Source: a virus
Lineage: Duplodnaviria > Caudoviricetes
DNA length: 64,000 bases
Strand: one strand, 5' to 3'
IMG/VR virus record: IMGVR_UViG_2595698868_000001
Span: 64,001 to 128,000 of that record
The notes below the pieces were generated by a model. It saw nothing but the letters and a program-made list of their open reading frames with translations. It was not told the origin of the DNA and searched no databases. Numbering within the stretch: position 1 is the first letter of the stretch; every line of letters starts with the position of its first letter. The position numbers were made by a program, and so were the translations under genes. Positions 1 through 64,000 of this stretch are shown one piece after another.

Positions 1-1
1 C

Positions 2-565
2 TTCTACTCCCAGGATGGGATTGGCGAGCATCCTGAACACGCTTGCAAGCGCACCTTCGAGAAGTCCGCGCCGTTCATCTCCGGCGTCCGCAACGCCATC
101 GACATTGGCTGCCGTGACGGCGAATACAGCCGTTACTTGCAGACTCGGTTCACGCACGTTTATGGCTTCGATCCGCGCCGGCGCGAGTACCTGCCGTTCA
201 ACGTCGATCTCGGGCGCATGACGCACTTCCTCTGTGCGCTGGGCGATGAGCCCGGTACGATCAAGATGTCTGGAGGTACGCACAATCCGCATGGCCGGAA
301 GCAGCACTACGCCCCGTGCTTCACCCTCGACAGCTTCAATCTCCAGGATATCGACTACGTCAAGATCGACGTCGAAGGATTCGAGAAGAAGGTACTGATT
401 GGCGGTTGGGTAACGATTGAGCGTTGCCGGCCGATGATCGTCATCGAGCAAAACGATGTCGTGCTACCGGGGGCCTCGCGCTACGAGGCGCGCGATTGGC
501 TGGAGCAGCGGGGCTATAGCGTCGCCGCGATCAGCAAGGATGACCTGATCATGGTTCCGCAATAA
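2..565 (+). CDS. FkbM-family SAM-dependent methyltransferase (5' partial)
   Basis: Frame is open from the window edge; AIDIGCRDG motif I upstream of the ORF-track start; KIDVEGFE...IERCRPMIVIE is the FkbM C-terminal signature. Confidence 0.8.
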   Translation, partial: FYSQDGIGEHPEHACKRTFEKSAPFISGVRNAIDIGCRDGEYSRYLQTRFTHVYGFDPRRREYLPFNVDLGRMTHFLCALGDEPGTIKMSGGTHNPHGRKQHYAPCFTLDSFNLQDIDYVKIDVEGFEKKVLIGGWVTIERCRPMIVIEQNDVVLPGASRYEARDWLEQRGYSVAAISKDDLIMVPQ

Positions 566-578
566 CGAGGAGACTTAC

Positions 579-809
579 ATGACCGACGACCAAATCAAGC
601 ACATGACCGACCGCTTTCTAGGCTGGAAGCTGCCGGCCAACTTCCAACCCGACGCCGGGATCAGCTTCCAGCCCGAGTACAATGTCGAGTTCATGGCGAG
701 CCAGGGCAAGCCGCCCATGCGTCATGAGCCGGTCGGCACCAACCTGTTCAGCGCCGAGCAGGCCCAGGCGATGATCCGCCACATGCTGGAAGGCCTGCCG
801 GCCTATTAA
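579..809 (+). CDS. hypothetical phage protein
   Basis: 76-aa ORF with GAGGAG RBS and typical codon usage. Confidence 0.75.
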   Translation: MTDDQIKHMTDRFLGWKLPANFQPDAGISFQPEYNVEFMASQGKPPMRHEPVGTNLFSAEQAQAMIRHMLEGLPAY

Positions 810-1060
810 CAGTGTTGACAGGGCTGGCGCCACATGCCAGTAATCCTGTCAGCCAATAGACCCCCTGACGGCGTTCGAGCGATGCGAAGCTCCCGGCATG
901 CACCGGGCTCCCACAGCATCGTCCCGCCCTCCTGGGGATGCGGCTTCGAGCAGTTTCGTCTGGCCCATCTCACAAAAAGGTGCCCGACGGGGTTGGTGGA
1001 TCACCCGATGCGTACGCGCATCTGAAAACCACCACGAGTTCGCCGGTTCGCCGGCCTTAT

Positions 1061-1186
1061 ACGGGTGAAGCTCTAGGGTTGTCTCGGTGTAGCGCTGCAC
1101 CGGGCCTTAGGTGGGGAGCGCTTCCCATCATGGAGTGCCGGGTCGTTAACCCGGAGGCGGGGGTTCGAGTCCCTCCACCCGTTCCA
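1061..1186 (+). ncRNA. tRNA-like RNA (GTT anticodon) with ~60-nt D-loop insertion
   Basis: Acceptor ACGGGTG/CACCCGT + T + CCA; D stem GCTC/GAGT; anticodon arm CCGGG-TCGTTAA-CCCGG; T arm GGGGG-TTCGAGT-CCCTC. Confidence 0.65.
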
Positions 1187-1310
1187 ATCATAGGTGGGCC
1201 AGCGGAGAATTTCATCCGTTCGCTGGATCAAGAAAAGGGACGCCGGGGTCTTGCCGGCTACCGAGGGCGCGGCAACTGAACCGCCTACCCCACCGCCTCC
1301 CGGAGCTTCC

Positions 1311-2072
1311 ATGCGCATCCTGGTCTTGAGCGATCTGCACCTCGAATTTGGAGCCATGGATCGCAATTGGGAGCCGCCCGAATGCGACGCGGTGATCCTG
1401 GCCGGCGACATCGCCACCGGCGTCGTCGGCGTCATGTGGGCCAAGACGATTCGGGCTCCCGTCTTCTACGTGCCGGGCAACCACGAATTCTACGGCAAGC
1501 GGCGCTATCATCGCCACATGGAGAAGCTGCACGCCAAGGCGGAGGACTCCAATGTCGCCGTCATGCAGAACCGCATCATCCAGGGCGAGATCGCCGGCGA
1601 GAAGGTCCGTATCCTGGGCGCCACTATGTGGACCGACTTTGGGCTGCACGGGACCGAGCATCTTTCCCAGGTCGCCGCCCAGCGCGAGATGAACGACTAC
1701 AAGCAGATCAGGCTCGATCACAGCAAGATGCTGACGGCCGACGACACGCGCAGCCTGCATCTGGAATCTCGTTATTGGCTGAGCGAGCAACTGCGCCAGC
1801 CGTTCGACGGCAAGACGATCGTCATCACCCACCACGCCCCGTCGGAGCAGTCAATCCCTCCGCGTTATCGTGGCGATGCGCTGTCGCCGGCCTATGCCGC
1901 GCGCCTGGAGAACCTGATCTGCAACTACGAGCCCACGCTGTGGGTTCACGGGCACATTCACGACAGCCTGGACTACCGCATCTGCGGGACGCGCATCGTC
2001 TGCAACCCACGCGGCTATAAGGGCCACGAACTCAACAAGAACTTCGATCCGCATCTGGTGGTGGAGATTTAA
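1311..2072 (+). CDS. metallophosphoesterase (calcineurin-like)
   Basis: SDLH, AGD, GNHE, THH and HGHIH motifs; start placed at MRILVLSDLH. Confidence 0.9.
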   Translation: MRILVLSDLHLEFGAMDRNWEPPECDAVILAGDIATGVVGVMWAKTIRAPVFYVPGNHEFYGKRRYHRHMEKLHAKAEDSNVAVMQNRIIQGEIAGEKVRILGATMWTDFGLHGTEHLSQVAAQREMNDYKQIRLDHSKMLTADDTRSLHLESRYWLSEQLRQPFDGKTIVITHHAPSEQSIPPRYRGDALSPAYAARLENLICNYEPTLWVHGHIHDSLDYRICGTRIVCNPRGYKGHELNKNFDPHLVVEI

Positions 2073-2074
2073 CG

Positions 2075-2347
2075 ATGAAGGTATGGCGCGTGCTGGGCGG
2101 CGAGGTCAAAGACCTCCAGGCTCCTCAGCCCAAGACGGTCAACGAGTGCGTCGCGCTCTTTCGCGATCAGGCGACCGTTGAGTGGACGGGCGACTACGAG
2201 GATGCGAAGGCGGCCAAGGACGCCTGGAAGGCCCGCGCCCAGCAGACCGTAGACAACGCCCTCATGCGTTTCTTCATCATCGAGATGGACGTCGAGGTTA
2301 TGACGCCGCCGGAGTACGTCGCGCGCCTCCAGGAGCAGCACGCCTAA
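2075..2347 (+). CDS. DUF4170-like protein
   Basis: GGE...AWKARAQQTVDNALMRFFI resembles the alphaproteobacterial DUF4170 family (from memory). Confidence 0.6.
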   Translation: MKVWRVLGGEVKDLQAPQPKTVNECVALFRDQATVEWTGDYEDAKAAKDAWKARAQQTVDNALMRFFIIEMDVEVMTPPEYVARLQEQHA

Positions 2348-2868
2348 TGGCTTACCGCCAAATCATCCCCATCACCGATCCTCTCCTGAGCAAACCTTCC
2401 GTCCCGATCGAACTGATCGACGGTGAAGTACCGCAAGCGATCCTCGATCTCGCCGGCGACATGCTGGAGACCTGCCGGGCCATCAACGGCGCCGGGCTCG
2501 CCGCAGTCCAGGTGGGCGAGCCGGTCCGCATGTTCGTGATGGACCTCGCCCAGATCAACGGCCCGACCATGATCTTCATCAACCCCGAGATCATCTTGCG
2601 CTCGGGCGAGACGATCGAGATGCTTGAGGGTTGCCTGTCGATGCCCGGCATCGGATTCACCCTGGAACGCGCCGCGTCCGTAACGGTCCGCTATACCGCG
2701 ATCGACGGCGAGGAGAAGACCTACGACGCCGGCGGCTACGCGGCGATCTGCTGTCAGCATGAAATCGACCACCTGGACGGCGTTAGGCATATTGACCACT
2801 TGTCGAAGCTGAAGCGTTCGCGCTACATGTCCAAGTTCAAGAGCATGCTGAAAGCACGCTCTGGTTAA
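2347..2868 (+). CDS. def: peptide deformylase
   Basis: GAGLAAVQVG, EGCLS and QHEIDHLDG motifs. Confidence 0.93.
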   Translation: MAYRQIIPITDPLLSKPSVPIELIDGEVPQAILDLAGDMLETCRAINGAGLAAVQVGEPVRMFVMDLAQINGPTMIFINPEIILRSGETIEMLEGCLSMPGIGFTLERAASVTVRYTAIDGEEKTYDAGGYAAICCQHEIDHLDGVRHIDHLSKLKRSRYMSKFKSMLKARSG

Positions 2869-2892
2869 TTTAACTCTCTGCCTGGAGTCCAC

Positions 2893-4092
2893 ATGTCCCA
2901 CTTCGCCCTCGTGGTCGTGACGACCACCAACTCGAAAGATCAACTCAAAGAGGTGCTTCAGCCCTTCCACGAGTTCGAGTGTACCGGCATCAGCGATCAA
3001 TATGTTGTCGAGGTCGATGACACCGACGAGAAGCGCGCGTCGTACGAGACCGCGAAACGTCGCCGTTACCGTTCGCCGGACGGAGCCCTGCACGATCCGT
3101 ACGACAACATCTACTTCCGCGATCTCACGGCTGATGAACTCAAGCAGGCCGGTACCGAGAAATTCGCCCGCATCCCAGGCCTGTTCATCCACGACCAGGA
3201 CTGGAATGACGGGCGTGGATATCGCTCGAAGGTTCACTTCGTGCCGACGGGCTGGGAAGATGTCGAAGTTCCCGTCAAGGAGTTCTCCTCGCTCCGCGAC
3301 TACATCGCCGACGAAACGGATCGCAAGGTCATCGTTCAAGGCGGGCTGCCTGACTACGACGATCAGCACAAGCATGGTTACACGATCGTCGACGCCAAGG
3401 GTGAGGTCGTGAAGACGGTGCGTCGCACCAACCCGAACGCCAAGTGGGATTGGTGGGAGATCGGCGGTCGGTATCGCGGGCGTCTTCTGTCCAAGGGCGT
3501 CTTCGGTTACCAAGGTCGGCCGGGCACCTTCAATAACGACACCTACCACCAGGGCGGCAGCGACGGCCTGCTCAAGGGCGAGATCGACTTCGAGCGCATG
3601 CGCAGGCTGAACGTCGAGAAGCACCTGGGTTTGGTGGAGGAGGCGTACGCCAAGATGGGCGACGTGTCCCGCGAAGAAGTCAAGGCGCTCTGCATCGAAT
3701 ACGCTGACCTTTTCAACAAGGTCATGCGGCCGAAGTTCGCCGCGATCGACGCCGGCACCTGGAAGGACGGCAACGTCTGGGAAAAGGCGAACGCCGAAAG
3801 TCCGCGCTTCGAGGAACTCGGCAAGCTCCTCGACCCCTTCTACGACTACTTCAACGGCGCCGGCTTCGATCGTGACATCGGCGATCCCTGGGCCTGGGCG
3901 GAGGCCATCCCGCCGCTGACCGCTTACGCCTACCTGGGTACCGATGGTGTCTGGCGCGCCTCGGGCGAGATGGGCTGGTTTGGCATTTCGTCCAAGGAAA
4001 AGGACTCGGGCGAATGGAATCGCGAGTTCGCCAAGGCCCTCGCTGCCGTGCCGGATCACCACATGATCTGGGTGGTCGACTGCCACATCTGA
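2893..4092 (+). CDS. hypothetical phage protein
   Basis: 399-aa ORF with NPNAKWDWWEIGGRY segment and C-terminal VVDCHI; GGAG RBS. Confidence 0.8.
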   Translation: MSHFALVVVTTTNSKDQLKEVLQPFHEFECTGISDQYVVEVDDTDEKRASYETAKRRRYRSPDGALHDPYDNIYFRDLTADELKQAGTEKFARIPGLFIHDQDWNDGRGYRSKVHFVPTGWEDVEVPVKEFSSLRDYIADETDRKVIVQGGLPDYDDQHKHGYTIVDAKGEVVKTVRRTNPNAKWDWWEIGGRYRGRLLSKGVFGYQGRPGTFNNDTYHQGGSDGLLKGEIDFERMRRLNVEKHLGLVEEAYAKMGDVSREEVKALCIEYADLFNKVMRPKFAAIDAGTWKDGNVWEKANAESPRFEELGKLLDPFYDYFNGAGFDRDIGDPWAWAEAIPPLTAYAYLGTDGVWRASGEMGWFGISSKEKDSGEWNREFAKALAAVPDHHMIWVVDCHI

Positions 4093-4100
4093 AAAAAGTT

Positions 4101-4145
4101 TGCCGGAATAGTTGACACGTTTCGGCAAGTGTGAGACACACAATC
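4101..4145 (+). promoter_or_regulatory. putative promoter of the tRNA operon
   Basis: TTGACA at 4112-4117 within a variant of the recurring TGCCAGGAATCTTGAC motif; -10 element unclear. Confidence 0.55.
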
Positions 4146-4147
4146 CC

Positions 4148-4243
4148 ATGATGACCTATCGCAACAACGTGCGCCAAATTCGAGTTCGCCAGTTTAACTT
4201 GGCGGGCCGTTCGCACGTGGGCGATGGAGGCAGCGAGGGTTAA
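4148..4243 (+). CDS. attenuator leader peptide MMTYRNNVRQIRVRQFNLAGRSHVGDGGSEG
   Basis: 31-aa ORF between promoter and terminator; codons 4-17 are all cognate to downstream tRNAs; overlaps attenuator segments 1 and 2. Confidence 0.75.
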   Translation: MMTYRNNVRQIRVRQFNLAGRSHVGDGGSEG

Positions 4244-4272
4244 GCCCTCAGGCACCATCAAACAGATCGAGC

Positions 4273-4311
4273 GAAGGCCCGCCAGGAACCCCTGGCGGGC
4301 CTTTTCTTTTT
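4273..4311 (+). terminator. intrinsic terminator (attenuator 3:4 hairpin)
   Basis: GAAGGCCCGCCAGG-AACC-CCTGGCGGGCCTTT followed by TCTTTTT. Confidence 0.85.
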
Positions 4312-4364
4312 CCACTTTCCGATCCGAGGAGATCGTCATGAACAACGGCGGGTAACCGCCTTCT

Positions 4365-4450
4365 GGGTAGGCATCGGGCACGAGTGAGCCCAACCGACTG
4401 TAAATCGGCCGCGAAAGCTGTGAGGGTGCGAATTCCCTCCCTGCCCTCCA
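4365..4450 (+). tRNA. tRNA-Tyr(GTA), atypical
   Basis: Acceptor GGGTAGG/CCTGCCC, anticodon loop CTGTAAA, long variable arm, CCA; T loop TGCGAAT and U73 are atypical. Confidence 0.8.
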
Positions 4451-4451
4451 T

Positions 4452-4526
4452 CCCCATGTAGCTGAGACAGAGTAGCGCCAGAGTGAAATCCTGGAGACGG
4501 AGGTGCGAGCACTCTCGTGGGGGCCA
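4452..4526 (+). tRNA. tRNA-Phe(GAA), atypical
   Basis: CCCCATG/CGTGGGG acceptor, loop GTGAAAT, CCA; degenerate T arm. Confidence 0.7.
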
Positions 4527-4534
4527 TTTTCAGT

Positions 4535-4609
4535 GGCAGGTTAGTTCAGAGGTAGAACGCCGCTATGACATGGCGGATGTCGGGGGTTCAATTCCCTCAC
4601 CTGCTACCA
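4535..4609 (+). tRNA. tRNA-Val(GAC)
   Basis: Cloverleaf, loop ATGACAT, TTCAATT T loop, ACCA end. Confidence 0.88.
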
Positions 4610-4610
4610 T

Positions 4611-4686
4611 CCTAGTGTAGCTCAGTTGGTAGAGCAGCGGATCGATAATCCGCCGGTCGCCGGTTCGATCCCGGCCGCTAGGTCCA
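4611..4686 (+). tRNA. tRNA-Ile(GAT) (C33 variant)
   Basis: TAGCTCAGTTGGTAGAGC D arm, GCGGA-TCGATAA-TCCGC, GGTTCGATCC, CCA. Confidence 0.85.
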
Positions 4687-4694
4687 GTTTCTGA

Positions 4695-4770
4695 TGGGGC
4701 ATAGCTCAGGGGTTAGAGCGCGCGCTTGATAAGCGTGAGGCCGTTGGTTCGAGACCAACTGTCCCTACCA
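4695..4770 (+). tRNA. tRNA-Ile(GAT)
   Basis: Cloverleaf, CGCGC-TTGATAA-GCGTG, ACCA end. Confidence 0.88.
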
Positions 4771-4804
4771 AACAAAGGCCGGCGCGGAGATGCGCGCCGC
4801 CTAA

Positions 4805-4880
4805 CGCGAACGGGCCAGATGGGACGGCAGGGGTGTCACATACCTCGATTGACTGTGTTCGATTCACAGGTTCGCGACCA
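4805..4880 (+). tRNA. tRNA-Val(CAC)
   Basis: CGCGAAC/GTTCGCG acceptor, GGGGT-GTCACAT-ACCTC, CTGTG-TTCGATT-CACAG, ACCA. Confidence 0.8.
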
Positions 4881-4887
4881 AGTTTCT

Positions 4888-4961
4888 TGGGGGATCGTCT
4901 AATGGTAGGACGGTAGAGTCTGGTTCTACAGATATAGGTTCGAGTCCTATTCCCCCATCCA
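4888..4961 (+). tRNA. tRNA-Gln(CTG)
   Basis: TGGGGGA/TCCCCCA acceptor, GTAGA-GTCTGGT-TCTAC, T arm, CCA. Confidence 0.88.
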
Positions 4962-4967
4962 AGTTGT

Positions 4968-5041
4968 TCTCGGGTGGTCTAATGGTAGGACATCTGGTTT
5001 TGGTCCAGAGGGTTGGGGTTCGATTCCTTGGCCGAGAGCCA
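4968..5041 (+). tRNA. tRNA-Gln(TTG)
   Basis: TCTGG-TTTTGGT-CCAGA anticodon arm, T arm, GCCA. Confidence 0.88.
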
Positions 5042-5053
5042 ACTTGTTCTTGA

Positions 5054-5142
5054 TCTCATGTGGCGGAACTGGTAAACGCACCGGACTGTTAATCCGGCGT
5101 CTCGCAAGAGACTTGGGGGTTCGAAGCCCTCCGTGAGAGCCA
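5054..5142 (+). tRNA. tRNA-Asn(GTT) with class II long variable arm
   Basis: TCTCATG/CGTGAGA acceptor, G73, CCGGA-CTGTTAA-TCCGG, variable hairpin GTCTC-GCAA-GAGAC. Confidence 0.8.
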
Positions 5143-5171
5143 ATATGTCGCAGCTTCGGCTGCGGCGAAAT

Positions 5172-5255
5172 GCCCTGGTAACCCGGCGCGCACTACGAAT
5201 GCGCGAGCCGTAGCTGGAGTTGAAAAGGCTGGTTCGAATCCAGCCCAGGGCGCCA
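5172..5255 (+). tRNA. D-armless tRNA-Arg(ACG)-like
   Basis: GCCCTGG/CCAGGGC acceptor, CGCGCA-CTACGAA-TGCGCG, GCTGG-TTCGAAT-CCAGC, GCCA; only 8 nt where the D arm should be. Confidence 0.65.
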
Positions 5256-5259
5256 ACAT

Positions 5260-5337
5260 AGCGATGTAGCTCAGTGGATTTAGAGCGTTCCCCTACGAAG
5301 GGAAGGGTCGGGGGTTCGAGTCCCTCCATCGCTGCCA
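5260..5337 (+). tRNA. tRNA-Arg(ACG)
   Basis: Canonical cloverleaf, TTCCC-CTACGAA-GGGAA. Confidence 0.92.
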
Positions 5338-5342
5338 ACCTC

Positions 5343-5425
5343 AGCGTACAGGCCGAGCAGGATTATCGTCAGGCGCCGCCCTCCGAAGGCGGAGAGGCCC
5401 GGTTCGAGTCCGGGGTACGCTGCCA
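5343..5425 (+). tRNA. tRNA-Arg(CCG)
   Basis: AGCGTAC/GTACGCT acceptor, CCGCC-CTCCGAA-GGCGG, enlarged D loop. Confidence 0.85.
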
Positions 5426-5708
5426 GACATTGAGAGTTGACAGGCATTTTTAGGCAGCCTATATCCTCTCAAGTGAATTCCAAGCCCGCACCGGGATCGC
5501 TCAGGCGATAAGGCGGGCCTGGGCCTCCTGATCGTCAAGCAGAGCCCCCGCGTGGTCCCGGTCCGCGCGGGGGCTTTGTGATTCGGGCTTATCCTGAGTC
5601 AAGGTATTTATAGTTGACAGACAAGTGCCAGGAATCTTGACTCTCCAGGTCGATTCTACTACCGTGCGCTGCATCAACAACGCGTAGCTACCGTCGGGGA
5701 CGAAGGCT

Positions 5709-5873
5709 GTGTCGGATAACGACAAGGGCCAAACGGTGACCCCCGAGGCCCAAGCTGAAAACCAGGGACAGCAGCGTTTCTACGCGCTGCTTAACGAACT
5801 TCGGGCAGCACTGCGCCGTCCGTCGACGGAGGCTCATACACCCAACCTGGATGTCGAGACCGATCATGGCTAA
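5709..5873 (+). CDS. small hypothetical protein (54 aa, GTG start; not in ORF track)
   Basis: Open frame VSDNDKGQTVTPEAQ...VETDHG whose stop overlaps the next ATG; lies downstream of the motif at 5626. Confidence 0.5.
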   Translation: MSDNDKGQTVTPEAQAENQGQQRFYALLNELRAALRRPSTEAHTPNLDVETDHG

Positions 5874-6345
5874 CCAACCGAATGGAGCAGCGCAGGCCGA
5901 TCGCGTGCGGGAGATCGAGATGCGTCTTTGGGAAGAGGTGGGCACCCAACTCAAGGGTGTCACGGAAGCTATGAAGGAACTCGCGCTCGAAATGCGCGAT
6001 GTTCGTGAACGCCTCATTCGTATCGAGGCCCAGGATCAGCCCAAGAAGCTGGCGAGCCTGGAAGAAGACCTGCGCGAGACGCAAGACGAGATTGCGCGCG
6101 TCGAAAAGGACGCAGCGGACGATCTGGCCCGCGCCACGGCGGTCCATCATCAGGAAATCGGCCTGATCAAGTCCCAGGCCACGGCCGACATTGCCCGCGT
6201 CGAGAAGACTGCGGCCGACGACAAGCTTGCGCTCGAAAAGCGCCTTACCCGCATGGAGATGATCATCGCGCCGCTGACCTGCGCCGGCGGCGCCCTGCTG
6301 GCGACGATCATCACGATCTTGGTTCAGAAGTTCACGGGAAGCTAA
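5866..6345 (+). CDS. coiled-coil protein with C-terminal transmembrane helix
   Basis: Heptad-rich body followed by hydrophobic IIAPLTCAGGALLATIITILV. Confidence 0.75.
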   Translation: MANQPNGAAQADRVREIEMRLWEEVGTQLKGVTEAMKELALEMRDVRERLIRIEAQDQPKKLASLEEDLRETQDEIARVEKDAADDLARATAVHHQEIGLIKSQATADIARVEKTAADDKLALEKRLTRMEMIIAPLTCAGGALLATIITILVQKFTGS

Positions 6346-6454
6346 ACTACCTGCGGTCGTTTGCCGCAGCAGCTTCACAATAGGAAGTAGCTTGTGGCTT
6401 CACCAGGGCAAGGGTAGCTTAAACGCTATACCAACGCGCCCTCGGAGGGGACAC

Positions 6455-6691
6455 ATGATTAGCGCCGCTGCCGTTCTGGAATTTCAGGACGACCAAGAAC
6501 AAGAAACGGCGCACACCGCCGACGACTACCAAACGAATCTGATCCGACTGAGTTCCGAGTTTTTCTCACTCATTCAGGACGATGTGACGGAAGAGGGTAA
6601 GCGCCGCCTGGGCGATCTCCACCGAGCGATCGGGGTCGATCTCCAAAAATTCCGTAAGGCTTCCGTCATGGAGGGTCTTGCGGCCATCTAG
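6455..6691 (+). CDS. hypothetical protein
   Basis: GGAGGG RBS before ATG 6455. Confidence 0.65.
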   Translation: MISAAAVLEFQDDQEQETAHTADDYQTNLIRLSSEFFSLIQDDVTEEGKRRLGDLHRAIGVDLQKFRKASVMEGLAAI

Positions 6692-6717
6692 TTCCTTACG
6701 CCGCAAGGGAGCGACGT

Positions 6718-7542
6718 TTGTCCGAAGCTTTTGAGTCTCACTCGTTCGACGATTCCACGTTCGAGCGTCCTCCCACCAAGTCTAAGGCGCAGGCGCGCGC
6801 TGAACGCCGCGCCGAACGAGCGTCAAAGCAGGCGGAGCATCGCGCTCCGCCGCTGGTGCCCAAGACTGAGAACCAGCGCGAGTACATCGAAATTCTCCGC
6901 GACGCCAATAGCTGCATCGCGCTCGGCCCCGCCGGCACCGGCAAGACCTATATCGCCGCCCGCATCGCGGCGCAGCGCAAGATGGCGGGCCATGTCGACA
7001 AGATCATCATCACTCGCGTGAACGTCTCCAAGCGCGAGCACGCCCTGGGCTTTCTGCCGGGCAACATCGACGCCAAGATGAAGCCCTGGATGACTCCGGT
7101 TGTCGAAGGCCTGCGTGCCGAGGTGTCGGCCAAGGTCATGGACACCTGGAAGGCCGCCGGCGAGTTCGAGATCGTGCCCTTCGAGTTCATGCGCGGGCGC
7201 ACCTTCGACAACGCCTTCGTGATCCTCGACGAGGCTCAGAACGCGTCGTTCGACGACCTGGAACTGTTCGTGACCCGTACCGGTCAGGGTTCGCAAGTCG
7301 TGATCTGCGGCGATCCCGGCCAGATCGACATCCCGAACTCCGGGCTGGAGATCATCACCGACATCGCCGAGGAAAACGGAATCGTCGACACGATCGAGTT
7401 CACCGAGGAAGACGTCGTTCGCTCGGCCGAGGCGAAGGCCTGGGTCAAGGGCATCGCGAAGTACAAGCGCGCCAAGGCTGCGGCCGGTGGCGATGCACGG
7501 AATCTTGACGGTGTCAACCGTTTCATCCATTCTGGGAATTAA
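6718..7542 (+). CDS. phoH: PhoH-family ATPase
   Basis: GPAGTGKT, LGFLPG, MRGRTF, ILDEAQN and GDPGQID motifs. Confidence 0.93.
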   Translation: MSEAFESHSFDDSTFERPPTKSKAQARAERRAERASKQAEHRAPPLVPKTENQREYIEILRDANSCIALGPAGTGKTYIAARIAAQRKMAGHVDKIIITRVNVSKREHALGFLPGNIDAKMKPWMTPVVEGLRAEVSAKVMDTWKAAGEFEIVPFEFMRGRTFDNAFVILDEAQNASFDDLELFVTRTGQGSQVVICGDPGQIDIPNSGLEIITDIAEENGIVDTIEFTEEDVVRSAEAKAWVKGIAKYKRAKAAAGGDARNLDGVNRFIHSGN

Positions 7543-7592
7543 GGAGTCACGTTTCGGAGGAAACGTGACTCAGTCATAGGGTAGAACGGTCG

Positions 7593-8114
7593 ATGGCGTT
7601 TCAATTTGTGGTCGAGACGGGTGAGGGTGATCCCGACGCCAACTCCTACTGCACGGTGGAGTTCGCCGACGACTATTCGGAGATGAACATCCAGCGTTCC
7701 TCGGAGTGGCTCGCTCTGGAGGAAGAGGACAAGCAGCGCATCTTGGCGCGCGCGTCCAAGACGCTGGATGTCCGCTTCAAGTGGAACGGCACGCGCGTCG
7801 ATGGGGACTCCGGTCTGAAGTGGCCACGTGCCGGCGTCTACGACGAGGACGGCTTCATCATCGCTGACGATGTCATCCCCGGCATCCTTCAGGAAGCGAC
7901 CGCCGAGTTCGCCCTGTATCTGATGTCGGATGACTGGACCGCGCCGCGCGACGAAGACCAGTTCAAGGAACTGAAGGTCGACGTGATCGACATCAAGTTC
8001 GACACCACCTATCGCCGCTCCTACATCCCGCCGACGATCGTGGCGATGCTGGAGGGCCTGGGCTCCTCTAACTCGGGCAATCGCCCGGCCTTCAAGAAGA
8101 TCGTCCGGTCGTAA
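7593..8114 (+). CDS. putative head-tail adaptor
   Basis: ANSYCTVEFAD...LKWPR pattern typical of head-completion proteins; start of the structural block. Confidence 0.65.
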   Translation: MAFQFVVETGEGDPDANSYCTVEFADDYSEMNIQRSSEWLALEEEDKQRILARASKTLDVRFKWNGTRVDGDSGLKWPRAGVYDEDGFIIADDVIPGILQEATAEFALYLMSDDWTAPRDEDQFKELKVDVIDIKFDTTYRRSYIPPTIVAMLEGLGSSNSGNRPAFKKIVRS

Positions 8115-8117
8115 TCC

Positions 8118-8492
8118 ATGGGCCTGAAGAACACGCTCCGTAAGGGGGTCAAGAAGGCGTTCGAGGCGCTCGACGACATCCCCAAGAAGGTCACGTATCA
8201 GAGCGTGTCCGGCGCGCCGGTGCGTGATCTGGATGCGGGGACTTTCACGCGGCCGTCGACCAACTACACGCTGCCTATGGTCGTGTTCACCAGCTTCACC
8301 ACGCGTGAACGGGACAAGGACCCAGCGATCGAGACGAACGACGTCAAGGTGCTCTTCCCCAGCATGGACCTGCCGGTGAAGGCCAAGACGCAGGACACCA
8401 TCATCGACGATGAAGGCGTGCTCTGGGAAGTGATCGACAAGAAGACGGACCCCGCTTCGGTCGTGACCATTCTCCAGATGCGTGCGGCCTAA
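8118..8492 (+). CDS. putative head-closure protein
   Basis: Size and position in the neck module. Confidence 0.55.
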   Translation: MGLKNTLRKGVKKAFEALDDIPKKVTYQSVSGAPVRDLDAGTFTRPSTNYTLPMVVFTSFTTRERDKDPAIETNDVKVLFPSMDLPVKAKTQDTIIDDEGVLWEVIDKKTDPASVVTILQMRAA

Positions 8493-8493
8493 C

Positions 8494-8991
8494 GTGGCGT
8501 ACAAGCGCAGCGGGAGCAAGCTCGCTGTTCAAGTCGACAACCCATTCTCTCACGCGTTCGAGCGTTTCTTCGAACAGGCCCAGGATAGCTTCGAGCGCCG
8601 CGAGAACGCGCTGCTGATCAAGCTGAACGAGAAGATTCTAGAGAATACGCCGGTCTGGGAAGGCGACACGATCCTCAATTGGCGGTGGTCGACCCGCGCG
8701 CCGGACATGAGTCACGAAGAGCCGCGCGGAGCCGGCATTGATCCCGGCCCGACGAATTCGATGCCGATCGGGTCTGAACCGCGTCGTAAGGCCAACGAGG
8801 CGCGCCCACGTCGTTCGCTGGCCGGCGCCCTGCGCGCCAAGAAGCCGGTCGACATCTACCTGACCAACACGTCGGACAGCGCCGTCGCCCTGGAGTACGG
8901 GCTGCTGCCCACGCCCCAGCGGTCACGCGTCGACAGTTCAAAGGGGATTGTCCGTCTGGCGATCGCCGAAGCTATGGCAGGTGTCCTGTGA
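8494..8991 (+). CDS. putative neck/tail completion protein
   Basis: TPVWEG...NW and IYLTN...ALEYG resemble HK97 gp10-like proteins; synteny. Confidence 0.55.
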   Translation: MAYKRSGSKLAVQVDNPFSHAFERFFEQAQDSFERRENALLIKLNEKILENTPVWEGDTILNWRWSTRAPDMSHEEPRGAGIDPGPTNSMPIGSEPRRKANEARPRRSLAGALRAKKPVDIYLTNTSDSAVALEYGLLPTPQRSRVDSSKGIVRLAIAEAMAGVL

Positions 8992-9058
8992 TCTGGTTCG
9001 CCGCCTTCCACATCTTGCCCTGGCTGCCGTTCTGGTGGCTCTCTGAGGAGACCTGACC

Positions 9059-9514
9059 GTGTCGATCTTTAACGCCCTCCGTCGTGTCCTGGACACGAAG
9101 GCGCTGGCGGCGGCCACGGAAGCAGGCCTCGCCGGCAAGATTCAGTTGATGAACGAAGAGACCGTCAAGGACAAGCGTGCGGTTCACGCCGAGTTCTGGT
9201 TCCGCACCGGCGGTTCCAAGCAGTGCGAGCTTGGCCCGAATACGTCCCTTGAAATGACCGTGGGCATCTTCCAGTTCACCGTCTACTCACCCGAAAACGT
9301 GGGCAGCGGAAGCGGGACTGCGGCGGCCGATATTCTGCGCGCGCGGTTTAACCGCAAGCAATGGATGGTGGACCCCTACGGCTACGTCAACACCCAGGTC
9401 GCCAACGTCAAGACCCCGATGAGTGGTCCGGTGAACGGCCAGTTCGTGACGATCGTCGACGGCACCTTCTACTACTACCACCGCGATCCCGACGCTGGGG
9501 ACTTCCGGGAATAA
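9059..9514 (+). CDS. putative tail terminator
   Basis: Directly upstream of the tail tube gene; GIFQFTVYSP segment. Confidence 0.55.
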   Translation: MSIFNALRRVLDTKALAAATEAGLAGKIQLMNEETVKDKRAVHAEFWFRTGGSKQCELGPNTSLEMTVGIFQFTVYSPENVGSGSGTAAADILRARFNRKQWMVDPYGYVNTQVANVKTPMSGPVNGQFVTIVDGTFYYYHRDPDAGDFRE

Positions 9515-9655
9515 CGCTTGACGTCAGCTTGACTGGCTGCTATCTGCCAGGATTCTTGACACTCTCAGGCTTTTCGAGTAGGGTCCACCACATCGGCGCG
9601 CAGACCGGGGCGGTCGCCAGCCAACCCCCTGTTTTGCAACTTTTGGTGGGCAGAA

Positions 9656-11491
9656 ATGGTCCAAATCTTCGCCGACTCCAACCGCGCGGGTCTTCGCTAC
9701 ATCAAGGAAGACCCGAACGCCTGGGGCACCACGCCGGTCGATGGTGTGTCGCGCGCGCTGCGCTACACCGGTTCGACGATCAACGCCAACAAGGAAACGG
9801 CGGTCTCGGAAGAAATCCGTGAAGACCGCATGACGGCCGACTACATCGAGACGGGCGCGCGCTCGGCCGGTGACTTCAACGTCGAATTCTCGGCCGGCTC
9901 GCACGACGACTTCCTGGAATCCTTCGTGTTCGGCGCGTGGACGCGCCCGATGACCTTTGACTCCGTCAAGGGCACCAGCCTGGAATGGGCGAACTCGACG
10001 ACCCTGTACATCAAGGGCCAGGACGTCACCGACTACTTCTTCCCCGGTCGCCGCGTGAAGACGCTGGGCTTCCTGGAGACCGCCAACAACAACTACTGGC
10101 AGATCAGCACGATCACCTGGAACGCGGGCGCCAACCGCACCGAGATCGTCGTGACCGATTCGACCGCCGTGGCCGAGTTGGGCTCGTTCTACACGTCGAT
10201 GATCGACGCCAACGACGTCATCGTCCTGAAGAACGACACGATCCGTGCCGGTACCGGCGGCGAGGCTGCCTTCGACTCGAACGGTTCGAATGCGTTCGCT
10301 GCCGCGATCGCGGCGGGCCAACTGAGCGCGGGTCAGAAGATTTTCGTCGACGGCCTGGGCATCGAAACCGGCACCGTCACGTTCTCGGATCAGCCGGCGG
10401 TGGGCTCGAAGGTCACCGTGTCGGATGGCGACAAGACCCTGGTCTTCCAATTCGGCGGCACCGTGCCTCCCGGTACCGAATCTGTCGACCTGGGCTCGGG
10501 CGCTGACGCGACCGCCGAGAATTTCGCTGCGGCGCTGAACGGCTTCAATCGCGATGGTTCGCTCCTCGTTTCGGCCACCGCTGCTGGCGGCGTCGTGACG
10601 CTGAAGAACCTGCGCCGCACCAACGGCTCGATCCTGGAAACGACCGACACGGGCAACGTGATCACGGTCGCTCAGTTCTCGGGCGGCTCGGCCTCGCTGC
10701 ACGGCGTGTTCAAGATCGAATCGGTCTCGGACGACAAGATCACCGTTTCGCCGGCGCCGGCGACCTTCGCCAACGGCGCAGGCCTGCCCGTGACGATCAA
10801 GGGCTCGATGCTGCGCAACCCGTCGGAAACCGCCGACATCATCCCGCAGTCGTTCACGATCGAAACCGGCTTCGGCGACGTCAGCCAATACTGGATCACC
10901 GATGGCCTGCGCGTCGGCACGTTCACCTACAACATCGCCTCGAACGCGATCCTGACCGGCTCGTTCGGCTTCAACGGCCGCCAGACCAAGCGTCAAGGCG
11001 TGACCAAGCTGGGCGCGGCGCCGTACACGGTCCTGGACTCGACGGCGACGCCGGTCGCGAACGCAACGACCAACGTCGGCGCGATCAAGATCAACGGTGA
11101 AGAACTGTCGACCGCGATCCAGTCGATCACGATCTCGGGCAACAACAACCTGCGTGACCAGAACGCCGTCAGCTACAAGTTCCCCGCCGGCATCGGCGCG
11201 GGCCGCCTGGAAGTGACCGGCAACCTCGTCGCCTACTTCGCCGACGGCAGCCTGTGGGACAAGTTCATCGAGCACGACACCGTTTCGGTGGAATTCTCGA
11301 TCGAGGACGTCCTGAGCAACCACTACGAGTTCACGGTCCCCGCCGTCAACTTCACCACGGACACGGTCAACCCTCCGGGCGGCAACCAGGACGTGATGGA
11401 GAACATGGAATACGGCGCCAAGCGCGACCCGATCACGAAGTGCGAACTCCAGATCGACCGCTTCTCGGCCATCTCCGCCGTCACCGCCTAA
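9656..11491 (+). CDS. major tail tube protein
   Basis: SEEIREDR N-terminus, ISGNNNLR and GRLEVTG tube-like C-terminus; precedes chaperones and tape measure. Confidence 0.8.
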   Translation: MVQIFADSNRAGLRYIKEDPNAWGTTPVDGVSRALRYTGSTINANKETAVSEEIREDRMTADYIETGARSAGDFNVEFSAGSHDDFLESFVFGAWTRPMTFDSVKGTSLEWANSTTLYIKGQDVTDYFFPGRRVKTLGFLETANNNYWQISTITWNAGANRTEIVVTDSTAVAELGSFYTSMIDANDVIVLKNDTIRAGTGGEAAFDSNGSNAFAAAIAAGQLSAGQKIFVDGLGIETGTVTFSDQPAVGSKVTVSDGDKTLVFQFGGTVPPGTESVDLGSGADATAENFAAALNGFNRDGSLLVSATAAGGVVTLKNLRRTNGSILETTDTGNVITVAQFSGGSASLHGVFKIESVSDDKITVSPAPATFANGAGLPVTIKGSMLRNPSETADIIPQSFTIETGFGDVSQYWITDGLRVGTFTYNIASNAILTGSFGFNGRQTKRQGVTKLGAAPYTVLDSTATPVANATTNVGAIKINGEELSTAIQSITISGNNNLRDQNAVSYKFPAGIGAGRLEVTGNLVAYFADGSLWDKFIEHDTVSVEFSIEDVLSNHYEFTVPAVNFTTDTVNPPGGNQDVMENMEYGAKRDPITKCELQIDRFSAISAVTA

Positions 11492-11649
11492 TTGGAGAGT
11501 CACGTTTTCCCCGAAACGTGACTGCTCCTCCTTCTTTTCCCCGACAGACGCCAGTTTAGCCCTCGGGCTTACGGAGTCTCAGCGCTGAGCAGGGCGTCCC
11601 GGAGTCGGGGCCGGGACGCCCACCCTTCCCCTGACAAGGTAACCCGAAA

Positions 11650-12063
11650 ATGAGCGAAGCTCTCGACCTGTTTGAACTGTTCTCGTCCAACAAGGAATCC
11701 GAAGAAGCCGGCCGCTGGGTCGAACTCGGTTCCGGCACCAGCTTCAAGATTCGTGCGTTCGGCGCCAAGGCCGTTTCCGACCTGCGCGACAATCTGACCA
11801 AGCCCTACGCGCAACTGCTGCGCGTCGGCTCGAAGATTCCGGACGACAAGAACGAAGAGATCGGCCTGAAGGTTCTGGCCGGCGCCGTCATCGCCGACTG
11901 GAAGAACGTCAAGAACGCCGCCGGCGAGATCGTCCCCTACTCCGCCGACGAGGCCTACGCCATCCTGAAGGCTCTGCCGAAGCTCGCCAGCTTCATCGTG
12001 CAGTACAGCCTGGAAGGCCAGAACTACCGCGACGAGGCCAAGGAAGACGGCCTGGGAAACTGA
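11650..12063 (+). CDS. tail assembly chaperone (G-like)
   Basis: Between tail tube and tape measure; ends at slippery GGGAAAC. Confidence 0.75.
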   Translation: MSEALDLFELFSSNKESEEAGRWVELGSGTSFKIRAFGAKAVSDLRDNLTKPYAQLLRVGSKIPDDKNEEIGLKVLAGAVIADWKNVKNAAGEIVPYSADEAYAILKALPKLASFIVQYSLEGQNYRDEAKEDGLGN

Positions 12064-12455
12064 TCAGCGCGCTCGATCAGGCCCTAGAAAATCCTCCCGA
12101 TGCAAATTGGGAGTTCAAGAATACGGCTCGTGTGGCGAAGGGGCTTCCGCCCCTTCCGCCACCACCGCCCCCGATCGAGGTCTATCAAGACCTCCAGTGG
12201 GCATATGCCGGCTTCTGGCGCCTGTCGAACGCGCGCCCCATCGGCATGGCCGGACCACTCCGAATTCCCTTCTCCGAAATCGCCGGCTACTGCCAACTAC
12301 ACGGCTACGATATCGGGAAGCGACTAGACTTCCTCTACTACATCGAACGGCTCGATGACAAGTTCATGGAGTACGTGAAGAAGAAGCAGGACGAGGAAGA
12401 ACAAAAGAAGGCTCAGAATAATGGCGCGCCGCGACCGAATCCTTCGCGGCGCTGA
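12054..12455 (+). CDS. tail assembly chaperone extension (GT-like, -1 frameshift product)
   Basis: The -1 frame is open from GGGAAAC (12054-12060) through ORF 12132-12455. Confidence 0.7.
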   Translation, partial: GKLISALDQALENPPDANWEFKNTARVAKGLPPLPPPPPPIEVYQDLQWAYAGFWRLSNARPIGMAGPLRIPFSEIAGYCQLHGYDIGKRLDFLYYIERLDDKFMEYVKKKQDEEEQKKAQNNGAPRPNPSRR

Positions 12456-12462
12456 GGGATAG

Positions 12463-15400
12463 ATGGACACCCAACCGCTCAAGCTTAAGGTAGACTCAGG
12501 GCAAGCGCAGGCCGACTTGGCGGCGCTGGCCCGTTCGCTTGACTCGGCGGGTGTCGCGGCCCTCAAGACCGCGAAGAATTTCGAGACCGGCATGGCCGGC
12601 GTGTCCAAGGCCATCAATGGCTCCTTGGGCTCCATGGAGAAGTTCGCGAAGGTCGCGGGCCTCCTCTCCAAGATCAAGATGGACGGTTCGGGCGTCTCGG
12701 CGATCGGTGAGTTCGCCAAGGCGCTGAACCAAGTCGCGCGCGTCCGCGAGATCGAACAGTCGAAGCTGAACAGCTATCGCAAGTTCATCGAAGTCGGCGC
12801 TCAGGTCTCGAAGCTGCGCTTCGACGGCCAAGCCACCAACAGCATCCTCAAGTTCTCCCAGGCCCTGGACGCGGCGTCCAAGGCCCGCGCGATCACGCCC
12901 GCCAAGATGCAGTCGTGGGTCAAGTTTATCGAGATCGCCGCCCGCGCCAGCCAACTGCGCTTCTCGGGTAACGCGACCAGCAGCATCAAGCAGTTCGCCG
13001 AGGCTATGGACTCCATCGCCAAGGTGCGTGCGATCACGCCGGCGCGCGTGCAGTCGATCAAGAGCCTGTTCGAGGTGCTGGGCTCCGCGAAGGGTCTGGG
13101 CAACGCCGGCAAGCTGGCGGGTGACCTGAACAAGATCGCCGAGGCCGCCGGCCGGGCGTCGACCGCGCTGAATTCGATGCCGTCGAAGGTCCGCGCCGTT
13201 TCTCCGGGCTTCCAGGCTGCAACGAAGAACGCAGAGTCGCTCCACAAGGAAATCGCCAAGACGCCGGGTCATGCCGGCCGAGCCAGTAAGGGCTTGGGTG
13301 GTTTGATCGGTCGCCTGGGCGATCTGGGCGAGCGCTTCAAGCTGTCCTATCAGGCCGGCACGGCGTTCAGCGCCTTCTTCTCGGCCTTCACCTTCGGTCA
13401 GTTCCTGAAGAGCACCTACGACACCAACATCGCCCTGGCTAAGCTCCAGAAGGCGCTGCTGTTCTCGACCGGCACCTTTAAGGGCGCCCACGAAGCGATG
13501 GATCGCTTCGTCGGCACGTCGCTGGAACTCGGCCTGAATATCGAGAAGACGGCAGAAGCCTACGGCCGCTTCACTCTGTCGGCTAAGGCTTCGGGCATTG
13601 GCATCACGGACTCGGAAAAGATTTTCAAGTCCGTTGCAGGTACTCTTCAAGTCGTTGGCGCTAATTCTGAGCAAACTGAACTCGCGTTCTACGGGTTGAC
13701 TCAGATGATTCAAAAGGGGAAGGTCAGCGCCGAAGAGTTCAACCGCCAGATCGGCGAGCAAATTCCTGGTAATGCTGTTATTGGTGCTCGCGCGCTGAGC
13801 AAGCTCGAAGGTCGAGTTGTCTCTGTTGCTGAGTTCTTCAAGCGCATGTCTCTTGGTCAGATTATGTCGACCAAGTTTGTGCCGGCATATGCTGAGGCTC
13901 TGCAAGAAGAGTTTGGCGATCTATTGAAGGTTGCTCAACGACGTCCTGACGTTGCGCTGAATAAGCTGACCTCGGCCTTCACGATCTTCAAGAAGAGCGT
14001 GGGTGAAGCCGGCTTCATGGCTTCGCTGGGCCGCGAGTTTGGCCGCCTTACCGACAAGATCATCGTCACGAAGGATGGCCAGACGTCACTGACGCCGGCC
14101 GCGCAGCGTCTCGCCGATACCCTGGGCAAGAACCTCGCCAGCATGGTGCGCCTGCTGGGTAAGGGTCTGGAGTTCCTGGTCGAGAACCTGGATAGCGTCG
14201 TTGCCGCGATCAAGGGCCTCGCCGCTCTGAAGATCGGTGCGACCTTCATGGATTGGACCAAGAAGGCCAACGGCTTTGCAGGTAGCCTGATCCCGGTCAA
14301 GAATAACGTCGCCGAAGTCGCCAAGACCGAAGCGGCGATCGCCGGGGCCGGCGCAAATGCCGCGACGGCTGCTGCCGCTACTCAGGGCTCGACCATGGGC
14401 GGCCCGACTCTGTTCGCCTCGAAGGGCTCGAAGACCCAGACCTACGACAACCTGCGCAAGCAGGGCTACTCGCACGAGGATGCGACCTTCTATGGCTCGC
14501 TGCCCACCCGTGACAACGAGAAGTTCACGGCCCAGAGCGGCACGCTCATGGGGAATCCTGGGCAGCGCACGCAGCGCCAGTTTGGTCGCCGCGTCCAGAC
14601 CTACAACAACACCACCAATGGCCTGAGCGGTAATGCCGTGGCCTTCGGCATGCGCAACAACGCCGCAGCCGCAGCAGCTACCCAGACGGCCACTAAGGGT
14701 GCTGGAGCGATGGCGGCTGCCGCCAAGGGCGCGACTATGGCGTTCACGGGTCTGCGCGGCATTCTCAATGCTCTGCCCGGCATCGCCGTGGCCGCTGGCA
14801 TTGCCCTGGCGGTTTTCAGTGACAAGATCACCGGTGTGAAGACCGCCGCTGGCAACGATGTCCAGGTGGGTGATATCGCGAGCGGTGCGCTGGGCGCCGC
14901 TGGCAAGGACATCGGTAAGTGGTTCAACGATGCTGCGGTCGGCATCGGTGCATTGTTCGGAGTCTCCAAGGAAAAGGCAGGCGGCAAGTCGCTGGGCGAG
15001 TGGCTTGCCTGGATCGCAGCCAGCCTCATCACTTTGGGTAAGGTTCTGTTCTCGCTGGCGGATTCGCTGGGCAAGGTCATCGGCACGACGTTGGCGAGCA
15101 TCATCGGCGATGTGATTACTTTCGCACGGGTCACGGGTCGAGTGTTCAAGGGCGACTTCGCGGGCGCCAAGCAAATCGGTTCCGACTGGCAAAAGCAGAA
15201 GGAGACCAACGCCCAAAATACCGCCAACGATATCGTGGCTGGCACGCGCAACGCATTCAATGTGCAGGGCGTCTACAACGACATCATGTCCGGGGCCAAG
15301 GCGGCGGCTGATAACCGGAACGCCCAGGCCCAGACCGATGCTGCTGTCCAGGCTGAAAACGCTGACATCGAGCGCCAGATGGCCGCGCGTCAGCAGGCCT

Positions 15401-18400
15401 TCAAGGACCAGGAGGCGGCTGCTGAACTGGAAGCTCTGCGCAATCGCGCCAACCTCGGCAACCTGAGCGCACCTTCGTGGGACAGCGTCTTCCAGAAGTT
15501 CGCCGACGCCGGCAAGACCACGGCAGAAGCCGCTAAGACGTCTGCGGATGCGGCGTCGACGACGGCTGCCGCCGCGACGGTAGCGGCGAACGGCGTGACG
15601 ACGGCGGCTAAGGGTACGGCACCTACGCCTAAGAACCAGAACGTCGCCGGCGCCATTACGGACGCTGCGCGCGTCACGGGCGTTAGCGAAGAAGTTTTGA
15701 AGGCGATCGCTTACCGCGAGTCGGGCTTCAACCCCACGGCGGCGGCCAAGACTTCGTCGGCGCGTGGACTGTTCCAGTTCACCTACGACACCGCGCGCCA
15801 ATACGGCCTGACCAAGGCCAAGTCGGTTGCGGAGTACAAGGCTAACCCCGGCGACGCCTTCAATGCGCAGGCGTCTTCGCTGGCTGCGGGCCGTTACGCC
15901 CAAGCTAATGCGGCGGAAATTAAGAAGGCTTTCGGTCGCGATGCGACGGGCGGCGAAATCTACGCCTCGCACTTCATGGGCTCGGGCGGAGTGGTCGACC
16001 TGATCAAGGCTGTCCAGAAGACCCCGAACGCCAGCTTTGAAAAGCTCTTCCCGGCGGCGGCTAAGGCGAACGGATTCACGCAGGGTAAGACGGTTTCGCA
16101 GGTCTACAAGAACCTGACCGACACCGTCGGCGGTTCGGCCGGCACGAGCGCAGCCATCAATCCCCGCGCGGCGCTGGACGGTATTACCGAGGTCGAAGGC
16201 GAAACGCTGACGGCGAAGTACGAGAATCTGAACAAGCAGCTTGCGGCGATCACGTCGCAGGTCGACCCGGCGGCCGACGCGATCGGCGGCATGCAGGAAA
16301 TCCTGGTGCGCCTGTCTAAGCTGGGCGACGCGAACGCCAAGCTGGTCGAGCAGGGTGTGGCGAGCCAGTTCACGCCGGAAGTCCAGGCCTCCTTGCAGCG
16401 CCTGAAGGACAAGCTGACGCGCGACATCACGGATGCCGTCAATCCGTTCATTAAGGACGAGCGCACCGCCACGCAGGCGAACGAGATCACGAAGCTGCGC
16501 CTGAAGGGCATGCAGGACGAAGCTGAGTTCAAGGAGAAGCTGAACGGTCTCTACGAACAAGGCTACGACATCAGCAAGCTCGACACGCAGGAGAACCGCA
16601 ACCGCATGAAGGCGACCCGTCAGCAGACGGACGCCCTGGCTGCGCAACTCGAAGTCGTCAACGCCCTGAATGATGCTCAGCAAAAGCGCATCGAGCGTAC
16701 TGGCTCGGCCGCAGATATCGCCTTCGCGCGTGGCGTCAAGCTGCGTGATGGTCAGTCGCTCAACGACGCGATCAGCCAGATGTCGCCGGAAGAACTGGCG
16801 GCTCGCCGCAAGGCCGCGAACATCGCCGTGCAGACGCAGCGTGATGATGCCCTCTACAACGCTCAGGGCCAAATCCAGGAGATGGTGGCGACGGCAGGCC
16901 TGAAGGGTCGCGGCAAGTCGTTGCGCGACGACTATAAGTCCTTCCTGGAAGACATCAGCGGCCTGACTGACACCTCGCTGTCGCGTCTGGAGCAGCGTGC
17001 TGGACCGGAACTGGCGACCCTCGCCAAGAAGGCTGCCGAGATCAAGGACACCCTGGAAAACCCGCCGGGCTTCCAGCGTTGGGCTGACGGCCTGACGCCG
17101 CTGAAGGAGCGCCTGGAGGAAATTAAGGCTGGTTTCGCGGATGATCTGTCGAGCGCGATCACCGATGCCCTGTCGGGTGAAGACGTCGACTGGCGCGAAC
17201 TGGTTCATAACGCCTCGAAGCAAATGCTGAAGGCGCAGGTCGACAACCAGCTTGGCGGCTTGATCAACATGTTCACGGGCGGCCCGCAGGCGCAGGCCCA
17301 GCAAGTTGCCGGCGGCTTCCCTGGCATGCAAGGTGCGTCGGGCATGCAGCCGCAGCAGCAGCCGAACATTTTCCAACGGCTGTTTGGTACGCGTCCGGCG
17401 AATGGGCAGGTCAACACGGGCGTGGGCGCTGGAGTAGGCGGTGCCCAGGGCAACGCTGGCCCGAGTACGGGCGGCGGTTTCTTCGGCGGCCTGTTCCGTG
17501 GTCTCTTCGGCGGCGGCACTCCGCCCGCTTCTAGCCTTGCGCAGGCCCCTGGCCAGAACACGGGCTTCAGCAGCAGCATGCCCAGCATCTACGACTTCAA
17601 CGGTTCGCCGAGCGTGGCGCAGGCCGGTTGGGCGAACGGCACGGACCTGCAAGTCGCCGGCCCGACCGTGGACACGTCGTCGGGTCTGGGTCAGGCTTTG
17701 TCGTTCTTCGGCCTCTCGAACGCCGGCATCAAGTCTGAGACCGCGATGAGCGGTGCGTCGGCGTTCGGCGGCAATACGGCCGTGACGACGGGCATCGGCT
17801 CGATCAATGGCCCGACGGGCGCAGCGGACGCTATGAATTCGGCCAACATTTCGGTGTCGAACGCCCAGGTGTCGGCCCAGAACATGACGGTTCAGGCTCA
17901 AACGGTCAACCTGAGCGGCAACGTCGCAGGTGGCGGCGGAGCCGGTGGCGCGCCCGGCGTTGGTCCGGCTGGCGCTGCGTCGGCTACGGGAGGCCTGGGT
18001 GGAGGCGCCGGCGCAGGCGGTGGTGGAGCTAATCCGTTCAGCAGCGTCTTCGGTGGCGGCGCGGACCTGAGCAACCTGAACACCAATACGGTGTCGGTGA
18101 ACGACGCCATGTTGACGCCGTACATGGTTGATCAGACTGGCGGCCCCGGTTTCGTGCCGGCGGGCATGGGCATGCCTGACCTGAGCGGCATGACGCCGGC
18201 AGGCGGCGGCGGCATCACGGGCTGGCTCAGCAATACGTTTGGTAACATGGGTCAAATGGGTCAGCAGGTCGGTCAGCAGGTCATGGCCCTTGCTCCGTTC
18301 CTGCTGGCGAACCTGACCCGTCGCAAGGACAAGAACAAGGAACCCAAGAAGAACATCAACGGGGTGATCGGTGAGGCGCGCCCGGTTGAGGTTTCAGGTA

Positions 18401-18930
18401 CCCAAGTTTCGGCGCACGGCAACATCGCCGCCGACCTGATCAACATGGGCCTGAACGCTTTCACCGGCAACTTCGGCGCCGGCGGAGGCTGGAGCGTGGG
18501 TCAGACGTTCGGCAACATGGGCGCCTCGATGTCCAACGGCCTCGGCAACATGGGTGCGGGCTTCTCGCGCATGTTCGGCGGCGGGTTCTCGGAAGGCGGC
18601 TACACCGATAAGCCGGTCCACAAGATGGCCCTGGGCGGGTTCTCGTTCGCGAACGCTCCCCATTACTCGGAAGGCACGCCGAACACCTCGGGCGGCATGC
18701 CCGCGATCCTGCACCCGAACGAAGCGGTCATCCCGCTGTCGCGCGGGCGCTCGATCCCGGTCGAACTGCCGCAGGATCACGCCGGCCCCGGCATGACGAA
18801 CAACATCACCTCGCGCATCACGGTCGTAGCTCCGAATCCGGACGCGTTCCGCAAGTCGTCCGGCGCGATCACCCGTCAGCAGAATCGCGATCTGAAGCGC
18901 GCGGCCCTGCGCAATCTGAGCAACCGGTAA
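12463..18930 (+). CDS. tape measure protein with lytic transglycosylase-like domain
   Basis: 2155 aa, Ala/Gly rich; tape-measure domain (GKVSAEEFNRQIGE); AIAYRESGFNP...SSARGLFQF SLT motif; C-terminal PAILHPNEAVIPL. Confidence 0.92.
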   Translation: MDTQPLKLKVDSGQAQADLAALARSLDSAGVAALKTAKNFETGMAGVSKAINGSLGSMEKFAKVAGLLSKIKMDGSGVSAIGEFAKALNQVARVREIEQSKLNSYRKFIEVGAQVSKLRFDGQATNSILKFSQALDAASKARAITPAKMQSWVKFIEIAARASQLRFSGNATSSIKQFAEAMDSIAKVRAITPARVQSIKSLFEVLGSAKGLGNAGKLAGDLNKIAEAAGRASTALNSMPSKVRAVSPGFQAATKNAESLHKEIAKTPGHAGRASKGLGGLIGRLGDLGERFKLSYQAGTAFSAFFSAFTFGQFLKSTYDTNIALAKLQKALLFSTGTFKGAHEAMDRFVGTSLELGLNIEKTAEAYGRFTLSAKASGIGITDSEKIFKSVAGTLQVVGANSEQTELAFYGLTQMIQKGKVSAEEFNRQIGEQIPGNAVIGARALSKLEGRVVSVAEFFKRMSLGQIMSTKFVPAYAEALQEEFGDLLKVAQRRPDVALNKLTSAFTIFKKSVGEAGFMASLGREFGRLTDKIIVTKDGQTSLTPAAQRLADTLGKNLASMVRLLGKGLEFLVENLDSVVAAIKGLAALKIGATFMDWTKKANGFAGSLIPVKNNVAEVAKTEAAIAGAGANAATAAAATQGSTMGGPTLFASKGSKTQTYDNLRKQGYSHEDATFYGSLPTRDNEKFTAQSGTLMGNPGQRTQRQFGRRVQTYNNTTNGLSGNAVAFGMRNNAAAAAATQTATKGAGAMAAAAKGATMAFTGLRGILNALPGIAVAAGIALAVFSDKITGVKTAAGNDVQVGDIASGALGAAGKDIGKWFNDAAVGIGALFGVSKEKAGGKSLGEWLAWIAASLITLGKVLFSLADSLGKVIGTTLASIIGDVITFARVTGRVFKGDFAGAKQIGSDWQKQKETNAQNTANDIVAGTRNAFNVQGVYNDIMSGAKAAADNRNAQAQTDAAVQAENADIERQMAARQQAFKDQEAAAELEALRNRANLGNLSAPSWDSVFQKFADAGKTTAEAAKTSADAASTTAAAATVAANGVTTAAKGTAPTPKNQNVAGAITDAARVTGVSEEVLKAIAYRESGFNPTAAAKTSSARGLFQFTYDTARQYGLTKAKSVAEYKANPGDAFNAQASSLAAGRYAQANAAEIKKAFGRDATGGEIYASHFMGSGGVVDLIKAVQKTPNASFEKLFPAAAKANGFTQGKTVSQVYKNLTDTVGGSAGTSAAINPRAALDGITEVEGETLTAKYENLNKQLAAITSQVDPAADAIGGMQEILVRLSKLGDANAKLVEQGVASQFTPEVQASLQRLKDKLTRDITDAVNPFIKDERTATQANEITKLRLKGMQDEAEFKEKLNGLYEQGYDISKLDTQENRNRMKATRQQTDALAAQLEVVNALNDAQQKRIERTGSAADIAFARGVKLRDGQSLNDAISQMSPEELAARRKAANIAVQTQRDDALYNAQGQIQEMVATAGLKGRGKSLRDDYKSFLEDISGLTDTSLSRLEQRAGPELATLAKKAAEIKDTLENPPGFQRWADGLTPLKERLEEIKAGFADDLSSAITDALSGEDVDWRELVHNASKQMLKAQVDNQLGGLINMFTGGPQAQAQQVAGGFPGMQGASGMQPQQQPNIFQRLFGTRPANGQVNTGVGAGVGGAQGNAGPSTGGGFFGGLFRGLFGGGTPPASSLAQAPGQNTGFSSSMPSIYDFNGSPSVAQAGWANGTDLQVAGPTVDTSSGLGQALSFFGLSNAGIKSETAMSGASAFGGNTAVTTGIGSINGPTGAADAMNSANISVSNAQVSAQNMTVQAQTVNLSGNVAGGGGAGGAPGVGPAGAASATGGLGGGAGAGGGGANPFSSVFGGGADLSNLNTNTVSVNDAMLTPYMVDQTGGPGFVPAGMGMPDLSGMTPAGGGGITGWLSNTFGNMGQMGQQVGQQVMALAPFLLANLTRRKDKNKEPKKNINGVIGEARPVEVSGTQVSAHGNIAADLINMGLNAFTGNFGAGGGWSVGQTFGNMGASMSNGLGNMGAGFSRMFGGGFSEGGYTDKPVHKMALGGFSFANAPHYSEGTPNTSGGMPAILHPNEAVIPLSRGRSIPVELPQDHAGPGMTNNITSRITVVAPNPDAFRKSSGAITRQQNRDLKRAALRNLSNR

Positions 18931-19064
18931 CAGCCAACAAGGCTGTCACCGGCGTGCCAGGAATCTTGACGCTCCAGGCGTTTCGTGACACTCAGATAGT
19001 CCCCCGTTAACCACGTCGGCGAAAGCCGGCGCGCCCCTTCACGCACAACGAGTTAACCCCCAGC

Positions 19065-19712
19065 ATGCCCGCTTTCCACGAGGTTCTGTTCCCTACGGAC
19101 ATCTCCTATGGCAGCCAGGGCGGTCCGAAGTTCAAGACGACCGTCTTCATGGCAGACTCCGGCTATGAGCAGCGCAATATCGACTGGCGGTCGACGCGCG
19201 CCGAGTATGATGTCAGCCACGGCATCAAGCGTCTGGATCAGATGCACGAACTGACGGCGTTCTTCTACGCCCGCATGGGCCGCGCCTATGGCTTCCGGTT
19301 CAAGGATTTCAACGACTATCATCTCCAGGCTGAAACGATCGCGATCGGGGATGGAACGAAGAAGGCGTTCCAGATCGTCAAGACCTATACGAGCTTCCAG
19401 TCGGAATCCGGCGAGACCTACAGCCACACCCGCAACATCACCAAGATCGCCTGGGGGACGCTGACCCAGGTCACTGTCGGCCTCGCGGCGCAAACGCCGG
19501 ACGTCGACTATTCGGTCGACGAGAACACGGGCGTCATCACGTTCGTCGATCCTCCACCCGAAGGCGCGCCGATCAAGATCGGTTACTGCGAATTCCACGT
19601 GCCGGTCCGTTTCGATACCGACCATCTCGATTCCGTCCACGACTTCTGGAACACGCAATCATGGTCCTCGATCCCGCTGGTCGAGGTTCGTGATTGGGGG
19701 AACCTGTTCTAA
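19065..19712 (+). CDS. distal tail protein (DUF2460/GTA-like)
   Basis: FHEVLFP...GGP.F.T...SG.EQRN..W, GFRFKD and EFHVPVRFDTD. Confidence 0.85.
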   Translation: MPAFHEVLFPTDISYGSQGGPKFKTTVFMADSGYEQRNIDWRSTRAEYDVSHGIKRLDQMHELTAFFYARMGRAYGFRFKDFNDYHLQAETIAIGDGTKKAFQIVKTYTSFQSESGETYSHTRNITKIAWGTLTQVTVGLAAQTPDVDYSVDENTGVITFVDPPPEGAPIKIGYCEFHVPVRFDTDHLDSVHDFWNTQSWSSIPLVEVRDWGNLF

Positions 19713-21340
19713 TGAAGAACCTGACCCCGGCCCTTCAACAGCATCTGCAAAGCGGCGTCACGACGATCTGCACCTGCATGGAGATCATCCGGCGCGACCA
19801 GAAGTCCTACCATTTCACCGACAACGATCAGGTCGTGCGTGTCGCCAACGTCGATTACGTGCCGTACGCCTCGTTCGCTCGAACCTCGATCTCCACTTCT
19901 CTCGATCTCGAAGTCGACGGCATGGAGATCAAGGGCATTTTGAATTCGAACTACATCTCCCGTGACGATGTCGCCGGCGGCGTGTTCGACTTCGCTGAGG
20001 TGCGTGTCTTCGTCGTCAACTACATGGACCCGGATGGCGGGCAGGCCGTGCTGCGTGTTGGCTGGCTCGGCGAAGTGACCATGAACGAGGACGGCACGTT
20101 CAACGCCGAGCTTCGCGGTCTTAGCCAAGTCTACGCTTACCGAATCGGCGAGGCCTACGCGCCCGAGTGCCGCGCGGACCTGGGCGATCGCCGCTGCAAG
20201 CTCGCCCTGGCGCCGCCGCGCTGGCTGCCGAACTACGCTTACAAGCGCGGCGACACCGTGCTGGGGGCGATCAATCCGGCGAACGCTTACGTCAACCTGT
20301 CGCTGGTCAATCCGTCGTTCGACGATGAAGCGGCGGTTACCCTGACCCGCAATGTCGAGGGCTGGACGACCTATGGTGACGCCAAGGGGCGTTGGACGAT
20401 CCGTCAGGACCCCTGGTACAACACCAAGGCCCAGGACAGCTACGCCATTTACAACACCGACAACGGCGACCGCGATACGTCGGACCTGGGGCTCTATCAG
20501 GACGTCAATATCGTCGAGCAAGGCGTTGACGCCTACGAGATCGATACGGGCCTCTGCCGGCTCTATGCGACGTTCAAGACGGCGTGCGTCAACGGGCGCG
20601 AGGCCGGCACGCGCGTACGCATCTACTGCTACGACGAAAACCACAACCCGATCGGACCGACGACGCTCTATGACACGGGCCTTCAGAAGACCGCTGAAGA
20701 TCGTTGGTTCACTCAGATTTGCGACAACGTCCTGATTCCGCCGGGCACCCGCATCCTGCGCTTCGATCTCTTCGCCCACAAGCGCGCGCGCTACGAGGAA
20801 GGCGCCGGCTTCGACACGGTTACGGCCGCGATCAATACGCCTGATGGCGACTTCGCGGGTTCGGATCAGTTCGGTGACGTGGCCTTCATGGCGATGAATC
20901 CGGGCCATACTGGCGATACCGAGCCGGCTTGGAGCAATCTGATCGGCAGTGAAGTCATCGACAACGAGATCACCTGGAAGGCGATCAAGCTGTGGCGCGT
21001 CACCACCTATGTCGACGGCGTCGTTTCTCCGAACAAGCTGCGTCCGACCTACGTGTTCGACGCGGACGGCTACTATGATGGCGGCTTGATCCGCTGGGAG
21101 ACCGGGAAGAACGCCGGCCGCGCCCAGGAGATCAAGTTCTGGAAGGACGGCGTCCTGACGCTGTTCCAGCGCCCCTATCACGTGCCTCAGGAAGGGGACC
21201 GGTTCGTCCTGCATCCCGGCTGCGACAAGCGCCGCGCGACCTGCAAGACGAAGTTCGGCAACATCCTGAACTTCCGAGGCGAGCCCGATGTGCCGGGCCA
21301 GGACTCCTACTACAGCGGACCGGACGCTCCGACCTCGTAA
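19712..21340 (+). CDS. baseplate hub protein (DUF2163/GTA-like) with inserted domain
   Basis: FTDND N-terminus, CRADLGDRRC, C-terminal GCDKRRATCKTKFGNILNFRGEP. Confidence 0.85.
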   Translation: MKNLTPALQQHLQSGVTTICTCMEIIRRDQKSYHFTDNDQVVRVANVDYVPYASFARTSISTSLDLEVDGMEIKGILNSNYISRDDVAGGVFDFAEVRVFVVNYMDPDGGQAVLRVGWLGEVTMNEDGTFNAELRGLSQVYAYRIGEAYAPECRADLGDRRCKLALAPPRWLPNYAYKRGDTVLGAINPANAYVNLSLVNPSFDDEAAVTLTRNVEGWTTYGDAKGRWTIRQDPWYNTKAQDSYAIYNTDNGDRDTSDLGLYQDVNIVEQGVDAYEIDTGLCRLYATFKTACVNGREAGTRVRIYCYDENHNPIGPTTLYDTGLQKTAEDRWFTQICDNVLIPPGTRILRFDLFAHKRARYEEGAGFDTVTAAINTPDGDFAGSDQFGDVAFMAMNPGHTGDTEPAWSNLIGSEVIDNEITWKAIKLWRVTTYVDGVVSPNKLRPTYVFDADGYYDGGLIRWETGKNAGRAQEIKFWKDGVLTLFQRPYHVPQEGDRFVLHPGCDKRRATCKTKFGNILNFRGEPDVPGQDSYYSGPDAPTS

Positions 21341-21762
21341 TGCTGCGCTCTGAAATCGTCTTCGAAGCTCGACGCTACCTTGAACGCCCCACGCGCTGGA
21401 CGCACATGGGGCGCACGATCACCGGTGTCGATTGCATCGGGTTGGTCTGCGGCGTTGCTGATCGTTTCCAGATTCAGTACGACGACATCAGCGGCTATTC
21501 GCGCAACCCGGATGGCCGTTTCGTTGACCACGTCAAGAAGTTCATGGTCTTGCGCGAGCCGCAGACCGTGGCGCCCGGCTGCGCGGTGATCTTCCGCGAC
21601 AATTACCAGCCTTGCCACATCGGGATCATCTCCGAGAAGTACGGTCGGCACTATCTCATCCACTCCTCTTTGGCGAAGCGCTGTGTCGTCGAGGAGGAAT
21701 ACGACCAATTCTGGCAAAAGCGCTTCCGCTGCGCTCTCGATTTCCCTGGCGTGGAGGACTAA
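21340..21762 (+). CDS. NlpC/P60 tail-associated peptidase
   Basis: GVDCIGLV and HIGII catalytic motifs. Confidence 0.88.
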   Translation: MLRSEIVFEARRYLERPTRWTHMGRTITGVDCIGLVCGVADRFQIQYDDISGYSRNPDGRFVDHVKKFMVLREPQTVAPGCAVIFRDNYQPCHIGIISEKYGRHYLIHSSLAKRCVVEEEYDQFWQKRFRCALDFPGVED

Positions 21763-24700
21763 ATGGCCGATCCCGTTTCGTTCGTCGTCGCTCGGGTCGC
21801 GCAGGTCGGCGTCAGCTATCTCTTCCCCTCGGAAGGCCCTCGTCTCAAGGACTTGAAGGTCACGGCGTCGACCTATGGCGCGGCGATCCCCTGGGTCTTT
21901 GGCCTGACGCGCGTGCCCGGCAATATGATCTGGGCTAAGCCGATTCGGGAAAAGAAGAAGAAGAAGATGGCCGGCAAGGGTGGTTTCTACAACCAGTACA
22001 CCTACTACGGCACCTTCGCGATGGGTCTCTGCATGGGACCGGTCAAGTCGATCCTGCGTATCTGGGCCGACGGCAAGTTGATCTACGACTTGACCAACGG
22101 CTTCGACCGTAAGGACCAGGACGACATGACGATCAAGCAGACCCTCCAGTCTGCGATCAACAACCCCCAAACCGTCTCGCCCAAGTACCGAATCCGCATG
22201 TACATGGGGGATGAGGAGCAACTGCCTGACTCCGCCATGGAGCAATACTTGGGCGCTGGCAACGCGCCGGCGTTCCGGGGCATGTGCTACCTCATGTTCG
22301 ACGATGTCCCTCTGGCTGACTTCGGGAACCGCTTCCCGCAAATCACCGCTGAGGTGTTCGTCGGCTCCACCGAGAATAACGCCCAGGTCATTCCGCTGAC
22401 CCTGTTCGACGGCACCACGCCGATCGACACCGACTATGCGCCGGGCGAAGCCATCTTCGATTGGGAGCGTAGTTTCGCCTACCTGCGCTACGACGACACG
22501 ATGGCGCAGATCAACCTGCGCACCTCCAAGCAGAACCAGCTTTTCACCAACGAGAACTTCCGTTTCCCTGATGGCGGTGGTCTCGATAAGCTGCTTTGCG
22601 CCGGCCGCGACAGTTCACTCTACGTCAATTTCGACTCGGCGACTGGCGGAACGGGCCGGTTCGCGCGTCTTGATCCCTACTCGCTGCAATGCCTCGCGGT
22701 GAAGGACTACCCGTCCGAAGTCGTGGCCGCAACGACGGCCTACGACAACCAATCGATCGAGCACGTACTGACCGTCTCGGCCGATGGGACGACGAAGTGC
22801 TTGAAGAAGGCGGACCTGAGTGAAGAATGGTCGCTGACCCTGCCGGGCAGCATCTTCAAGGTGTGCGCTCGGGACGCGGACGCAACGGGCAAGCCGACCT
22901 TCTTCGTTTTTCATGGTGACGGCGGAACCAATCTCTATCTGGCGCGCGTCCGGGACGGCGCCTACGAGGACGTGTGGGCTGGCTGGGCGCCCGACACGAC
23001 GATGCCCAGCGCCATTCTCTGGGACAGCGCCGTTCCAGGCGTGATCATGTTCTGGCATGATGGCGCCGCGCCCAATTCGAGTGTCGCGAAGTGGTCGGAG
23101 GACTCCAACTCGGAGGTCTGGCACCACAGCATCGTCGGCTACCCTGACGTCTTTGACGGTCAGTCGCGTTTGCTCAATCAGGTTCTTGCGTGGCAGGTTG
23201 ACGGTCGCCTGTTCGTGATCGACACGAATACCGGCTACTATCGCGACGACATCGTCGATCCGGGCACTGGCGAAGTCAACGGCGACGTAGGTGAGATCGA
23301 CTGGCAGGACTACCTGGATCGGTATCCGGACGTCAACGCCGCCTATTACGCCGGCGGTTACGAGGTCGCGGCCTCGCCGACGGACTTCGCGCAATGGCAC
23401 TATCAGCACTACGGCGAGGATGAAGGTCGTACGGTCACCTATATCGGTGACAATCAAGGCCAAGGCTTTGCGCTTCCGCCGGAATACGCCGGCATTTCCA
23501 GCAAGCTGCAAGGCTACGATGGCTTGCGTGCCGCTCTGGTCTGCCTGGACGGTATCGAAGGCTCTGCCGGCATCACCACGACGGGCGTGGGTGTGAGCGT
23601 CGGCACGGTCATCCAGCGTATGTTGACTGAAGGCGGGCTGACGCCTGCGCAGATGGCGCTCGATCCTCTCTACAAGATCGGCCTGCGCGGGTACGGCTGG
23701 GCCTCGGGCACGGACATCAAGTCGATCGTGGAGGAGTTGAAGCGCCTCTATCTGTTCGATCTTGTCGAGAGTGAGGGCATCATCGTTGCGATCATGCGCG
23801 GCAATCCCGACAACGGCTTGGGCGAGCCCGACATCACGATCCCGCAGAACGTCCTGGGCTCTTCGAGCCCCGAGGCTATGGACTTCTGGCAGGAGACGCG
23901 TGCCCAGGAAGCCGACCTGCCGTTCAACGTCACTCTGGCCTACATGAATTGGGAACAGGACTATGAGACGGGCACGGCCCGCTCGCAACGGATCAGCAAT
24001 CCGTTCCCGACCATGTTCTCGCGCCAACAACTGGCGCTAGAGATGAACGTCGTGATGACGCCGACCGAAGCCAAGGTCCAGGCCAACAAGATTCTGTACG
24101 CCCAATGGTATGAACGCACGCAGCACGTGTCCCGTCTGCCTTGGGCGTATCTCGCCATTGACCCAGCGGACATCATTCAGGTTCACATGAATGATGGGCG
24201 TTCCTATATCGACCGGCTGCACCGAACCGAACTTGGCGCCGACTTCTCGATCGCGACCGAAAGCTACAGCCAGGACAGTGGCGCGTACGCCGAGTGGGAG
24301 GACTTCATCAATGGCGACGGCGGCGCGGGGACGGGCACGTCGATCGTCGACGATGCGCCGCAAGTCTCGTTGCCCTTTATCCTGAATACGCCCCTACTGC
24401 GTGACCAGGACGACACGGGCGGGTCCTTCTCGACCTACTACGTCGGTCTGGGCAACGGTTCGCCCGGTGTGTGGAAGGGCGCCTCGCTCTACCGCTCGAC
24501 CAACAATCTCGACTACGATCTGATTGACTCCGGGGCCAGCGATGTCGAATGGGGGACCGTGATTGGCAAGCTGCCGCCGCCGCCGGCCAGCGCCTTCGCG
24601 GTGGACTGGAAGACCAAGCTGACCATCCTGCCGGCGGTTAGCTGGTTCGACGTCGACTCGATCACGGACGATGATCTCTGGCTGGGCGCAAACGCCTGCA

Positions 24701-25359
24701 TGGTCGGCGACGAAGTGATCCAGTTCCGAGACGTCGTGGAAAATGAGGATGGGACCTGGACGCTGTCGACGCTTCTGCGCGGCCGGCGCGGGACCGAATA
24801 CGCCTGCGACAATCACGTAGCCGGTGAACGTTTCATCTTCCTCGACTCCAACACGATCGTCGAGCAAGGGGACCTGATCAATTCGCGTGGACAGGCTCGA
24901 TTCTTCAAGGGCGTCGGTAACGGCAAGTCGCTGCAAGACGCCACGACGATTCAGATCGCCTACGAACCTCGCGACCTGATGCCCTATGCGCCCAAGGATA
25001 TTCGACGGGAGTTCTCCACGGCCGGCATTGAAGTTTCATGGTCGCGACGCACCCGGTTTGGCGGGAACATGGTGGATGGCACGGGCGAAGTGCCCCTGGT
25101 TGAGAAGTCGGAGCGCTATGAGGCGTATGTGCTTTCGGGGCCGTTTGAGGGCGACCTGTCGCGTGGCGTGGCACCGACCAATTACCTCCACAAGTACGAG
25201 GTGACCGAGCCGCGCTTCACTTACAACCTCTTGTCTCAAGGGCTGGACAGTTTCAACCCCACGACGGACACCCTGTACGTTGTGATCTATCAGTTGTCGG
25301 ATGCCGTGGGTCGCGGCTTCCCCGGCGTTCGCGCCATCCCCCCGTACACCGAGTTCTAG
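21763..25359 (+). CDS. central tail/host-specificity protein (GTA megatron-like), copy 1
   Basis: STYGAAIPWVFG, RIWADGKL, PAFRG, FGNRFPQ and LLRGRRGTE motifs. Confidence 0.85.
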   Translation: MADPVSFVVARVAQVGVSYLFPSEGPRLKDLKVTASTYGAAIPWVFGLTRVPGNMIWAKPIREKKKKKMAGKGGFYNQYTYYGTFAMGLCMGPVKSILRIWADGKLIYDLTNGFDRKDQDDMTIKQTLQSAINNPQTVSPKYRIRMYMGDEEQLPDSAMEQYLGAGNAPAFRGMCYLMFDDVPLADFGNRFPQITAEVFVGSTENNAQVIPLTLFDGTTPIDTDYAPGEAIFDWERSFAYLRYDDTMAQINLRTSKQNQLFTNENFRFPDGGGLDKLLCAGRDSSLYVNFDSATGGTGRFARLDPYSLQCLAVKDYPSEVVAATTAYDNQSIEHVLTVSADGTTKCLKKADLSEEWSLTLPGSIFKVCARDADATGKPTFFVFHGDGGTNLYLARVRDGAYEDVWAGWAPDTTMPSAILWDSAVPGVIMFWHDGAAPNSSVAKWSEDSNSEVWHHSIVGYPDVFDGQSRLLNQVLAWQVDGRLFVIDTNTGYYRDDIVDPGTGEVNGDVGEIDWQDYLDRYPDVNAAYYAGGYEVAASPTDFAQWHYQHYGEDEGRTVTYIGDNQGQGFALPPEYAGISSKLQGYDGLRAALVCLDGIEGSAGITTTGVGVSVGTVIQRMLTEGGLTPAQMALDPLYKIGLRGYGWASGTDIKSIVEELKRLYLFDLVESEGIIVAIMRGNPDNGLGEPDITIPQNVLGSSSPEAMDFWQETRAQEADLPFNVTLAYMNWEQDYETGTARSQRISNPFPTMFSRQQLALEMNVVMTPTEAKVQANKILYAQWYERTQHVSRLPWAYLAIDPADIIQVHMNDGRSYIDRLHRTELGADFSIATESYSQDSGAYAEWEDFINGDGGAGTGTSIVDDAPQVSLPFILNTPLLRDQDDTGGSFSTYYVGLGNGSPGVWKGASLYRSTNNLDYDLIDSGASDVEWGTVIGKLPPPPASAFAVDWKTKLTILPAVSWFDVDSITDDDLWLGANACMVGDEVIQFRDVVENEDGTWTLSTLLRGRRGTEYACDNHVAGERFIFLDSNTIVEQGDLINSRGQARFFKGVGNGKSLQDATTIQIAYEPRDLMPYAPKDIRREFSTAGIEVSWSRRTRFGGNMVDGTGEVPLVEKSERYEAYVLSGPFEGDLSRGVAPTNYLHKYEVTEPRFTYNLLSQGLDSFNPTTDTLYVVIYQLSDAVGRGFPGVRAIPPYTEF

Positions 25360-25360
25360 A

Positions 25361-28300
25361 ATGGCCGATCCTATTTCGTTTGCCGTCGGCACGGTCGCCA
25401 CCATGGGGGTGAGCTACCTGTTCCCGTCCGAAGGTCCGCGCATCAAGGACTTGAAGATCAGCGCCTCGACGTACGGAGCCCAGATTCCGAATGTCTTCGG
25501 GGTCACGCGCGTGCCCGGCAACATGATCTGGTCGAACAAGATTCGTGAAAAGAAGCGCAAGAAGATGGTTGGGAAGGGCGGCTTCTACAACCAATATCAA
25601 TATTTCTGCACGTTCGCGATGGGCTTTTGCTACGGGCCGATCACGATGCTTCGCAAGCTCTGGGCTGACGGCAAGCTCATCTTTGATGCGAGCGGAGAGT
25701 CTGAGCTTGAGACTAAGCATAACTATAAGCTGAACATCTACACGGGCAGCGAAGAGCAGTACCCCGATCCGATCATGGAGTCGATCGTCGGTGAGGGTAA
25801 CACGCCGGCATATCGCGGCCTGTGCTATGTCGTGTTCGACGACATGCCACTCGACGATTTTGGTAATCGTATTCCGCAGTTGACCGCCGAAGTCTTCAAT
25901 GGCGAAGGTGTCATTGTCGCGGACGGTCCTGATATTGTTTTCCAGAATCCGGAACCGGAAGAGAACACTGGCGACAATCGACCGCCTGTAAGCAGCACCT
26001 ATCAGATCAACCAGATCGGCGTCGACACTTTCGGCGGCTATTTCTACCTGATCGACAAGGATCACCCGCTGCCCATTATTCGTCAATTCCGAATTTCGGA
26101 TGGTCAAGAGTGCGGGCGATTCCAGTTTGTAACTCCGCGAACTGATTTCTGCTATGAGTTCAGCTACGACTCCCAGACGATTGATCAGATCGTCGGGGTT
26201 ACCCCTCGGGGCGAACTCTTGTGCTCGATCAGCCTGAACAACAACGTTGCTTACTGCATGATCGACCTGATCACCGGTGATCTAGGCGTACACGGGACCA
26301 CGGACCCTTTTGGCGGACGCAATTGCGGATACGGTACCGGCACGCCGCCGGGCAACGGCTCAAACTATCACGCAATCTCTGTCAGCAGTTCCGGCATGGC
26401 CGAGTTGGGGATCAGCGGCCTCTTCGGAGATGTCTCTATTTACGACTGCACCAGTATTTTGGCGTTTAATGCGAATCCTCAGCAGACGGCAACCACGCAC
26501 TATGGGCGTTCTTCAGTTATTGTGGGCGCGTACGGTGCGTCGACCTGCCATTTCTTCTTGCCGCACGTAGATTCCGAAAACTCGAACGTCATCACGATTA
26601 AGCGCGCTACGCGCAGCTACGACCAAATCGGCGTATCTGATGTGGGATTTATTCAACCCTTTGGACCTCAGGACCCCAATTACGGGTTCGGGCATATCAT
26701 CGTTTTCAACGCGGTCTACGACACCACGGACGGCGGCGTGCTCGTGATGTTCACGGCGCGTAAGGCGGACGGCACGAACGGCGAATACTTTGCAAAGTGG
26801 TCGGGTATCACTGGCCGGCAGCTTTGGGTCAAGGAAGTGCCGATCGAAGCGCCGGGCGTCTATCCGCGCGTCGGCACTGCGCACCAGGGGCAATATGCCT
26901 TCGTGCTGCCCCTGAATTCGCACGTACTGTATCCGACTGTCTGGATCATCGACACGATGACGGGTGATTGGAAGGCGATGTCGGTCTCCGAGCAGCCGTC
27001 CTTCGTGAGCTATACCGATGAAACGGAGAGCGAAGTGATCGTCGATCAGGCAGCCTACACGGGCTACCCGATCAAGGATACGGTGTTCATTGGCTACGAT
27101 ATGCAGTATTACGACCCGGTCCGGCAAGCGGTCATCACGCTCGGCTCCGGAGGTACTGACAAGATCGTCAAGATCGGTCCGGAGATTGGTTCGACGACTC
27201 TCGGCGCGATCGTGCGCAGCGTGCTCAAGCGGGGAGGCCTTACCAACCAGCACATGGACATGTCGCGCCTGGAGTCAACTCATGTCTGGGGGTACGGGTG
27301 GGCCGCCGCGACCGACATCAAGTCGGTCCTGGAAGAACTCCAACGCGTTTACCTCTTCGATATCGTCGAGAGCGAAGGCAAGCTGGTCGGCGTGATGCGG
27401 TCTACGGGTTCCGATGAGGATTTCCCTGGCTCGACGGTCGTGACCATCAAGCAGGGCGCCCTGGGCTCCACTAGCCCCGAACTCGCCGACTTCTGGCAAG
27501 AGACCCGCATCCAGGAAGCGGACCTGCCGGCGAAGATCAACTTCACCTACATGAACCTGGACGCGGACTACCAGCCCGCTACCGCCTACTCCAAGCGGAT
27601 CAGCGACCCGGCTCCGACGATGTTCTCCTCGCAGCAGGTGGCGATCGAGATCAACATCGTCATGAAGCCGTCCGAGGCCAAGACCCAGGCAAACCGTGCG
27701 CTCTACGCCCAATGGGCCGAGCGCACGATGCACAAGACGATCCTACCCTGGGCCTATCTGCGCCTGGACCCGGCGGACCTGATCACCGTCGAGATGGATG
27801 ACGGTCGTTCCTATCGGGAGCGCTTGCATCATACCGAGATCGGCGCCGACTTCTCCATCCAGTCCGAAACCTACGGGCAGGACAGTGGAGCCTATGACAT
27901 CGTCCGTGAAGGCGATGGCGGCGGCGTGCCTTCTCAGCCTATCAAGGCGCCCGGCACGATCACCGGCTTCATCATCAACACGCCCCTCTTGCGGGACCAG
28001 GACGATACCGGCGGGTCCTCCAGCCGCTATTACGCGGCGCTCGGCAACGCGAGCGGTGACGGGTGGCGCGGCGGGGAACTGTGGCGCGCAGAATCGCTTC
28101 CCAACTTCGATCAGATCGATACGCCGATCAACGAGGCTGAATGGGGTCATGTCGCGAGCATCTTGCCGCCGCCGCGTCACGGTCATTTCGCCTTGGATTG
28201 GGAAAACAAGCTCACGATCTGGCCCGGCGTAAAGTGGTTCGAACTCGATTCGATCACCGACGACGAACTGTGGGCCGGCGGAAATGCGGCGCTTGTTGGC

Positions 28301-28951
28301 GATGAGGTGATCCAATTCCGTGACGTGCGCGAGAATGACGACGGCTCCTGGACCGTCTGGAATCTGTTGCGCGGTCGGCGGGGGACGGAATACGCAACCC
28401 ACACCCATAAGCAGAGCGAAAAGTTCCTGTACTTGCTGAACGAGAATTCTATCGCTCCCGAAGGAGAAATGATCGACACGCGTGGACAGAAGCGCTACTA
28501 TAAGGCCGTCGCTTATGGTCGGACGATCGCGGAAACGCCGCTGATCACCGTCGACTACGAGCCTCGCGATCTGATGCCGTATGCTCCCAAGGACATCCGG
28601 CGCGAATTCACCTCTGACGGACGCATCGAAGTTTCCTGGGCGCGACGTACGCGCATGGGCGGCAACATGCAGGATTACGTGGGCGAGGTCCCTGTAAACG
28701 AGGCTGCCGAGAAGTACGAGGTCTATTTCTACAAGACCCCCTTCATTGGTGATCTGTCGCGCGGCGGGCAGGTTCAGCCTGACTATTTCCACTCGGCGGT
28801 GGTCACTGAACCGCACTACAGCTTCCTGCCCGATCCGACCCAATTTGCCAGTAATCTTGACACGTTGACGGTCGTGGTTTACCAAATTTCTGCGACGGTC
28901 GGTCGTGGATTCCCAGGCACTCGCGATATCGAACCCTGGCAGGACTTCTAG
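25361..28951 (+). CDS. central tail/host-specificity protein, copy 2
   Basis: Paralogue of the preceding gene (MADPISF..., LLRGRRGTE, VGRGFPG end). Confidence 0.85.
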   Translation: MADPISFAVGTVATMGVSYLFPSEGPRIKDLKISASTYGAQIPNVFGVTRVPGNMIWSNKIREKKRKKMVGKGGFYNQYQYFCTFAMGFCYGPITMLRKLWADGKLIFDASGESELETKHNYKLNIYTGSEEQYPDPIMESIVGEGNTPAYRGLCYVVFDDMPLDDFGNRIPQLTAEVFNGEGVIVADGPDIVFQNPEPEENTGDNRPPVSSTYQINQIGVDTFGGYFYLIDKDHPLPIIRQFRISDGQECGRFQFVTPRTDFCYEFSYDSQTIDQIVGVTPRGELLCSISLNNNVAYCMIDLITGDLGVHGTTDPFGGRNCGYGTGTPPGNGSNYHAISVSSSGMAELGISGLFGDVSIYDCTSILAFNANPQQTATTHYGRSSVIVGAYGASTCHFFLPHVDSENSNVITIKRATRSYDQIGVSDVGFIQPFGPQDPNYGFGHIIVFNAVYDTTDGGVLVMFTARKADGTNGEYFAKWSGITGRQLWVKEVPIEAPGVYPRVGTAHQGQYAFVLPLNSHVLYPTVWIIDTMTGDWKAMSVSEQPSFVSYTDETESEVIVDQAAYTGYPIKDTVFIGYDMQYYDPVRQAVITLGSGGTDKIVKIGPEIGSTTLGAIVRSVLKRGGLTNQHMDMSRLESTHVWGYGWAAATDIKSVLEELQRVYLFDIVESEGKLVGVMRSTGSDEDFPGSTVVTIKQGALGSTSPELADFWQETRIQEADLPAKINFTYMNLDADYQPATAYSKRISDPAPTMFSSQQVAIEINIVMKPSEAKTQANRALYAQWAERTMHKTILPWAYLRLDPADLITVEMDDGRSYRERLHHTEIGADFSIQSETYGQDSGAYDIVREGDGGGVPSQPIKAPGTITGFIINTPLLRDQDDTGGSSSRYYAALGNASGDGWRGGELWRAESLPNFDQIDTPINEAEWGHVASILPPPRHGHFALDWENKLTIWPGVKWFELDSITDDELWAGGNAALVGDEVIQFRDVRENDDGSWTVWNLLRGRRGTEYATHTHKQSEKFLYLLNENSIAPEGEMIDTRGQKRYYKAVAYGRTIAETPLITVDYEPRDLMPYAPKDIRREFTSDGRIEVSWARRTRMGGNMQDYVGEVPVNEAAEKYEVYFYKTPFIGDLSRGGQVQPDYFHSAVVTEPHYSFLPDPTQFASNLDTLTVVVYQISATVGRGFPGTRDIEPWQDF

Positions 28952-28999
28952 TCCGCCGGCCCTTCCACCGTCTCTGAAGAGTCACGTTTCGGTCCAAAA

Positions 29000-29833
29000 A
29001 TGACTGACTATACCTCCATCCTTCACATGCCGATGGTGGCCCCCAATCAGAACCAGAAGGAGGCCACGATCAACACCGCCTTGGCGATCGTCGAGGCGGC
29101 GTGCAACGACACGCTGGTGTTGACCTTGAGTGGCAACCGCGCGCTGAACGCCGAGGAGTTTACGCGCTACTTCTTCTTCAAGTTCACGGGCAATTCCGTC
29201 ACCCGGAATGTTTCGGTCCCCAACACCCCGCGCTTCTTCACGGTCTCGAACGCGGGCACGGCCTCGATCAATCTGGACGTCATTGGCGGCAGTGACACGC
29301 CTGTGGTCATCGAAGCCGACAAGCGCGTCCTGGTCTATAGTGACGGCACGCAGATCGTGGCGGTCTCCTCGGGTGTGTCGGCCCTGGGCAACCTTTCGGA
29401 CGTGACCGGAGCCGGCGATGCGAGCGCGGGGCAAGTGCTCAGCTTCGACTCGGGTTCGGGAACCTGGACGCCGACCGACAACATCGCCGATCGCGAATTC
29501 TTCACCAACGGCAAGCCGACGGCTTCACAGCGCGTCTACGCCCACACTTTCGCGCGCAACTGCCGCCTCTTCAGTGACTTCAGTGGGTCGCAAGGCCGCG
29601 CCGGCACCGCCGCCTCAGCAAACGCCGTCTTCAACGTCTACAAGGGCGCTACCCTGGTCGGCACCATGACGGTCGCGGCCGGCTCCACGGTTTTCACCTT
29701 CTCGACCGACACCGGCGGCGGCTCGACCACCGTGACCTTCGCACCCGGCGATACGCTGACGATCCGGGCGCCGTCCTCGCAGGACGCCAACCTCGCCGAT
29801 ATCTCCGTCACCCTCAAGGGCGTCTACTTCTAA
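29000..29833 (+). CDS. tail fibre/accessory protein
   Basis: N-terminus VAPNQNQKEATINTALAI shared with the next gene (DUF2793-like). Confidence 0.7.
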   Translation: MTDYTSILHMPMVAPNQNQKEATINTALAIVEAACNDTLVLTLSGNRALNAEEFTRYFFFKFTGNSVTRNVSVPNTPRFFTVSNAGTASINLDVIGGSDTPVVIEADKRVLVYSDGTQIVAVSSGVSALGNLSDVTGAGDASAGQVLSFDSGSGTWTPTDNIADREFFTNGKPTASQRVYAHTFARNCRLFSDFSGSQGRAGTAASANAVFNVYKGATLVGTMTVAAGSTVFTFSTDTGGGSTTVTFAPGDTLTIRAPSSQDANLADISVTLKGVYF

Positions 29834-29834
29834 A

Positions 29835-32800
29835 ATGACCGACTACACGCCGGACCTCCACCTTCCTCTGGTCGCGCCGAACCAGAATCAGAAGGAAGCC
29901 ACGATCAACACCGCGCTGGCCATTCTGGAGTCGGCGGCGAACGATTCGGTCACGATTTCGCTGATCTCGGGCAACCTGACGCTCAACGACGATCAGTACA
30001 CGAAGTATTTCCACCACCAGTTTGTCGACCACGCCTCGTCGCGCATCGTTTCGCTGCCGGCGACGCGTCGCTGGTTCGCTGTCGAGAACCTCGGCGGAGG
30101 CCCGATCACCTTCAAGGTGACCGGGTCTACGGGCCTGTCTGCCGAACTGCCGTCCGGCAAGATCGGATTGGTGGTCTCCGATGGAGTCGATGTGCGTTTC
30201 GTGGTTCCCGATCCGACCGGCGGGCTGGGCCTCCTGCGAGACCTGTCTGACGTCGATGGCATCCCCACGGATGGACAACTGCTGCGCTGGTATGCGGCCG
30301 ACAGCCTGTGGAAGCCCTGGACTCTGACGCTGCCCTTCAAGGGCCTGAGCGACGTCCCGAGCACCTACGTTGGCGAAGGTGGGAAGCTCCTTGCCGTCCG
30401 CATGGATGGCACCGGCATCGAGTTCGTGTCCTCGGCTGCCAACATCAATTCGTTCGTCGATCTGGACGATACGCCCAACAGCTACTCGGGCTCCGCCAAC
30501 TTCACCGTCAAGGTCAACTCCGCCGGCACGGGCCTGACCTTCGCGCTACCGCGCCTGACCGAAGCCGCCGACTTCCCCTCGAATTATACGGGCGCCGCCG
30601 GCAAGCTGCTGCGCGTCAACTCGACCGCGAACGGAGTCATGTTTGACGTCCTCAAGGTTGTCGACCTGAGCGACGGTCCTGGGGCGCCGTCTGCGCCTAA
30701 TGCCCTGCGCTACATCCGCGTCAACGCTGCGGGTAACGGCTGGGAATACGCAACGGGAACCGGTGGCCCGGATCACTTCACGCAACTCGAAGACACGCCT
30801 GACAACTACACGGGTAAGGCCAAGCAATTCCCGCGTGTCAACGACGCCGAAGATGGCCTGATCTTCTCGACCGTCAAGTTCACCGATCTCGCGGACGGGC
30901 CGGGCGCGTTCACGGGCTCGGGCAAGAAGTTCCTGCGTATCAATACGGCAGCGAACGCGATCATCTACGACGCACCGAAGGTTGAAGACCTCGCGGATGG
31001 TCCCGGTGCGCCGGCGGTGGCACACGCCAAGAAGGTGCTGCGTGTCAACACGGCTGGTAACGCGGTCGAGTACATCACGCTCAAGATTACCGACCTGGGC
31101 GGTTTCCCCTCGTCGTTTACGGGTCAGGGCGGCAAGTATCTGATCGTCAAGGGTGACGAATCGGGCATCCAGTTCACGACGGCCTCTTATACGACGAGCT
31201 TCCTGAATCTGACTGACGTACCTGCGGAATCCTATGCAGGTCTCGCCGGCCGGGCCTTCGTTGTCGACCCCACGGCCACGGGCCTCATTCCGGGTCCGAT
31301 CATCCCGACCCGCCTGGGTCAACTGGCGGATGTCGAGGACGGCACGGGCACCCCGCAGCAGGGCGACTTCCTGCGCTGGATCGACGGGGTCTGGCAAGCC
31401 GATCCGTTCCCGGTCACGGGTGGCGGAGGCGGCGGCGCGACCGAACTGGCTGAACTGACGGACGTCGAGATTGCTGCATCGGACCCGCCGCAGGATGGTC
31501 AGGTTCTGGGCTTCAGCGCCGCGACCGGTAAGTGGACGCCGACGACCGTGCAGACGACGGTCGTCTCAGACCTGGATGATCTGGCGGACGTTACGATCAC
31601 CTCGCCGGTCAATGGGCAGATCATGGTCTACCGTGATGGCGAGTGGGTCAACGAGGACCCCGCCAGCCAGGGCGTGCCTTCGAATGGCTCGCATATCTAC
31701 TGGCGGTTGCTGCTGCACGCTACCGACGGCTCGACCGTTCAATACGGCATCCAGGAAATCCAGTTCAAGCAGTCCAAGTTTGGGCCGGATTTGGCGAATG
31801 GCGGCACGGCCTCGGCGAGCACGGACGAATTCGGCACCGCGAGCGGCGCCTTCGATAACGTGATCAGCGGGGCTTGGTTCTCGACCACGGCCGCCGACGG
31901 CCAATGGATCAAGTATCAGTTCCCGACGCCGGCTGAAGTGCGATACATGACGATCCAGGGATCGCAGTCGCAGCCGAACACGTCGCCGTCGGCCTTCTCG
32001 GTCCAATGGTCGGATAACGACGCTGATTGGACGACCGCCTGGGAAGTCACCGGGCAAACGGGCTGGGCGCCGGGCCAGACGCGCGAGTTTCACGCGCCGA
32101 TCGACCTCTACTTCACCGATCTGGCTGACGCGCCGCAATCCTACATCGGACAGGCCGCCAAGTTGCTGCGCGTCAAGGGCGACAGCAGCGGCCTGGAATT
32201 CTTCACGCTGTTCGTGCCGACGACGCTTGGCCAACTGGCAGACGTGGAAGACGCCACGGGTACGCCGCAGGACGGCTATGTCCTGACTTACAAGGATGGG
32301 GTTTGGCAAGCTGAGCCGCCGGCTGGAGGCTCCGGAGGCGGTGGCGGTGCGTCCGCCTTCATCGACCTGACTGACGCTCCTTCAAGCTACGCCGGCGAGG
32401 GTGGCAACGCCGTGCGGGTCAAGATGACCGAAGACGGCCTGGAGTTCTACTCCCCAGGTACGGGAGGAGGAGGCGGAGGTGGCTGGCGAGGAGGTTGGGC
32501 GGCGGGAGCCGAGCAAGTCTTCATCACCTTCGATGACGGCATGCTCAATCCGGCCTTCAGCTATGACGCCAGTGGGTTCTCGGTCGTCAACCAACCGGAC
32601 TCTGTGGCTGGGACGACCTACGCTCTGAAGTTCCGCCCGATCGGCAATGGAGCCTCCTGTTACTGCGAACTCCCGATCGAGGACGTGGTCAACGCCGCCA
32701 ACCTCAAGGTCCGCTATAAGGTCTCCTCCGAAGGTCCGGATTATTTCCGTATCCTCCAGGACGGCTCTCAGGTTCTCCAGGACAGTGGTAACACGGGGCT

Positions 32801-34832
32801 CTATGAGGAGTTCTCGCTGGCGACCACGGGCGATCACACCCTTCGCTTCACGTACAGCAAGGACGGCTCGCTGGCGGTCGGAGACGATACGGTCTACATT
32901 TCGCAGATCACGTACTACAAGACGCTGACCAACCCCTATGTCTATGGGGACACGGTCACCTATCAGGGGGCTTACTGGTTCTGTCGGCAGGCAGGCACCA
33001 GCGAGGCGCCCGGTGATGGCGACGATTGGATCAAGCTGCCCGAGAGCTTGGCCAATCTCAAGGACATCGACTTCTCGACGCCTCCGACGTCAGGCCAAAC
33101 CCTGGTCTACGATTCGTTGACCTCCAAGTTCAAGCCGGGCGCAGCGTCGGGCGGTGGCTCTTCCACCACCTATAACATCGGCTTGCCGCCGCGCACGCGC
33201 GTCCACCGCGCGGCGGTTCAGGCGATCGCCACCGCGACCTGGACGGCCGTACAATGGGACACCGAAGCCGAGGACGCCGTCAACGCCTTCGTCAGCGGGT
33301 CCAATACGCGGATTACTGTACCGGCAGGGGTGAGTAAGGCTCGCGCCACGGCCTACGTGAATTGGGGCTCCAACATGAACGGCGCCACCATCATTGGCGC
33401 CGCCCTGCGTCGTAATGGCGTCGAGACCGGTAGCACCGGCGGGAGCCGGATCGTTGCTTCGCGTAGCGGCCAGTACGAGTCTCATCTCAATTTCACGTCG
33501 GAATGGTTCCCGGTCACGGCGGGCGATTACTACGAACTGTTCGTGCTTCAGCAGTCGGGGATCACCGCCAACCTCAACGGGCCAGTCACGAACTTCGGCG
33601 AAAACACCTATCTCCAGTTCGAATGGGATGACGGCACGCCGATCACTGCGATCGAAGCTGGTGACACCCACGGCGCGCACCAGGGTTGGCGTGTCATCCT
33701 GACCGATAGTCAGACGGGAACTTTCGCCACGATTTCGGAACTGAAGTTCTACGATCGATCTGGCGTACAGATTCCGACTACCGGTGGCAAGCTCTTCGAC
33801 ACCAATTCCTCGCCTAGCTATCCAGTTCAGCAGGCTTTCGACGGAAACACTACCACTTATTGGTCTTCGTCTCAGGTGGCGTCTTCCGGAGTCTATGGCG
33901 GGCCGGGCTACATTTTCGCCTCACCGGTCGATGTTGGCTCGATCAAGATCACCTCGACGGGTACCGATTTCAACACCACGAACTCGCCCCAGAGCTTCGT
34001 CATCCAGTACACCGATGACGGCGGAGTGTCCTGGCTAACTTACCACACTGTTTCAGGACAGACCGGATGGGGCGACCACGAGGAACGTACCTTCGTCCTG
34101 CCACTGGTTGGCGTTGCGCGCGTCGCGGGCGCTCGCATGCTCGACGAACTTCGTGATGTCACCCTGGGGACGCCGAAGAATGGCGATCTTCTGACTTACG
34201 ATAGCCTCTCTGGGGTCTGGAAGCAGAAGAGCCCGCTGGGATGGGCACCGCCTCTGGCAGCCCACTTCCCCACGGCCGTGGGTTCCGTAGCCCTGACCTT
34301 GGCGGACGACGCCGACGTGGGACTGACGATCGATTGCGGCGCTGCCGCATCGGGCGATGTTCAGCGCGGCGTCTTCAAGAGCCTCCCTACTTCGGGCGAT
34401 TGGTCGGTTACCGCCAAGATCATCGACCATCTGGCGCCGGTCTACTACAACGCCGTGGGCCTCATGCTGCGCGAATCTACGACCGGCAAGCTGGTGCTGT
34501 TGGGCTGTGAGGTCGCCGGATCGAGCTTCTCGGTGCCGATGCGACAGGTGCGTTATTCGCGCCTCCCAGGTCTCACGGGGTTCACGGCCAATGACTACGG
34601 ACGCCCCTCGCCATCCTTGCCGCAATGGTATCGCCTCTCATACACTGCTGCGACGACCACGCTCAAGGCGGAGGTCTCCTCCGATGGCAAGTTCTGGCGC
34701 ACGATCGTTTCCCAGCCCGTGACCACGGGCTTTACGACTAAGCCAGATCAGGTCGGACTTGGTTGCTCGCTGAACTACTCCGACACGCAATCGGCGATGT
34801 TCTCGGTTCCTTATTGGGCACAGAGCTTCTAA
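29835..34832 (+). CDS. long tail fibre / receptor-binding protein
   Basis: 1665 aa; repeated DL.D.P..Y.G...K.LRVN units, LADVE repeats, discoidin-like and lectin-like domains. Confidence 0.8.
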   Translation: MTDYTPDLHLPLVAPNQNQKEATINTALAILESAANDSVTISLISGNLTLNDDQYTKYFHHQFVDHASSRIVSLPATRRWFAVENLGGGPITFKVTGSTGLSAELPSGKIGLVVSDGVDVRFVVPDPTGGLGLLRDLSDVDGIPTDGQLLRWYAADSLWKPWTLTLPFKGLSDVPSTYVGEGGKLLAVRMDGTGIEFVSSAANINSFVDLDDTPNSYSGSANFTVKVNSAGTGLTFALPRLTEAADFPSNYTGAAGKLLRVNSTANGVMFDVLKVVDLSDGPGAPSAPNALRYIRVNAAGNGWEYATGTGGPDHFTQLEDTPDNYTGKAKQFPRVNDAEDGLIFSTVKFTDLADGPGAFTGSGKKFLRINTAANAIIYDAPKVEDLADGPGAPAVAHAKKVLRVNTAGNAVEYITLKITDLGGFPSSFTGQGGKYLIVKGDESGIQFTTASYTTSFLNLTDVPAESYAGLAGRAFVVDPTATGLIPGPIIPTRLGQLADVEDGTGTPQQGDFLRWIDGVWQADPFPVTGGGGGGATELAELTDVEIAASDPPQDGQVLGFSAATGKWTPTTVQTTVVSDLDDLADVTITSPVNGQIMVYRDGEWVNEDPASQGVPSNGSHIYWRLLLHATDGSTVQYGIQEIQFKQSKFGPDLANGGTASASTDEFGTASGAFDNVISGAWFSTTAADGQWIKYQFPTPAEVRYMTIQGSQSQPNTSPSAFSVQWSDNDADWTTAWEVTGQTGWAPGQTREFHAPIDLYFTDLADAPQSYIGQAAKLLRVKGDSSGLEFFTLFVPTTLGQLADVEDATGTPQDGYVLTYKDGVWQAEPPAGGSGGGGGASAFIDLTDAPSSYAGEGGNAVRVKMTEDGLEFYSPGTGGGGGGGWRGGWAAGAEQVFITFDDGMLNPAFSYDASGFSVVNQPDSVAGTTYALKFRPIGNGASCYCELPIEDVVNAANLKVRYKVSSEGPDYFRILQDGSQVLQDSGNTGLYEEFSLATTGDHTLRFTYSKDGSLAVGDDTVYISQITYYKTLTNPYVYGDTVTYQGAYWFCRQAGTSEAPGDGDDWIKLPESLANLKDIDFSTPPTSGQTLVYDSLTSKFKPGAASGGGSSTTYNIGLPPRTRVHRAAVQAIATATWTAVQWDTEAEDAVNAFVSGSNTRITVPAGVSKARATAYVNWGSNMNGATIIGAALRRNGVETGSTGGSRIVASRSGQYESHLNFTSEWFPVTAGDYYELFVLQQSGITANLNGPVTNFGENTYLQFEWDDGTPITAIEAGDTHGAHQGWRVILTDSQTGTFATISELKFYDRSGVQIPTTGGKLFDTNSSPSYPVQQAFDGNTTTYWSSSQVASSGVYGGPGYIFASPVDVGSIKITSTGTDFNTTNSPQSFVIQYTDDGGVSWLTYHTVSGQTGWGDHEERTFVLPLVGVARVAGARMLDELRDVTLGTPKNGDLLTYDSLSGVWKQKSPLGWAPPLAAHFPTAVGSVALTLADDADVGLTIDCGAAASGDVQRGVFKSLPTSGDWSVTAKIIDHLAPVYYNAVGLMLRESTTGKLVLLGCEVAGSSFSVPMRQVRYSRLPGLTGFTANDYGRPSPSLPQWYRLSYTAATTTLKAEVSSDGKFWRTIVSQPVTTGFTTKPDQVGLGCSLNYSDTQSAMFSVPYWAQSF

Positions 34833-35482
34833 TGAGCCGCTTCTGGAAGGCCCAGAAGTGGCATCCGAACAAGACCTGCTTCATCGTCGGAGGCGGTCCA
34901 AGCCTGAAGGGCATGGACCTCTCCGGCCTTGACGGGCGACTGGTCATCACCGCGAACAACGCCTACCAGTTGGTGAAGGAACCTGACACCATCTTCTTCG
35001 CGGACACGCGATGGTGGCGCTGGCACCGCGAGCGCATCGGTGAGTTCCGAGGCCGGATTGTGACGGCTGCCTCGTCACGTGATTTCGGCGACGGACGCGT
35101 CTGCCGCATGGGGCGTGATTACAGCTATACCAAGGATGAGGGACCGGCCCTATCGCGGGACCCTTCGATGCTGTGCGGCGCGGACAGCGGATACATGGCG
35201 ATCAACCTCGCCTACCACTATGGAGTCAGCCGCATCGTGCTCCTGGGCTTTGACATGGGCTTTGTAGGCGGCGAGGCCCACTGGCATCCGGACCATCCGA
35301 TCGCCACGCCAGAGTCACATTACGTGGATCGTTTTGGCCCGACCTATCCTGCCTTGGTGCAAGCGCTCAAGAAGGAGAATGTCGAGGTGCTGCGCTGCAC
35401 GCCCTCGCGATTGGATTTCATTCCCGAAGTCCCTCTGGCCGACGCACTGGCGCTTCCGGACCGATTCCACGGCCGGCTTTAG
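34832..35482 (+). CDS. glycosyltransferase-related protein (GGGPSL motif)
   Basis: FIVGGGPSL, SGYMAINLA and IVLLGFDM motifs. Confidence 0.6.
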   Translation: MSRFWKAQKWHPNKTCFIVGGGPSLKGMDLSGLDGRLVITANNAYQLVKEPDTIFFADTRWWRWHRERIGEFRGRIVTAASSRDFGDGRVCRMGRDYSYTKDEGPALSRDPSMLCGADSGYMAINLAYHYGVSRIVLLGFDMGFVGGEAHWHPDHPIATPESHYVDRFGPTYPALVQALKKENVEVLRCTPSRLDFIPEVPLADALALPDRFHGRL

Positions 35483-35531
35483 GGCGCCAGTATTCTTGAC
35501 ACGTTAACCCTCTTCGCCTTAAGACCTAGGG

Positions 35532-36368
35532 ATGCCCAAGGCTTACGTCCATCTCCTGGATGCGGTTCACTACCGCCGCGATGCGTTCGTCAACGGCTTC
35601 GCGCGCCTGGGTTATATCGTAGAGCGAGGCACGCCGGCGGTTCCATTGGCGCCCGACGACGTCGTGGTGATCTGGAACAAGACACCGCGTTCGGCCCAGG
35701 CGCTGCGAATGGCGCGCAAGAACGGAGCGGCCGTCCTGGTCGCCGAAAACGGCTACTTCGGTAAGGACGTCAATGGTCACCAACCTTACGCCTTGGCGCT
35801 CGATGGGCACAACGGCTCGGGGCGCTGGTTCGCGCCTGACTCCTCGCGTCTCGATCGTTTGAGCGTTCCGTTTGAGCCCGTGCGTGCTCCGGGGATGCTG
35901 GGTAAGGTCCTGATCGCCGACCAGCGCGGTATCGGCAGTCAAAAGATGCGCTCACCGCCCAAGTTCGGCGTCCAGATGCTGGAGCGCCTGACGCATCATC
36001 AGCCGTTTCGCCAAATCGAGCTACGCGCGCATCCCGGACGTCATAAGGCCGACGTGTCGCTGGAACGCGATCTAGAGGATTGCGACGCGCTCGTGGTTTG
36101 GTCTTCGAACTGTGCAACCCTGGCCCTTCAAAAGGGCATCCCTGTCCATTACTGCGCACCAGCGATCGCGTCGGCGGGCGCTGCCAAGCCTTTCATGCCG
36201 AGCTTGCGCGCCACCTTCACCGAGGAGGAGCGCCGCGAGGCCTTTGCACGCATGGCCTGGGCGCAGTGGTTCCTCGATGAGATCGCCAGCGGCGAGGCGA
36301 TGCGCACTCTGCTCGACGTCTACGCGGGCACGCTTCCATCCGTCTCTCCGGGCATTGACCTCGCATGA
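35532..36368 (+). CDS. putative glycosyltransferase (capsule-biosynthesis-like fold)
   Basis: ENGYF, RAHP, WSSNCATLALQKGIPV and AWAQW; paralogue of the next gene. Confidence 0.55.
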   Translation: MPKAYVHLLDAVHYRRDAFVNGFARLGYIVERGTPAVPLAPDDVVVIWNKTPRSAQALRMARKNGAAVLVAENGYFGKDVNGHQPYALALDGHNGSGRWFAPDSSRLDRLSVPFEPVRAPGMLGKVLIADQRGIGSQKMRSPPKFGVQMLERLTHHQPFRQIELRAHPGRHKADVSLERDLEDCDALVVWSSNCATLALQKGIPVHYCAPAIASAGAAKPFMPSLRATFTEEERREAFARMAWAQWFLDEIASGEAMRTLLDVYAGTLPSVSPGIDLA

Positions 36369-37210
36369 TCCGACCGCCTCTCAATCCCCTTTTTCAGCCG
36401 CCGGTCTGCGTCATCCAGCGCGGTAAGCCCAAGTCCCAGATGCTCGCGGAAGCGATCGTCAAGGGTGCCCGAGGTGGCAAGATCATGGTAACGCCGCATG
36501 TCAGCGAATTGCCGGCCGGGCATATTCCGGTCGTGATCGGGGCGCATCCCACGACCATCGAGACGCTGCGCGCGCTCCACGATAACGGCCATCCCTATGT
36601 CTACGTGGATAATGGCTATTTCCATCCGTACAAGAGCGGCGGCTACTTCCGCGCCACCTGTAACGCGCTCCAGTGGGTCGATCGTTGGCCGTACGATCGC
36701 GCCGAGGCTCGCAACCGCTGGGAAAGCCATAGGCTGAAGGTCGCGCCCTGGCGGGACGAAGGCGGCCACGTGTTGATCGCTCTTCAGACGTCGACTTGGT
36801 ACCAAATGATGGGCGTCGACCAGGATGCCTGGGTGCGCGATGTCCTGGAGCGTCTCACGCCGTGGACGAAGCGCAAGATCATCGTCCGGCAGAAGCCCCT
36901 GAAGGGCATCCAGGTTCCTCCTCTAGAGGAAGAACTGAAGAACGCTTGGGCGGTGGTCGCCTACTCTTCGAATGTCATGCTCGACGCATCTCTCCAGGGC
37001 ATCGCGGTCTTTCCGCAGCGGGCGTGCGCCGCCCAGCCCCTGGGTACCGGACAGCTATCGCGAATTGAAGAACCCCGCCGGGTCTTCGATCGCGAGCGCA
37101 TCTACGAAGAACTTGCCGCCGCGCAATGGACCGTTCCCGAGATGGAATCCGGGAAGATGTGGAACGACCTGCGCTGCCAGTACCAGCCTGAATTTGGACG
37201 CCTTGCATGA
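36365..37210 (+). CDS. putative glycosyltransferase (capsule-biosynthesis-like fold)
   Basis: DNGYF, RQKP, YSSNVMLDASLQGIAV and AAAQW. Confidence 0.55.
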   Translation: MIRPPLNPLFQPPVCVIQRGKPKSQMLAEAIVKGARGGKIMVTPHVSELPAGHIPVVIGAHPTTIETLRALHDNGHPYVYVDNGYFHPYKSGGYFRATCNALQWVDRWPYDRAEARNRWESHRLKVAPWRDEGGHVLIALQTSTWYQMMGVDQDAWVRDVLERLTPWTKRKIIVRQKPLKGIQVPPLEEELKNAWAVVAYSSNVMLDASLQGIAVFPQRACAAQPLGTGQLSRIEEPRRVFDRERIYEELAAAQWTVPEMESGKMWNDLRCQYQPEFGRLA

Positions 37211-37992
37211 CCCTTCACGTCTTCGTCGGCTACGACGTTCGCGAACACGCTGCCTGGATGGTGTGTCGCGACAGCCTCCTCAACCCCATCGCCTACGAGG
37301 GCGACGCGCCGTTGGATGTCCAGGTCCATCCCGTCTCGCACCGTGAACTGCGCCGCGCCGGCGTCTTCGATCGCCCCTGGCGCATCGACGAGAAGGGGCA
37401 GACCTGGGACGAGCGCGACGGCCGTCCATTCTCGACCGAGTTCAGCCACTCGCGTTTCCTGGTCCCGTCGTTGGCTCAGGCGATGGGGTTGACCGGGCAG
37501 GTCGTCTTCGTCGATTGCGATTTCATGTTCATGCACTCGGTGGTCGACATGGTCGACTCACTCGATCCGACCAAGCTGGTGTCGGTGGTCAAGCATGATT
37601 TCGAGCGGATCGCGGCCGGTACGAAGATGGACGGCATGTCGCAGAGCCGTTACTACCGCAAGCTGTGGTCGAGCCTGATGGTGTTCAATCTCGATCATGA
37701 AGACGCGCATCTCTTCCATCCGCATTACGCAAACACCTGGGATGGGTCCAGCCTTCACGGGTTCCAACCGCTGACCGATAGCGAAATCGGGGACATCCCC
37801 AGCGAGTGGAATCACATCCCAGGTCACTCCTCGGCGAACGAGGTTCCCTCAGCCATCCACTGGTCTTTCGGCGGTCCCTGGATGCCCGCGTACGAAAAGG
37901 CGGCCTGGGCTCCGCTGTGGCGCGCACGCTACGTCCAGGTGATGCAGGACGCGCTGATCGACGACATCTCCACCACTTTCCCGATCCTGTGA
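37207..37992 (+). CDS. GT-A (GT8-like) glycosyltransferase
   Basis: VFVGYD, STEFSHSRFLVP, FVDCDF (DxD), KLWSSLMVFN and HWSFGGPW. Confidence 0.8.
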   Translation: MTLHVFVGYDVREHAAWMVCRDSLLNPIAYEGDAPLDVQVHPVSHRELRRAGVFDRPWRIDEKGQTWDERDGRPFSTEFSHSRFLVPSLAQAMGLTGQVVFVDCDFMFMHSVVDMVDSLDPTKLVSVVKHDFERIAAGTKMDGMSQSRYYRKLWSSLMVFNLDHEDAHLFHPHYANTWDGSSLHGFQPLTDSEIGDIPSEWNHIPGHSSANEVPSAIHWSFGGPWMPAYEKAAWAPLWRARYVQVMQDALIDDISTTFPIL

Positions 37993-37994
37993 CC

Positions 37995-38501
37995 ATGCTG
38001 ATCAGCACTCAATATCAAGCCCTGAACGCGCAGCTTCACTCAGACCTCGCTACCTATGGGGCCGGCGGCTGGCATTGGATTGGACCCGCGCTCTCCATGG
38101 CGCGTCTGGTCGGCACGCACACCATCCTCGACTATGGCGCTGGCAAGGGCTCGTTCGGCGCCTGGATGCCTCCGGAGTACGAGGTGGTCAACTACGATCC
38201 GGTGACCTATCCGGCGGAGCCGCCTGCCTGTGGATTGGTCGTCTGCCTGGACGTCATGGAGCACATCGAGCCCGACTGCCTGGAAGACGTCTTGCGCCAT
38301 ATCCGCTCGAAGGCCCAGCGCGCCGCCTTCTTCGTGATCTCGCTACGTCCGGCCCAGAAGACGCTGGCGGACGGCCGCAACGCTCACCTCATCGTCGAAG
38401 ATGCGCGCTTCTGGATCGGCAAGCTGCTTGAGCACTTCCGGACGACGGAAACCATCAATGTCGGTCGCGCCGACGAACTGGTCATTTTGGCTAAGGTCTG
38501 A
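37995..38501 (+). CDS. class I SAM methyltransferase
   Basis: ILDYGAGKG and CLDVMEHIE motifs. Confidence 0.8.
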   Translation: MLISTQYQALNAQLHSDLATYGAGGWHWIGPALSMARLVGTHTILDYGAGKGSFGAWMPPEYEVVNYDPVTYPAEPPACGLVVCLDVMEHIEPDCLEDVLRHIRSKAQRAAFFVISLRPAQKTLADGRNAHLIVEDARFWIGKLLEHFRTTETINVGRADELVILAKV

Positions 38502-38509
38502 GTACGCGT

Positions 38510-39385
38510 ATGGGTTACGGCGACAAGCTTATGGCGATCGGAGACGCATGGGCAATGCACCAGCGCGATCCGATGAAGCGTAAGGTGGCGATCGGTGATG
38601 GTCGCAACATCGACAAGACGGACCTCAACCTGACCTGGGGACTGGAGCATTTCCTGGCGACGCAGGAAGAGGTCGACTCCGGCTACCCGATCAATTGGGT
38701 GATCAGCTACCCCGGCAACCGACCCTACATCGACTACGGCGCAGTGCGCTCGGCCCTGGTCCGACAGGGCATCCGGCTCATCAAGCCGCGCAAGATGATC
38801 GGGAAGCTGGGGCACTACATCTTCGATCTCTCCTATCGCCCGCGCCCAGCCCCGATCAAGCTGACGCCCGAGGAAGAAGCCATTGCCGAAGAGTGGGCCG
38901 CCAAGGGGCCGTTCGTGGTGATCGAGGGCTTCACCAAGGCGCGCGCCTCGCCGAACAAGCAGTGGCCCGTGGATCGGTTCCGTGAAGTCGCCCGGACGCT
39001 GAAGCGGGAAATTCCGGTCTATCAGATCGGGGCCGCCGGCACGATGCCGCTGCTGCCGAGCCTGCCGCAGATTCGACCCGAAAGCTTCCGCCAGTCCCTG
39101 GCCTATCTGAAGGCTGCGTCCCTCTACATTGGGCCTGAAGGTGGGCTTCATCACGGTTCTCGCGCGATGAACACGCGCGCAGTGGTGATCTACGGCGGGT
39201 TCACATCGCCGCTCATCACGGGCTACCCCGATCTGCACATCAACCTGACCGGGGACAACGAGGGCCGCGCCTGCGGCTCTAAGAATGAGTGCATGCACTG
39301 CACCAAGGCGCTCCAGAGCATCTCGCCTGGAGAAGTCCTGGCGCATGCTCGTCGGCAATTGGAGAAGGTCCATGCTGGACTCTAA
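38510..39385 (+). CDS. GT9 (heptosyltransferase-like) glycosyltransferase
   Basis: MGYGD, NKQWP and YIGPEGGLHH motifs. Confidence 0.75.
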   Translation: MGYGDKLMAIGDAWAMHQRDPMKRKVAIGDGRNIDKTDLNLTWGLEHFLATQEEVDSGYPINWVISYPGNRPYIDYGAVRSALVRQGIRLIKPRKMIGKLGHYIFDLSYRPRPAPIKLTPEEEAIAEEWAAKGPFVVIEGFTKARASPNKQWPVDRFREVARTLKREIPVYQIGAAGTMPLLPSLPQIRPESFRQSLAYLKAASLYIGPEGGLHHGSRAMNTRAVVIYGGFTSPLITGYPDLHINLTGDNEGRACGSKNECMHCTKALQSISPGEVLAHARRQLEKVHAGL

Positions 39386-39635
39386 GCCGGGCTATCACGT
39401 CGCGGAAATCCCGAAGGGCGTCCTTGGCGAACCGTCCAAGATCGCCGAGGAACACGCCGAGTTCCAGGACGCCGTCTCGCAGGGCATCAAGATCATGGCC
39501 CTGGTCGAACTGGCGGACCTCTACGGCGCCATCAAGAAGTACCTCGAAAAGCATCACCCCGGCGTCACCTTCGACGATCTGGACGCCATGAGTTTCGTCA
39601 CCGAAAGGGCATTCATCAATGGCCGCCGCACTTAA
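39372..39635 (+). CDS. hypothetical phage protein
   Basis: GYHVAEIPKGVLGE...ELADLYGAI (MazG-like EE..E..D pattern); overlaps both neighbours. Confidence 0.6.
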   Translation: MLDSKPGYHVAEIPKGVLGEPSKIAEEHAEFQDAVSQGIKIMALVELADLYGAIKKYLEKHHPGVTFDDLDAMSFVTERAFINGRRT

Positions 39636-40473
39636 TTGGCGGGACATTCCCGTCGCCGATTGCGAGTTCAGCGTCAAAGCTTTGAACGCGATCTGGAACG
39701 ATCACGGACCGAACGTCACCCTGGGCATGCTCGCCTCCAAGTCCGATGAGGAACTGGTGCGCTCCGCCCACATCGGTCGCAAGACCCTGAAGGAAATCCG
39801 CGCCATGATCGACGTCATCTCGCAGCAGCATCCCGGCCCGGCGCCGCAACGTCCGGTCTTCATCCCGCACGCCTCGATCGACTGGTCGCTGCTGGCGCGC
39901 GCCGTGGATTTCTATCAAGCCCATGGCTTCAAGTACGTCGAGTTGCCCTGGGCAGTCAGTCGCGAGAGCGTCGCCATCACCTGTCCCAAGCCGGAGTTCA
40001 CTGCGGAGGTCGAGGGCCTGGGCAGCCTCGTGGGATCGGCCGAGCAATCGTTTCTGCACATGGACCTCGCCGGCAAGCTCGGCAAGGGTCGCTTCTGCGC
40101 CCTGACGCCGTGTTTCCGTCTGGGCGATTACGAAGATGACCTGCACCATCCCTACTTCATGAAGGTGGAACTCTACGCCAACAATGCCGAGGGCATCTCG
40201 GTGATGATGAAGGACCAGGAGGTGGCGCCGCCCGAGGCTCGGGCCATGATGTCACTGCTGCACATGATGAGCATCGTCGGCCAGTTCAACCGTACGATCC
40301 TGGGTGACGAGGAGGTGGACAACCTTCGCGGCGTCCAGACGGCTGAGGGCTTCGATGTCGAACTGAATGGAATCGAGATCGGCAGCTATGGAGTTCGCCA
40401 GCACGGCGAACATGTCTGGGTCTATGGTACCGGCGTCGCCGAGCCGCGCTTTTCTCAAGCTCGGCGCGCCTAG
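39619..40473 (+). CDS. RNAP alpha-CTD-like domain fused to class II aminoacyl-tRNA synthetase-like catalytic core
   Basis: FSVKALNAI...LGMLASKSDEELVRSAHIGRKTLKEI; GFKYVELP, GSAEQ, TPCFR, FMKVEL, IEIGSYG and GTGVAEPR. Confidence 0.65.
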   Translation: MAAALNWRDIPVADCEFSVKALNAIWNDHGPNVTLGMLASKSDEELVRSAHIGRKTLKEIRAMIDVISQQHPGPAPQRPVFIPHASIDWSLLARAVDFYQAHGFKYVELPWAVSRESVAITCPKPEFTAEVEGLGSLVGSAEQSFLHMDLAGKLGKGRFCALTPCFRLGDYEDDLHHPYFMKVELYANNAEGISVMMKDQEVAPPEARAMMSLLHMMSIVGQFNRTILGDEEVDNLRGVQTAEGFDVELNGIEIGSYGVRQHGEHVWVYGTGVAEPRFSQARRA

Positions 40474-40549
40474 CCGATTTCTTGACCGCTGTCAACAATG
40501 CTGGCAGGATGCCGTTAACCAAACTGGCATCTTGCTGAGCCTCTCTGAC

Positions 40550-41161
40550 ATGCAAATTTCCGCCGAGGGGCTGAAGATCATTCAGTCCGCCGAAAAGTTC
40601 GAGCCCAAGTTCTACTACGAGAACGCCCACATCGCCACGGTAGGCTGGGGGCACGCGCTCACGACGCCCGCCGGCCAACTGATCGACTACGACGTCTTCG
40701 GGCGGGCTAAGGCTGACCAACTGGCGCGCGAAGCCATGCAGCGCATGTTCGGAAAGCAAGAGATCACGGTCCCTGAAGCCGATGCGCTCCTGACGAAGGA
40801 CTTGGCGCGATTCGTCGCGGCCGTCAATGCGGTGGCGGACGACAAGACCTATCAGTGCGAATTCGACGCCATGGTCTCCATGGCCTTCAACATCGGCACC
40901 GCCGGCTTCGCGAGTTCGGCCGTCGCCCGCTTGCACAAGGCCGGTAACCGCAAGGTTGGTCAGGTCTCGATGAGCGCGTTGTCGGCCGCCGCGAAGAACA
41001 AGGCCTCACCGACGGACATCAAGATCGCCTTCGTGCGCTGGTCCAACGTCAACGGGGCCTATTCGTTGGGCCTTTTCCGCCGCCGCCTCGCCGAGATCAT
41101 GGTCTATGGCGGTATGAAGGCTGAAGATGCGCTGAAGACGGCTTGGAGTTTCAAGGGCTAA
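40550..41161 (+). CDS. endolysin (GH24 lysozyme-like)
   Basis: ISAEGLKIIQSAE, TVGWGH, FDAMVSMAFNIG and GLFRRRLAE. Confidence 0.88.
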   Translation: MQISAEGLKIIQSAEKFEPKFYYENAHIATVGWGHALTTPAGQLIDYDVFGRAKADQLAREAMQRMFGKQEITVPEADALLTKDLARFVAAVNAVADDKTYQCEFDAMVSMAFNIGTAGFASSAVARLHKAGNRKVGQVSMSALSAAAKNKASPTDIKIAFVRWSNVNGAYSLGLFRRRLAEIMVYGGMKAEDALKTAWSFKG

Positions 41162-41634
41162 TGCAGATGCCGGCAATGCCCAACATGGCCCAGGCGCAAG
41201 GATACTTCCAGCGATTTTCTGGCTGGGTAGGGTCCACGGTCAAGACGCTCTGTGACCGTCCCGACCATCTTCAGCGCCTCGCCATCATCGGCGCCGGCAT
41301 GGTCGTCCAGTTGACCATGTGGGCCGTCATTCTCATCGTCTGGCTCGGCTACGACCGCACGCCCGAACTCCAGTCGCAGTCGCTCAACTTCATGGGTTGG
41401 GCATTGATGGGCTCCATGGCTCTTTGGGGTCTCGTCGTCGTCACGCTGCTGGGTACGATCAAGGGCCTATCGATCGCAGGTCCCGGAGGCTTCGGCATCA
41501 ACCTGCTGACCACGGCTGACGATCCGGACGTCGACCCCAGCACGCCACGCGGACATGACCATGGTGGCTGGCGCGGCGGCGGCGGAGGCGGTCCGCCGCC
41601 CGACGGTGGCAAGCAAATTCAGGTGACCGACTAG
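41161..41634 (+). CDS. putative holin
   Basis: Two transmembrane helices; lies between endolysin and spanins. Confidence 0.55.
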   Translation: MQMPAMPNMAQAQGYFQRFSGWVGSTVKTLCDRPDHLQRLAIIGAGMVVQLTMWAVILIVWLGYDRTPELQSQSLNFMGWALMGSMALWGLVVVTLLGTIKGLSIAGPGGFGINLLTTADDPDVDPSTPRGHDHGGWRGGGGGGPPPDGGKQIQVTD

Positions 41635-42141
41635 ATGTTCTCGATCCTCCTCCACATGCTCATCTCGCCAGCGACCCTCTGGGGCGTCGGCGGCGTAGCG
41701 CTGATCGCGGTGGCTCTCTACTTCACCGCAGGCCCGGTCTTCCTGTGGAAGCTCGCTTCGGATATCCGCACGTGGTTTGCGATCGCGGCCGTGTTGGCGG
41801 TCCTGGCTTTCGCTCATAGCGAAAAGCAGAACAGTGATCTGAAGGCGCAGATCGCCCAGGCTGCTGAACAGAAGACCGCCGACAAGGACGCCCAGAAGAC
41901 CTCCGACCTGCGTGTCAAGCAGAAGACGGCTCGGGCATCGCAGACCCAGCGTTACCAAGCCGTCATCACCAACGCCACCCCCGGAACTGAAGTGGACACC
42001 CTTCTCGATGCAATCGCCGCTGATCAAGCCCACGCCCCTGTCGTCCGCGCTTCGCCGCCTGTCCAAGGCCCTGTTTCTGATCCCGCTCCTGGTGGTGGTC
42101 ACGGGCTGCTCAAGCGTCCCGACGTCACTGTTGTCCCCTGA
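41635..42141 (+). CDS. i-spanin (Rz-like)
   Basis: N-terminal TM segments followed by a coiled coil; overlapped by a lipoprotein gene. Confidence 0.65.
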   Translation: MFSILLHMLISPATLWGVGGVALIAVALYFTAGPVFLWKLASDIRTWFAIAAVLAVLAFAHSEKQNSDLKAQIAQAAEQKTADKDAQKTSDLRVKQKTARASQTQRYQAVITNATPGTEVDTLLDAIAADQAHAPVVRASPPVQGPVSDPAPGGGHGLLKRPDVTVVP

Positions 42142-42388
42142 CAGCCTCTACCCGGATTCGATCACGTCCTGCGCGCCTGAACCGGAAGTGCCAGCGCGCC
42201 CGGCGCCCAACGTCGCACGACCGGAGTCGGTGAAGGCGACCTACCTCAATGGCGTGCGCTGGGCCGGCGCGGACTGCCGCGACACGGTCGCCGCCACGGC
42301 CCAGCGCAAGATCGACTACAAGAAGCAGTACGACGCCGCCACGGCGCCGGCCTGGAAGAAGCTCTTCAAGTTCGGCAAGAAGGAATAG
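42008..42388 (+). CDS. o-spanin (Rz1-like lipoprotein)
   Basis: Signal peptide ending LLVVVTG-C lipobox, Pro-rich mature part, overlaps i-spanin in another frame. Confidence 0.7.
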   Translation: MQSPLIKPTPLSSALRRLSKALFLIPLLVVVTGCSSVPTSLLSPDSLYPDSITSCAPEPEVPARPAPNVARPESVKATYLNGVRWAGADCRDTVAATAQRKIDYKKQYDAATAPAWKKLFKFGKKE

Positions 42389-42392
42389 CGCC

Positions 42393-42551
42393 ATGCGTGA
42401 AGGTTATCGCGAAATCGACACTGGCTGGATCGGTGACGGCGGTTCGGCCGGCGTCTCGCCCGGAGGTGGCGCGATGGAAGGGGACGGAGGCACGGGCTGC
42501 ATCGGGGATGGGGGCGGCGGCTGCGTCGACTTCGGAGACGGAGGCACCTAG
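42393..42551 (+). CDS. small Gly-rich peptide with GDGG repeats
   Basis: AAGGAA RBS; 52 aa; four xGDGG units. Confidence 0.45.
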   Translation: MREGYREIDTGWIGDGGSAGVSPGGGAMEGDGGTGCIGDGGGGCVDFGDGGT

Positions 42552-42590
42552 ATTTAGTCCCCAAACTGAGTCGACTCCACGACGGTTTTC

Positions 42591-42619
42591 TTGACAGATC
42601 GCCGTTCGTTAATCATAAT
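42591..42619 (+). promoter_or_regulatory. sigma70-type promoter
   Basis: TTGACA-17 nt-CATAAT. Confidence 0.7.
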
Positions 42620-42625
42620 GCGCGT

Positions 42626-43027
42626 CTCTTGAAAAGCTCGCCTCTAATCGGGGCGGGCTTTCTTTTGCCTTAGATGGCATGGCCCCGTGGAAACGGGCCA
42701 AAGCGGTAGGCGCCGGCCTGGGAAACCTTGCACGCGCCACACGCTGTTCCGGCTGGAAAGCCGGCTTATAGTAGGAGGGTCGCCTAGCGCCTCTCCACCC
42801 TGGGACGTCACAGCTACGGCTCTGGCGTCGTCATTGTGAGGTGAGAACGCCTTCCTCACGCACGCTGGGACGCCGGCGTAAAGTACGAGGGCAAAAGGGA
42901 CGTCCATGTTGGCGTCCACCCGTCGGAAGAGATGCGGGAGCCCGGTCGACTTGTCGGCCGGCTGAAAACCGAGGACCCCGCCGCAATGACAAAGGCCCGC
43001 CGGAGTGATCCGGCGGGCCTTCCTTTT
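42626..43027 (+). ncRNA. putative large structured ncRNA
   Basis: No credible ORF; dense hairpins between a promoter and a terminator. Confidence 0.45.
42991..43027. terminator. likely bidirectional intrinsic terminator
   Basis: AAGGCCCGCCGGA-GTGA-TCCGGCGGGCCTT then CCTTTT, between convergent units. Confidence 0.8.
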
Positions 43028-43046
43028 ATCGGCTTCCGGCGTCCGC

Positions 43047-44456
43047 TTAGTCGCGGACACCCTCTGGCAGGAGCGCCTCGCCGATCACGCCGGCGTTCTC
43101 GGCCTCGTGGATGAAGCGCAGGACCGACTCCGAGAAGCCGTCGATGTGCGTCCACTTGCCGTAGCCGATGCCGTTCTTCGCCGAAGCGACGTTGATCACG
43201 TACGAATGCTTGACCTTCGGAGCCGGCATGCTACCGCCGCCCAGCATGTGGTTGACGGTCTTGCCCGAGGCTTGCTCATCGGTGATGATGATCAGGCGAT
43301 CGAACTCGAACTTCGACTGGACGGTGGCGACCGCTTGCACGAGCGCCGTACCGATGTGCGGCTGCGAACGACGGATCGCGTCGACGCCGGCCATGCCCTT
43401 GCGGGCGGGCACTTCCACGATCTTGTTCGAGAAGCTGATCACGCGCAGGTCTTCGGCCGGGATGACCGAGGCTAGGGCGCTAGCCGCGTCGATACGCGTC
43501 AGATCGGACTTGCCCGAGAGCTTCTCGTCCATGGAGCCCGACACGTCCACCATGACCACGGTGCGGCCCGGCAGCTTCGGCATGTCGGCGATCGAGGCGA
43601 TCAGCGCTTCGTCCAGGGCCGGTTCGAACGTCGGCGCCGCACGAGCCGCCGCGATGTAGCGGAACGGCAGGACGCGGTGCGCGCCGCCCTTGCGGGCCTT
43701 GATCGCATCGATCACCAGCTTGCGGTCGACTCCGGCCTGCTCCATGTTGCGCAGGTTGCGCAGCAGGGCGAGGTAGCCGAGCTTTTTGTCTTCCAGCAGA
43801 CGGGTGAACTCCGCCTTCTTGTCGCCGCCGGCCGACAGCGCTACTTCCCAGGTGTCCGGCGACTCCAGCGTCTGATCGACCAGCCCCTTGTACAGGGACT
43901 GACGCTCGTCGTTGGCGGCCTTCGGGTGGCTCAGGAACAGCACGTCGCGCAGACGCACTTCCTTGGCGCGGTCGTACTTGGCGATCTGATACGCGTCGAA
44001 CTTGGCGAACGCCTTGGCGAGGCCGAGCTTCATCTGCTTGGACAGCGGCGCCTTGCGGGCGCCGTCGCGCGGTGGGTTGTACTTCCAGTACAGCGCCACC
44101 AGTTCCGACAGTTCGTCGGCGCGCTGGATCACGCGGGCGATCGTCTCCGAGACGAGGCCGTTGCCCGAGCCGCGCTTGGCCAGGGTGACGAGCAGCAGCA
44201 GGGGGACGTGCCGCAGGTTGGCGACTTCGCGCGCTTCGATGGCGATCTGGGCCAGGGTGTCGACCGGGACCTGCTCAGCGAGCTTGGCGATGCGGGTGCT
44301 GATCTCGACGCCGTCCTCGTAGGCCTCGTTCTCGAACAGCAGGCAGGACATCACCGACCGGCGCAGCGCCTGGACGGCCGTCATGCGGGCTGCGGGAGCG
44401 CCCTCGTGCGTCTTTTCGGTGAAGGTGTTCTTGGTCGAACGGTTGGTCGATGCCAT
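43047..44456 (-). CDS. rsr: Ro60/Rsr TROVE-domain RNA-binding protein with vWA domain
   Basis: THEGAPA N-terminus, YQIAKY, LRDVLFLSHPK, TWEVALS, ALLRNLRNM, DVSGSM MIDAS motif and IIITDEQ. Confidence 0.92.
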   Translation of the reverse strand: MASTNRSTKNTFTEKTHEGAPAARMTAVQALRRSVMSCLLFENEAYEDGVEISTRIAKLAEQVPVDTLAQIAIEAREVANLRHVPLLLLVTLAKRGSGNGLVSETIARVIQRADELSELVALYWKYNPPRDGARKAPLSKQMKLGLAKAFAKFDAYQIAKYDRAKEVRLRDVLFLSHPKAANDERQSLYKGLVDQTLESPDTWEVALSAGGDKKAEFTRLLEDKKLGYLALLRNLRNMEQAGVDRKLVIDAIKARKGGAHRVLPFRYIAAARAAPTFEPALDEALIASIADMPKLPGRTVVMVDVSGSMDEKLSGKSDLTRIDAASALASVIPAEDLRVISFSNKIVEVPARKGMAGVDAIRRSQPHIGTALVQAVATVQSKFEFDRLIIITDEQASGKTVNHMLGGGSMPAPKVKHSYVINVASAKNGIGYGKWTHIDGFSESVLRFIHEAENAGVIGEALLPEGVRD

Positions 44457-44492
44457 GGTCGGGTCGGCTCCTCTACTGCGTCAAAGGGTTGA

Positions 44493-44634
44493 CCGCAAGG
44501 TTGAGGGGGAACAAGTCGTCCACGGGGTGCGTCTACCAATTCCGCCATCCCTTTCCGAAGATTGGGAGCAGGGCTTGAACCTGCATTTCGCTTTACCGAA
44601 GTATCCGTGTACTACGCCACCCTCAACCTTGCGG
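44493..44634 (-). ncRNA. Y-RNA-like unit A (permuted tRNA module, Leu-type D arm)
   Basis: Terminal stem CCGCAAGGTTGAGGG/CCCTCAACCTTGCGG; T arm GCAGGTTCAAGCCCTGC, closed acceptor, D arm TGGCGGAATTGGTAGACGC. Confidence 0.8.
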
Positions 44635-44645
44635 CTGATGACTTG

Positions 44646-44807
44646 GAGAGGTTGAGGGGGAACTGGCGAGTACGGTTTCTTATTCCGGTGCGTTTGGCCA
44701 CTCCGCCACATGATCCTGTTGGGGATCAAGGTGGGACTCGAACCCACGTGCCCTTTCGGACGCCGGTTCCACGAAGTATCCGCACTCTGCGCCACCCTCA
44801 ACCTCTC
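44646..44807 (-). ncRNA. Y-RNA-like unit B (permuted class II tRNA module)
   Basis: Terminal stem GAGAGGTTGAGGG; variable arm, T arm GTGGGTTCGAGTCCCAC, acceptor, D arm TGGCGGAGTGGCCAAACGC. Confidence 0.8.
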
Positions 44808-44820
44808 GGTCGTTGGTGTC

Positions 44821-44964
44821 GAGGTAGAGGGGGAACAGGCGGCAACGCGTTTTTAGCGCTCTACCACTGAGCTACCTCGGGCTTTCGGCCCTCGGGTTGG
44901 ACTCGAACCAACGACCTCTCGATTAACAGTCGAAGAACTCGTCGCCTACGCCACCCTCTACCTC
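44821..44964 (-). ncRNA. Y-RNA-like unit C (permuted tRNA module retaining Asn anticodon arm)
   Basis: TCGA-CTGTTAA-TCGA, T arm GTTGGTTCGAGTCCAAC, GAAA-capped acceptor, D arm TAGCTCAGTGGTAGAGC. Confidence 0.82.
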
Positions 44965-44966
44965 AA

Positions 44967-45106
44967 TCGGCGTGTAGGTTGACACATGGGGAACTGGCGC
45001 CGTCGGTTTAGGGGGATCGAACCCCGTGGCGCGGATTTGCAGCCGCACCATTTCAACCAGCGAAGTAGCCGAAAGCTACGCCACCATGTGTCAGCCTACA
45101 CGCCGA
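44967..45106 (-). ncRNA. Y-RNA-like unit D (Cys-like anticodon arm + T arm, no closed acceptor)
   Basis: 23-bp terminal stem; GCGG-CTGCAAAT-CCGC then GGGGTTCGATCCCC. Confidence 0.72.
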
Positions 45107-45110
45107 CACC

Positions 45111-45301
45111 CCGATCATAAGGCGGTGGGGGAACAAGCGATCCCACACACGTTTAGGCGCTCTAACCGCTGAGCTACACGCCCGTCATCAGTTCAGGCCG
45201 AAGCCTGGACTGGTGGTGGACGCGGCTGGATTCGAACCAGCGACCTCCCGCTCCAGATGCGAAGTAAGTGACATCTACGCCACCCACCGCCTCGTGATCG
45301 G
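45111..45301 (-). ncRNA. Y-RNA-like unit E (permuted tRNA with internal CCA and extended acceptor)
   Basis: T arm GCTGGTTCGAATCCAGC, CGCGTCC-A-CCA, UUCG hairpin linker, GGGCGTG-TAGCTCAGCGGTTAGAGC. Confidence 0.8.
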
Positions 45302-45302
45302 T

Positions 45303-45479
45303 GTCGAGTGTGTTTGGGAGGTCCAGGGGATCAAACGAAAAGGCACTTTTTAATGCCGGTTGTTCTACCACTGAACTACATCCGAGTTGCCCCGGATGGC
45401 GGGATTCGAACCCGCGACCCACTGGTTGATGCGAAGAAATCCTCTTCTACGCCACCTGGACCTTCCAAACACACTCGAC
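45303..45479 (-). ncRNA. Y-RNA-like unit F (permuted tRNA module)
   Basis: ~25-bp terminal stem; GCGGGTTCGAATCCCGC, CATCCGG/TCGGATG acceptor, TAGTTCAGTGGTAGAAC. Confidence 0.8.
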
Positions 45480-45497
45480 CTGCCTTTGACGACAGAC

Positions 45498-45616
45498 CGA
45501 CCTGATCAGCGGTGGGGGAACGAGCGCCCCCAGGAAGACTAGACCCGAAGGTCCGGTCGCTTGGTTATGGAAAGCGAAGTACCCGAGGACTACGCCACCC
45601 ACCGCAAATCTGGTCG
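45498..45616 (-). ncRNA. Y-RNA-like unit G (scaffold with non-tRNA cargo)
   Basis: GGTGGCGTAG...TACTTCG...GTTCCCCC scaffold; cargo is a GGACC-TTCG-GGTCT hairpin. Confidence 0.7.
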
Positions 45617-45694
45617 TCCGGGAATTATCGAGGTCGGAAATGGGCCGAAGCCCGCTCTATGCAAAAGAAGTAACCGATCTCTGTCGCCACGGAC
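45616..45694 (-). ncRNA. Y-RNA-like unit H (short, degenerate scaffold)
   Basis: GTCCG/CGGAC stem, GTGGCGACAG...TACTTC...ATTCCC, GGGC-TTCG-GCCC hairpin. Confidence 0.55.
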
Positions 45695-45704
45695 AGTGAC
45701 CTTG

Positions 45705-45740
45705 TCACATAGGCCGATTCCGATGTCAACAATGTTGGCA
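45705..45740 (-). promoter_or_regulatory. putative promoter of the Y-RNA array/Ro60 operon
   Basis: Minus-strand TGCCAACATTGTTGACA (recurring motif; TTGACA at 45729-45724). Confidence 0.55.
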
Positions 45741-45779
45741 AACTTTTTTCGAGAAATGTGTGCCTGACTGTCAGACATG

Positions 45780-45817
45780 AAAAAGGCCCGCGACGATCCG
45801 GATCGTCGCGGGCCTTC
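45780..45817 (-). terminator. intrinsic terminator after the XRE regulator
   Basis: Perfect inverted repeat AAGGCCCGCGACGATC/GATCGTCGCGGGCCTT with a minus-strand T run. Confidence 0.8.
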
Positions 45818-45837
45818 CCCTGGTAGGAGATGACGAC

Positions 45838-46566
45838 CTAGAGGTCGCTCACCTTCCCTACCACCTTGCCGAGGAAGTGCAACTCCTCCGGATCGACCTC
45901 GTCGAATTTCTTGCGGTCGGCCGAGTAGACGCGGTACGGGCCGTTGCGATGCGGGCGCGTGATCGAGGCGACCGATGCGATACCGTTCTGGGCGTAGACG
46001 TACTCGGCATGGGAGGAGCCGGGTTCGGAGCCGCGACGCACGACCGCGACGTCGCCGGGCTTCAGGTTGGTGGAGAAGTCGTTGACCGTGTAGAGGGCCA
46101 GGGCCTGGGGCGAGACCTCGAATCTGGAGACGATCCAGTCTTCATCGAAGGTCCAGGGCTTGAGGGCGATCCAGACTTCACCGTCGGCGATGTAGTCGAC
46201 CTCTTCGATCATGCCGGGCATGTCGGTGGATTCTTCGCCGATGCCGAAGGCCAGCCACTGCGGGTCGCACTTCAGGACCGTGGCGAGCAGGACGATCTTG
46301 GACAGGTCGGGAACGACTTCGCCCGACTCGTACATGCAGTACGCCGAGCGGGAGAGCACTTTGTGTTCATGCTGCTTGTTGTTCCAGAAGATGATCTGGC
46401 GGGCGACGTCGAGTTGGCTCAGCCCGAGAGCGTCACGCTTCTCCTTCAGTCGGTCCTTCAGACCTTCGATCATTTCCAGAGGCGTCGGGGAAGAGCCACC
46501 GCGCGCCTTCGCTTGAGTGGGGCGTTCGGTGGTATTGACCGACTCCCGCATCATCGTCTGTTGCAT
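45838..46566 (-). CDS. XRE-family HTH transcriptional regulator
   Basis: RLKEKRDALGLSQLDVA...YESGEVVPDL...PQWLAFG; S24-like C-terminal fold (LKPGDVAVV). Confidence 0.8.
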   Translation of the reverse strand: MQQTMMRESVNTTERPTQAKARGGSSPTPLEMIEGLKDRLKEKRDALGLSQLDVARQIIFWNNKQHEHKVLSRSAYCMYESGEVVPDLSKIVLLATVLKCDPQWLAFGIGEESTDMPGMIEEVDYIADGEVWIALKPWTFDEDWIVSRFEVSPQALALYTVNDFSTNLKPGDVAVVRRGSEPGSSHAEYVYAQNGIASVASITRPHRNGPYRVYSADRKKFDEVDPEELHFLGKVVGKVSDL

Positions 46567-46906
46567 GCCTTCGTCCTTGTCGGTGCCCTAGGCGGGCGTA
46601 TTGGTTATCCCCTGCCAGCACGGTTAACACGCCATGTCAGCAGTAGTTGCATGTCGAACTTAGTCTTCGTCTGGCAACAAATCAACTCCAGACGATATAT
46701 AGCGGCCCTCATTTGTTAAGAACACAGCCTATAGTACGTGCGAAAGCACAGGCCGTAGTATAGAGCTAGGCAGTGAAAAACCCTTAGCCGAAAGGCAGTT
46801 GCCGTGAATCACGACAGCCGGACCAGCCTTTCGGCCAGCCCGGCTGTCATGGGATAGATTGTCCCAAGTGTGACGGCTAAGCCACACATAAATAGGTGAA
46901 AATAGT

Positions 46907-47554
46907 TTACGAAATTCCGGTCGAGCCGAAGCCGCCCGTGCCACGCTCGGTCTGGTCAAGCTCCGCAACGACGTCGAAACGGATGCGGACATAGGGCGCG
47001 AAGACGGCCTGGGCAATGCGGTCGCCGCGATTGATGACGAACGGATTGCGGCCGTGGTTGATCAGGATCACCTTGATCTCGCCGCGATAGTCGCTGTCGA
47101 CGGTACCGGGCGAATTCAGGACAGTGATAGACGACTTGGCGGCGAGGCCCGAGCGCGGCCGGACTTGCAGTTCCAGGCCCGCCGGCAGGGCGACCGTGAC
47201 GCCGGTCGGGATGATGCCGACTTCGCCCGCAGCGATAGTAAAGGGTTCATCCTCGGGGATCGCGGCACGCAAGTCCAGGCCGGCGGACCCACGGGTCTCG
47301 TAGGCTGGCAGCGGCAGGCCTTGGGCATGCTCCAGGGCGACGAATGCGACCGGGACGCTGTTGTGCTGATCCTGGACGTAGGCCAGAGCCGCCTCCCAGG
47401 TCAGAACCGTGTTGTCGTCCAGGTACACGGCTTCCTGATCATCCGTCGAGACGGTGGTGCGCCGGCCGAGGGCCTCGAACAGCTTCGCGAGTTCGTAGGC
47501 GCGCTCCGCACGGGCCGCGCGGGTATAGGTGATGATGACGGTCGGGGTCGCCAT
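46907..47554 (-). CDS. dut: dUTPase with N-terminal extension
   Basis: AGLDLRA, RSGLA, GTVDSDYRGE and RGTGGFGSTG motifs. Confidence 0.93.
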   Translation of the reverse strand: MATPTVIITYTRAARAERAYELAKLFEALGRRTTVSTDDQEAVYLDDNTVLTWEAALAYVQDQHNSVPVAFVALEHAQGLPLPAYETRGSAGLDLRAAIPEDEPFTIAAGEVGIIPTGVTVALPAGLELQVRPRSGLAAKSSITVLNSPGTVDSDYRGEIKVILINHGRNPFVINRGDRIAQAVFAPYVRIRFDVVAELDQTERGTGGFGSTGIS

Positions 47555-47557
47555 GGG

Positions 47558-48961
47558 TTAGTCCTTCAGGTAGGTGCGGAGATCGGAGGCGCCGCCGATG
47601 AATTCGACTTCAGTGGTGCCGTTGAGGGTGAAGATCATGGGCGACGACTTCCACGTCGCGCCCCACTTCGAGTGGATTTCGGCGAACTTGGCTTGGCGTT
47701 GCTCGGCTTCCGGCAGTTCGATGGCTTCGAAGACGAGGCCCTTGGCCTTCAGCAGCGCCTTGGCGTCGTCGCAGTGCGGGCAGCCGGGCTTGGTATAGAC
47801 CCGGAACTCCGGCTCGATCTGCATGTCGATCGTGACCGAGCCGCCGTGGGGTAGCGGGACGACCGTCTCGATCGGGTGGATCACAGCTTCGGGCACCGCG
47901 CAGACGCCGTCGTCGGAGCAGCCCTCGACCACCTCGGCTGCGAGCATCTTGGCGATCTTGCCGGCGCCGCCCTCGATCAGCAGCGGCCCGCGCTTCAGGA
48001 AGTCGAAGGCGTTCGGCCAGCCAGGGGTTTCGCCCTTGCCGTACTCCGTCGAGCGCTGCTCGAAGAAGTTGGTGTGGGTCGGGGCGTTCATGATCCAGTC
48101 GAGCCAGTCGAACGGATTTGCCTTCACGCCATAGTTAGGCTTCAGCCCGAGTTGCAGCAGGCGGCGGTCCGCGATGTAGCGGATGTATTCCTTGGCCTCG
48201 GCGGCGGTGAAACCTTCGACTTCGCCCAGGTTGGTGCATTGGTCGATGAACGCATCTTCCAGCGTGACCATGGCGCGGCAGGCATCGTAGACACGCTTCT
48301 TGGTTTCGTCGTTCCAGGCGCGCGGGTGTTCCTTGATCAACTCGTGCAGGAGCTTGATCATCGATTCGACGTGCAGCGACTCGTCGCGGATCGACCACTC
48401 GACGATCGTGGTCATGCCCTTCATAAGGCCACGGCGTTGGAAGCTCATCAGCAGCGCGAAGCTGGAGAAGAGTTGCATGCCTTCGCCGAAGGCGCTGAAG
48501 ACGGCGATGTCGACCATCAGGTCGGCGATACCCTTGCCGGATTCGCGCGCGAACATGTACTCATGCTTCTCGCGCATCGCCTGATATTCTTGGAAGGCCT
48601 TGTACTCGACCTCCGGAAGACCCAGGGTTTCGATCAACGTCGAGTAGGCGTCGATATGATTGGCCTCGGCCGCGATGAACTGCCCGATCATCATGCGGAG
48701 TTCAGGCAGCTTGAAGCGCGGGGCGTACTTGTCGAAATAGCCAGAAGCGATGTCGATGTCGGCCTGGGTGAAGAAACGGAAGAGTTGGGTCAGAAGACCC
48801 TTCTCCTTGGGATTGAGCTTCGTGTTCCAGTCCAGGATGTCCTTGTCCATGGGAGCCTCGTGGGGTTCCCAGGACAGGGCGCGCATCAGCTTGTAGGCCT
48901 TGTACGCCCACGGATAAGTGAAGGGCTTGTAGTAGTCGCGAGTCGCGAAAAGGTCGGACAT
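47558..48961 (-). CDS. nrdB: ribonucleotide reductase class I beta subunit with C-terminal glutaredoxin
   Basis: FFTQAD, EANHIDAY, EGMQLFSSF, RDESLH, NFFEQR; YTKPGCPHC Grx domain. Confidence 0.92.
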   Translation of the reverse strand: MSDLFATRDYYKPFTYPWAYKAYKLMRALSWEPHEAPMDKDILDWNTKLNPKEKGLLTQLFRFFTQADIDIASGYFDKYAPRFKLPELRMMIGQFIAAEANHIDAYSTLIETLGLPEVEYKAFQEYQAMREKHEYMFARESGKGIADLMVDIAVFSAFGEGMQLFSSFALLMSFQRRGLMKGMTTIVEWSIRDESLHVESMIKLLHELIKEHPRAWNDETKKRVYDACRAMVTLEDAFIDQCTNLGEVEGFTAAEAKEYIRYIADRRLLQLGLKPNYGVKANPFDWLDWIMNAPTHTNFFEQRSTEYGKGETPGWPNAFDFLKRGPLLIEGGAGKIAKMLAAEVVEGCSDDGVCAVPEAVIHPIETVVPLPHGGSVTIDMQIEPEFRVYTKPGCPHCDDAKALLKAKGLVFEAIELPEAEQRQAKFAEIHSKWGATWKSSPMIFTLNGTTEVEFIGGASDLRTYLKD

Positions 48962-49015
48962 TAAAGGCGCTCGAAAAAGAGGGGAGATGAAGGCGAGGCG
49001 GATAGGGCCGAAGCC

Positions 49016-51826
49016 CTATCCTTCACACGCGATGCAGGTGGAATCGTCGAGCGGGTTCGCCGACAGGCCGTTGGTAGGCGCCTCCACCTCGGCCGTCGCG
49101 GTCTTGGCGCGCTCGACCTTCTCGTTGGTGTTCTCGGCGCGCTTAGGCGTCGTCGAGCGGTAGTAGTAGAGGCTCTTGATCGGATCGCCGTCGGCTTCCG
49201 GGTCCCAGGCCAGATAGTGGACTTCCGACATGTAGCCGGCGTCCGCGTCGTGCGGGAACGCGGTGTTCACCGATTGCGCCTGATCGATGTCGCCCTGGCG
49301 ATCGCGCGCCAGTTGGACAACCCAGCGCATGTCGAGTTCCGTGAAGGTCTTGAAGACCTCCAGCAGGTTCTCCCAGACCTCGGCGTCAATCGTGACTCCT
49401 TCAACGTCGAGATCGTCGAAGACGTAGTAGGGGGCCTTGCCGAGTTCTTGGACGCGGGTGCCCAGACCCTGCACCGAGCCCTCGTTCGCAATGATCGCCT
49501 TCCAGACGCCCTGAGTGTCGAGGCCTAGCTTGGCCAGTTCGCGGACCAGGAAGGGGTTCTTCACGGGGAAGGAGCCCGACAGCGTCTTATGCAGATAGGC
49601 GTTGGCGCGCCACGGCTCGATCGACGGCGAGGTATTGCCGCAGAGGATAGACGACGACGCGTTGGGAGCGATCGCCATCTTGTGGGCGAAGCGCTCGCCC
49701 GTGCCGATCATGTCCGGCGCCTCGCCGCGTTCGGCGCCCAGCTTCAGAGAAGCGGCATCCGCCAGGGTGCGGATGTGCTTGAAGATCGCACGGTTCACGT
49801 TGCGAGCCTTATGCGACTCGAACCGGATCATATGCTTCTGAAGATAGGCGTGGAAGCCCAGCAGGCCCAGGCCGACCGAACGCTCCTGCGTAGCCGAGTA
49901 GATCGCGTAGGCCAACGCCGGCGGAGCGTTGTCGATGAACACCTGGAGGCAGTTGTCCAGCATACGCATCAGGTCTTCGATGAAGTGTGGGTCATCGACC
50001 CACTCGTCGAACTTCTCGGCGTTGACGCTCGACAGGCAGCAGACCGCCGTACGCTTCTTGCCTTGATCATCGCGCCCGGTCGCCAGCGTGATCTCGGTGC
50101 AGTTGCCAGTCAAGATGCCGTTGAACACGGCGCGGTGACGCAGCGGCTCGGTGACGCAGTACGTGTCGGTCTTGAAAGGCACGGGCACGACATCCGCAAC
50201 GACCGGGTTGGTCTTCTTGATCGTGGCGCGGCCCACGTTCTTCAGGAGCATGCCGCCCTGGTTCAGCCACCAGACGTCACCTTCTCCCAGCATGAAGGCG
50301 TGACCGGCATCGGTGATCCGGATGCGCGGCGTCAGGCCAGCTTCCAGGGCATCCAGGCGCAACTGGTTGACCAACGCGGCGTCGTTCAGGGCCACGGTGA
50401 GGAACTTACCTTCGGTGCCCAGGTCGACCCAGCTACCGCCGGCGTCCATGAGTCCCGCGAACCACGCCAGACGCGCCGTCTCCGACCAACCGGTCGGCGC
50501 CCGGCCAGAGGGGATCGACTTCGGCTCGTAACGGATCGTGAACCCGCCGGCGAGCGCGTCGGCCGAGGCATCGACCGAGTGTTGCATCAGACGCTTCGTC
50601 ACGGCGTCGCCAGGGATGTCCGGCGAGAACACCGTCAGGCGATTGGCGTCCTCGAAGCCGGCGAACGTCGCGTAGCCTGCCGTGTAGGCGACATCCACGC
50701 TATAGTCGTGTCCGCCTTCGATGATCGGATGGGACGACGATTCCAGAATCGTGCCGACCTTCAGGGCGCCGGCCCGGATTTCCGTGCCGTCCTTGTCGTA
50801 GAACTTGTGATAGGGCGTGACGTCGAGGTGGCTGCCGTCCTCGAACCAGACGCGGACCAGTTCCTGGGCCTTGCCGGTTTCCTCGACCGTGACCTTCGAC
50901 CACGCGTCGCCGTTCCACACTTCGACGTCCTGGCCGACCAGGGCGCCGATCGGCTTGTGGCCCTGCTTGGTCAGCAGTTCCGTGTACGGTGCGACGCACA
51001 GGTTCGATTGGTTGACGCGCAGGCCCTTCTTCTTCTGCGGCTCCGGCAGACCACGATTGGCCACGTCCACGAAGAACATGTAGGGCTCGCCGGTCTGCTT
51101 GCGCGTCTCCATGATCTGCTTCCACATCTCGCGGGCAGAGTGGGTCGCGACGACCTCCTTGGACTTCGGGTCCACGAGATCGAACGGCGCGTCATCGCGC
51201 ACCGCTTCCATGAACTTGTCGGTGATGCAGAGGGCGTTGTGCAGGTTGATGAACTTGCGGTTCTCATCACCGCCCGTCGGCTTGCGGCCGGTGATGAATT
51301 CCATCACTTCCGGGTGGTCGATATCCATGTAGGCCGCGTACGAGCCACGCCGGGTACCGCCTTGGCTGACCGACAGGATGATGCGGTCGACCGCCGCGAT
51401 GAATGGAATGACGCCGGTGGACGACGAGCCTTGCGAAGTCTTCGTGCCGTTGGAGCGCAGCGGCCAATAGCCGCCGACGCCGCCGCCGACGCTGGACAGC
51501 CAGCCGGTTTCGGTCCAGTGATCGAAGATGCCTTCACGGCTGTCTTCGGCGGTCGAGAGGAAGCAGGAAATAGGCAAGCCGCGCGACGTGCCACCGTTGC
51601 TGAGCAACGGAGTGGCGAACATGAACCAGCCCTTCGACACGGCGTCGTACAGACGCTGAGCATGATCAGCGTCGTCTGCGAACGCGGCCGAAGCGCGAGC
51701 GAAGGCATGCTGCGGCGAGGTTTCGCCGTCGATCAGGTAGCGATCTCGAAAGGTCTGGAGCGTGAATTCGTCGAACAGGCTGTCGCGGGAGAGGTCGATG
51801 GTAACGAGGTGCGGGTCGACGGCCAT
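49016..51826 (-). CDS. nrdA: ribonucleotide reductase class I alpha subunit (intein-containing)
   Basis: ATPLLSN, PISCF, QGGTRRG, NL[intein]CTEI, VCCLSS, APNASSS; C-terminal CIACEG. Confidence 0.93.
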   Translation of the reverse strand: MAVDPHLVTIDLSRDSLFDEFTLQTFRDRYLIDGETSPQHAFARASAAFADDADHAQRLYDAVSKGWFMFATPLLSNGGTSRGLPISCFLSTAEDSREGIFDHWTETGWLSSVGGGVGGYWPLRSNGTKTSQGSSSTGVIPFIAAVDRIILSVSQGGTRRGSYAAYMDIDHPEVMEFITGRKPTGGDENRKFINLHNALCITDKFMEAVRDDAPFDLVDPKSKEVVATHSAREMWKQIMETRKQTGEPYMFFVDVANRGLPEPQKKKGLRVNQSNLCVAPYTELLTKQGHKPIGALVGQDVEVWNGDAWSKVTVEETGKAQELVRVWFEDGSHLDVTPYHKFYDKDGTEIRAGALKVGTILESSSHPIIEGGHDYSVDVAYTAGYATFAGFEDANRLTVFSPDIPGDAVTKRLMQHSVDASADALAGGFTIRYEPKSIPSGRAPTGWSETARLAWFAGLMDAGGSWVDLGTEGKFLTVALNDAALVNQLRLDALEAGLTPRIRITDAGHAFMLGEGDVWWLNQGGMLLKNVGRATIKKTNPVVADVVPVPFKTDTYCVTEPLRHRAVFNGILTGNCTEITLATGRDDQGKKRTAVCCLSSVNAEKFDEWVDDPHFIEDLMRMLDNCLQVFIDNAPPALAYAIYSATQERSVGLGLLGFHAYLQKHMIRFESHKARNVNRAIFKHIRTLADAASLKLGAERGEAPDMIGTGERFAHKMAIAPNASSSILCGNTSPSIEPWRANAYLHKTLSGSFPVKNPFLVRELAKLGLDTQGVWKAIIANEGSVQGLGTRVQELGKAPYYVFDDLDVEGVTIDAEVWENLLEVFKTFTELDMRWVVQLARDRQGDIDQAQSVNTAFPHDADAGYMSEVHYLAWDPEADGDPIKSLYYYRSTTPKRAENTNEKVERAKTATAEVEAPTNGLSANPLDDSTCIACEG
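50102..50998 (-). mobile_element. intein (299 aa) in NrdA with degenerate LAGLIDADG region
   Basis: Starts CVAPYTELLT, has TPYHKF block B, WFAGLMDAGG and TYCVTEPLRHRAVFNGILTGN/C end; inserted before the thiyl-radical Cys. Confidence 0.88.
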
Positions 51827-52012
51827 GTACGGTTCCGAAGAAAAAGGCCCTGCCCAGCAAAAAATGCTGTGAAATCAGGGCCTTACGTTTGTGACGAAAG
51901 GCGTTAACGATACTTCTCCAGGGCTCTAAAGTCAAGATTCCTGGCAGTTCAAAAGGGTAAATTGATTCCTTGACTGGCTAAGTCTCAGAAGCCCTTTGGG
52001 AAACGTGACTCC

Positions 52013-52237
52013 TTAGGAGTCCTTGAACTTCAAACCGGCCGCCTTGAGCACCTTTTCGGTGTTAGCCGGCTTGCCGTCGAGCAGGAATCCCTGCTTGGTG
52101 ATCTTCAGGCGCTTGCCCAGGATGATCTCGGCAGTGTCGATCAGCGGGGGCGGGTCGTCGAACGGAACCGTGGGGAAGTTGTCTTCGCGCGGAAGGCGAA
52201 ACTGGAGCTTCGGGTTGGGGGTCTTGTCTTCGGACAT
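52013..52237 (-). CDS. hypothetical protein
   Basis: 74-aa ORF in a codirectional block. Confidence 0.6.
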   Translation of the reverse strand: MSEDKTPNPKLQFRLPREDNFPTVPFDDPPPLIDTAEIILGKRLKITKQGFLLDGKPANTEKVLKAAGLKFKDS

Positions 52238-52255
52238 ACGCGTACGCTCTACTGA

Positions 52256-52666
52256 CTAGGTGCCGGACGCGCGGTCGCGATAGCCCGTCTCGATCGCCTC
52301 GGGGGCGATGATCTTGACCTTCTGGATGCGGTGCGGAGGGTAATGGACCAGGATGTTCGGTTGCTTTTCCTGGACCGAGCGGTAGCCCGTTGCGATGATC
52401 GCCGAGACATGCTCGCGGGCCGAGGACATGGAGTCGACGTCGTAGTTAAACGTGACTCCATCGTCCAGGTAGATCACGATCCGATAGCTCGCCGGCGCGG
52501 GCTGCGAAGCGATATCGAGCGGTAGCCCTTGACGCGCTTGATCTGCGAGACGAACGATCGGATTATACGCCGCGTCCCGCATTTCCCGCACCAGAAGGGG
52601 CGGGAAAGCGGTCGAGTTGAAGTCGCTCTCGTAGATGGGACCGCCGTCGAGATATTCGGTCGACAT
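52256..52666 (-). CDS. hypothetical protein
   Basis: Start MSTEYL follows GGAGG. Confidence 0.65.
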   Translation of the reverse strand: MSTEYLDGGPIYESDFNSTAFPPLLVREMRDAAYNPIVRLADQARQGLPLDIASQPAPASYRIVIYLDDGVTFNYDVDSMSSAREHVSAIIATGYRSVQEKQPNILVHYPPHRIQKVKIIAPEAIETGYRDRASGT

Positions 52667-52670
52667 GACC

Positions 52671-53093
52671 TTATTCCTCCGAGGCGGGCTCTTGCGGCAG
52701 GTCGACATCGCCGATGGTGCCGTCCAGCGCCTTGTCGGCGGAAGCGAAAGCGTCTTCCACCGAGGCGCCTTCAGCGAGTTGCTTGTGGACGTTGCCAAGC
52801 GTCTGGGCGACGAGTCCGACGGCATCCTGGAGCGCCTGCGGACGCTGGCGAATGATGGTCGAGATGGCCAGCGCCATGATGTCGACGATCGACACCGGAT
52901 GCGACGTGTTCGGATACAGTTCTTCCATCCGGGCGCCGTGGAGGCCCAGGCCGACCGTGAACCCGCCGGTGCCGGGGATTTCGGTCAGGGTGATGACGGA
53001 CTTGGCGGCATCGCCCGGCTTGTAGGAGAGCTTGGAAGCCAGCGCCTTTTCGGCGGCGCGGCGTTGAACTCGGGACTTGGAGGCGGAGGTCAT
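52671..53093 (-). CDS. hypothetical protein
   Basis: 140-aa ORF with AAGGA RBS. Confidence 0.65.
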   Translation of the reverse strand: MTSASKSRVQRRAAEKALASKLSYKPGDAAKSVITLTEIPGTGGFTVGLGLHGARMEELYPNTSHPVSIVDIMALAISTIIRQRPQALQDAVGLVAQTLGNVHKQLAEGASVEDAFASADKALDGTIGDVDLPQEPASEE

Positions 53094-53101
53094 GGTGGTC
53101 C

Positions 53102-53392
53102 TTAGGCGGTGGTGAACTGAGCGATGCGATTGCAGGCATCGACTTCGTTGATGGGGCCGGCGTCCAGGAGTTCGTTCATGCGACGCTCGATCGTGCCGTC
53201 GTGGTCCAGCGAAAGGATCGCCAGACCGTAGAGAAGGGACAGCGAGGCCGGGCGACGAATGTTGGGCTTGGACGGGGTCGTGGTGATGATCTGGACGTCG
53301 CCCTCGGGTTCGTCGTACGCGGTCAGGCTGAAACGGGCTTCAGCTTCCTCGTGGGCGGCCTGGATCACGTCGAGAGCGGCGGCTTGGGGCAT
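53102..53392 (-). CDS. hypothetical protein
   Basis: 96-aa ORF. Confidence 0.6.
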   Translation of the reverse strand: MPQAAALDVIQAAHEEAEARFSLTAYDEPEGDVQIITTTPSKPNIRRPASLSLLYGLAILSLDHDGTIERRMNELLDAGPINEVDACNRIAQFTTA

Positions 53393-53477
53393 TTGGGAAC
53401 GAACTCATTGCCAGGAAAACTGACATCTTAGTAGCCAGGAATCCTGGCGCCGGTCAACGTAGTTAATGCGGTGAAGC

Positions 53478-53852
53478 TTAATTTTCCAGGGGCGTGAATA
53501 CGTCGCAGTCCACGGACAGTGCGCGTCGCCATCCGCCGTAGATCGGCTTGCCCCACATCTTCGCCCAGGCGATCTCACGGCGAGTGCTGAAGCCGATGTA
53601 ATGCGCGAAGGCGCTGATCTCGCTTTCGTGCATCGTCAGGCCGTCGCCGCCGACGACCAAGATCGCGTCGCTTTCCACGATCTTCCGGAAATGGACAAGA
53701 TCGAGGATGATCTTATCTTCGTCGGTCATGTCGTCTTCGTGGTGCCCGAAGCTGGCGACCGAGTAGACGATGTGCCCGGCCTTCGATAGGACACGGTTGG
53801 CGTGGTTGAAGGCGTCGCGGTACTTGGTCGAGCCGCAGAGGGTGATCTTCAT
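53478..53852 (-). CDS. nucleoside 2-deoxyribosyltransferase-like fold protein
   Basis: ITLCGS...HFRKIVESDAILVV...YIGFSTRREIAWA. Confidence 0.55.
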   Translation of the reverse strand: MKITLCGSTKYRDAFNHANRVLSKAGHIVYSVASFGHHEDDMTDEDKIILDLVHFRKIVESDAILVVGGDGLTMHESEISAFAHYIGFSTRREIAWAKMWGKPIYGGWRRALSVDCDVFTPLEN

Positions 53853-54012
53853 AGTGCGCTCTTTTGTTGGGGGCGGGCAGACGGCGCAGCATTCAACTGC
53901 TGCATCAGCGTCGCCCTGTTGGCTGGCGTGTCGTCGAGCCCCTGGTAGCGAAGCATGAACTTCATGCAGAACTCGACCGCCGCCCGCAGGAGGTTGAGCC
54001 GGATATTCACGG

Positions 54013-54984
54013 TTACAGGCGCTCGTTCGGAACGAACTTGCGGAACTGCGCGAAACCGCTGAAGTTACCCTGGACGTAGTCCGGATCGCTCATCAGCAGC
54101 GGGCGGGCCTGATGCTCCAGTGGCGAAGCGTGCTTCGGGTCGGAACCCGCGAGGCGCAGATAGAGGCTCAGGTCGGTTTCGATCTCCGGGCGCGCGCCAT
54201 CGTGCTTCGAGTAGGAGACGCGGCAGCAGCGGGCCGTCGAGATCGCCAGGAGCAGGGCATTGCGGGCCGAGATCGCGTGATGACCTTCCAGCCCCTTGAG
54301 GCCCATCAGGTCGTAGATCACCTTCGGCACCACCTCACCCGGCAGCGCACGCTGGCGAGCGATGTTGTCGGCATCGACGACGTCCTGTTGGGTGATGTAG
54401 GGCAGGTGCCATTCGCCATGCTTCAGCACCTTGGGCGTCGCCGCCTCGCGCGCCTCCAGCATCATCTCGGCCAGGACGCGGATTTCATCCTGGGCTTCGC
54501 CGTGGATACGCAGGCCATCGAAGTTCGACCAGTCGGTCGACGAGATCAGGACGTCGATGTAGCCGAACCATTCCAGCGGGCGGTTGACCCACTGCTTGTG
54601 GATGTTGAGGCCGTCCTTGGCCGACATCTGCCCGGTGCGCTTGATGCAGTACGCGGCCATGTCGCGCCAGATCGCTTCGGCTTCGAACTGTTCGTCCGGC
54701 GACAGGTACTCGCCCGGCTGCATGCCGGCCTTGTTCTTGCGGAACTGCGGGATGAAAATGTCCGCGTCTCGCACGGTCAGCGAAGCGTGCGGAATGGCGC
54801 GGCTGCTGCTGGCGTTACGCGAGAATACGCGGTGGGTCATCACCTCGCCGTGGATCGGACGCCAGTAGCGGACCTGGAGCGTATCGATGCGGGCGCCGGT
54901 GTCCTCGCTGACCGAGGCGGCGATCGACTTGACCGTGAAGAACTCGCGGATACGTTCGTCGGGCTCGTTGGTGAAGAGGCTCAT
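54013..54984 (-). CDS. thyX: FAD-dependent thymidylate synthase
   Basis: EVMTHRVFSRNASSSRAIP, HKQWVNRPLE and HASPLEH. Confidence 0.85.
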   Translation of the reverse strand: MSLFTNEPDERIREFFTVKSIAASVSEDTGARIDTLQVRYWRPIHGEVMTHRVFSRNASSSRAIPHASLTVRDADIFIPQFRKNKAGMQPGEYLSPDEQFEAEAIWRDMAAYCIKRTGQMSAKDGLNIHKQWVNRPLEWFGYIDVLISSTDWSNFDGLRIHGEAQDEIRVLAEMMLEAREAATPKVLKHGEWHLPYITQQDVVDADNIARQRALPGEVVPKVIYDLMGLKGLEGHHAISARNALLLAISTARCCRVSYSKHDGARPEIETDLSLYLRLAGSDPKHASPLEHQARPLLMSDPDYVQGNFSGFAQFRKFVPNERL

Positions 54985-55104
54985 GCGCGGCTTTCGTACT
55001 GGTTCTGGCCGCGACGCTGTTCGCGCAGGTAGGCCGAGGTGAGGGGGAGCGCGCCGCCCGAAAGCAGCACGAAGAGGATGAGGATGCTCAGCATGGGCGA
55101 CTTC

Positions 55105-55689
55105 CTAGGCGTCGGCGAAGCAGGTCGCTGCGAGTTCCAGGTCGCGGATGCCGCGATCATTGGTGATCGTCCAGTTGACCTGAAGTTGATCGATTTCGAC
55201 TTCCGACTGGTGCAGCGAACGCTCATCGAGCTTGAGCTTCGCGCGCTTACGGGGGTCTTCGATCTTGATCAGAGTACCGCCCAGGCTGGCGATCATCGCG
55301 GCTTCATTGAGGAAGCGGCAGTCCGAGCAGACGACGCCGGCGGCTTCGCGAACGCCGCCGAAACCGTTCACCTTGCGGCCTTCGAGGATAGCGGTGACCT
55401 CGTTCTTCCAGGCCTGGACCCACGTGTCGTCGATGTAGGCGCGGAACATGTCGGTGCCGATCTGCTGAAGCAGTTCGCGCGGGCTCTTGTAGGGCCAACG
55501 GTCCAGAGCCTTTTCCTTCAGGACGGGGTCCAGCATCTCGTCAAACGTGACTCCGTAGACGAGATTGCAAACCTTGCGGAGCGGGTCGGCGAAGTTGACC
55601 TGCACGTAGCCGTAGTCGCGGACCAGCGCGCGCGCGGCGGTGTCCTTGCCGTGGCCACGCAGACCGGTGAAGGCGATGATCTTGCTCAT
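55105..55689 (-). CDS. deoxynucleoside monophosphate kinase
   Basis: GLRGHGKDT, FADPLR, PRELLQQIGT, DCRFLNE and HQSE. Confidence 0.88.
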   Translation of the reverse strand: MSKIIAFTGLRGHGKDTAARALVRDYGYVQVNFADPLRKVCNLVYGVTFDEMLDPVLKEKALDRWPYKSPRELLQQIGTDMFRAYIDDTWVQAWKNEVTAILEGRKVNGFGGVREAAGVVCSDCRFLNEAAMIASLGGTLIKIEDPRKRAKLKLDERSLHQSEVEIDQLQVNWTITNDRGIRDLELAATCFADA

Positions 55690-55698
55690 GGTGTTTCC

Positions 55699-57024
55699 TC
55701 AGACCAGGACGGTGATGGTCTCGGCCGCGCGGGTCAGACCGGTGTAGAGATGCTTGTCGGCGTCATCACGGAAGACGCTGGACTCATCGATCAGCACGAC
55801 GTCGTCGAACTGCGAGCCCTGGACGTTGTGGACGGTGAGCGCCCAGGCGTAGTCCAGATGGATCAGCTTCTGCTTCGCCTTGTAGGCAGATCGCGAGTCG
55901 GCCGAGAACCCGTTCTTGCGAGCCGAGTAATGCTCCTCGAACAGGCCTTGGAAGACGGCCTTGTCGATGTAGCGAGCGCCGTCCTCATCTTCGAACGACA
56001 TCATCGTGGAGACCTTGCCGGGTTCCAGGTGAACTTGTTCGGTCAGGCAGGTGCCGAGCGTGCCGTTCACCAGCGAGGGATGCTCCTTGCTGTTCTTGCG
56101 CACGATCAGCGGCTCGCCGGCGGTAGGGCCGGGCGGCAGGCCTTCGCGGTACATTCGCGTGATGCGGAAGCGGGTGCGGTTCGTACCGACCAGGATTTGC
56201 GGACCGTCTGTACCGGCCGCGATCGCCGGTTCCGGATCGTAGTCCTCGCGGTTCATGACGCGCGCGCAGACCTTGCCTTCGCCGTTGACGTGCTCTCCCT
56301 TGGGCAAGTCCTTACCCTGACGCGCCAGCGTAGCGAGGCGGATGATCGGGTTGTCGGCGGCTTGGCGGTGGATTTCGGTCAGGAAGAAGTCGGGATCGCC
56401 GGCCGTCAGCCCCGGCTTGTCGCCGACCGGCGGAAGCTGACCGGGATCGCCCATCGCCAGGATCGGCACGCCGAACGACATCAGGTCTTTCGCCATGTCG
56501 AAGCCGACCATCGACGCCTCGTCGACGACGATGCACTGCATGTCCTTGATCGGGCTGTCGATGTTCAATTGGAAATTGATCTTGTCCTCGTTGTAGAGGT
56601 TGTCCAGATCGCGCTCCAGCGAGCGGATTTCCGTAGTCAGCTTGTCGATCTCGTGCGCCGAGCCTTCGCCCGACTCGATCATCTTCTGGCGCTTGACTTG
56701 TCGCTCATAGAGTTCGGATTCGAGTTGGCTGACCGGCGCGGGCTTCGCGCGATAGATCGCCGAGTGAATTGTGGTGGCGTGCGGGTTGCCGTACTGCTGG
56801 GCAGCCAGCTTCTTGCGCATGATCTTCGCGGCCTTGCCGGTAGGCGCGCAGAAGGCGACGGAGTTGGGCTCGAAGCCCAGGTCCGTGAGAATGTGCGGAA
56901 GGATGGTCGACTTACCCGTACCGGCGTACCCACCGATGTAGGTCAGCGCCTCCGGATAGGCGCCCTTCAGGCGTGCGACCACAGTGCGAACCGCGTCGCC
57001 CTGGTGTTCAGTGAGCGTCGTCAT
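55699..57024 (-). CDS. SF1B (RecD/Dda-like) helicase
   Basis: GYAGTGKS, VVDEASM, GDPGQLPPV, TVHNVQGSQF and YTGLTRA. Confidence 0.9.
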   Translation of the reverse strand: MTTLTEHQGDAVRTVVARLKGAYPEALTYIGGYAGTGKSTILPHILTDLGFEPNSVAFCAPTGKAAKIMRKKLAAQQYGNPHATTIHSAIYRAKPAPVSQLESELYERQVKRQKMIESGEGSAHEIDKLTTEIRSLERDLDNLYNEDKINFQLNIDSPIKDMQCIVVDEASMVGFDMAKDLMSFGVPILAMGDPGQLPPVGDKPGLTAGDPDFFLTEIHRQAADNPIIRLATLARQGKDLPKGEHVNGEGKVCARVMNREDYDPEPAIAAGTDGPQILVGTNRTRFRITRMYREGLPPGPTAGEPLIVRKNSKEHPSLVNGTLGTCLTEQVHLEPGKVSTMMSFEDEDGARYIDKAVFQGLFEEHYSARKNGFSADSRSAYKAKQKLIHLDYAWALTVHNVQGSQFDDVVLIDESSVFRDDADKHLYTGLTRAAETITVLV

Positions 57025-57093
57025 CGGGTATCGGGGAATAGGAGTTGAAGATGCCCCGCCGACCGAAGTCGGCGGGGTTCGCTTCAGGACCGC

Positions 57094-58101
57094 TTAGAAG
57101 CGACGACCGCGCGGCTCGCCGCCGCCGGCGGGCGCCGGAGCACGGGCGGGAGCAGCCGCCGGCGCGGGACGCGGGGCCGGAGCACGAGCAGCCGGGGCAG
57201 CGGCCGGACGGGCAGCGGGAGCAGCCGCCGGGGCAGGACGCGAAGCCGGGGCACGGGCCGGAGCGGCGGCCGGGGCTTCACGACGACCGCCACGCGGAGC
57301 CGGCGCCGGAGCGGGCTCGGGTTCCGGAGCGGCTTCTTCGACGTACTGGTCGTCGGCGCCCTGGTCGTCCGCGTACTGCTGGTCATCGTAGCCGGCGTCG
57401 CCCGGTTCGGCGTAGTCGTCCGCGCCGGCGTCGCCCTGGTCGTAATCTTCCGGAGCGCCTTCGGCCATGGCCAGGAGTTCCGATTCCGGCAGCCAGCCCA
57501 GAATCTTAAAGGACGGGGCGTACTTCTTGATCTTGCGGCCGTAGGGCTTGCCGTCGTCGTCACGCTCCTGGGTCTCGAACGAGGTCGAGCCGAACTCGAT
57601 CACCGGCAGGCAGCCGGGGTTGTTGCGGAAGTTGCGGCCGAAGTCCTTCAGGAACGCTTCCAGGGCGTTCATCTTGGACTTGTTGTTCGCCTGGAACAGC
57701 AGGTTCAGGAACTCGCCTTCGATCGTCTTGAACTCGATCGTCTTCTGCTCCACCCAGCCTTCGCCCTTGCGGTACGGGCCGTGGTCGGTCAGAGCGTGCT
57801 TCGGCGGAGGAGTGCCTTCCTCCAGCGACAGCATGATCTCTTCCTTGGGCTTGCCGTCGATCCAGCAAATCCAGCCGCGCTTCAGGCTGCGCGGGTTGAC
57901 GGCGGCCTGGGTGCCGACGTCCAGCGGGATGTCTTCGGCGCCGTAGCTGTAGTGGCCGTCGTTGCCGTTGAACTTCAGGAAGTTCACGCCATCGCTGCCA
58001 CCACGGTAGCCTTCGGCTTCAGCCGCCAGAGCGGCGTAGTAGTCGTCCGCCGACAGAGCCACGGCGGTGTTGTTGTTGCGCAGAGCGACTTGGTTGGTCA
58101 T
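57094..58101 (-). CDS. putative ssDNA-binding protein
   Basis: FLKFNG, GWICW, acidic then Pro/Ala-rich tail ending in RF; located in the replication block. Confidence 0.55.
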   Translation of the reverse strand: MTNQVALRNNNTAVALSADDYYAALAAEAEGYRGGSDGVNFLKFNGNDGHYSYGAEDIPLDVGTQAAVNPRSLKRGWICWIDGKPKEEIMLSLEEGTPPPKHALTDHGPYRKGEGWVEQKTIEFKTIEGEFLNLLFQANNKSKMNALEAFLKDFGRNFRNNPGCLPVIEFGSTSFETQERDDDGKPYGRKIKKYAPSFKILGWLPESELLAMAEGAPEDYDQGDAGADDYAEPGDAGYDDQQYADDQGADDQYVEEAAPEPEPAPAPAPRGGRREAPAAAPARAPASRPAPAAAPAARPAAAPAARAPAPRPAPAAAPARAPAPAGGGEPRGRRF

Positions 58102-58232
58102 CTGGTTTTCTACTTCTAAGTCTTTTCTGGTGGGATGCTGCCCGGTCGGGATGACCGGGCAGTTCTAGGACCTTCGTCTAAGTCCAAATCTAGGTGCTGT
58201 TACTGGTGCTGTTTCTAGTTCTAGTTTAGCCG

Positions 58233-59330
58233 TTACTCTTCGTCGGCGTTACGAGGCCCCTTTTCGGAGATGGACAGACGGCTGTGCCCTTCGCCGACCT
58301 TCGTGAAGTCTTCGACAGGGATGCCTGCTGCGCGCATTGCTTCCACGTCATAGGTCTTGCGACCCTTCACCCAGGAGATCGAGACCTTGGCGACATCGGG
58401 TACCTCGACACGCCGAACCCCAACGTCGCTGAACCATTGCTTAAGCTTCTCTGAAGCCAGCTTGTGCTCAGCTTCCGCAGCCTTCTTCGCAGCGGACGCC
58501 GCCCGCTCATCGCGAATAAGGCTCTCGGCCTCTTCCATCAGCGCGAGCGAAGTGTTCTTCGCGTTCGCCTCCCCTTCCGTGGGGGTCGCGCGGCCGTTGG
58601 CCTTCGCGCACTCGGTGGTGAACGGGCAGTATTCGCAACCGCCGTCCACCTTGCCCTCGGAGAAGATTTCGCTGACGTTCTTGATCTCGTAGACCGACCG
58701 GGCGCGCGCCTTCGCGGCGTCGTAGGTCTTCTGGTCGAACGGGACGACGAAGATTTCGATATCGTCGAAGAAGCTGGCGTCGACGTAGACGATCACAGCA
58801 TAGTTCGGGCGATACTCCGTCGTCTCGCGGGTGATTCCCATTTGAACGATCGTTTGACCCCGGTGAATCGCCTTCTCCTCCTTCAAGTTCACGCGCGGGT
58901 CGATGGACTTGATTTCGAAGTTGAAGCAGCCGGTGCCGCCCAGGGACGGGATGCCGTAGAGTTCCAGGGCATCGTCGTCAGCATCGACCACCAGACCGTC
59001 GGGCGTCGCCGTCAGAGGCGCATCAGGAGCCTTGAGCGTCTTCTGGTCCTGGCCGCCCCAGATCAGGCGGGCGTCGTTGTAGTAGGTCTCCAGGAACCAC
59101 TTGATCGCGGGCTCGGCGAAGTGACCTTCGATCAGGTCCCCGCGTTGCAGCGCGCCCCACGACTCCTTATAGTCGGCGTTCTTGGGATAGTTGTTCTTCG
59201 AGAACCAGACCTTACGGAGGCAACCGAAGGCTTCCGAGGCGCCGACCGTCTTGGAACGATCGTGAGCCCAGACCTTCTGGTGGCTCTTCACGTAGGTGTC
59301 GTAGCCCTCGAAAAAGTCGATAGCGGCCAT
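58233..59330 (-). CDS. Cas4-like PD-(D/E)XK exonuclease
   Basis: GASEAFGCLR, TPDGL, EIKS and CEYCPFTTEC Fe-S cysteines. Confidence 0.8.
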   Translation of the reverse strand: MAAIDFFEGYDTYVKSHQKVWAHDRSKTVGASEAFGCLRKVWFSKNNYPKNADYKESWGALQRGDLIEGHFAEPAIKWFLETYYNDARLIWGGQDQKTLKAPDAPLTATPDGLVVDADDDALELYGIPSLGGTGCFNFEIKSIDPRVNLKEEKAIHRGQTIVQMGITRETTEYRPNYAVIVYVDASFFDDIEIFVVPFDQKTYDAAKARARSVYEIKNVSEIFSEGKVDGGCEYCPFTTECAKANGRATPTEGEANAKNTSLALMEEAESLIRDERAASAAKKAAEAEHKLASEKLKQWFSDVGVRRVEVPDVAKVSISWVKGRKTYDVEAMRAAGIPVEDFTKVGEGHSRLSISEKGPRNADEE

Positions 59331-59434
59331 GAAAGGTGACTCCTAGGCGGGACGGAGATCGTCGTCGTCGTGGTCGAACAGCGACGCGAAGATGAGGAGG
59401 GCGAGCAGCAGCCCGGCGATCTGAAGGCCCCAGG

Positions 59435-60043
59435 TCATTCGGGAGCCGGCGAAGTCGCCGCCTGCTTGAGGTCGAAAAGGTGGAAGAAGAGGTCGCGGCA
59501 GTCGATCACGTCGCCGATGGCTTGGTGGGCGTCGGTCGGTTCACGGCCGAGCAGGTGGGGAATCGCTTGCTCCAGCTTGGGCCACGCGAACTCACCGCTA
59601 CGCTTCCACTTGCTCGGGAACTTGCAGACCGGCGTCGCCGCCAGCATGGTGCAGAAGGTCTTCTTTTCGGCGAAGACGTTCAGCACCGGGTTGCCCGAGA
59701 TCAGGCGCGCGGCGTTGTTGATGACGTTGATGTCGAACTCGATGTTGTGCGCGACTACCAGATCGGAGCCGAGGAGCATGTCGCAGAAGATGTCCAGCGC
59801 CGGGTCTTCGAAGACGCCGAACTTTTGAGACACTTCGGTGGACGTGCCGTGGACCTTCACCGAGGCCTCCGGAATCTCCTCCTTGCGATAGACGATCAGG
59901 TTGATGCTCTGGAGGACGCGGCGGGTAGCCGGGTCCACCTGCATCGCCGCAAGCTGGACGATGCGCGGCTGATCTTCGTGGCCGCAGGGCAGGTTCTTGT
60001 CCCAGAGGCCGGTGGTTTCGGTGTCGAAGAACAGGATCGCCAT
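59435..60043 (-). CDS. DEDDh 3'-5' exonuclease (DnaQ-like)
   Basis: DTETTG, AHNIEFD and AHQAIGD. Confidence 0.88.
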   Translation of the reverse strand: MAILFFDTETTGLWDKNLPCGHEDQPRIVQLAAMQVDPATRRVLQSINLIVYRKEEIPEASVKVHGTSTEVSQKFGVFEDPALDIFCDMLLGSDLVVAHNIEFDINVINNAARLISGNPVLNVFAEKKTFCTMLAATPVCKFPSKWKRSGEFAWPKLEQAIPHLLGREPTDAHQAIGDVIDCRDLFFHLFDLKQAATSPAPE

Positions 60044-60045
60044 GA

Positions 60046-60477
60046 TTAACGACCACCCTTCGGCGGATCGGTGCGATTCATGCGATCGCGCAGGTAGGTG
60101 ACAGCGGAGAGGTCAGCCACATCGATCTTGATGTTCGAGGTGACGCCGATGACCGGCTCCTCTTCGCTCTTGGCCTCTGCGCGGAACGGCGCGAGCGCAT
60201 AGGCGAAGAATTCCGCCCAGGCGCGGATCGTGGCGTAGACCGCGTAGTCGATCAGGATGGCGACGCCATAGAAGATCAGCCAGAAGAGGCCGAGAACGAT
60301 CGCGCTCTTGCGCAGGAAGGCGACGGTGTCGGCTGCGAACCAGTGCAGCCAAACATGACTGGTGTGGGCGCCGAAGTAGGCCAGAATGACGACGATCGCG
60401 GTAATCGTCAGCATGTTGGCATACCCGTCAGCCTCGCGCTTGAGGCTCGTGATGAAGGGGGTCGGGTCGGGGGTCAT
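60046..60477 (-). CDS. hypothetical membrane protein
   Basis: Two hydrophobic segments. Confidence 0.6.
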   Translation of the reverse strand: MTPDPTPFITSLKREADGYANMLTITAIVVILAYFGAHTSHVWLHWFAADTVAFLRKSAIVLGLFWLIFYGVAILIDYAVYATIRAWAEFFAYALAPFRAEAKSEEEPVIGVTSNIKIDVADLSAVTYLRDRMNRTDPPKGGR

Positions 60478-60554
60478 GTCGTTCTCGGAGGAGGCCCTTG
60501 TTAACCATACTGGCGCCGGGGTGTCAATAATCCTGGCCGCGAAATGTGACTCGT

Positions 60555-62921
60555 TTAGTGCGTGTCAGACCACCGATTACCGAACTGCACATCCACGTCG
60601 ACGGGGCAGCGGAAACCGAACTGCATACCGGCGTCGTAGGCAGCCGTGGTGATGTTGCGCTTGCAGATTTCCATGATTTCTGGATCATCGCGGACCGCGA
60701 CCTGGAGTTCGTCGTGAATCCACGCCAGGATGGCGAAGTGCCCATCCCATCCGTGGATCAGCCCGTCCTCCAAGCAGTAGTCGTAGAAGTTCACGCACCA
60801 CTGCTTGGCGATGGTCGCGCCGGCGCCTTGCAGCAGCGTGTTCAATGCGGCGTGCTGGGCGCGGACGAACAACTTGCGACCGTCCAAGGCATCCAGCATG
60901 CCAGACTTGGCCTCGCGCTGGATGTTCTTGACGACCTGACCCAGAGCGGGAATGCGCGTCATCAGGCGGCGGCGCATTTCGGCCCCGACGCGCTTGGCTT
61001 CCTGCGGCTTCATCGCCAGCGCCGGGTCGATGACGGTGCCCAGCTTGAAGTCCTGGGCGCCGTAGATCAGCGCGTAGATGAAGGTCTTGGCGGTGTCGCG
61101 GCTCTGGAGTTCCAGCGCGGCCGTGTGCAGGTCGTGGGGGTCGGAGTCAACAACCAGCTTGGCATAGACGCCGTTATCGAACTCGGCCATGAAGTGGCCG
61201 AGCGCACGCAGTTCAATGCCCTTTTGGTCGGCGCCCATGAGCTTCCAGCCCTTGGGGACATAGAAGAGCTTCCGGCAGTCGTAACCATGATCGCCGATGC
61301 GTCCGGTCAGCTTCTGCTTCTTGGTCTCGACCTTACCCTCGGCGTCCAGCACGAACTCGCCATGCTCGTCACGCTTGGGCGTGCCGAACAGTTGCTTGCC
61401 GTCAGGACCGCACAGCGGCGTCAGGTTCTCATCGTAGCCGATTTCCTCGCCGGCCTCGTTGAGGATCGGGATGCCGTAGATGATCTTGCCCAAGCGGAAG
61501 CGCGGCACGACGCCTTCTTCCACCCACTGCGCCAGCTTCTTGAAGACGACGCGCGGGACCTGCGCGATATTGGGATCGCTATGCGATGCACGATTCGTGA
61601 CTGTTCCGCCCACGTTGAAACGCGGGTGGATGCAGCCGTCATTACGCTCCATCGCCTTGCCGATCCAGCCGTTCTTGCCATCAACAAGCTGCCCAAGGCG
61701 CTTGTTCAGGTAGAACAGTTCGGCCAGTTCGTCGCAGATCGGGATCGTATGCGCCAGATCGCGCAGGACTTCGTCGTTAACCGCCGGCTGGCCGGTTTCC
61801 GTGAAGTCCTGAGGTTCCCACTGGTAGTTGAACTTCAAGCGGTCGATGATCTGCGGACGGCTGCCGGGGTTGAAGTCGGTGAGTTCCACCGGGCAGTACG
61901 GGCAACCTTCGGTGCGGTCGCCGCCCTTAGACCAGTCCTTGAACTTGACCGACTTCTTAGGGACCGTGATGTCGGCCCAGGCTTCACGCGAGTTGTCTTC
62001 GCCGTATTCGGTCTGCGGACGATAGGCAACCTTGGTCTTGAGCGGCTTGCCGTCGTCACCCAGGACAGGCTGGCCCGCCTCGTTGAGGACGGGCGTCGTG
62101 TACTCCTTGCCGATGACCTTTCGCTTGGACGGAATCCACCACTTGCCGAAGTGGGCGACAGCCTTGGCTTCCTTGACCTCGACTTCGGCGCGCAGTTCGG
62201 CTTCCAGTTCGCGGGCGGCATCGATGTCGAACGGGAAGCCGTTGTCGGTGACCTCGGCCATCAGCGCGTGGATGCGGTGCTCCAGCGTGATCGCGTCGTC
62301 CGAGTGGCGGCGCGGGTTGGCGACCATCAGGTGCCAGAGGGCTTCGTTGACGTTCAAGTCCTGAACGCAGTAGTCCTCCATCTCCTGGTTCCATTCGGAC
62401 CAGACGAGGCGGGTGACTTCGTCCTTGGCGAGGCCGGGATAGTTGGCCTTGATCTCCTCAGCCTTGGCCTTGGAGTAGTCGCCCTTGTGCAGGCCCAGAC
62501 GCTGACCCCAGGCTTCCAGGCCGTGACGACCGATCTGACCGCCGTCCAGTTCGCCACGCTTCCAGCGGCGGAAGTCCCGCTCCTTCTCGTCGGCGAAGAA
62601 GACGCGACTCAACACCATCGTGTCGCGGATCAGGGCGTTGACCTGGAACTCCGGATAGAAGAGTTCCAGCGCCGGGATATCGAACTCGACGATGTTGTGG
62701 CCGACGAGAACCTCGGCCTCGTTCAGCATCTGGATGCCGCGCGGGATGGTGTTCGTGCGCTTGTTCTGGCGGAAGACGTAGGTCTGCCGCGTGTCCAGGT
62801 CGCGGATCGCGAGGATATGGACACGCGACTTGACGGGATCGTCGCGATTGGCGCGCAGGTAGTCAAGAAGGCCCGTCGTTTCGATATCGAACAGGTAGCG
62901 CTTGCCGGCAGGGATGTACAT
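60555..62921 (-). CDS. family A DNA polymerase (T7-like)
   Basis: DIETTG and GHNIVEFD exo motifs; DQKGIELR (A), AKTFIYALIYG (B), WIHDELQ (C). Confidence 0.95.
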   Translation of the reverse strand: MYIPAGKRYLFDIETTGLLDYLRANRDDPVKSRVHILAIRDLDTRQTYVFRQNKRTNTIPRGIQMLNEAEVLVGHNIVEFDIPALELFYPEFQVNALIRDTMVLSRVFFADEKERDFRRWKRGELDGGQIGRHGLEAWGQRLGLHKGDYSKAKAEEIKANYPGLAKDEVTRLVWSEWNQEMEDYCVQDLNVNEALWHLMVANPRRHSDDAITLEHRIHALMAEVTDNGFPFDIDAARELEAELRAEVEVKEAKAVAHFGKWWIPSKRKVIGKEYTTPVLNEAGQPVLGDDGKPLKTKVAYRPQTEYGEDNSREAWADITVPKKSVKFKDWSKGGDRTEGCPYCPVELTDFNPGSRPQIIDRLKFNYQWEPQDFTETGQPAVNDEVLRDLAHTIPICDELAELFYLNKRLGQLVDGKNGWIGKAMERNDGCIHPRFNVGGTVTNRASHSDPNIAQVPRVVFKKLAQWVEEGVVPRFRLGKIIYGIPILNEAGEEIGYDENLTPLCGPDGKQLFGTPKRDEHGEFVLDAEGKVETKKQKLTGRIGDHGYDCRKLFYVPKGWKLMGADQKGIELRALGHFMAEFDNGVYAKLVVDSDPHDLHTAALELQSRDTAKTFIYALIYGAQDFKLGTVIDPALAMKPQEAKRVGAEMRRRLMTRIPALGQVVKNIQREAKSGMLDALDGRKLFVRAQHAALNTLLQGAGATIAKQWCVNFYDYCLEDGLIHGWDGHFAILAWIHDELQVAVRDDPEIMEICKRNITTAAYDAGMQFGFRCPVDVDVQFGNRWSDTH

Positions 62922-63961
62922 TAGGCGCGAGCCTCATGAAGGGCGCGGGCCACGCGTTCGCCGATGAAGCGCACGACGGGAACCGCCAGCGAGTTGCCAA
63001 TGGCGTAAAGGCGTTGGTCGCGGGTGGCGCCGGGGATGTCGGTGTAGCCGGGCGGCATGCCCATCAACACCTCGCACTCCTCCGGCATGATCACGCGGAT
63101 GTCGTAGCGGTCGGCGCCGCGATCCTTGCAGAGCACGTAGGCCTTGGACGATCCGCCTCCGGTGGTGCGCAGGCAGTTCGAGAGGGTGTCGCCTTGTTCG
63201 ATCTGCTGGCCGCTGAAGCCCTTGATCAGTCGACCACGGATGGCGATACGGTAAGCCGGGGCTTCAGTCCCTCCGTCAGTTCCGGGGAGAGATTCCGACC
63301 AGCGCTCCGCGCGTTCGCCAGCAGCGTCGCCTTCCGCTCGTTGCTCAAATAGGATGTCTCGGGGATCGATTCCGCCACGAGGGCACGCTGCAACGAAGAG
63401 GCGCGGCCGAGATTGGGCGAGGCCGAAATGTTGAGCGTCCAGGAGTCGCCATGCAACGGACCGCTTCGGCCCAAGCACGTAACCAGCGTTCGACCACCGA
63501 GACCCTGGCGGTCCTGGCGGGACGAGGGCGTCACCAAATTCTCCGCAGAGTTGAGCGAGGAATTGTCCGAAGGCGTTGTCGTCATCAGAGAGGAGGCCCT
63601 TGACGTTTTCGAAGATGAAGACCGGCGGGTCGATCTCATCGACGATGCGCAGGCCGGCGAGGGTGAGGATGCCGCGCGAACCGTTCAGGCCCTTCTTCTT
63701 GCCGGCGTCACTGAAGTCCTGGCAGGGAAACGAAGCCCAGAGCGCGTCGATTTTTCCGCGATAGGGGTAGCCGTCGATTTGCAGGATATCGCCCAGGTTC
63801 GGAACCGTGGGGTGACGCTCCTTGAGGAAGCGCGTAGGGAACGCGGCATTATCGGCTACGAAGCGCGGTTCATCCTCGAACCCAAGGCCCTTGAAGGCTA
63901 GGGAGGGGATTTCCACGCCCGAGCAGAGCGTACCGAGTGTGAGGAGAGGGAAGGTGGTCAT
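62921..63961 (-). CDS. DNA (cytosine-5) methyltransferase
   Basis: FPCQDFS, ENVKG, AQHFGLAQSRPRLF and IGNS. Confidence 0.9.
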   Translation of the reverse strand: MTTFPLLTLGTLCSGVEIPSLAFKGLGFEDEPRFVADNAAFPTRFLKERHPTVPNLGDILQIDGYPYRGKIDALWASFPCQDFSDAGKKKGLNGSRGILTLAGLRIVDEIDPPVFIFENVKGLLSDDDNAFGQFLAQLCGEFGDALVPPGPPGSRWSNAGYVLGPKRSVAWRLLDAQHFGLAQSRPRLFVAACPRGGIDPRDILFEQRAEGDAAGERAERWSESLPGTDGGTEAPAYRIAIRGRLIKGFSGQQIEQGDTLSNCLRTTGGGSSKAYVLCKDRGADRYDIRVIMPEECEVLMGMPPGYTDIPGATRDQRLYAIGNSLAVPVVRFIGERVARALHEARA

Positions 63962-64000
63962 CGGGGCCGGTATGGTTAACGGGTGCCAGGATTCCTGTCA

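What the first reader, a model, noticed from the sequence alone, without database searches (positions are those of the whole stretch)
4101..5425. Codon-matched attenuator controlling a phage tRNA operon (tRNA-depletion sensor)
Seen: promoter, then a 31-codon leader ORF (4148-4243), then a terminator (4273-4311), then 12 tRNAs. Leader codons 4-17 are TAT CGC AAC AAC GTG CGC CAA ATT CGA GTT CGC CAG TTT AAC (YRNNVRQIRVRQFN). Every one is read by a tRNA in the operon: Tyr-GTA, Arg-ACG, Asn-GTT, Val-CAC, Val-GAC, Gln-TTG, Gln-CTG, Ile-GAT and Phe-GAA, including both Val and both Gln isoacceptors. All seven amino acids of the operon appear and no other in that run; only Arg-CCG lacks its codon. A naive chance estimate is (7/20)^14, about 4e-7. 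The mutually exclusive helices are present: segment 1 CGAGTTCGCCAG (4181-4192) pairs with segment 2 TTGGCGGGCCGTTCGC (4199-4214); segment 2 pairs with segment 3 GCGAAGGCCCGCCAG (4271-4285) as antiterminator; 3:4 is the terminator. Established: this is the trp/his/ilv attenuation logic of amino-acid biosynthesis operons. Inference: ribosome stalling when host tRNAs are cleaved or uncharged (e.g. by anticodon-nuclease defences) switches on replacement tRNAs. I do not know of this being described for a phage tRNA array.
Basis: partly seen in the sequence, partly recalled or inferred. Interest (0 to 1): 0.95.

Follow-up and report, generated by a model that had tools for sequence, protein, structure and literature searches.

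The report
Leader-peptide attenuator gating phage tRNA operon
A giant Caulobacter phage puts a tiny test gene, spelled only in the seven amino acids whose tRNAs lie downstream, and a switchable transcription stop in front of a 12-tRNA operon, so it probably makes these tRNAs only when ribosomes read those codons slowly, a control not found in print for tRNA genes.

Summary
Window 4112-5425 has a promoter, a 31-codon ORF (4148-4243), a strong intrinsic terminator (4273-4311) and 12 tRNA genes. Nine tRNAs are found by default ARAGORN and three only at relaxed thresholds. Codons 4-17 use only Tyr, Arg, Asn, Val, Gln, Ile and Phe, the seven amino acids of the operon. This is the longest such run in all six frames of the 280-kb genome.

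The unit is conserved in 11 distinct phiCbK-like phages. At least 13 amino-acid changes in the run all stay inside the set, indels are in frame, and the 1:2, 2:3 and 3:4 helices are kept, with compensatory changes.

Two more tRNA blocks in the same genome have their own leaders; the Pro/Thr/Lys/Leu/His/Ala/Ser leader is 35/38 in-set. In two distant genera (Lacusarx, vB_EliS-L02) the tRNAs are assorted differently and the leaders follow.

Best reading: a ribosome-mediated attenuator that gauges decoding speed and feeds back on tRNA supply. No expression data test it, and the anticodon-nuclease trigger is speculation.

Nine literature searches (four papers also term-searched) found no description. 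This scan has noted the same design in other phages.

The parts
4112..4140 (+). Promoter: TTGACA (4112-4117), 17-nt spacer, hexamer GACACA (4135-4140), which ends 7 nt before the ATG
   Evidence: One search gives the sequence. The layout TTGAC(A/G/C), 17-18 nt, TAnnnn or GACACA, 7 nt, ATG is present in all 12 loci. The motif TTGACA-N13-GTGAGA occurs once in the window against 0.03 expected. It occurs only at the two leader promoters on the + strand of the genome. The generic promoter scan did not call it.
4148..4243 (+). Leader ORF, 31 codons plus stop, probably leaderless (transcript start inferred at or next to the AUG; no Shine-Dalgarno sequence)
   Evidence: In 11 distinct homologues the stop codons align and the 2 of 2 indels inside the ORF are 3 nt long. 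No Pfam or PHROG family matches.
4157..4198 (+). Regulatory codon run, YRNNVRQIRVRQFN, 14 codons
   Evidence: 14 of 14 codons are read by the operon's own tRNAs. It is the longest run of this residue set in six frames of the genome. At least 13 residue changes in the 14 aligned columns all stay in the set, against 22.9% of random nonsynonymous neighbours.
4156..4227 (+). Hairpin 1:2 (anti-antiterminator, possible pause hairpin): 4156-4192 pairs with 4199-4227
   Evidence: Minimum-free-energy folds. An equivalent long hairpin appears in the full-length fold of 10 of 11 homologues. In the window's register 64-81% of cells are paired, with 2 pairs changed on both sides.
4198..4286 (+). Antiterminator 2:3: 4198-4214 pairs with 4271-4286 (11 bp, a bulge, then 5 bp)
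   Evidence: This is the predicted fold in 11 of 11 homologues when segment 1 is blocked and segment 4 is absent. 88.6% of cells are paired against 50-57% when the partner is slid by 1. Three pairs change on both sides, including G-C to A-U in Bajun and CcrSC.
4235..4249 (+). Small hairpin that holds the leader stop codon
   Evidence: By eye, a hairpin with the stop codon in its loop or 3' arm appears in 10 of 11 folds, with different stem sequences. Its role is unknown.
4273..4311 (+). Intrinsic terminator 3:4 with T tract
   Evidence: 14 pairs, 10 of them G-C. Energy is -29.7 kcal/mol. 98.7% of cells are paired across 11 homologues and 4 pairs change on both sides.
4326..4355 (+). GAGGAG plus a 5-codon mini-ORF (MNNGG, stop) between the terminator and the first tRNA
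   Evidence: By eye, an ATG after a GGAG-like element is present in 8 of 11 distinct homologues. It is absent in Magneto, phiCbK and Bajun. Function is unknown.
4365..4526 (+). tRNA-Tyr(GTA) 4365-4450 and tRNA-Phe(GAA) 4452-4526
   Evidence: ARAGORN -ps90. Rfam scores Phe at 30.8 bits. A Tyr anticodon stem-loop is found in all 12 loci.
4535..5337 (+). Nine tRNAs: Val-GAC, Ile-GAT, Ile-GAT, Val-CAC, Gln-CTG, Gln-TTG, Asn-GTT, Arg-ACG, Arg-ACG
   Evidence: Default ARAGORN. Rfam finds 6 of the nine as tRNA (RF00005) above the gathering score. Arg-ACG at 5159-5255 gives only a sub-threshold tRNA-Sec-like match, and Val-CAC at 4805-4880 gives no Rfam match at E up to 1.
5343..5425 (+). tRNA-Arg(CCG), last gene of the operon
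   Evidence: ARAGORN -ps90. The homologue is annotated in CcrPW.

Best explanation
This is a ribosome-mediated (leader-peptide) transcription attenuator that gates a 12-tRNA operon.

Proposed sequence of events:
1. RNA polymerase starts at or next to the AUG, giving a leaderless mRNA. This start is inferred from promoter spacing.
2. A ribosome translates the 31-codon leader while the polymerase moves on.
3. Codons 4-17 lie in the 5' arm of a long hairpin (1:2).
4. If every codon is decoded quickly, the ribosome clears the run and 1:2 re-forms behind it. Segment 3 is then left to pair with segment 4, and transcription stops at about 4311.
5. If the ribosome dwells on the run because charged Tyr, Arg, Asn, Val, Gln, Ile or Phe tRNAs are short, segment 1 stays covered. 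Segment 2 pairs with segment 3, the terminator cannot form, and the polymerase runs into the tRNA genes.

Because the product is the very tRNA set that the leader samples, the loop is a negative feedback that matches tRNA supply to translational demand during infection.

Shown here: the anatomy, the codon match, its conservation, and its tracking of tRNA content. Inferred: the transcript start, translation of the leader, termination, and the response to tRNA supply.
For: 1. Anatomy in the window: promoter, ORF, terminator and 12 tRNAs. The leader RNA folds far better than shuffles: -86.8 kcal/mol, z = -6.13, 0 of 200 shuffles as good.

2. Codon match: 14 of 14 run codons are read by the operon's own tRNAs. 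This is the longest such run in 559,930 six-frame codon positions.

3. Conservation: homologous units occur in 45 phage records by blastn. I read 12 loci and aligned 11 distinct ones, dropping Swift because it is identical to Magneto.
- At least 13 residue changes in 14 run columns all stay in the set.
- Only 244 of 1066 nonsynonymous single-base neighbours are in the set.
- 2 of 2 ORF indels are 3 nt and the stop codons align.

4. RNA switch:
- Terminator: 98.7% of cells paired, 4 compensated pairs.
- Antiterminator: 88.6% paired, 3 compensated pairs, and 1 of 500 shuffles reaches its covariation score.
- 11 of 11 sequences fold into 2:3 when segment 1 is blocked.

5. Repeats in the same genome:
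- The leader before the Pro/Thr/Lys/Leu/His/Ala/Ser tRNAs is 35 of 38 in-set. It is the only one of 258,096 stop-free windows to reach that.
- In 9 loci this leader is 33/38 to 42/44 in-set.
- A 20-21-codon leader with conserved Glu and Asp codons precedes the Glu and Asp tRNAs.

6. Tracking:
- In Lacusarx and vB_EliS-L02 the tRNAs are grouped differently, and 5 leaders match their own block and not the others: own block 15/18, 20/21, 20/27, 15/19 and 22/26; other blocks 0-7.
- In RB23 and CcrSC the Trp tRNA sits in the Pro...Ser block, and only their leaders carry a Trp codon.

7. No sigma-70-like promoter is called between the terminator and the first tRNA.
Against: - There are no expression data: no mapped transcript start, no terminated roughly 160-nt RNA, no ribosome footprints.
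- The window's -10 hexamer is poor and the generic scan found no promoter.
- There is no Shine-Dalgarno sequence, so translation depends on an inferred leaderless start.
- Tyr, Ile and Phe each appear only once in the run, which is thin for a classical attenuator.
- The leader stop codon lies about 30 nt beyond segment 2. A terminating ribosome therefore does not mask segment 2 as it does in trp. Termination in the fast case relies on 1:2 re-forming.
- Codon-level match is imperfect in relatives: 2 CGY codons occur in phages that have only CCT, CCG and TCT Arg tRNAs in the block.
- The Glu/Asp leader is not statistically distinctive, at 3 of 20.
- No leader was found for Lacusarx block 1 or for any of the 10 DSS3P8 blocks.
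- Several tRNA calls need relaxed thresholds, which also give false calls.
- The structure tested on the alignment was derived from the window sequence, which favours it (tool caveat).
Confidence: 0.75

Rival explanations
1. The hardware is the same, but the trigger is the first reader's specific one. The leader would be a damage sensor for host tRNA-targeting immunity (anticodon nucleases, tRNA-inactivating toxins). It would switch on replacement tRNAs only when the host pool is attacked.
For: Any loss of a sampled tRNA would stall the ribosome in the run, so the hardware would respond. The phage carries tRNAs for all 20 amino acids in separately gated blocks. Many of them have unusual shapes, which could help them evade nucleases.
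Against: Nothing in the sequence points to nucleases rather than ordinary demand. The sampled sets cover 7 + 7 + 2 amino acids, not the few classes known as nuclease targets (recalled, not from a call). The feedback reading needs no extra assumption.
Confidence: 0.15
2. The ORF encodes a small functional peptide and the hairpin is an ordinary terminator of that tiny gene. The tRNAs would be made by leak-through or from an unrecognised promoter, and the codon match would be incidental.
For: The ORF is conserved in length and frame. In some records it, or the second leader, is annotated as a hypothetical protein. The Swift homologue of the second leader belongs to phrog_12742, of unknown function.
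Against: Substitutions in the run are chemically radical (N/F, R/V, F/N/V, N/I/Y/F), yet all stay inside the tRNA set. Three differently composed leaders each match their own block. The match follows re-assorted blocks in other genera. No promoter is called after the terminator.
Confidence: 0.07
3. This is a translation-independent RNA element, for example a terminator controlled by a protein or small RNA, or a processing or stability signal for the tRNA precursor. The ORF would be a by-product of the structure.
For: The structure is strong and conserved. There is no Shine-Dalgarno sequence.
Against: RNA structure alone does not explain in-frame indels, aligned stop codons or residue-set conservation. 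It also does not explain matched composition in unrelated leader sequences. No Rfam family matches at gathering score.
Confidence: 0.05

Closest known systems
Multivalent leader-peptide attenuators of enterobacterial amino-acid operons (ilvGMEDA leader for Ile/Leu/Val; thr leader for Thr/Ile). Names recalled from established knowledge, not from a call.
   Same: A short ORF after the promoter is enriched in codons for several amino acids. The regulatory codons lie in the first arm of alternative helices 1:2, 2:3 and 3:4, and an intrinsic terminator precedes the first regulated gene.
   Different: The payload is tRNA genes, not biosynthetic enzymes, so the product feeds back on its own sensor. 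Seven amino acids are sampled, mostly one to four codons each. The start is probably leaderless. The stop codon lies beyond segment 2. The element is phage-borne and repeated once per tRNA block. There is no Rfam leader-family match at E up to 1.
pheST (pheM) leader attenuator controlling phenylalanyl-tRNA synthetase. Recalled, not from a call.
   Same: Leader-peptide attenuation is applied to a component of the translation apparatus that handles the sensed tRNA.
   Different: It senses one amino acid and regulates a protein gene. It is cellular, not viral.
T-box riboswitches. Recalled, not from a call.
   Same: Transcription read-through is coupled to tRNA status through competing terminator and antiterminator helices.
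   Different: A T-box binds uncharged tRNA directly, without a ribosome or an ORF. No T-box or other cis-regulatory family hit was found here.
The long tRNA operon of Anabaena PCC 7120, induced under translational stress (PMC8421152; repressor TrcR, PMC10272220)
   Same: A supernumerary, horizontally mobile tRNA operon is kept low and raised when translation is impaired (abstracts seen).
   Different: Control is by a protein repressor, according to the title and abstract of PMC10272220. The words attenuat*, leader, terminator (first paper) and uORF (second paper) do not occur in the main texts.

Membership tests
Ribosome-mediated (leader-peptide) transcription attenuator | Short ORF between the promoter and the first regulated gene | tested here: met
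   The ORF at 4148-4243 lies 7 nt after the -10 hexamer and 122 nt before the first tRNA.
Ribosome-mediated (leader-peptide) transcription attenuator | ORF enriched in codons of the amino acids tied to the regulated genes | tested here: met
   There are 14 consecutive codons from the 7-residue set, a genome-wide maximum. The same holds in 12 of 12 related loci.
Ribosome-mediated (leader-peptide) transcription attenuator | Intrinsic terminator between the leader ORF and the regulated genes | tested here: met
   Stem at 4273-4304 plus T tract. It is conserved with 4 compensated pairs.
Ribosome-mediated (leader-peptide) transcription attenuator | Antiterminator that uses the 5' arm of the terminator and excludes it | tested here: met
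   This rests on prediction and covariation only. 4198-4214 pairs with 4271-4286 in 11 of 11 constrained folds, with 88.6% of cells paired and 3 compensated pairs.
Ribosome-mediated (leader-peptide) transcription attenuator | Regulatory codons lie in the segment whose masking by a stalled ribosome frees the antiterminator | tested here: met
   The run at 4157-4198 lies in the 5' arm (4156-4192) of hairpin 1:2. The last 2 codons are close enough to segment 2 that a stall there might mask it instead (inference).
Ribosome-mediated (leader-peptide) transcription attenuator | The leader is translated | tested here: inconclusive
   Evidence is indirect only: in-frame indels, aligned stop codons and residue-set conservation. 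No ribosome-profiling data could be laid. The Ribo-seq runs listed carry the host's species label.
Ribosome-mediated (leader-peptide) transcription attenuator | Read-through responds to the supply of charged cognate tRNA | not testable with these tools
   This needs reporter or transcript-end experiments.
Rfam leader families (His, Trp, Thr, Leu, Phe leaders and the like) | Match to a curated covariance model | tested here: not met
   cmscan of 3500-6500 at E up to 1 gave only tRNA hits plus sub-threshold chance-level hits (ctRNA_pGA1 at 27.7 against 45 bits; Hrs10; ctRNA_p42d) on the leader and terminator.
T-box riboswitch | Specifier loop and T-box sequence, as in the Rfam model | tested here: not met
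   No hit at E up to 1.

The most novel reading that the evidence does not exclude
Each tRNA block of these phages would be a closed-loop replacement unit. Its leader would act as a damage sensor that detects loss of exactly its own tRNA classes, for example through host anticodon nucleases or tRNA-inactivating toxins, and would re-supply them block by block. That would make the attenuators a counter-defence device and not only a housekeeping feedback.
Probability: 0.2. Interest if true: 0.95.

Novelty: new variant of a known kind. Interest (0 to 1): 0.88.

Why it matters
Bacterial and phage tRNA genes are thought to be controlled at promoters. Leader-peptide attenuation is a textbook device for amino-acid operons. 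Here the device appears rewired so that the ribosome gauges how fast it reads a panel of codons and the output is the tRNAs for those codons, a direct supply-and-demand loop for the decoding machinery.

If it works as inferred:
- It would explain how large phages dose their many tRNAs and why the genes are split into fixed blocks.
- It would give an easily testable system in a model host (Caulobacter with phiCbK-type phages).
- It would offer a natural multi-codon sensor of tRNA availability.

The same design in two further genera tested here, and in unrelated phages noted earlier in this scan, suggests a general strategy.

Tried and rejected
Negative or uninformative results:

- RNA evidence. 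One study's four RNA-seq runs (X1-X4) hold a relative of the locus. Their assembled contigs run unbroken from upstream of the leader through the terminator into the tRNAs of L015 (3875-5451). Contigs show neither level, ends nor strand, and phage DNA may be present, so this is no evidence either way. The raw Ribo-seq runs listed carry the host's species label.
- IMG/VR scan with a degenerate leader pattern gave only 5 contigs (L012-L016), so no new lineages came from there.
- No leader was found before the Trp-Gly-Gly block; its promoter abuts the tRNA. None was found in the Cys/Met region at genome 131,700-133,700. None was found before Lacusarx block 1 (best p 0.11 of 16 ORFs; stop-to-stop scan best 10/15). 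None was found before any of the 10 DSS3P8 blocks (best p 0.0066).
- The Glu/Asp leader is conserved, but its 3 of 20 in-set codons are not distinctive.
- Arginine isoacceptor tracking is suggestive only. CGG counts in the run plus the next codon are 0, 0, 1, 1 in phages with Arg-ACG and 2 in each of the five lineages with CCG but no ACG. These are few independent lineages, and the window has CCG but no CGG.
- Minor-codon enrichment is not significant: 6 of 14 run codons end in A or T, against a GC3 of 0.74 in a crude proxy gene set.
- The Trp codon and Trp tRNA co-occurrence in RB23 and CcrSC is one event; by my arithmetic the chance is about 0.4 per leader.
- The generic promoter scan found nothing. 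Rfam, Pfam and PHROGs gave nothing for the window's leader.
- Literature. Nine searches found no description of leader-peptide control of tRNA genes. Term searches within Gill et al. 2012, the two Anabaena papers and the vB_EliS-L02 paper found none either. For all other papers I saw listings and abstract starts only. Supplementary tables of Gill et al., which hold the gene annotations, were closed and may mention the small ORFs.
Full report
**What the window is.** Bases 3000-6500 are 94.0% identical over their whole length to Caulobacter phage CcrPW (genus Colossusvirus, subfamily Dolichocephalovirinae). They match the tRNA regions of phiCbK-type Caulobacter phages and of Brevundimonas phages at 70-77%. 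The window is bases 64001-128000 of a 279,967-bp phage genome.

**Checking the observation.** The terminator at 4273-4304 has 14 pairs, 10 of them G-C, a 4-nt loop and a T-rich tail.

Default ARAGORN finds 9 tRNAs, all between 4535 and 5337. Rfam adds a weak Phe-GAA at 30.8 bits. ARAGORN at 90% thresholds adds three more:
- Tyr-GTA at 4365-4450
- Phe-GAA at 4452-4526
- Arg-CCG at 5343-5425

Homologues of these three are annotated in relatives. A Tyr anticodon stem-loop is present at the same place in all 12 loci I read. The count of 12 tRNAs for seven amino acids therefore stands. The caveat is that relaxed thresholds also give false calls: at -ps80 there are calls inside ORFs.

Under the wobble rules I set (G34 reads C/U, C34 reads G, U34 reads A/G, A34 reads U/C/A), all 14 codons of the run 4157-4198 are read by the operon's own tRNAs.

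**Is it more than chance?** The seven residues make up 31.4% of six-frame codon positions in this genome. The 14-codon run is the single longest run of the set among 559,930 positions. The next longest, at 12 and 11, are arginine runs in other frames. By my arithmetic about 0.05 such runs are expected in the whole genome. This one sits directly before the one tRNA block that carries exactly those seven amino acids.

**RNA structure.** The leader RNA (4126-4320) folds at -86.8 kcal/mol, z = -6.13, and none of 200 dinucleotide shuffles does as well. The fold has three parts:
- a long hairpin that pairs 4156-4192 (codons 3-15) with 4199-4227
- a small hairpin around the stop codon
- the terminator

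When the first 36 or 45 nt are withheld, as under a stalled ribosome, and segment 4 is not yet made, 4198-4214 pairs with 4271-4286. This sequesters the terminator's 5' arm.

**Relatives.** A blastn search with the leader region finds 45 phage records: 35 Caulobacter, 8 Brevundimonas and 2 Bertelyvirus. I fetched 11 representatives. All have a 31-32-codon ORF at the same place. All have TTGAC(A/G/C), a 17-18-nt spacer and a -10-like hexamer that ends exactly 7 nt before the ATG.

That spacing puts the inferred transcript start at or next to the AUG. This would explain the missing Shine-Dalgarno sequence. Leaderless mRNAs are well documented in Caulobacter (PMC4117421 and PMC8459731; listings and abstract starts seen).

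In this genome the motif TTGACA-N13-GTGAGA occurs on the + strand only at this promoter and at the promoter of the second leader.

**Selection on the leader.** In an alignment of the 11 distinct sequences (Swift was left out because it is identical to Magneto):
- The stop codons fall in one column, and both indels inside the ORF are 3 nt long.
- The 14 run columns show at least 13 residue changes: N/Q, N/F, R/Q, Q/N, R/Q, V/F, R/V, Q/R, F/N/V and N/I/Y/F.
- Every one of these changes stays inside the seven-residue set.
- Only 244 of 1066 (22.9%) nonsynonymous single-base neighbours of these codons do so.
- The next column is Arg in 9 of 11 sequences, but Leu in the window and Trp in CcrPW, both outside the set.

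This is selection on which tRNAs read the run, not on peptide chemistry.

**Conservation of the helices.**
- Terminator: 98.7% of cells are paired and 4 pairs are compensated.
- Antiterminator: 88.6% of cells are paired, against 50-57% when the partner is slid by one column. It has 3 compensated pairs. One position is G-C in eight phages and A-U in Bajun and CcrSC. CcrSC changes segments 2, 3 and 4 together; I read this from the alignment.
- All 11 sequences fold into 2:3 under the stalled-ribosome constraint.
- In the window's register the 1:2 helices are 64-81% paired. A comparable long hairpin appears in the full-length fold of 10 of 11 sequences; CcrSC's minimum-energy fold is the 2:3 form.

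The tool warns that a structure taken from one member tends to beat its slid versions, and that shuffle counts are not probabilities.

**Other tRNA blocks of the same genome.** These lie just upstream of the window.
- A 39-codon ORF at genome 61264-61383 follows the same promoter type. It precedes the Pro, Thr, Lys, Leu, His, Ala and Ser tRNAs.
- Of its 38 codons after the start, 35 belong to that seven-residue set. It is the only one of 258,096 stop-free 38-codon windows in six frames to reach 35.
- Homologues in the 9 loci long enough to include it are 33/38 to 42/44 in-set. L001-L003 were too short to include it.
- A 20-21-codon ORF with conserved Glu and Asp codons precedes the Glu and Asp tRNAs in 9 loci. 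Its composition is not distinctive, at 3 of 20.
- The Trp-Gly-Gly block has no leader.
- In RB23 and CcrSC the Trp tRNA sits at the end of the Pro...Ser block, and only their leaders contain a Trp codon. This is one event and only suggestive.

**The tracking test.** Three more distant CbK-like phages named in PMC9127768 (passages seen) have tRNAs in other groupings.

In Lacusarx:
- MFTRFGKRDRREGERGFSL precedes Lys, Lys, Gly, Asp, Glu, Glu, Gly, Arg, Phe (15/18 in-set; p 3e-5, best of 8 ORFs).
- MFTQTTLLTQCHYWQLLSSSSL precedes Ser, Tyr, Leu, Leu, Thr, His, Gln, Ser, Cys, Trp (20/21 once the Tyr tRNA found at a relaxed threshold is counted).

In vB_EliS-L02:
- MFNVIAMNNPAPAIMVPVAMACVEGTRD precedes Pro, Pro, Met, Val, Ile, Ala, Asn (20/27, with a run of 19).
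- Two further leaders match the Lys...Phe block and the Ser...Trp block.

Against the other blocks of the same phage these five leaders score 0-7. Two of them again have TTGACA, 17 nt, TATnnT, 7 nt, ATG.

Negative results also count. No leader was found for Lacusarx block 1, or for any of the 10 blocks of DSS3P8 (best p 0.0066).

**How it most likely works.** See the best explanation. The design follows classical attenuation with four differences:
- The payload is the tRNAs themselves, which gives product feedback.
- The start is probably leaderless.
- Seven amino acids are sampled, with both Val and both Gln isoacceptors addressed.
- The stop codon lies about 30 nt past segment 2. Termination in the fast case must therefore rely on 1:2 re-forming behind the ribosome, not on masking of segment 2 (inference).

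A conserved hairpin holding the stop codon and a GGAG-plus-mini-ORF after the terminator are unexplained.

**What is known.** Gill et al. 2012 (PMC3556154) annotated the terminators and state that Rfam found no RNA elements other than tRNAs. The words attenuat* and leader do not occur in its main text (supplements closed). Nine full-text searches found no account of leader-peptide control of tRNA genes.

The nearest case in print is the stress-induced tRNA operon of Anabaena. It is controlled by a protein repressor, and no leader or attenuator is mentioned.

**Within this scan.** The same design has been reported before on other DNA: several giant or uncultured phages and a crAss-like phage. 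A relative of this genome was noted for odd-shaped tRNAs. Those are unchecked AI notes. My scores rest on the tests above.

**Verdict.** The attenuator reading is strongly supported by comparative evidence but has no expression data. The defence-trigger idea remains open.

Noticed in passing
genome 61186-61498 (2.5-2.8 kb before window base 1); also L004 6590-6727, L006 7192-7329, L007 1123-1242: A second codon-matched leader, MTFSTHKPSTLKPATGAASLAHASLLTPATSKPSLSRSL, precedes the Pro/Thr/Lys/Leu/His/Ala/Ser tRNA block. It is annotated as a hypothetical protein in several records, and the Swift copy falls in phrog_12742. In this genome its downstream hairpins have poor T tracts, unlike the canonical terminators in Swift, Bajun and Kabachok.
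   Followed up: partly
genome 59957-60022 (before the window); L004 5709-5771: A third leader of 20-21 codons (MTYLMSLYEREARLGRDTTAA) with conserved Glu and Asp codons precedes the Glu and Asp tRNAs. It is followed by a nested hairpin that is annotated as a terminator in phiCbK and Swift.
   Followed up: partly
window 4326-4355: A strong Shine-Dalgarno-like GAGGAG and a 5-codon ORF (MNNGG) ending in a GGCGG/CCGCC hairpin lie between the terminator and tRNA-Tyr. Similar mini-ORFs (MNNGG, MTGGD, MTGN) occur in 8 of 11 relatives by eye.
   Followed up: partly
window 4235-4249 and homologues: A small hairpin that carries the leader stop codon is kept in 10 of 11 relatives, with different stem sequences (by eye). 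Its role is unknown.
   Followed up: no
window 5054-5142, 5159-5255, 4365-4450, 5343-5425: Several tRNAs have unusual shapes. Asn-GTT has a long variable arm. One Arg-ACG is 97 nt by ARAGORN and scores only as a sub-threshold Sec-like hit. Tyr and Arg-CCG are missed by default ARAGORN and by Rfam at E up to 1.
   Followed up: no
L002 2385-2460 and homologues in Swift, phiCbK, Rogue and CcrBL10: ARAGORN and the CcrBL10 record call this gene Ile(AAT). The sequence also allows a 4-bp stem with loop CTGTTAA, which would be Asn(GTT), as at the same position in the window's phage.
   Followed up: partly
L006 10161-10238: The last tRNA of phiCbK's block has anticodon TCC (Gly), where Magneto, Swift, Rogue and CcrBL10 have TCT (Arg).
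   Followed up: no
genome 131,700-133,700 (beyond the window end): The Cys and two Met tRNAs lie in a region dense with other structured or tRNA-like stretches. There are TTGAC promoters but no codon-matched leader.
   Followed up: no
L020 4729-4775: In Lacusarx a terminator-like hairpin with a T tract follows the first tRNA (Ser-CGA) of the third block, ahead of the Tyr tRNA.
   Followed up: no
window 5428-5460: A good sigma-70-like promoter (TTGACA, 17 nt, TATATC) starts a few bases after the last tRNA and faces the downstream genes.
   Followed up: no

What the first reader, a model, noticed from the sequence alone, without database searches (positions are those of the whole stretch)
43047..45740. 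Array of eight Y-RNA-like cassettes with constant scaffold and variable tRNA-mimic cargo upstream of Ro60
Seen (minus strand): promoter, eight back-to-back units of ~80-190 nt, then Ro60. Each unit is a unique terminal stem enclosing the conserved pattern GGTGGCGTAG - short helix - T(A/T)CTTCG - cargo - helix - GTTCCCC. On the + strand this reads GGGGAAC...CGAAG(T/A)A...CTACGCCACC in units A-G with single changes, degenerate in H. Cargoes differ: five circularly permuted tRNA modules (T arm, loop-closed acceptor, D arm; A, B, C, E, F), one anticodon+T arm (D) and two simple hairpins (G, H). CGTCAAAGG (44479) and CCTTTGACG (45483) could pair to enclose units A-F. Established: bacterial Ro60 (Rsr) binds Y RNAs encoded next to it, YrlA RNAs mimic tRNA with this arm order, and loci usually have only one or a few. 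Inference: a modular RNP system in which one Ro60 displays a library of tRNA mimics, e.g. decoys for anticodon nucleases or adaptors for RNA decay/repair enzymes. I cannot confirm whether such an expanded array has been reported.
Basis: partly seen in the sequence, partly recalled or inferred. Interest (0 to 1): 0.92.

Follow-up and report, generated by a model that had tools for sequence, protein, structure and literature searches.

The report
Eight Y RNAs upstream of Ro60
A giant phage related to Caulobacter phage CcrPW carries, just before its Ro60 RNA-binding protein gene, a row of eight small structured RNA genes that share one docking stem but have different, mostly tRNA-like, heads; it is an unusually large example of a known RNA-protein partnership.

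Summary
On the minus strand, 45699-44498, lie eight back-to-back units followed by a TROVE+vWA (Ro60) gene at 44456-43047. A covariance model of the scaffold, built from 20 units of other contigs plus unit G, finds exactly these eight in the 64-kb window (33-60 bits). It finds nothing elsewhere in the 280-kb genome. The scaffold is an outer stem, a helix GG-U-GG/CC-CC with a bulged U, GGCGUAG (published Ro60 motif GNCGAAN0-1G), a covarying second helix, UACUUCG, and CGCYN-GUUCCCC. Covariation supports it. Five units (A, B, C, E, F) carry permuted tRNA modules. D carries a T arm plus a hairpin. G and H carry plain hairpins.

It is a Y RNA (YrlA-type) array, not a new kind. Y-like RNAs next to Ro60 in a Caulobacter phage of this lineage are in print (Chen 2014, as cited in PMC12135203). 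Arrays turn out to be the rule. I found 0-5 units per locus (median 3) in 33 other viral Ro60 loci, 5-6 in Brevundimonas and Xanthomonas phages, and up to 6 in bacterial genomes. Eight is the largest seen. Function (adaptor, decoy, repair) is untested. An overlapping window of this genome had noted the same stretch.

The parts
45705..45727 (-). Putative promoter: TTGACA at 45727-45722 and TATGTG at 45710-45705, just before unit H. It partly lies in an imperfect inverted repeat at 45724-45740.
   Evidence: Read. This stretch differs at 2 positions from CcrPW. It was NOT found by the E. coli-type sigma-70 scan (0 sites), so it is inferred only.
45611..45699 (-). Unit H: a minimal, degenerate Y RNA unit. 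The 5' box has a 1-nt insertion and the head is a small hairpin with a UUCG loop.
   Evidence: R1 37.1 bits, E 5e-9. 1 difference in 89 nt from CcrPW.
45507..45607 (-). Unit G: scaffold plus two plain hairpins (the outer stem extends to 45621..45493).
   Evidence: R1 59.8 bits. Outer stem of 19 pairs. In CcrPW the apical loop region is changed (45546-45549) while the stem is kept.
45318..45464 (-). Unit F: YrlA-like. It has a T arm, an acceptor hairpin closed by GCAA, a D arm and an extra hairpin. The 3' box is GATCCCC.
   Evidence: R1 33.0 bits. Rfam YrlA 42.3 bits, E 1.2e-7, below the gathering score of 69. 3 compensated pairs against CcrPW.
45120..45292 (-). Unit E: hairpin P3, T arm, acceptor 3' strand CGCGTCC, then A-CCA, a ~30-nt spacer hairpin, acceptor 5' strand GGGCGTG, and a D arm. 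The 7-bp acceptor has a G3:U70 pair.
   Evidence: R1 44.1 bits. Rfam YrlA 30.5 bits and permuted-tmRNA 23.4 bits, both below gathering. The same layout occurs in L015, with acceptor pairs changed on both sides and G3:U70 plus ACCA kept.
44980..45093 (-). Unit D: scaffold, a small hairpin, a 7-bp hairpin with an 8-nt loop, and a 4-bp T-arm-like hairpin.
   Evidence: R1 56.4 bits. Aligned with Brevundimonas phage units. 1 difference from CcrPW.
44822..44963 (-). Unit C: an anticodon-arm-like hairpin (TTCGA-CTGTTAA-TCGAG), T arm, closed acceptor and D arm.
   Evidence: R1 43.4 bits. Rfam YrlA 29.9 bits and tRNA 25 bits, both below gathering. The 17-nt hairpin is identical in Xanthomonas phage Tenjo unit 5. 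The arms covary.
44649..44804 (-). Unit B: class II tRNA-like. It has a long variable-arm hairpin, a T arm, a closed acceptor and a 3-bp D stem with a long loop.
   Evidence: R1 51.5 bits. The best match of its 5'-half-like segment is the phage's own long-arm tRNA at window 5054-5142 (score 21, next best 11).
44498..44629 (-). Unit A: a T arm, a short closed acceptor and a class II-like D arm. Its outer stem shares GGTTGAGGG with unit B.
   Evidence: R1 48.5 bits. In two related phage assemblies exactly this head (44511 or 44472 to 44605) is replaced by 92 or 133 other letters.
43047..44456 (-). Ro60 (Rsr) homologue, 469 aa: a TROVE ring plus a vWA domain.
   Evidence: Pfam TROVE 1.2e-17. VWA_2 and vWA_Ro60 fall just under their cut-offs. 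PDB 9l5y/9kop 'TROVE domain-containing protein', E 2e-20 over residues 14-450. It is the only TROVE gene in the genome.
42992..43021 (.). A GC-rich 13-bp hairpin after the Ro60 stop codon; likely the terminator of the unit.
   Evidence: Listed by the terminator scan on the + strand. On the minus strand the T run is weak (read).
45776..45820 (-). A GC-rich hairpin followed by TTTTT after the upstream HTH gene. It separates the array from upstream transcription.
   Evidence: Read. It is not listed by the scan.

Best explanation
This is one transcription unit: eight Y RNA genes (H, G, F, E, D, C, B, A) followed by the phage's Ro60 gene. Each unit folds on its own. A unit-specific outer stem runs into a conserved bulged helix (GG-U-GG paired with CC-CC). 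That helix is flanked by CGUAG on the 5' strand and CGCYN-GUU on the 3' strand, and I take this as the Ro60 docking site. A second helix (H2) then opens into a head that begins with UACUUCG. In the smallest relatives the head is only a small hairpin. Here it carries tRNA parts. The precursor is probably cut into unit-length RNAs that each bind one Ro60 ring. The heads then act as effector-binding modules that bring tRNA- or RNA-handling proteins to Ro60 in the infected cell. Candidates are host PNPase, RNase P and modification enzymes, and the phage's own RtcB ligase and CCA-adding enzyme. Shown here: the anatomy, the conservation, the covariation and the linkage to Ro60. Inferred: transcription, processing, Ro60 binding, and which effectors are recruited.
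For: The Ro60 gene follows directly. R1 gives 8 matches in the window and none elsewhere in the genome. R1 was built from 21 units, 20 of them from other contigs. Scaffold covariation on those 21 units: 87.9% of cells paired against 58.5% in shuffles, covariation score 0.817 against 0.242 (0 of 500 shuffles reach it), and slid controls at most 0.21. All 8 pairs of helix H2 show changes on both sides, and H2 played no part in how I chose the units. The bulged-U register is supported by changes on both sides at columns 9/99, 10/98 and 12/97. The 5' box contains GGCGUAG. Relatives have GGCGAAG, which fits the published Ro60 motif GNCGAAN0-1G (Chen 2014, sections read). Linkage to Ro60 is strict. 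A 17-nt 5'-module search gave 66 forward and 1 reverse hit in 304 kb of Ro60 loci. R1 gave 229 hits in 76 of 80 bacterial loci, all co-oriented with and upstream of Ro60. R1 gave 0 hits in the 25 loci that merely matched the bare pattern and hold no Ro60 relative. tRNA-like heads: Rfam YrlA E-values of 1.2e-7, 3e-4 and 4.4e-4 for F, E and C; permuted order of tRNA halves in A, B, C, E and F; T arm, acceptor and D arm covary in 9 C/F-type units. Against CcrPW the array is 96.4% identical, with 3 compensated pairs and 6 pair-keeping changes. [quoted passage not shown] Thermus phage Ro60 binds two upstream Y-like RNAs and forms complexes with host PNPase (passages of PMC12135203). The genome encodes RtcB and a CCA-adding-family enzyme but no RNase PH/PNPase domain.
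Against: There are no expression, processing or binding data for this phage. No unit reaches Rfam's YrlA gathering score (best 42.3 against 69), and A, B, D, G and H give no YrlA match at all. The motif is GGCGUAG, one letter off the published GNCGAA. The layout of the docking module differs from the Rfam YrlA consensus. The promoter is not found by the sigma-70 scan. Seven of the differences from CcrPW break pairs of the minimum-free-energy folds, though those folds are themselves uncertain. My choice of 3' ends for the model's alignment used outer-stem complementarity, so helix 1 is biased. Helix H2 is not.
Confidence: 0.82

Rival explanations
1. Decoy or bait panel. The heads are displayed on Ro60 to soak up or sense host nucleases that cut tRNAs (anticodon nucleases, acceptor-end nucleases), possibly feeding cut RNAs to the phage RtcB ligase. 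This is a rival only as to purpose; it assumes the same anatomy.
For: Unit C's hairpin has a canonical 7-nt anticodon-type loop (CUGUUAA). It is identical in a Xanthomonas phage while the neighbouring T stem and H2 have changed. In 200 distinct units from phage and bacterial loci, the hairpin that starts in the UACUUC box has a 7-nt loop in 72, against 79 of 1000 shuffled controls. Those loops show pyrimidine at position 32 in 58/72, U33 in 56/72, purine at 37 in 59/72, and 26 different middle triplets. The phage carries RtcB, and the Caulobacter control genome lacks both RtcB and TROVE. Unit A's head is swapped in related phages, as an arms race would predict.
Against: Only C, E and H of the eight units have a 7-nt loop there. 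E's loop triplet differs between the window and CcrPW and among relatives: CUG, UAG, GUG, UGG. D's 'anticodon' is not conserved. That hairpin shows no double changes. No nuclease partner is known. Published work ties Y RNAs to PNPase, not to nuclease decoys.
Confidence: 0.15
2. A cis-acting structured leader. The repeated stems mainly control stability, processing or translation of the Ro60 mRNA, for example through the long-range pairing that covers the Ro60 ribosome-binding region, rather than making free RNPs.
For: The spacer before unit F and the spacer before the Ro60 start can form a duplex of -29.7 kcal/mol, against -17.5 +/- 3.5 for shuffles (2 of 300 as low). That duplex includes the GAGGAG before the ATG. 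The one CcrPW change in it keeps a pair, C:G to U:G.
Against: The segments were picked after seeing the fold. The 9-mer core is not above chance. The same scaffold occurs 1-2 kb away from Ro60 in many bacterial loci. tRNA-like arms covary, which a mere leader would not need. Published Y RNAs are trans-acting partners.
Confidence: 0.05
3. Unit E, and perhaps other units, work as real tRNA-like substrates. RNase P and 3' trimming would open the spacer and give a two-piece RNA with a free ACCA end and an alanine-type G3:U70 acceptor. That RNA could be charged and act like the tRNA-like domain of two-piece tmRNA.
For: E has a 7-bp acceptor with G3:U70, A73 and an encoded CCA, followed by a spacer hairpin. 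In L015 two acceptor pairs are changed on both sides while G3:U70 and ACCA stay and the spacer differs. The same set of features occurs in L081. There is a weak match to Rfam permuted tmRNA (23.4 bits, E 0.021). M. smegmatis YrlA is cut by RNase P and gains CCA (Chen 2014 section 8).
Against: Only 10 of 120 loci hold a CCA-type unit under my strict pattern, and only 5 of those have G:U at 3:70. The Brevundimonas E-type units lack the CCA and the spacer. There is no tag reading frame. That G3:U70 marks alanine identity is recalled, not tested here.
Confidence: 0.1
4. Decaying remains of tandem tRNA genes with no present function.
For: The heads resemble the phage's own tRNAs, and unit E looks like the junction of two tandem tRNA genes.
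Against: The same scaffold is conserved across more than 100 loci with compensatory changes. The array is 96.4% identical to CcrPW, with structure-keeping changes. Linkage and orientation to Ro60 are strict.
Confidence: 0.02

Closest known systems
YrlA / YrlB Y RNAs of Salmonella Typhimurium and Mycobacterium smegmatis (Rfam RF02553; Chen et al. 2014, PMC4201824; Wang et al. 2018, bioRxiv 10.1101/312249)
   Same: They are encoded next to and on the same strand as Ro60/Rsr. The 5' and 3' ends form the Ro60-binding stem, with a GNCGAA-type motif on the 5' strand. The head is a tRNA mimic in the order T arm, acceptor, D arm. In M. smegmatis two Y RNAs come from one precursor upstream of rsr, and YrlA is cut by RNase P and gains CCA, which parallels unit E.
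   Different: There are eight units instead of one to two. The docking module has another layout (bulged-U helix, extra helix H2, UACUUCG box) and the motif is GGCGUAG. No unit reaches the Rfam gathering score. The heads are of several tRNA types: class I, class II, and one with an encoded CCA.
Thermus phage phiLo Ro60 with Yrl1 and Yrl2 (PMC12135203; PDB 9l5y/9kop are the best sequence matches)
   Same: A phage Ro60 with Y-like RNAs directly upstream. The phage encodes no PNPase. Binding of the RNAs and a ternary complex with host PNPase were shown there.
   Different: There are two simple stem-bulge-stem RNAs there, against eight mostly tRNA-like units here. The protein match is E 2e-20 over residues 14-450; I did not compute the identity.
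Deinococcus radiodurans Rsr-Yrn1-PNPase machine (RYPER), with several small RNAs upstream of rsr (Chen 2014 section 9, passage seen)
   Same: Several small RNAs are encoded upstream of rsr, and a Y RNA tethers Ro60 to an effector.
   Different: Yrn1 belongs to another lineage with a different arm order. Nothing here shows PNPase binding.
Y-like RNA arrays found here: Brevundimonas phages Papperlapapp, Marchewka and Kikimora; Xanthomonas phage Tenjo; Caulobacter phage CcrPW; Acidobacteriota genomes
   Same: They share the R1 scaffold and the position and strand relative to Ro60. CcrPW has the same 8 units. The Brevundimonas arrays keep the order minimal unit, F/C-like, E-like, D-like, A/B-like.
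   Different: They have 5-6 units, or up to 6 in bacteria. None of them is annotated as RNA in the public records I read. I found no paper that describes them.
Permuted tRNA genes and two-piece (permuted) tmRNA
   Same: Unit E has a T arm, acceptor 3' strand and CCA placed before the acceptor 5' strand, with a spacer that would have to be removed.
   Different: There is no tag reading frame. Here the element sits inside a Ro60-binding scaffold. The match to the Rfam model is weak.

Membership tests
Bacterial/phage Y RNA (Ro60-associated ncRNA) | Encoded close to and on the same strand as a Ro60/Rsr (TROVE) gene | tested here: met
   Unit A ends about 40 nt before the Ro60 start. All 8 units are on the Ro60 strand.
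Bacterial/phage Y RNA (Ro60-associated ncRNA) | A stem formed by the 5' and 3' ends that carries a bulged helix and the conserved 5'-strand motif (published as GNCGAAN0-1G) | tested here: met
   Outer stems hold 12-23 pairs. The bulged-U helix is supported by covariation. The motif is GGCGUAG here, one letter off, and GGCGAAG in relatives.
Bacterial/phage Y RNA (Ro60-associated ncRNA) | Physically bound by Ro60 in cells or in vitro | not testable with these tools
   No binding data exist. The complex predictor on offer takes proteins only.
Bacterial/phage Y RNA (Ro60-associated ncRNA) | Expressed as a discrete small RNA | not testable with these tools
   No usable RNA run was found (see Tried and rejected).
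YrlA subfamily (Rfam RF02553) | Effector module that mimics tRNA in the order T arm, acceptor stem-loop, D arm | tested here: met
   Met for A, B, C, E and F. Not met for D, G and H.
YrlA subfamily (Rfam RF02553) | Score at or above Rfam's gathering threshold (69 bits) | tested here: not met
   No YrlA match at the gathering threshold. The best scores are 42.3 (F), 30.5 (E) and 29.9 (C).
Ro60 / Rsr protein | TROVE (HEAT-repeat ring) domain followed by a vWA domain | tested here: met
   Pfam TROVE 64.7 bits (cut-off 23). VWA_2 25.6 bits and vWA_Ro60 24.2 bits fall just under their cut-offs. Full-length match to the solved TROVE proteins 9l5y/9kop.
tRNA gene | Complete cloverleaf in the normal order, recognised by tRNA finders | tested here: not met
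   ARAGORN and Rfam tRNA at the gathering threshold find tRNAs only at 4452-5337, none in the array. Partial tRNA matches of 22-25 bits are below the threshold of 29.
Two-piece (permuted) tmRNA | Permuted tRNA-like domain plus a tag reading frame and pseudoknots; Rfam gathering score 47 | tested here: not met
   Unit E matches only model positions 36-95 at 23.4 bits.

The most novel reading that the evidence does not exclude
Ro60 in this clade is a display platform. Arrays of Y RNAs present a changeable panel of tRNA look-alikes: whole permuted tRNAs of different classes, anticodon-arm mimics with variable triplets, and an alanine-type CCA-ended acceptor. The panel would bait, sense or neutralise enzymes that attack tRNAs during phage-host conflict, with the phage's RtcB repairing what is cut. 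Heads would be swapped between strains as the conflict moves on.
Probability: 0.15. Interest if true: 0.85.

Novelty: new variant of a known kind. Interest (0 to 1): 0.6.

Why it matters
Y RNAs are usually described as one to four per genome. What their tRNA-like heads bind is an open question, stated as such in Chen 2014 and Wang 2018. This locus and its relatives show three things. First, one Ro60 clade of phages and bacteria uses a sharply defined docking scaffold. Second, genomes string 2-8 such units together. Third, the heads differ in tRNA class, in anticodon-like loops and in having a CCA end, and one head is exchanged between close relatives. That gives a natural series of matched scaffolds with different heads, which makes pull-downs for the unknown effector(s) directly feasible. 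It also gives a covariance model that finds units the Rfam YrlA model misses. None of the public phage records I read annotates these RNAs, and one calls part of a unit a tRNA-Ser.

Tried and rejected
Rfam at the gathering threshold gave only the tRNA cluster at 4452-5337 and nothing in the array.

The bare pattern search of IMG/VR returned 41 loci. 25 of them have no Ro60 relative and no R1 match, so I treat them as chance matches.

My first heuristic for pairing 5' and 3' boxes mis-paired several units; for example it joined B to A's 3' end. I used it only to pick clean minimal units for the model.

My D-arm regular expression was too crude and I dropped it.

E. coli-type promoter scan: 0 sites.

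Long-range 9-mer pairing: not above chance.

I looked for conserved partner genes beside two bacterial arrays. I found only a glycosyl-hydrolase-like protein and a metallo-beta-lactamase-fold protein, and no RNA-repair gene.

Sequencing runs: no RNA holder is listed for the array. The best holders carry 0.28-0.29 of the sampled words and are of unknown kind. The one raw RNA run I laid (X23, polyA) placed 0 reads, which is no test. Short contigs of a wastewater 'RNA-Seq' run (X11, flagged as probably DNA) cover parts of units B, C, D/E and H, but cannot show expression.

The Annual Review on bacterial Ro60 (PMC10870794) is not held.

Supplementary Table S2 of Chen 2014 lists the phage YrlAs and may give a count for a Caulobacter phage of this lineage. 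It could not be seen, so I cannot say how many of the eight units are already listed.

Searches for a printed description of such arrays found none. They were, on the terms YrlA, Ro60, TROVE, Y RNA, phage, array, tandem, CcrColossus and anticodon nuclease. The nearest is a Listeria phage paper (PMC12282133, passages) that suggests three highly transcribed regions upstream of an Rsr-like gene may be Y RNAs.

I did not fold the Ro60 protein and did not run the complex predictor.

Full report
WHAT IS THERE. The window lies in a 279,967-base virus record (G000). Across this stretch it is 94.4% identical to Caulobacter phage CcrPW, genus Colossusvirus. On the minus strand, a GC-rich hairpin with a T run follows the upstream helix-turn-helix gene (45838-46566; Pfam HTH_3). 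After it come a possible promoter, about 1.2 kb without credible reading frames, and then a 469-aa gene at 44456-43047. That gene is a Ro60/Rsr homologue. Pfam TROVE scores 1.2e-17, and two vWA models fall just under their cut-offs. It matches the solved TROVE proteins 9l5y/9kop over residues 14-450 at E 2e-20. It is the only TROVE gene in the genome.

CHECK OF THE OBSERVATION. GGTGGCG[TC]AG occurs seven times, all on the minus strand between 44621 and 45599, and nowhere else in the window on either strand. T[AT]CTTCG always starts 18 nt after the box start. GTTCCCC (GATCCCC in unit F) closes each unit. In the whole genome the joint pattern with up to two mismatches adds only one 2-mismatch match on the other strand. 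Each unit folds on its own, with an outer stem of 12-23 ungapped pairs, and units abut or lie at most 13 nt apart.

I then built a covariance model, R1, from 21 short units. Twenty came from other contigs and one was unit G. In the window R1 finds exactly eight matches, all in a row on the minus strand. They include the degenerate first unit H at 37.1 bits, E 5e-9. A whole-genome pass finds matches only inside the array.

THE SCAFFOLD. On the 21-unit alignment the structure I propose is well supported. It is paired in 87.9% of cells against 58.5% in shuffles, with a covariation score of 0.817 against 0.242 (0 of 500 shuffles reach it) and at most 0.21 when partners are slid. I chose the 3' ends by outer-stem complementarity, so helix 1 is biased. 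Helix H2 pairs the 8 variable nucleotides after GUAG with a stretch before CGCYN-GUUCCCC. H2 was not used in the choice, and all 8 of its pairs change on both sides.

The register is GG, a bulged U, then GG, paired with CC and CC. It is backed by double changes such as CG..CG, AG..CU, GA..UC and, at the inner pair, AG..CU. The 5' strand holds GGCGUAG. Relatives have GGCGAAG or GGUGAAG. Chen et al. 2014 give GNCGAAN0-1G as the motif of the Ro60-binding strand (sections read).

After H2 comes UACUUCG. In 19 of the 21 short units its UUC begins a 3-6-bp hairpin.

THE HEADS. A, B, C, E and F have perfect 5-bp T arms with TTCRANN loops. In each, a segment like a tRNA 3' half comes before a segment like a tRNA 5' half. 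Scores are above shuffled heads except for A's 3' half. Rfam's YrlA model matches F, E and C at 42.3, 30.5 and 29.9 bits (E 1.2e-7 to 4.4e-4), all under its gathering score of 69. In nine C/F-type units from four phages the T arm, closed acceptor and D arm are paired in 100%, 84.6% and 100% of cells. They show double changes in 3, 5 and 1 pairs respectively.

- Unit B is of the long-variable-arm class. Its 5'-half-like part is closest to the phage's own 89-nt tRNA at window 5054-5142, with score 21 against 11 for the next tRNA.
- Unit E reads T arm, CGCGTCC, A, CCA, a ~30-nt hairpin, GGGCGTG, D arm. That is a 7-bp acceptor with G3:U70. In contig L015 the acceptor has two pairs changed on both sides, the spacer differs, and G3:U70 and ACCA are kept. 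L081 shows the same set of features.
- Unit C has a 5-bp hairpin with the loop CUGUUAA. The hairpin is letter-identical in Xanthomonas phage Tenjo, although the neighbouring stems have changed.
- Unit D's supposed anticodon arm has an 8-nt loop. In Brevundimonas phages it is a second T-arm-like hairpin.
- Units G and H carry plain hairpins.

RELATIVES.
- CcrPW has the same eight units. Its array is 96.4% identical to the window's, with 21 loop changes, 6 pair-keeping changes, 3 compensated pairs, 7 changes that break pairs of the minimum-free-energy folds, and 5 indels.
- In 34 viral loci seeded with the Ro60 protein, R1 at E 0.01 or better finds 99 units, all co-oriented with Ro60. The counts are 0 in 1 locus (which has no upstream DNA), 1 in 1 locus, 2 in 13, 3 in 10, 4 in 6, 5 in 2, and 8 in 1, which is CcrPW.
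- With filters off, Brevundimonas phages Papperlapapp and Marchewka have 5 units, Kikimora has 6, Xanthomonas phage Tenjo has 5, and Mycobacterium phage Whirlwind has 0. In these arrays, 4 of the 5 or 6 units hold a T arm. The order of head types in Brevundimonas (minimal, F/C-like, E-like, D-like, A/B-like) follows that of the window.
- In 80 bacterial loci kept of 142 found, mostly Acidobacteriota and some Alphaproteobacteria, R1 finds 229 units in 76 loci. All are upstream of and co-oriented with Ro60, with up to 6 per locus in 5 loci. Whole-genome passes over five of those genomes found units only in these neighbourhoods, apart from one partial match (29.3 bits, model positions 14-66) on another contig of G004.
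- These counts are lower bounds. Default filters miss units, and flanks were 2.5-4 kb.
- Two related phage assemblies keep the array from 44605 to about 45790. They replace exactly the head of unit A, and in one of them also its 3' end, with 92 or 133 other letters.

WHAT IT IS AND HOW IT LIKELY WORKS. The anatomy, the motif and the strict linkage to Ro60 identify the units as Y RNAs of the YrlA kind. They have a Ro60-binding module and an effector-binding module, the two-module view set out by Wang et al. 2018 (passages). I infer one transcript from a promoter near 45727 that is cut into units. In M. smegmatis two Rsr-bound Y RNAs upstream of rsr are processed from a single precursor, and YrlA is cut by RNase P and gains CCA (Chen 2014, section 8). 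Each unit would dock on the outer surface of a Ro60 ring and present its head to tRNA- or RNA-handling proteins.

The phage has no RNase PH/PNPase domain, but it does have an RtcB ligase and a CCA-adding-family enzyme. The Caulobacter control genome has PNPase-type and CCA-adding-type genes but neither RtcB nor TROVE. For Thermus phage phiLo, Ro60, two upstream Y-like RNAs and host PNPase form complexes that lower PNPase activity in vitro (passages). Which effector each head recruits here is unknown.

THE DECOY IDEA. Some evidence speaks for a display of anticodon-like loops. Across 200 distinct units, the hairpin that starts in the UACUUC box has a 7-nt loop in 72, against 79 of 1000 shuffled controls. 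Those loops have Y32 in 58, U33 in 56 and R37 in 59 of 72, with 26 different middle triplets. Unit C's loop is conserved across host genera.

Other evidence speaks against it. Only C, E and H have such loops here. E's triplet differs even from CcrPW's. That hairpin shows no double changes. No nuclease is implicated. I keep the idea as the boldest reading, at about 0.15.

LONG-RANGE PAIRING. The 9-mers exist, but such pairs are expected by chance: 3 seen, 1.8 expected. The two spacers can form a longer duplex of -29.7 kcal/mol, reached by 2 of 300 shuffles, that covers the Ro60 ribosome-binding region. The single CcrPW change in it keeps a pair. This is suggestive and post hoc.

NOVELTY. Chen et al. 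2014 reported 355 YrlA candidates in 254 bacteria and 22 phages. [quoted passage not shown] So a Y-like RNA beside Ro60 in this phage lineage is in print. The number listed is in a supplement I could not open.

My searches found no description of three things: an array of eight, the scaffold defined here, or the finding that arrays of 2-6 units are usual in this Ro60 clade. The public records of CcrPW and the Brevundimonas and Xanthomonas phages annotate no RNA there. CcrPW has an antisense hypothetical CDS inside the array, and Kikimora labels part of unit 6 as tRNA-Ser.

I therefore class the finding as a new variant of a known kind: real, well supported as anatomy, and open as to function.

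Noticed in passing
window 5054-5142 and 5159-5255; elsewhere in G000 at C1:59240-59325, 62019-62108, 132216-132302, 133537-133623: Several of the phage's 28 tRNAs are 86-97 nt long and have a long variable arm, although ARAGORN calls them Asn, Arg, Trp, Lys, Cys and Met. From recall, those isotypes are normally short-arm tRNAs.
   Followed up: no
L002:7464-7719 (Brevundimonas phage vB_BpoS-Papperlapapp): A match to Rfam permuted tmRNA above the gathering score (60.2 bits against 47), about 2.4 kb downstream of the phage's Ro60 gene. It is not annotated in the part of the record I read.
   Followed up: no
L087:2002-2076 (Brevundimonas phage vB_BpoS-Kikimora): The GenBank record annotates a tRNA-Ser here. 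The stretch lies inside Y RNA unit 6 (R1 match 2000-2139). It is made of the scaffold's 5' box, the anticodon-like hairpin and the T arm, so it is probably a mis-call.
   Followed up: partly
L001:4341-4469 (Caulobacter phage CcrPW gp439): A 42-aa hypothetical protein is annotated antisense inside the Y RNA array. It is likely not a gene.
   Followed up: no
window 45724-45740: An imperfect inverted repeat (TGCCAACA T TGTTGACA on the minus strand) overlaps the putative -35 element of the array. It lies just downstream of a conserved HTH_3 gene (45838-46566) that keeps the same position in CcrPW and the Brevundimonas phages. It could be an operator for that protein.
   Followed up: no
L094-L173 (bacterial genome contigs, mostly Acidobacteriota MAGs): Close Ro60 relatives (49-61% identity) in bacterial genomes are preceded by up to six R1-type units spread over 1-2.4 kb with few credible ORFs. 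I did not test whether these loci are chromosomal or prophage.
   Followed up: partly
window 44472-44605 as seen in runs X1 and X3: Two related phage assemblies replace the head of unit A with unrelated sequence of similar length, while the rest of the array stays about 94% alike. The replacing sequence could not be read.
   Followed up: partly
200 units from the window and loci L002, L053-L088, L094-L173: The hairpin that begins in the UACUUC box often has a 7-nt loop with the Y32-U33-NNN-R37 signature of anticodon loops and a variable middle triplet. The 5' box GGUGGCG-UA-G also reads like a tRNA acceptor strand followed by U8 A9 G10. The scaffold itself may descend from a tRNA.
   Followed up: partly
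G000:C1:168272-169417 and 208630-208992: The phage encodes an RtcB RNA ligase (415 bits) and a CCA-adding/poly(A) polymerase family protein, far from the Ro60 operon.
   Followed up: no
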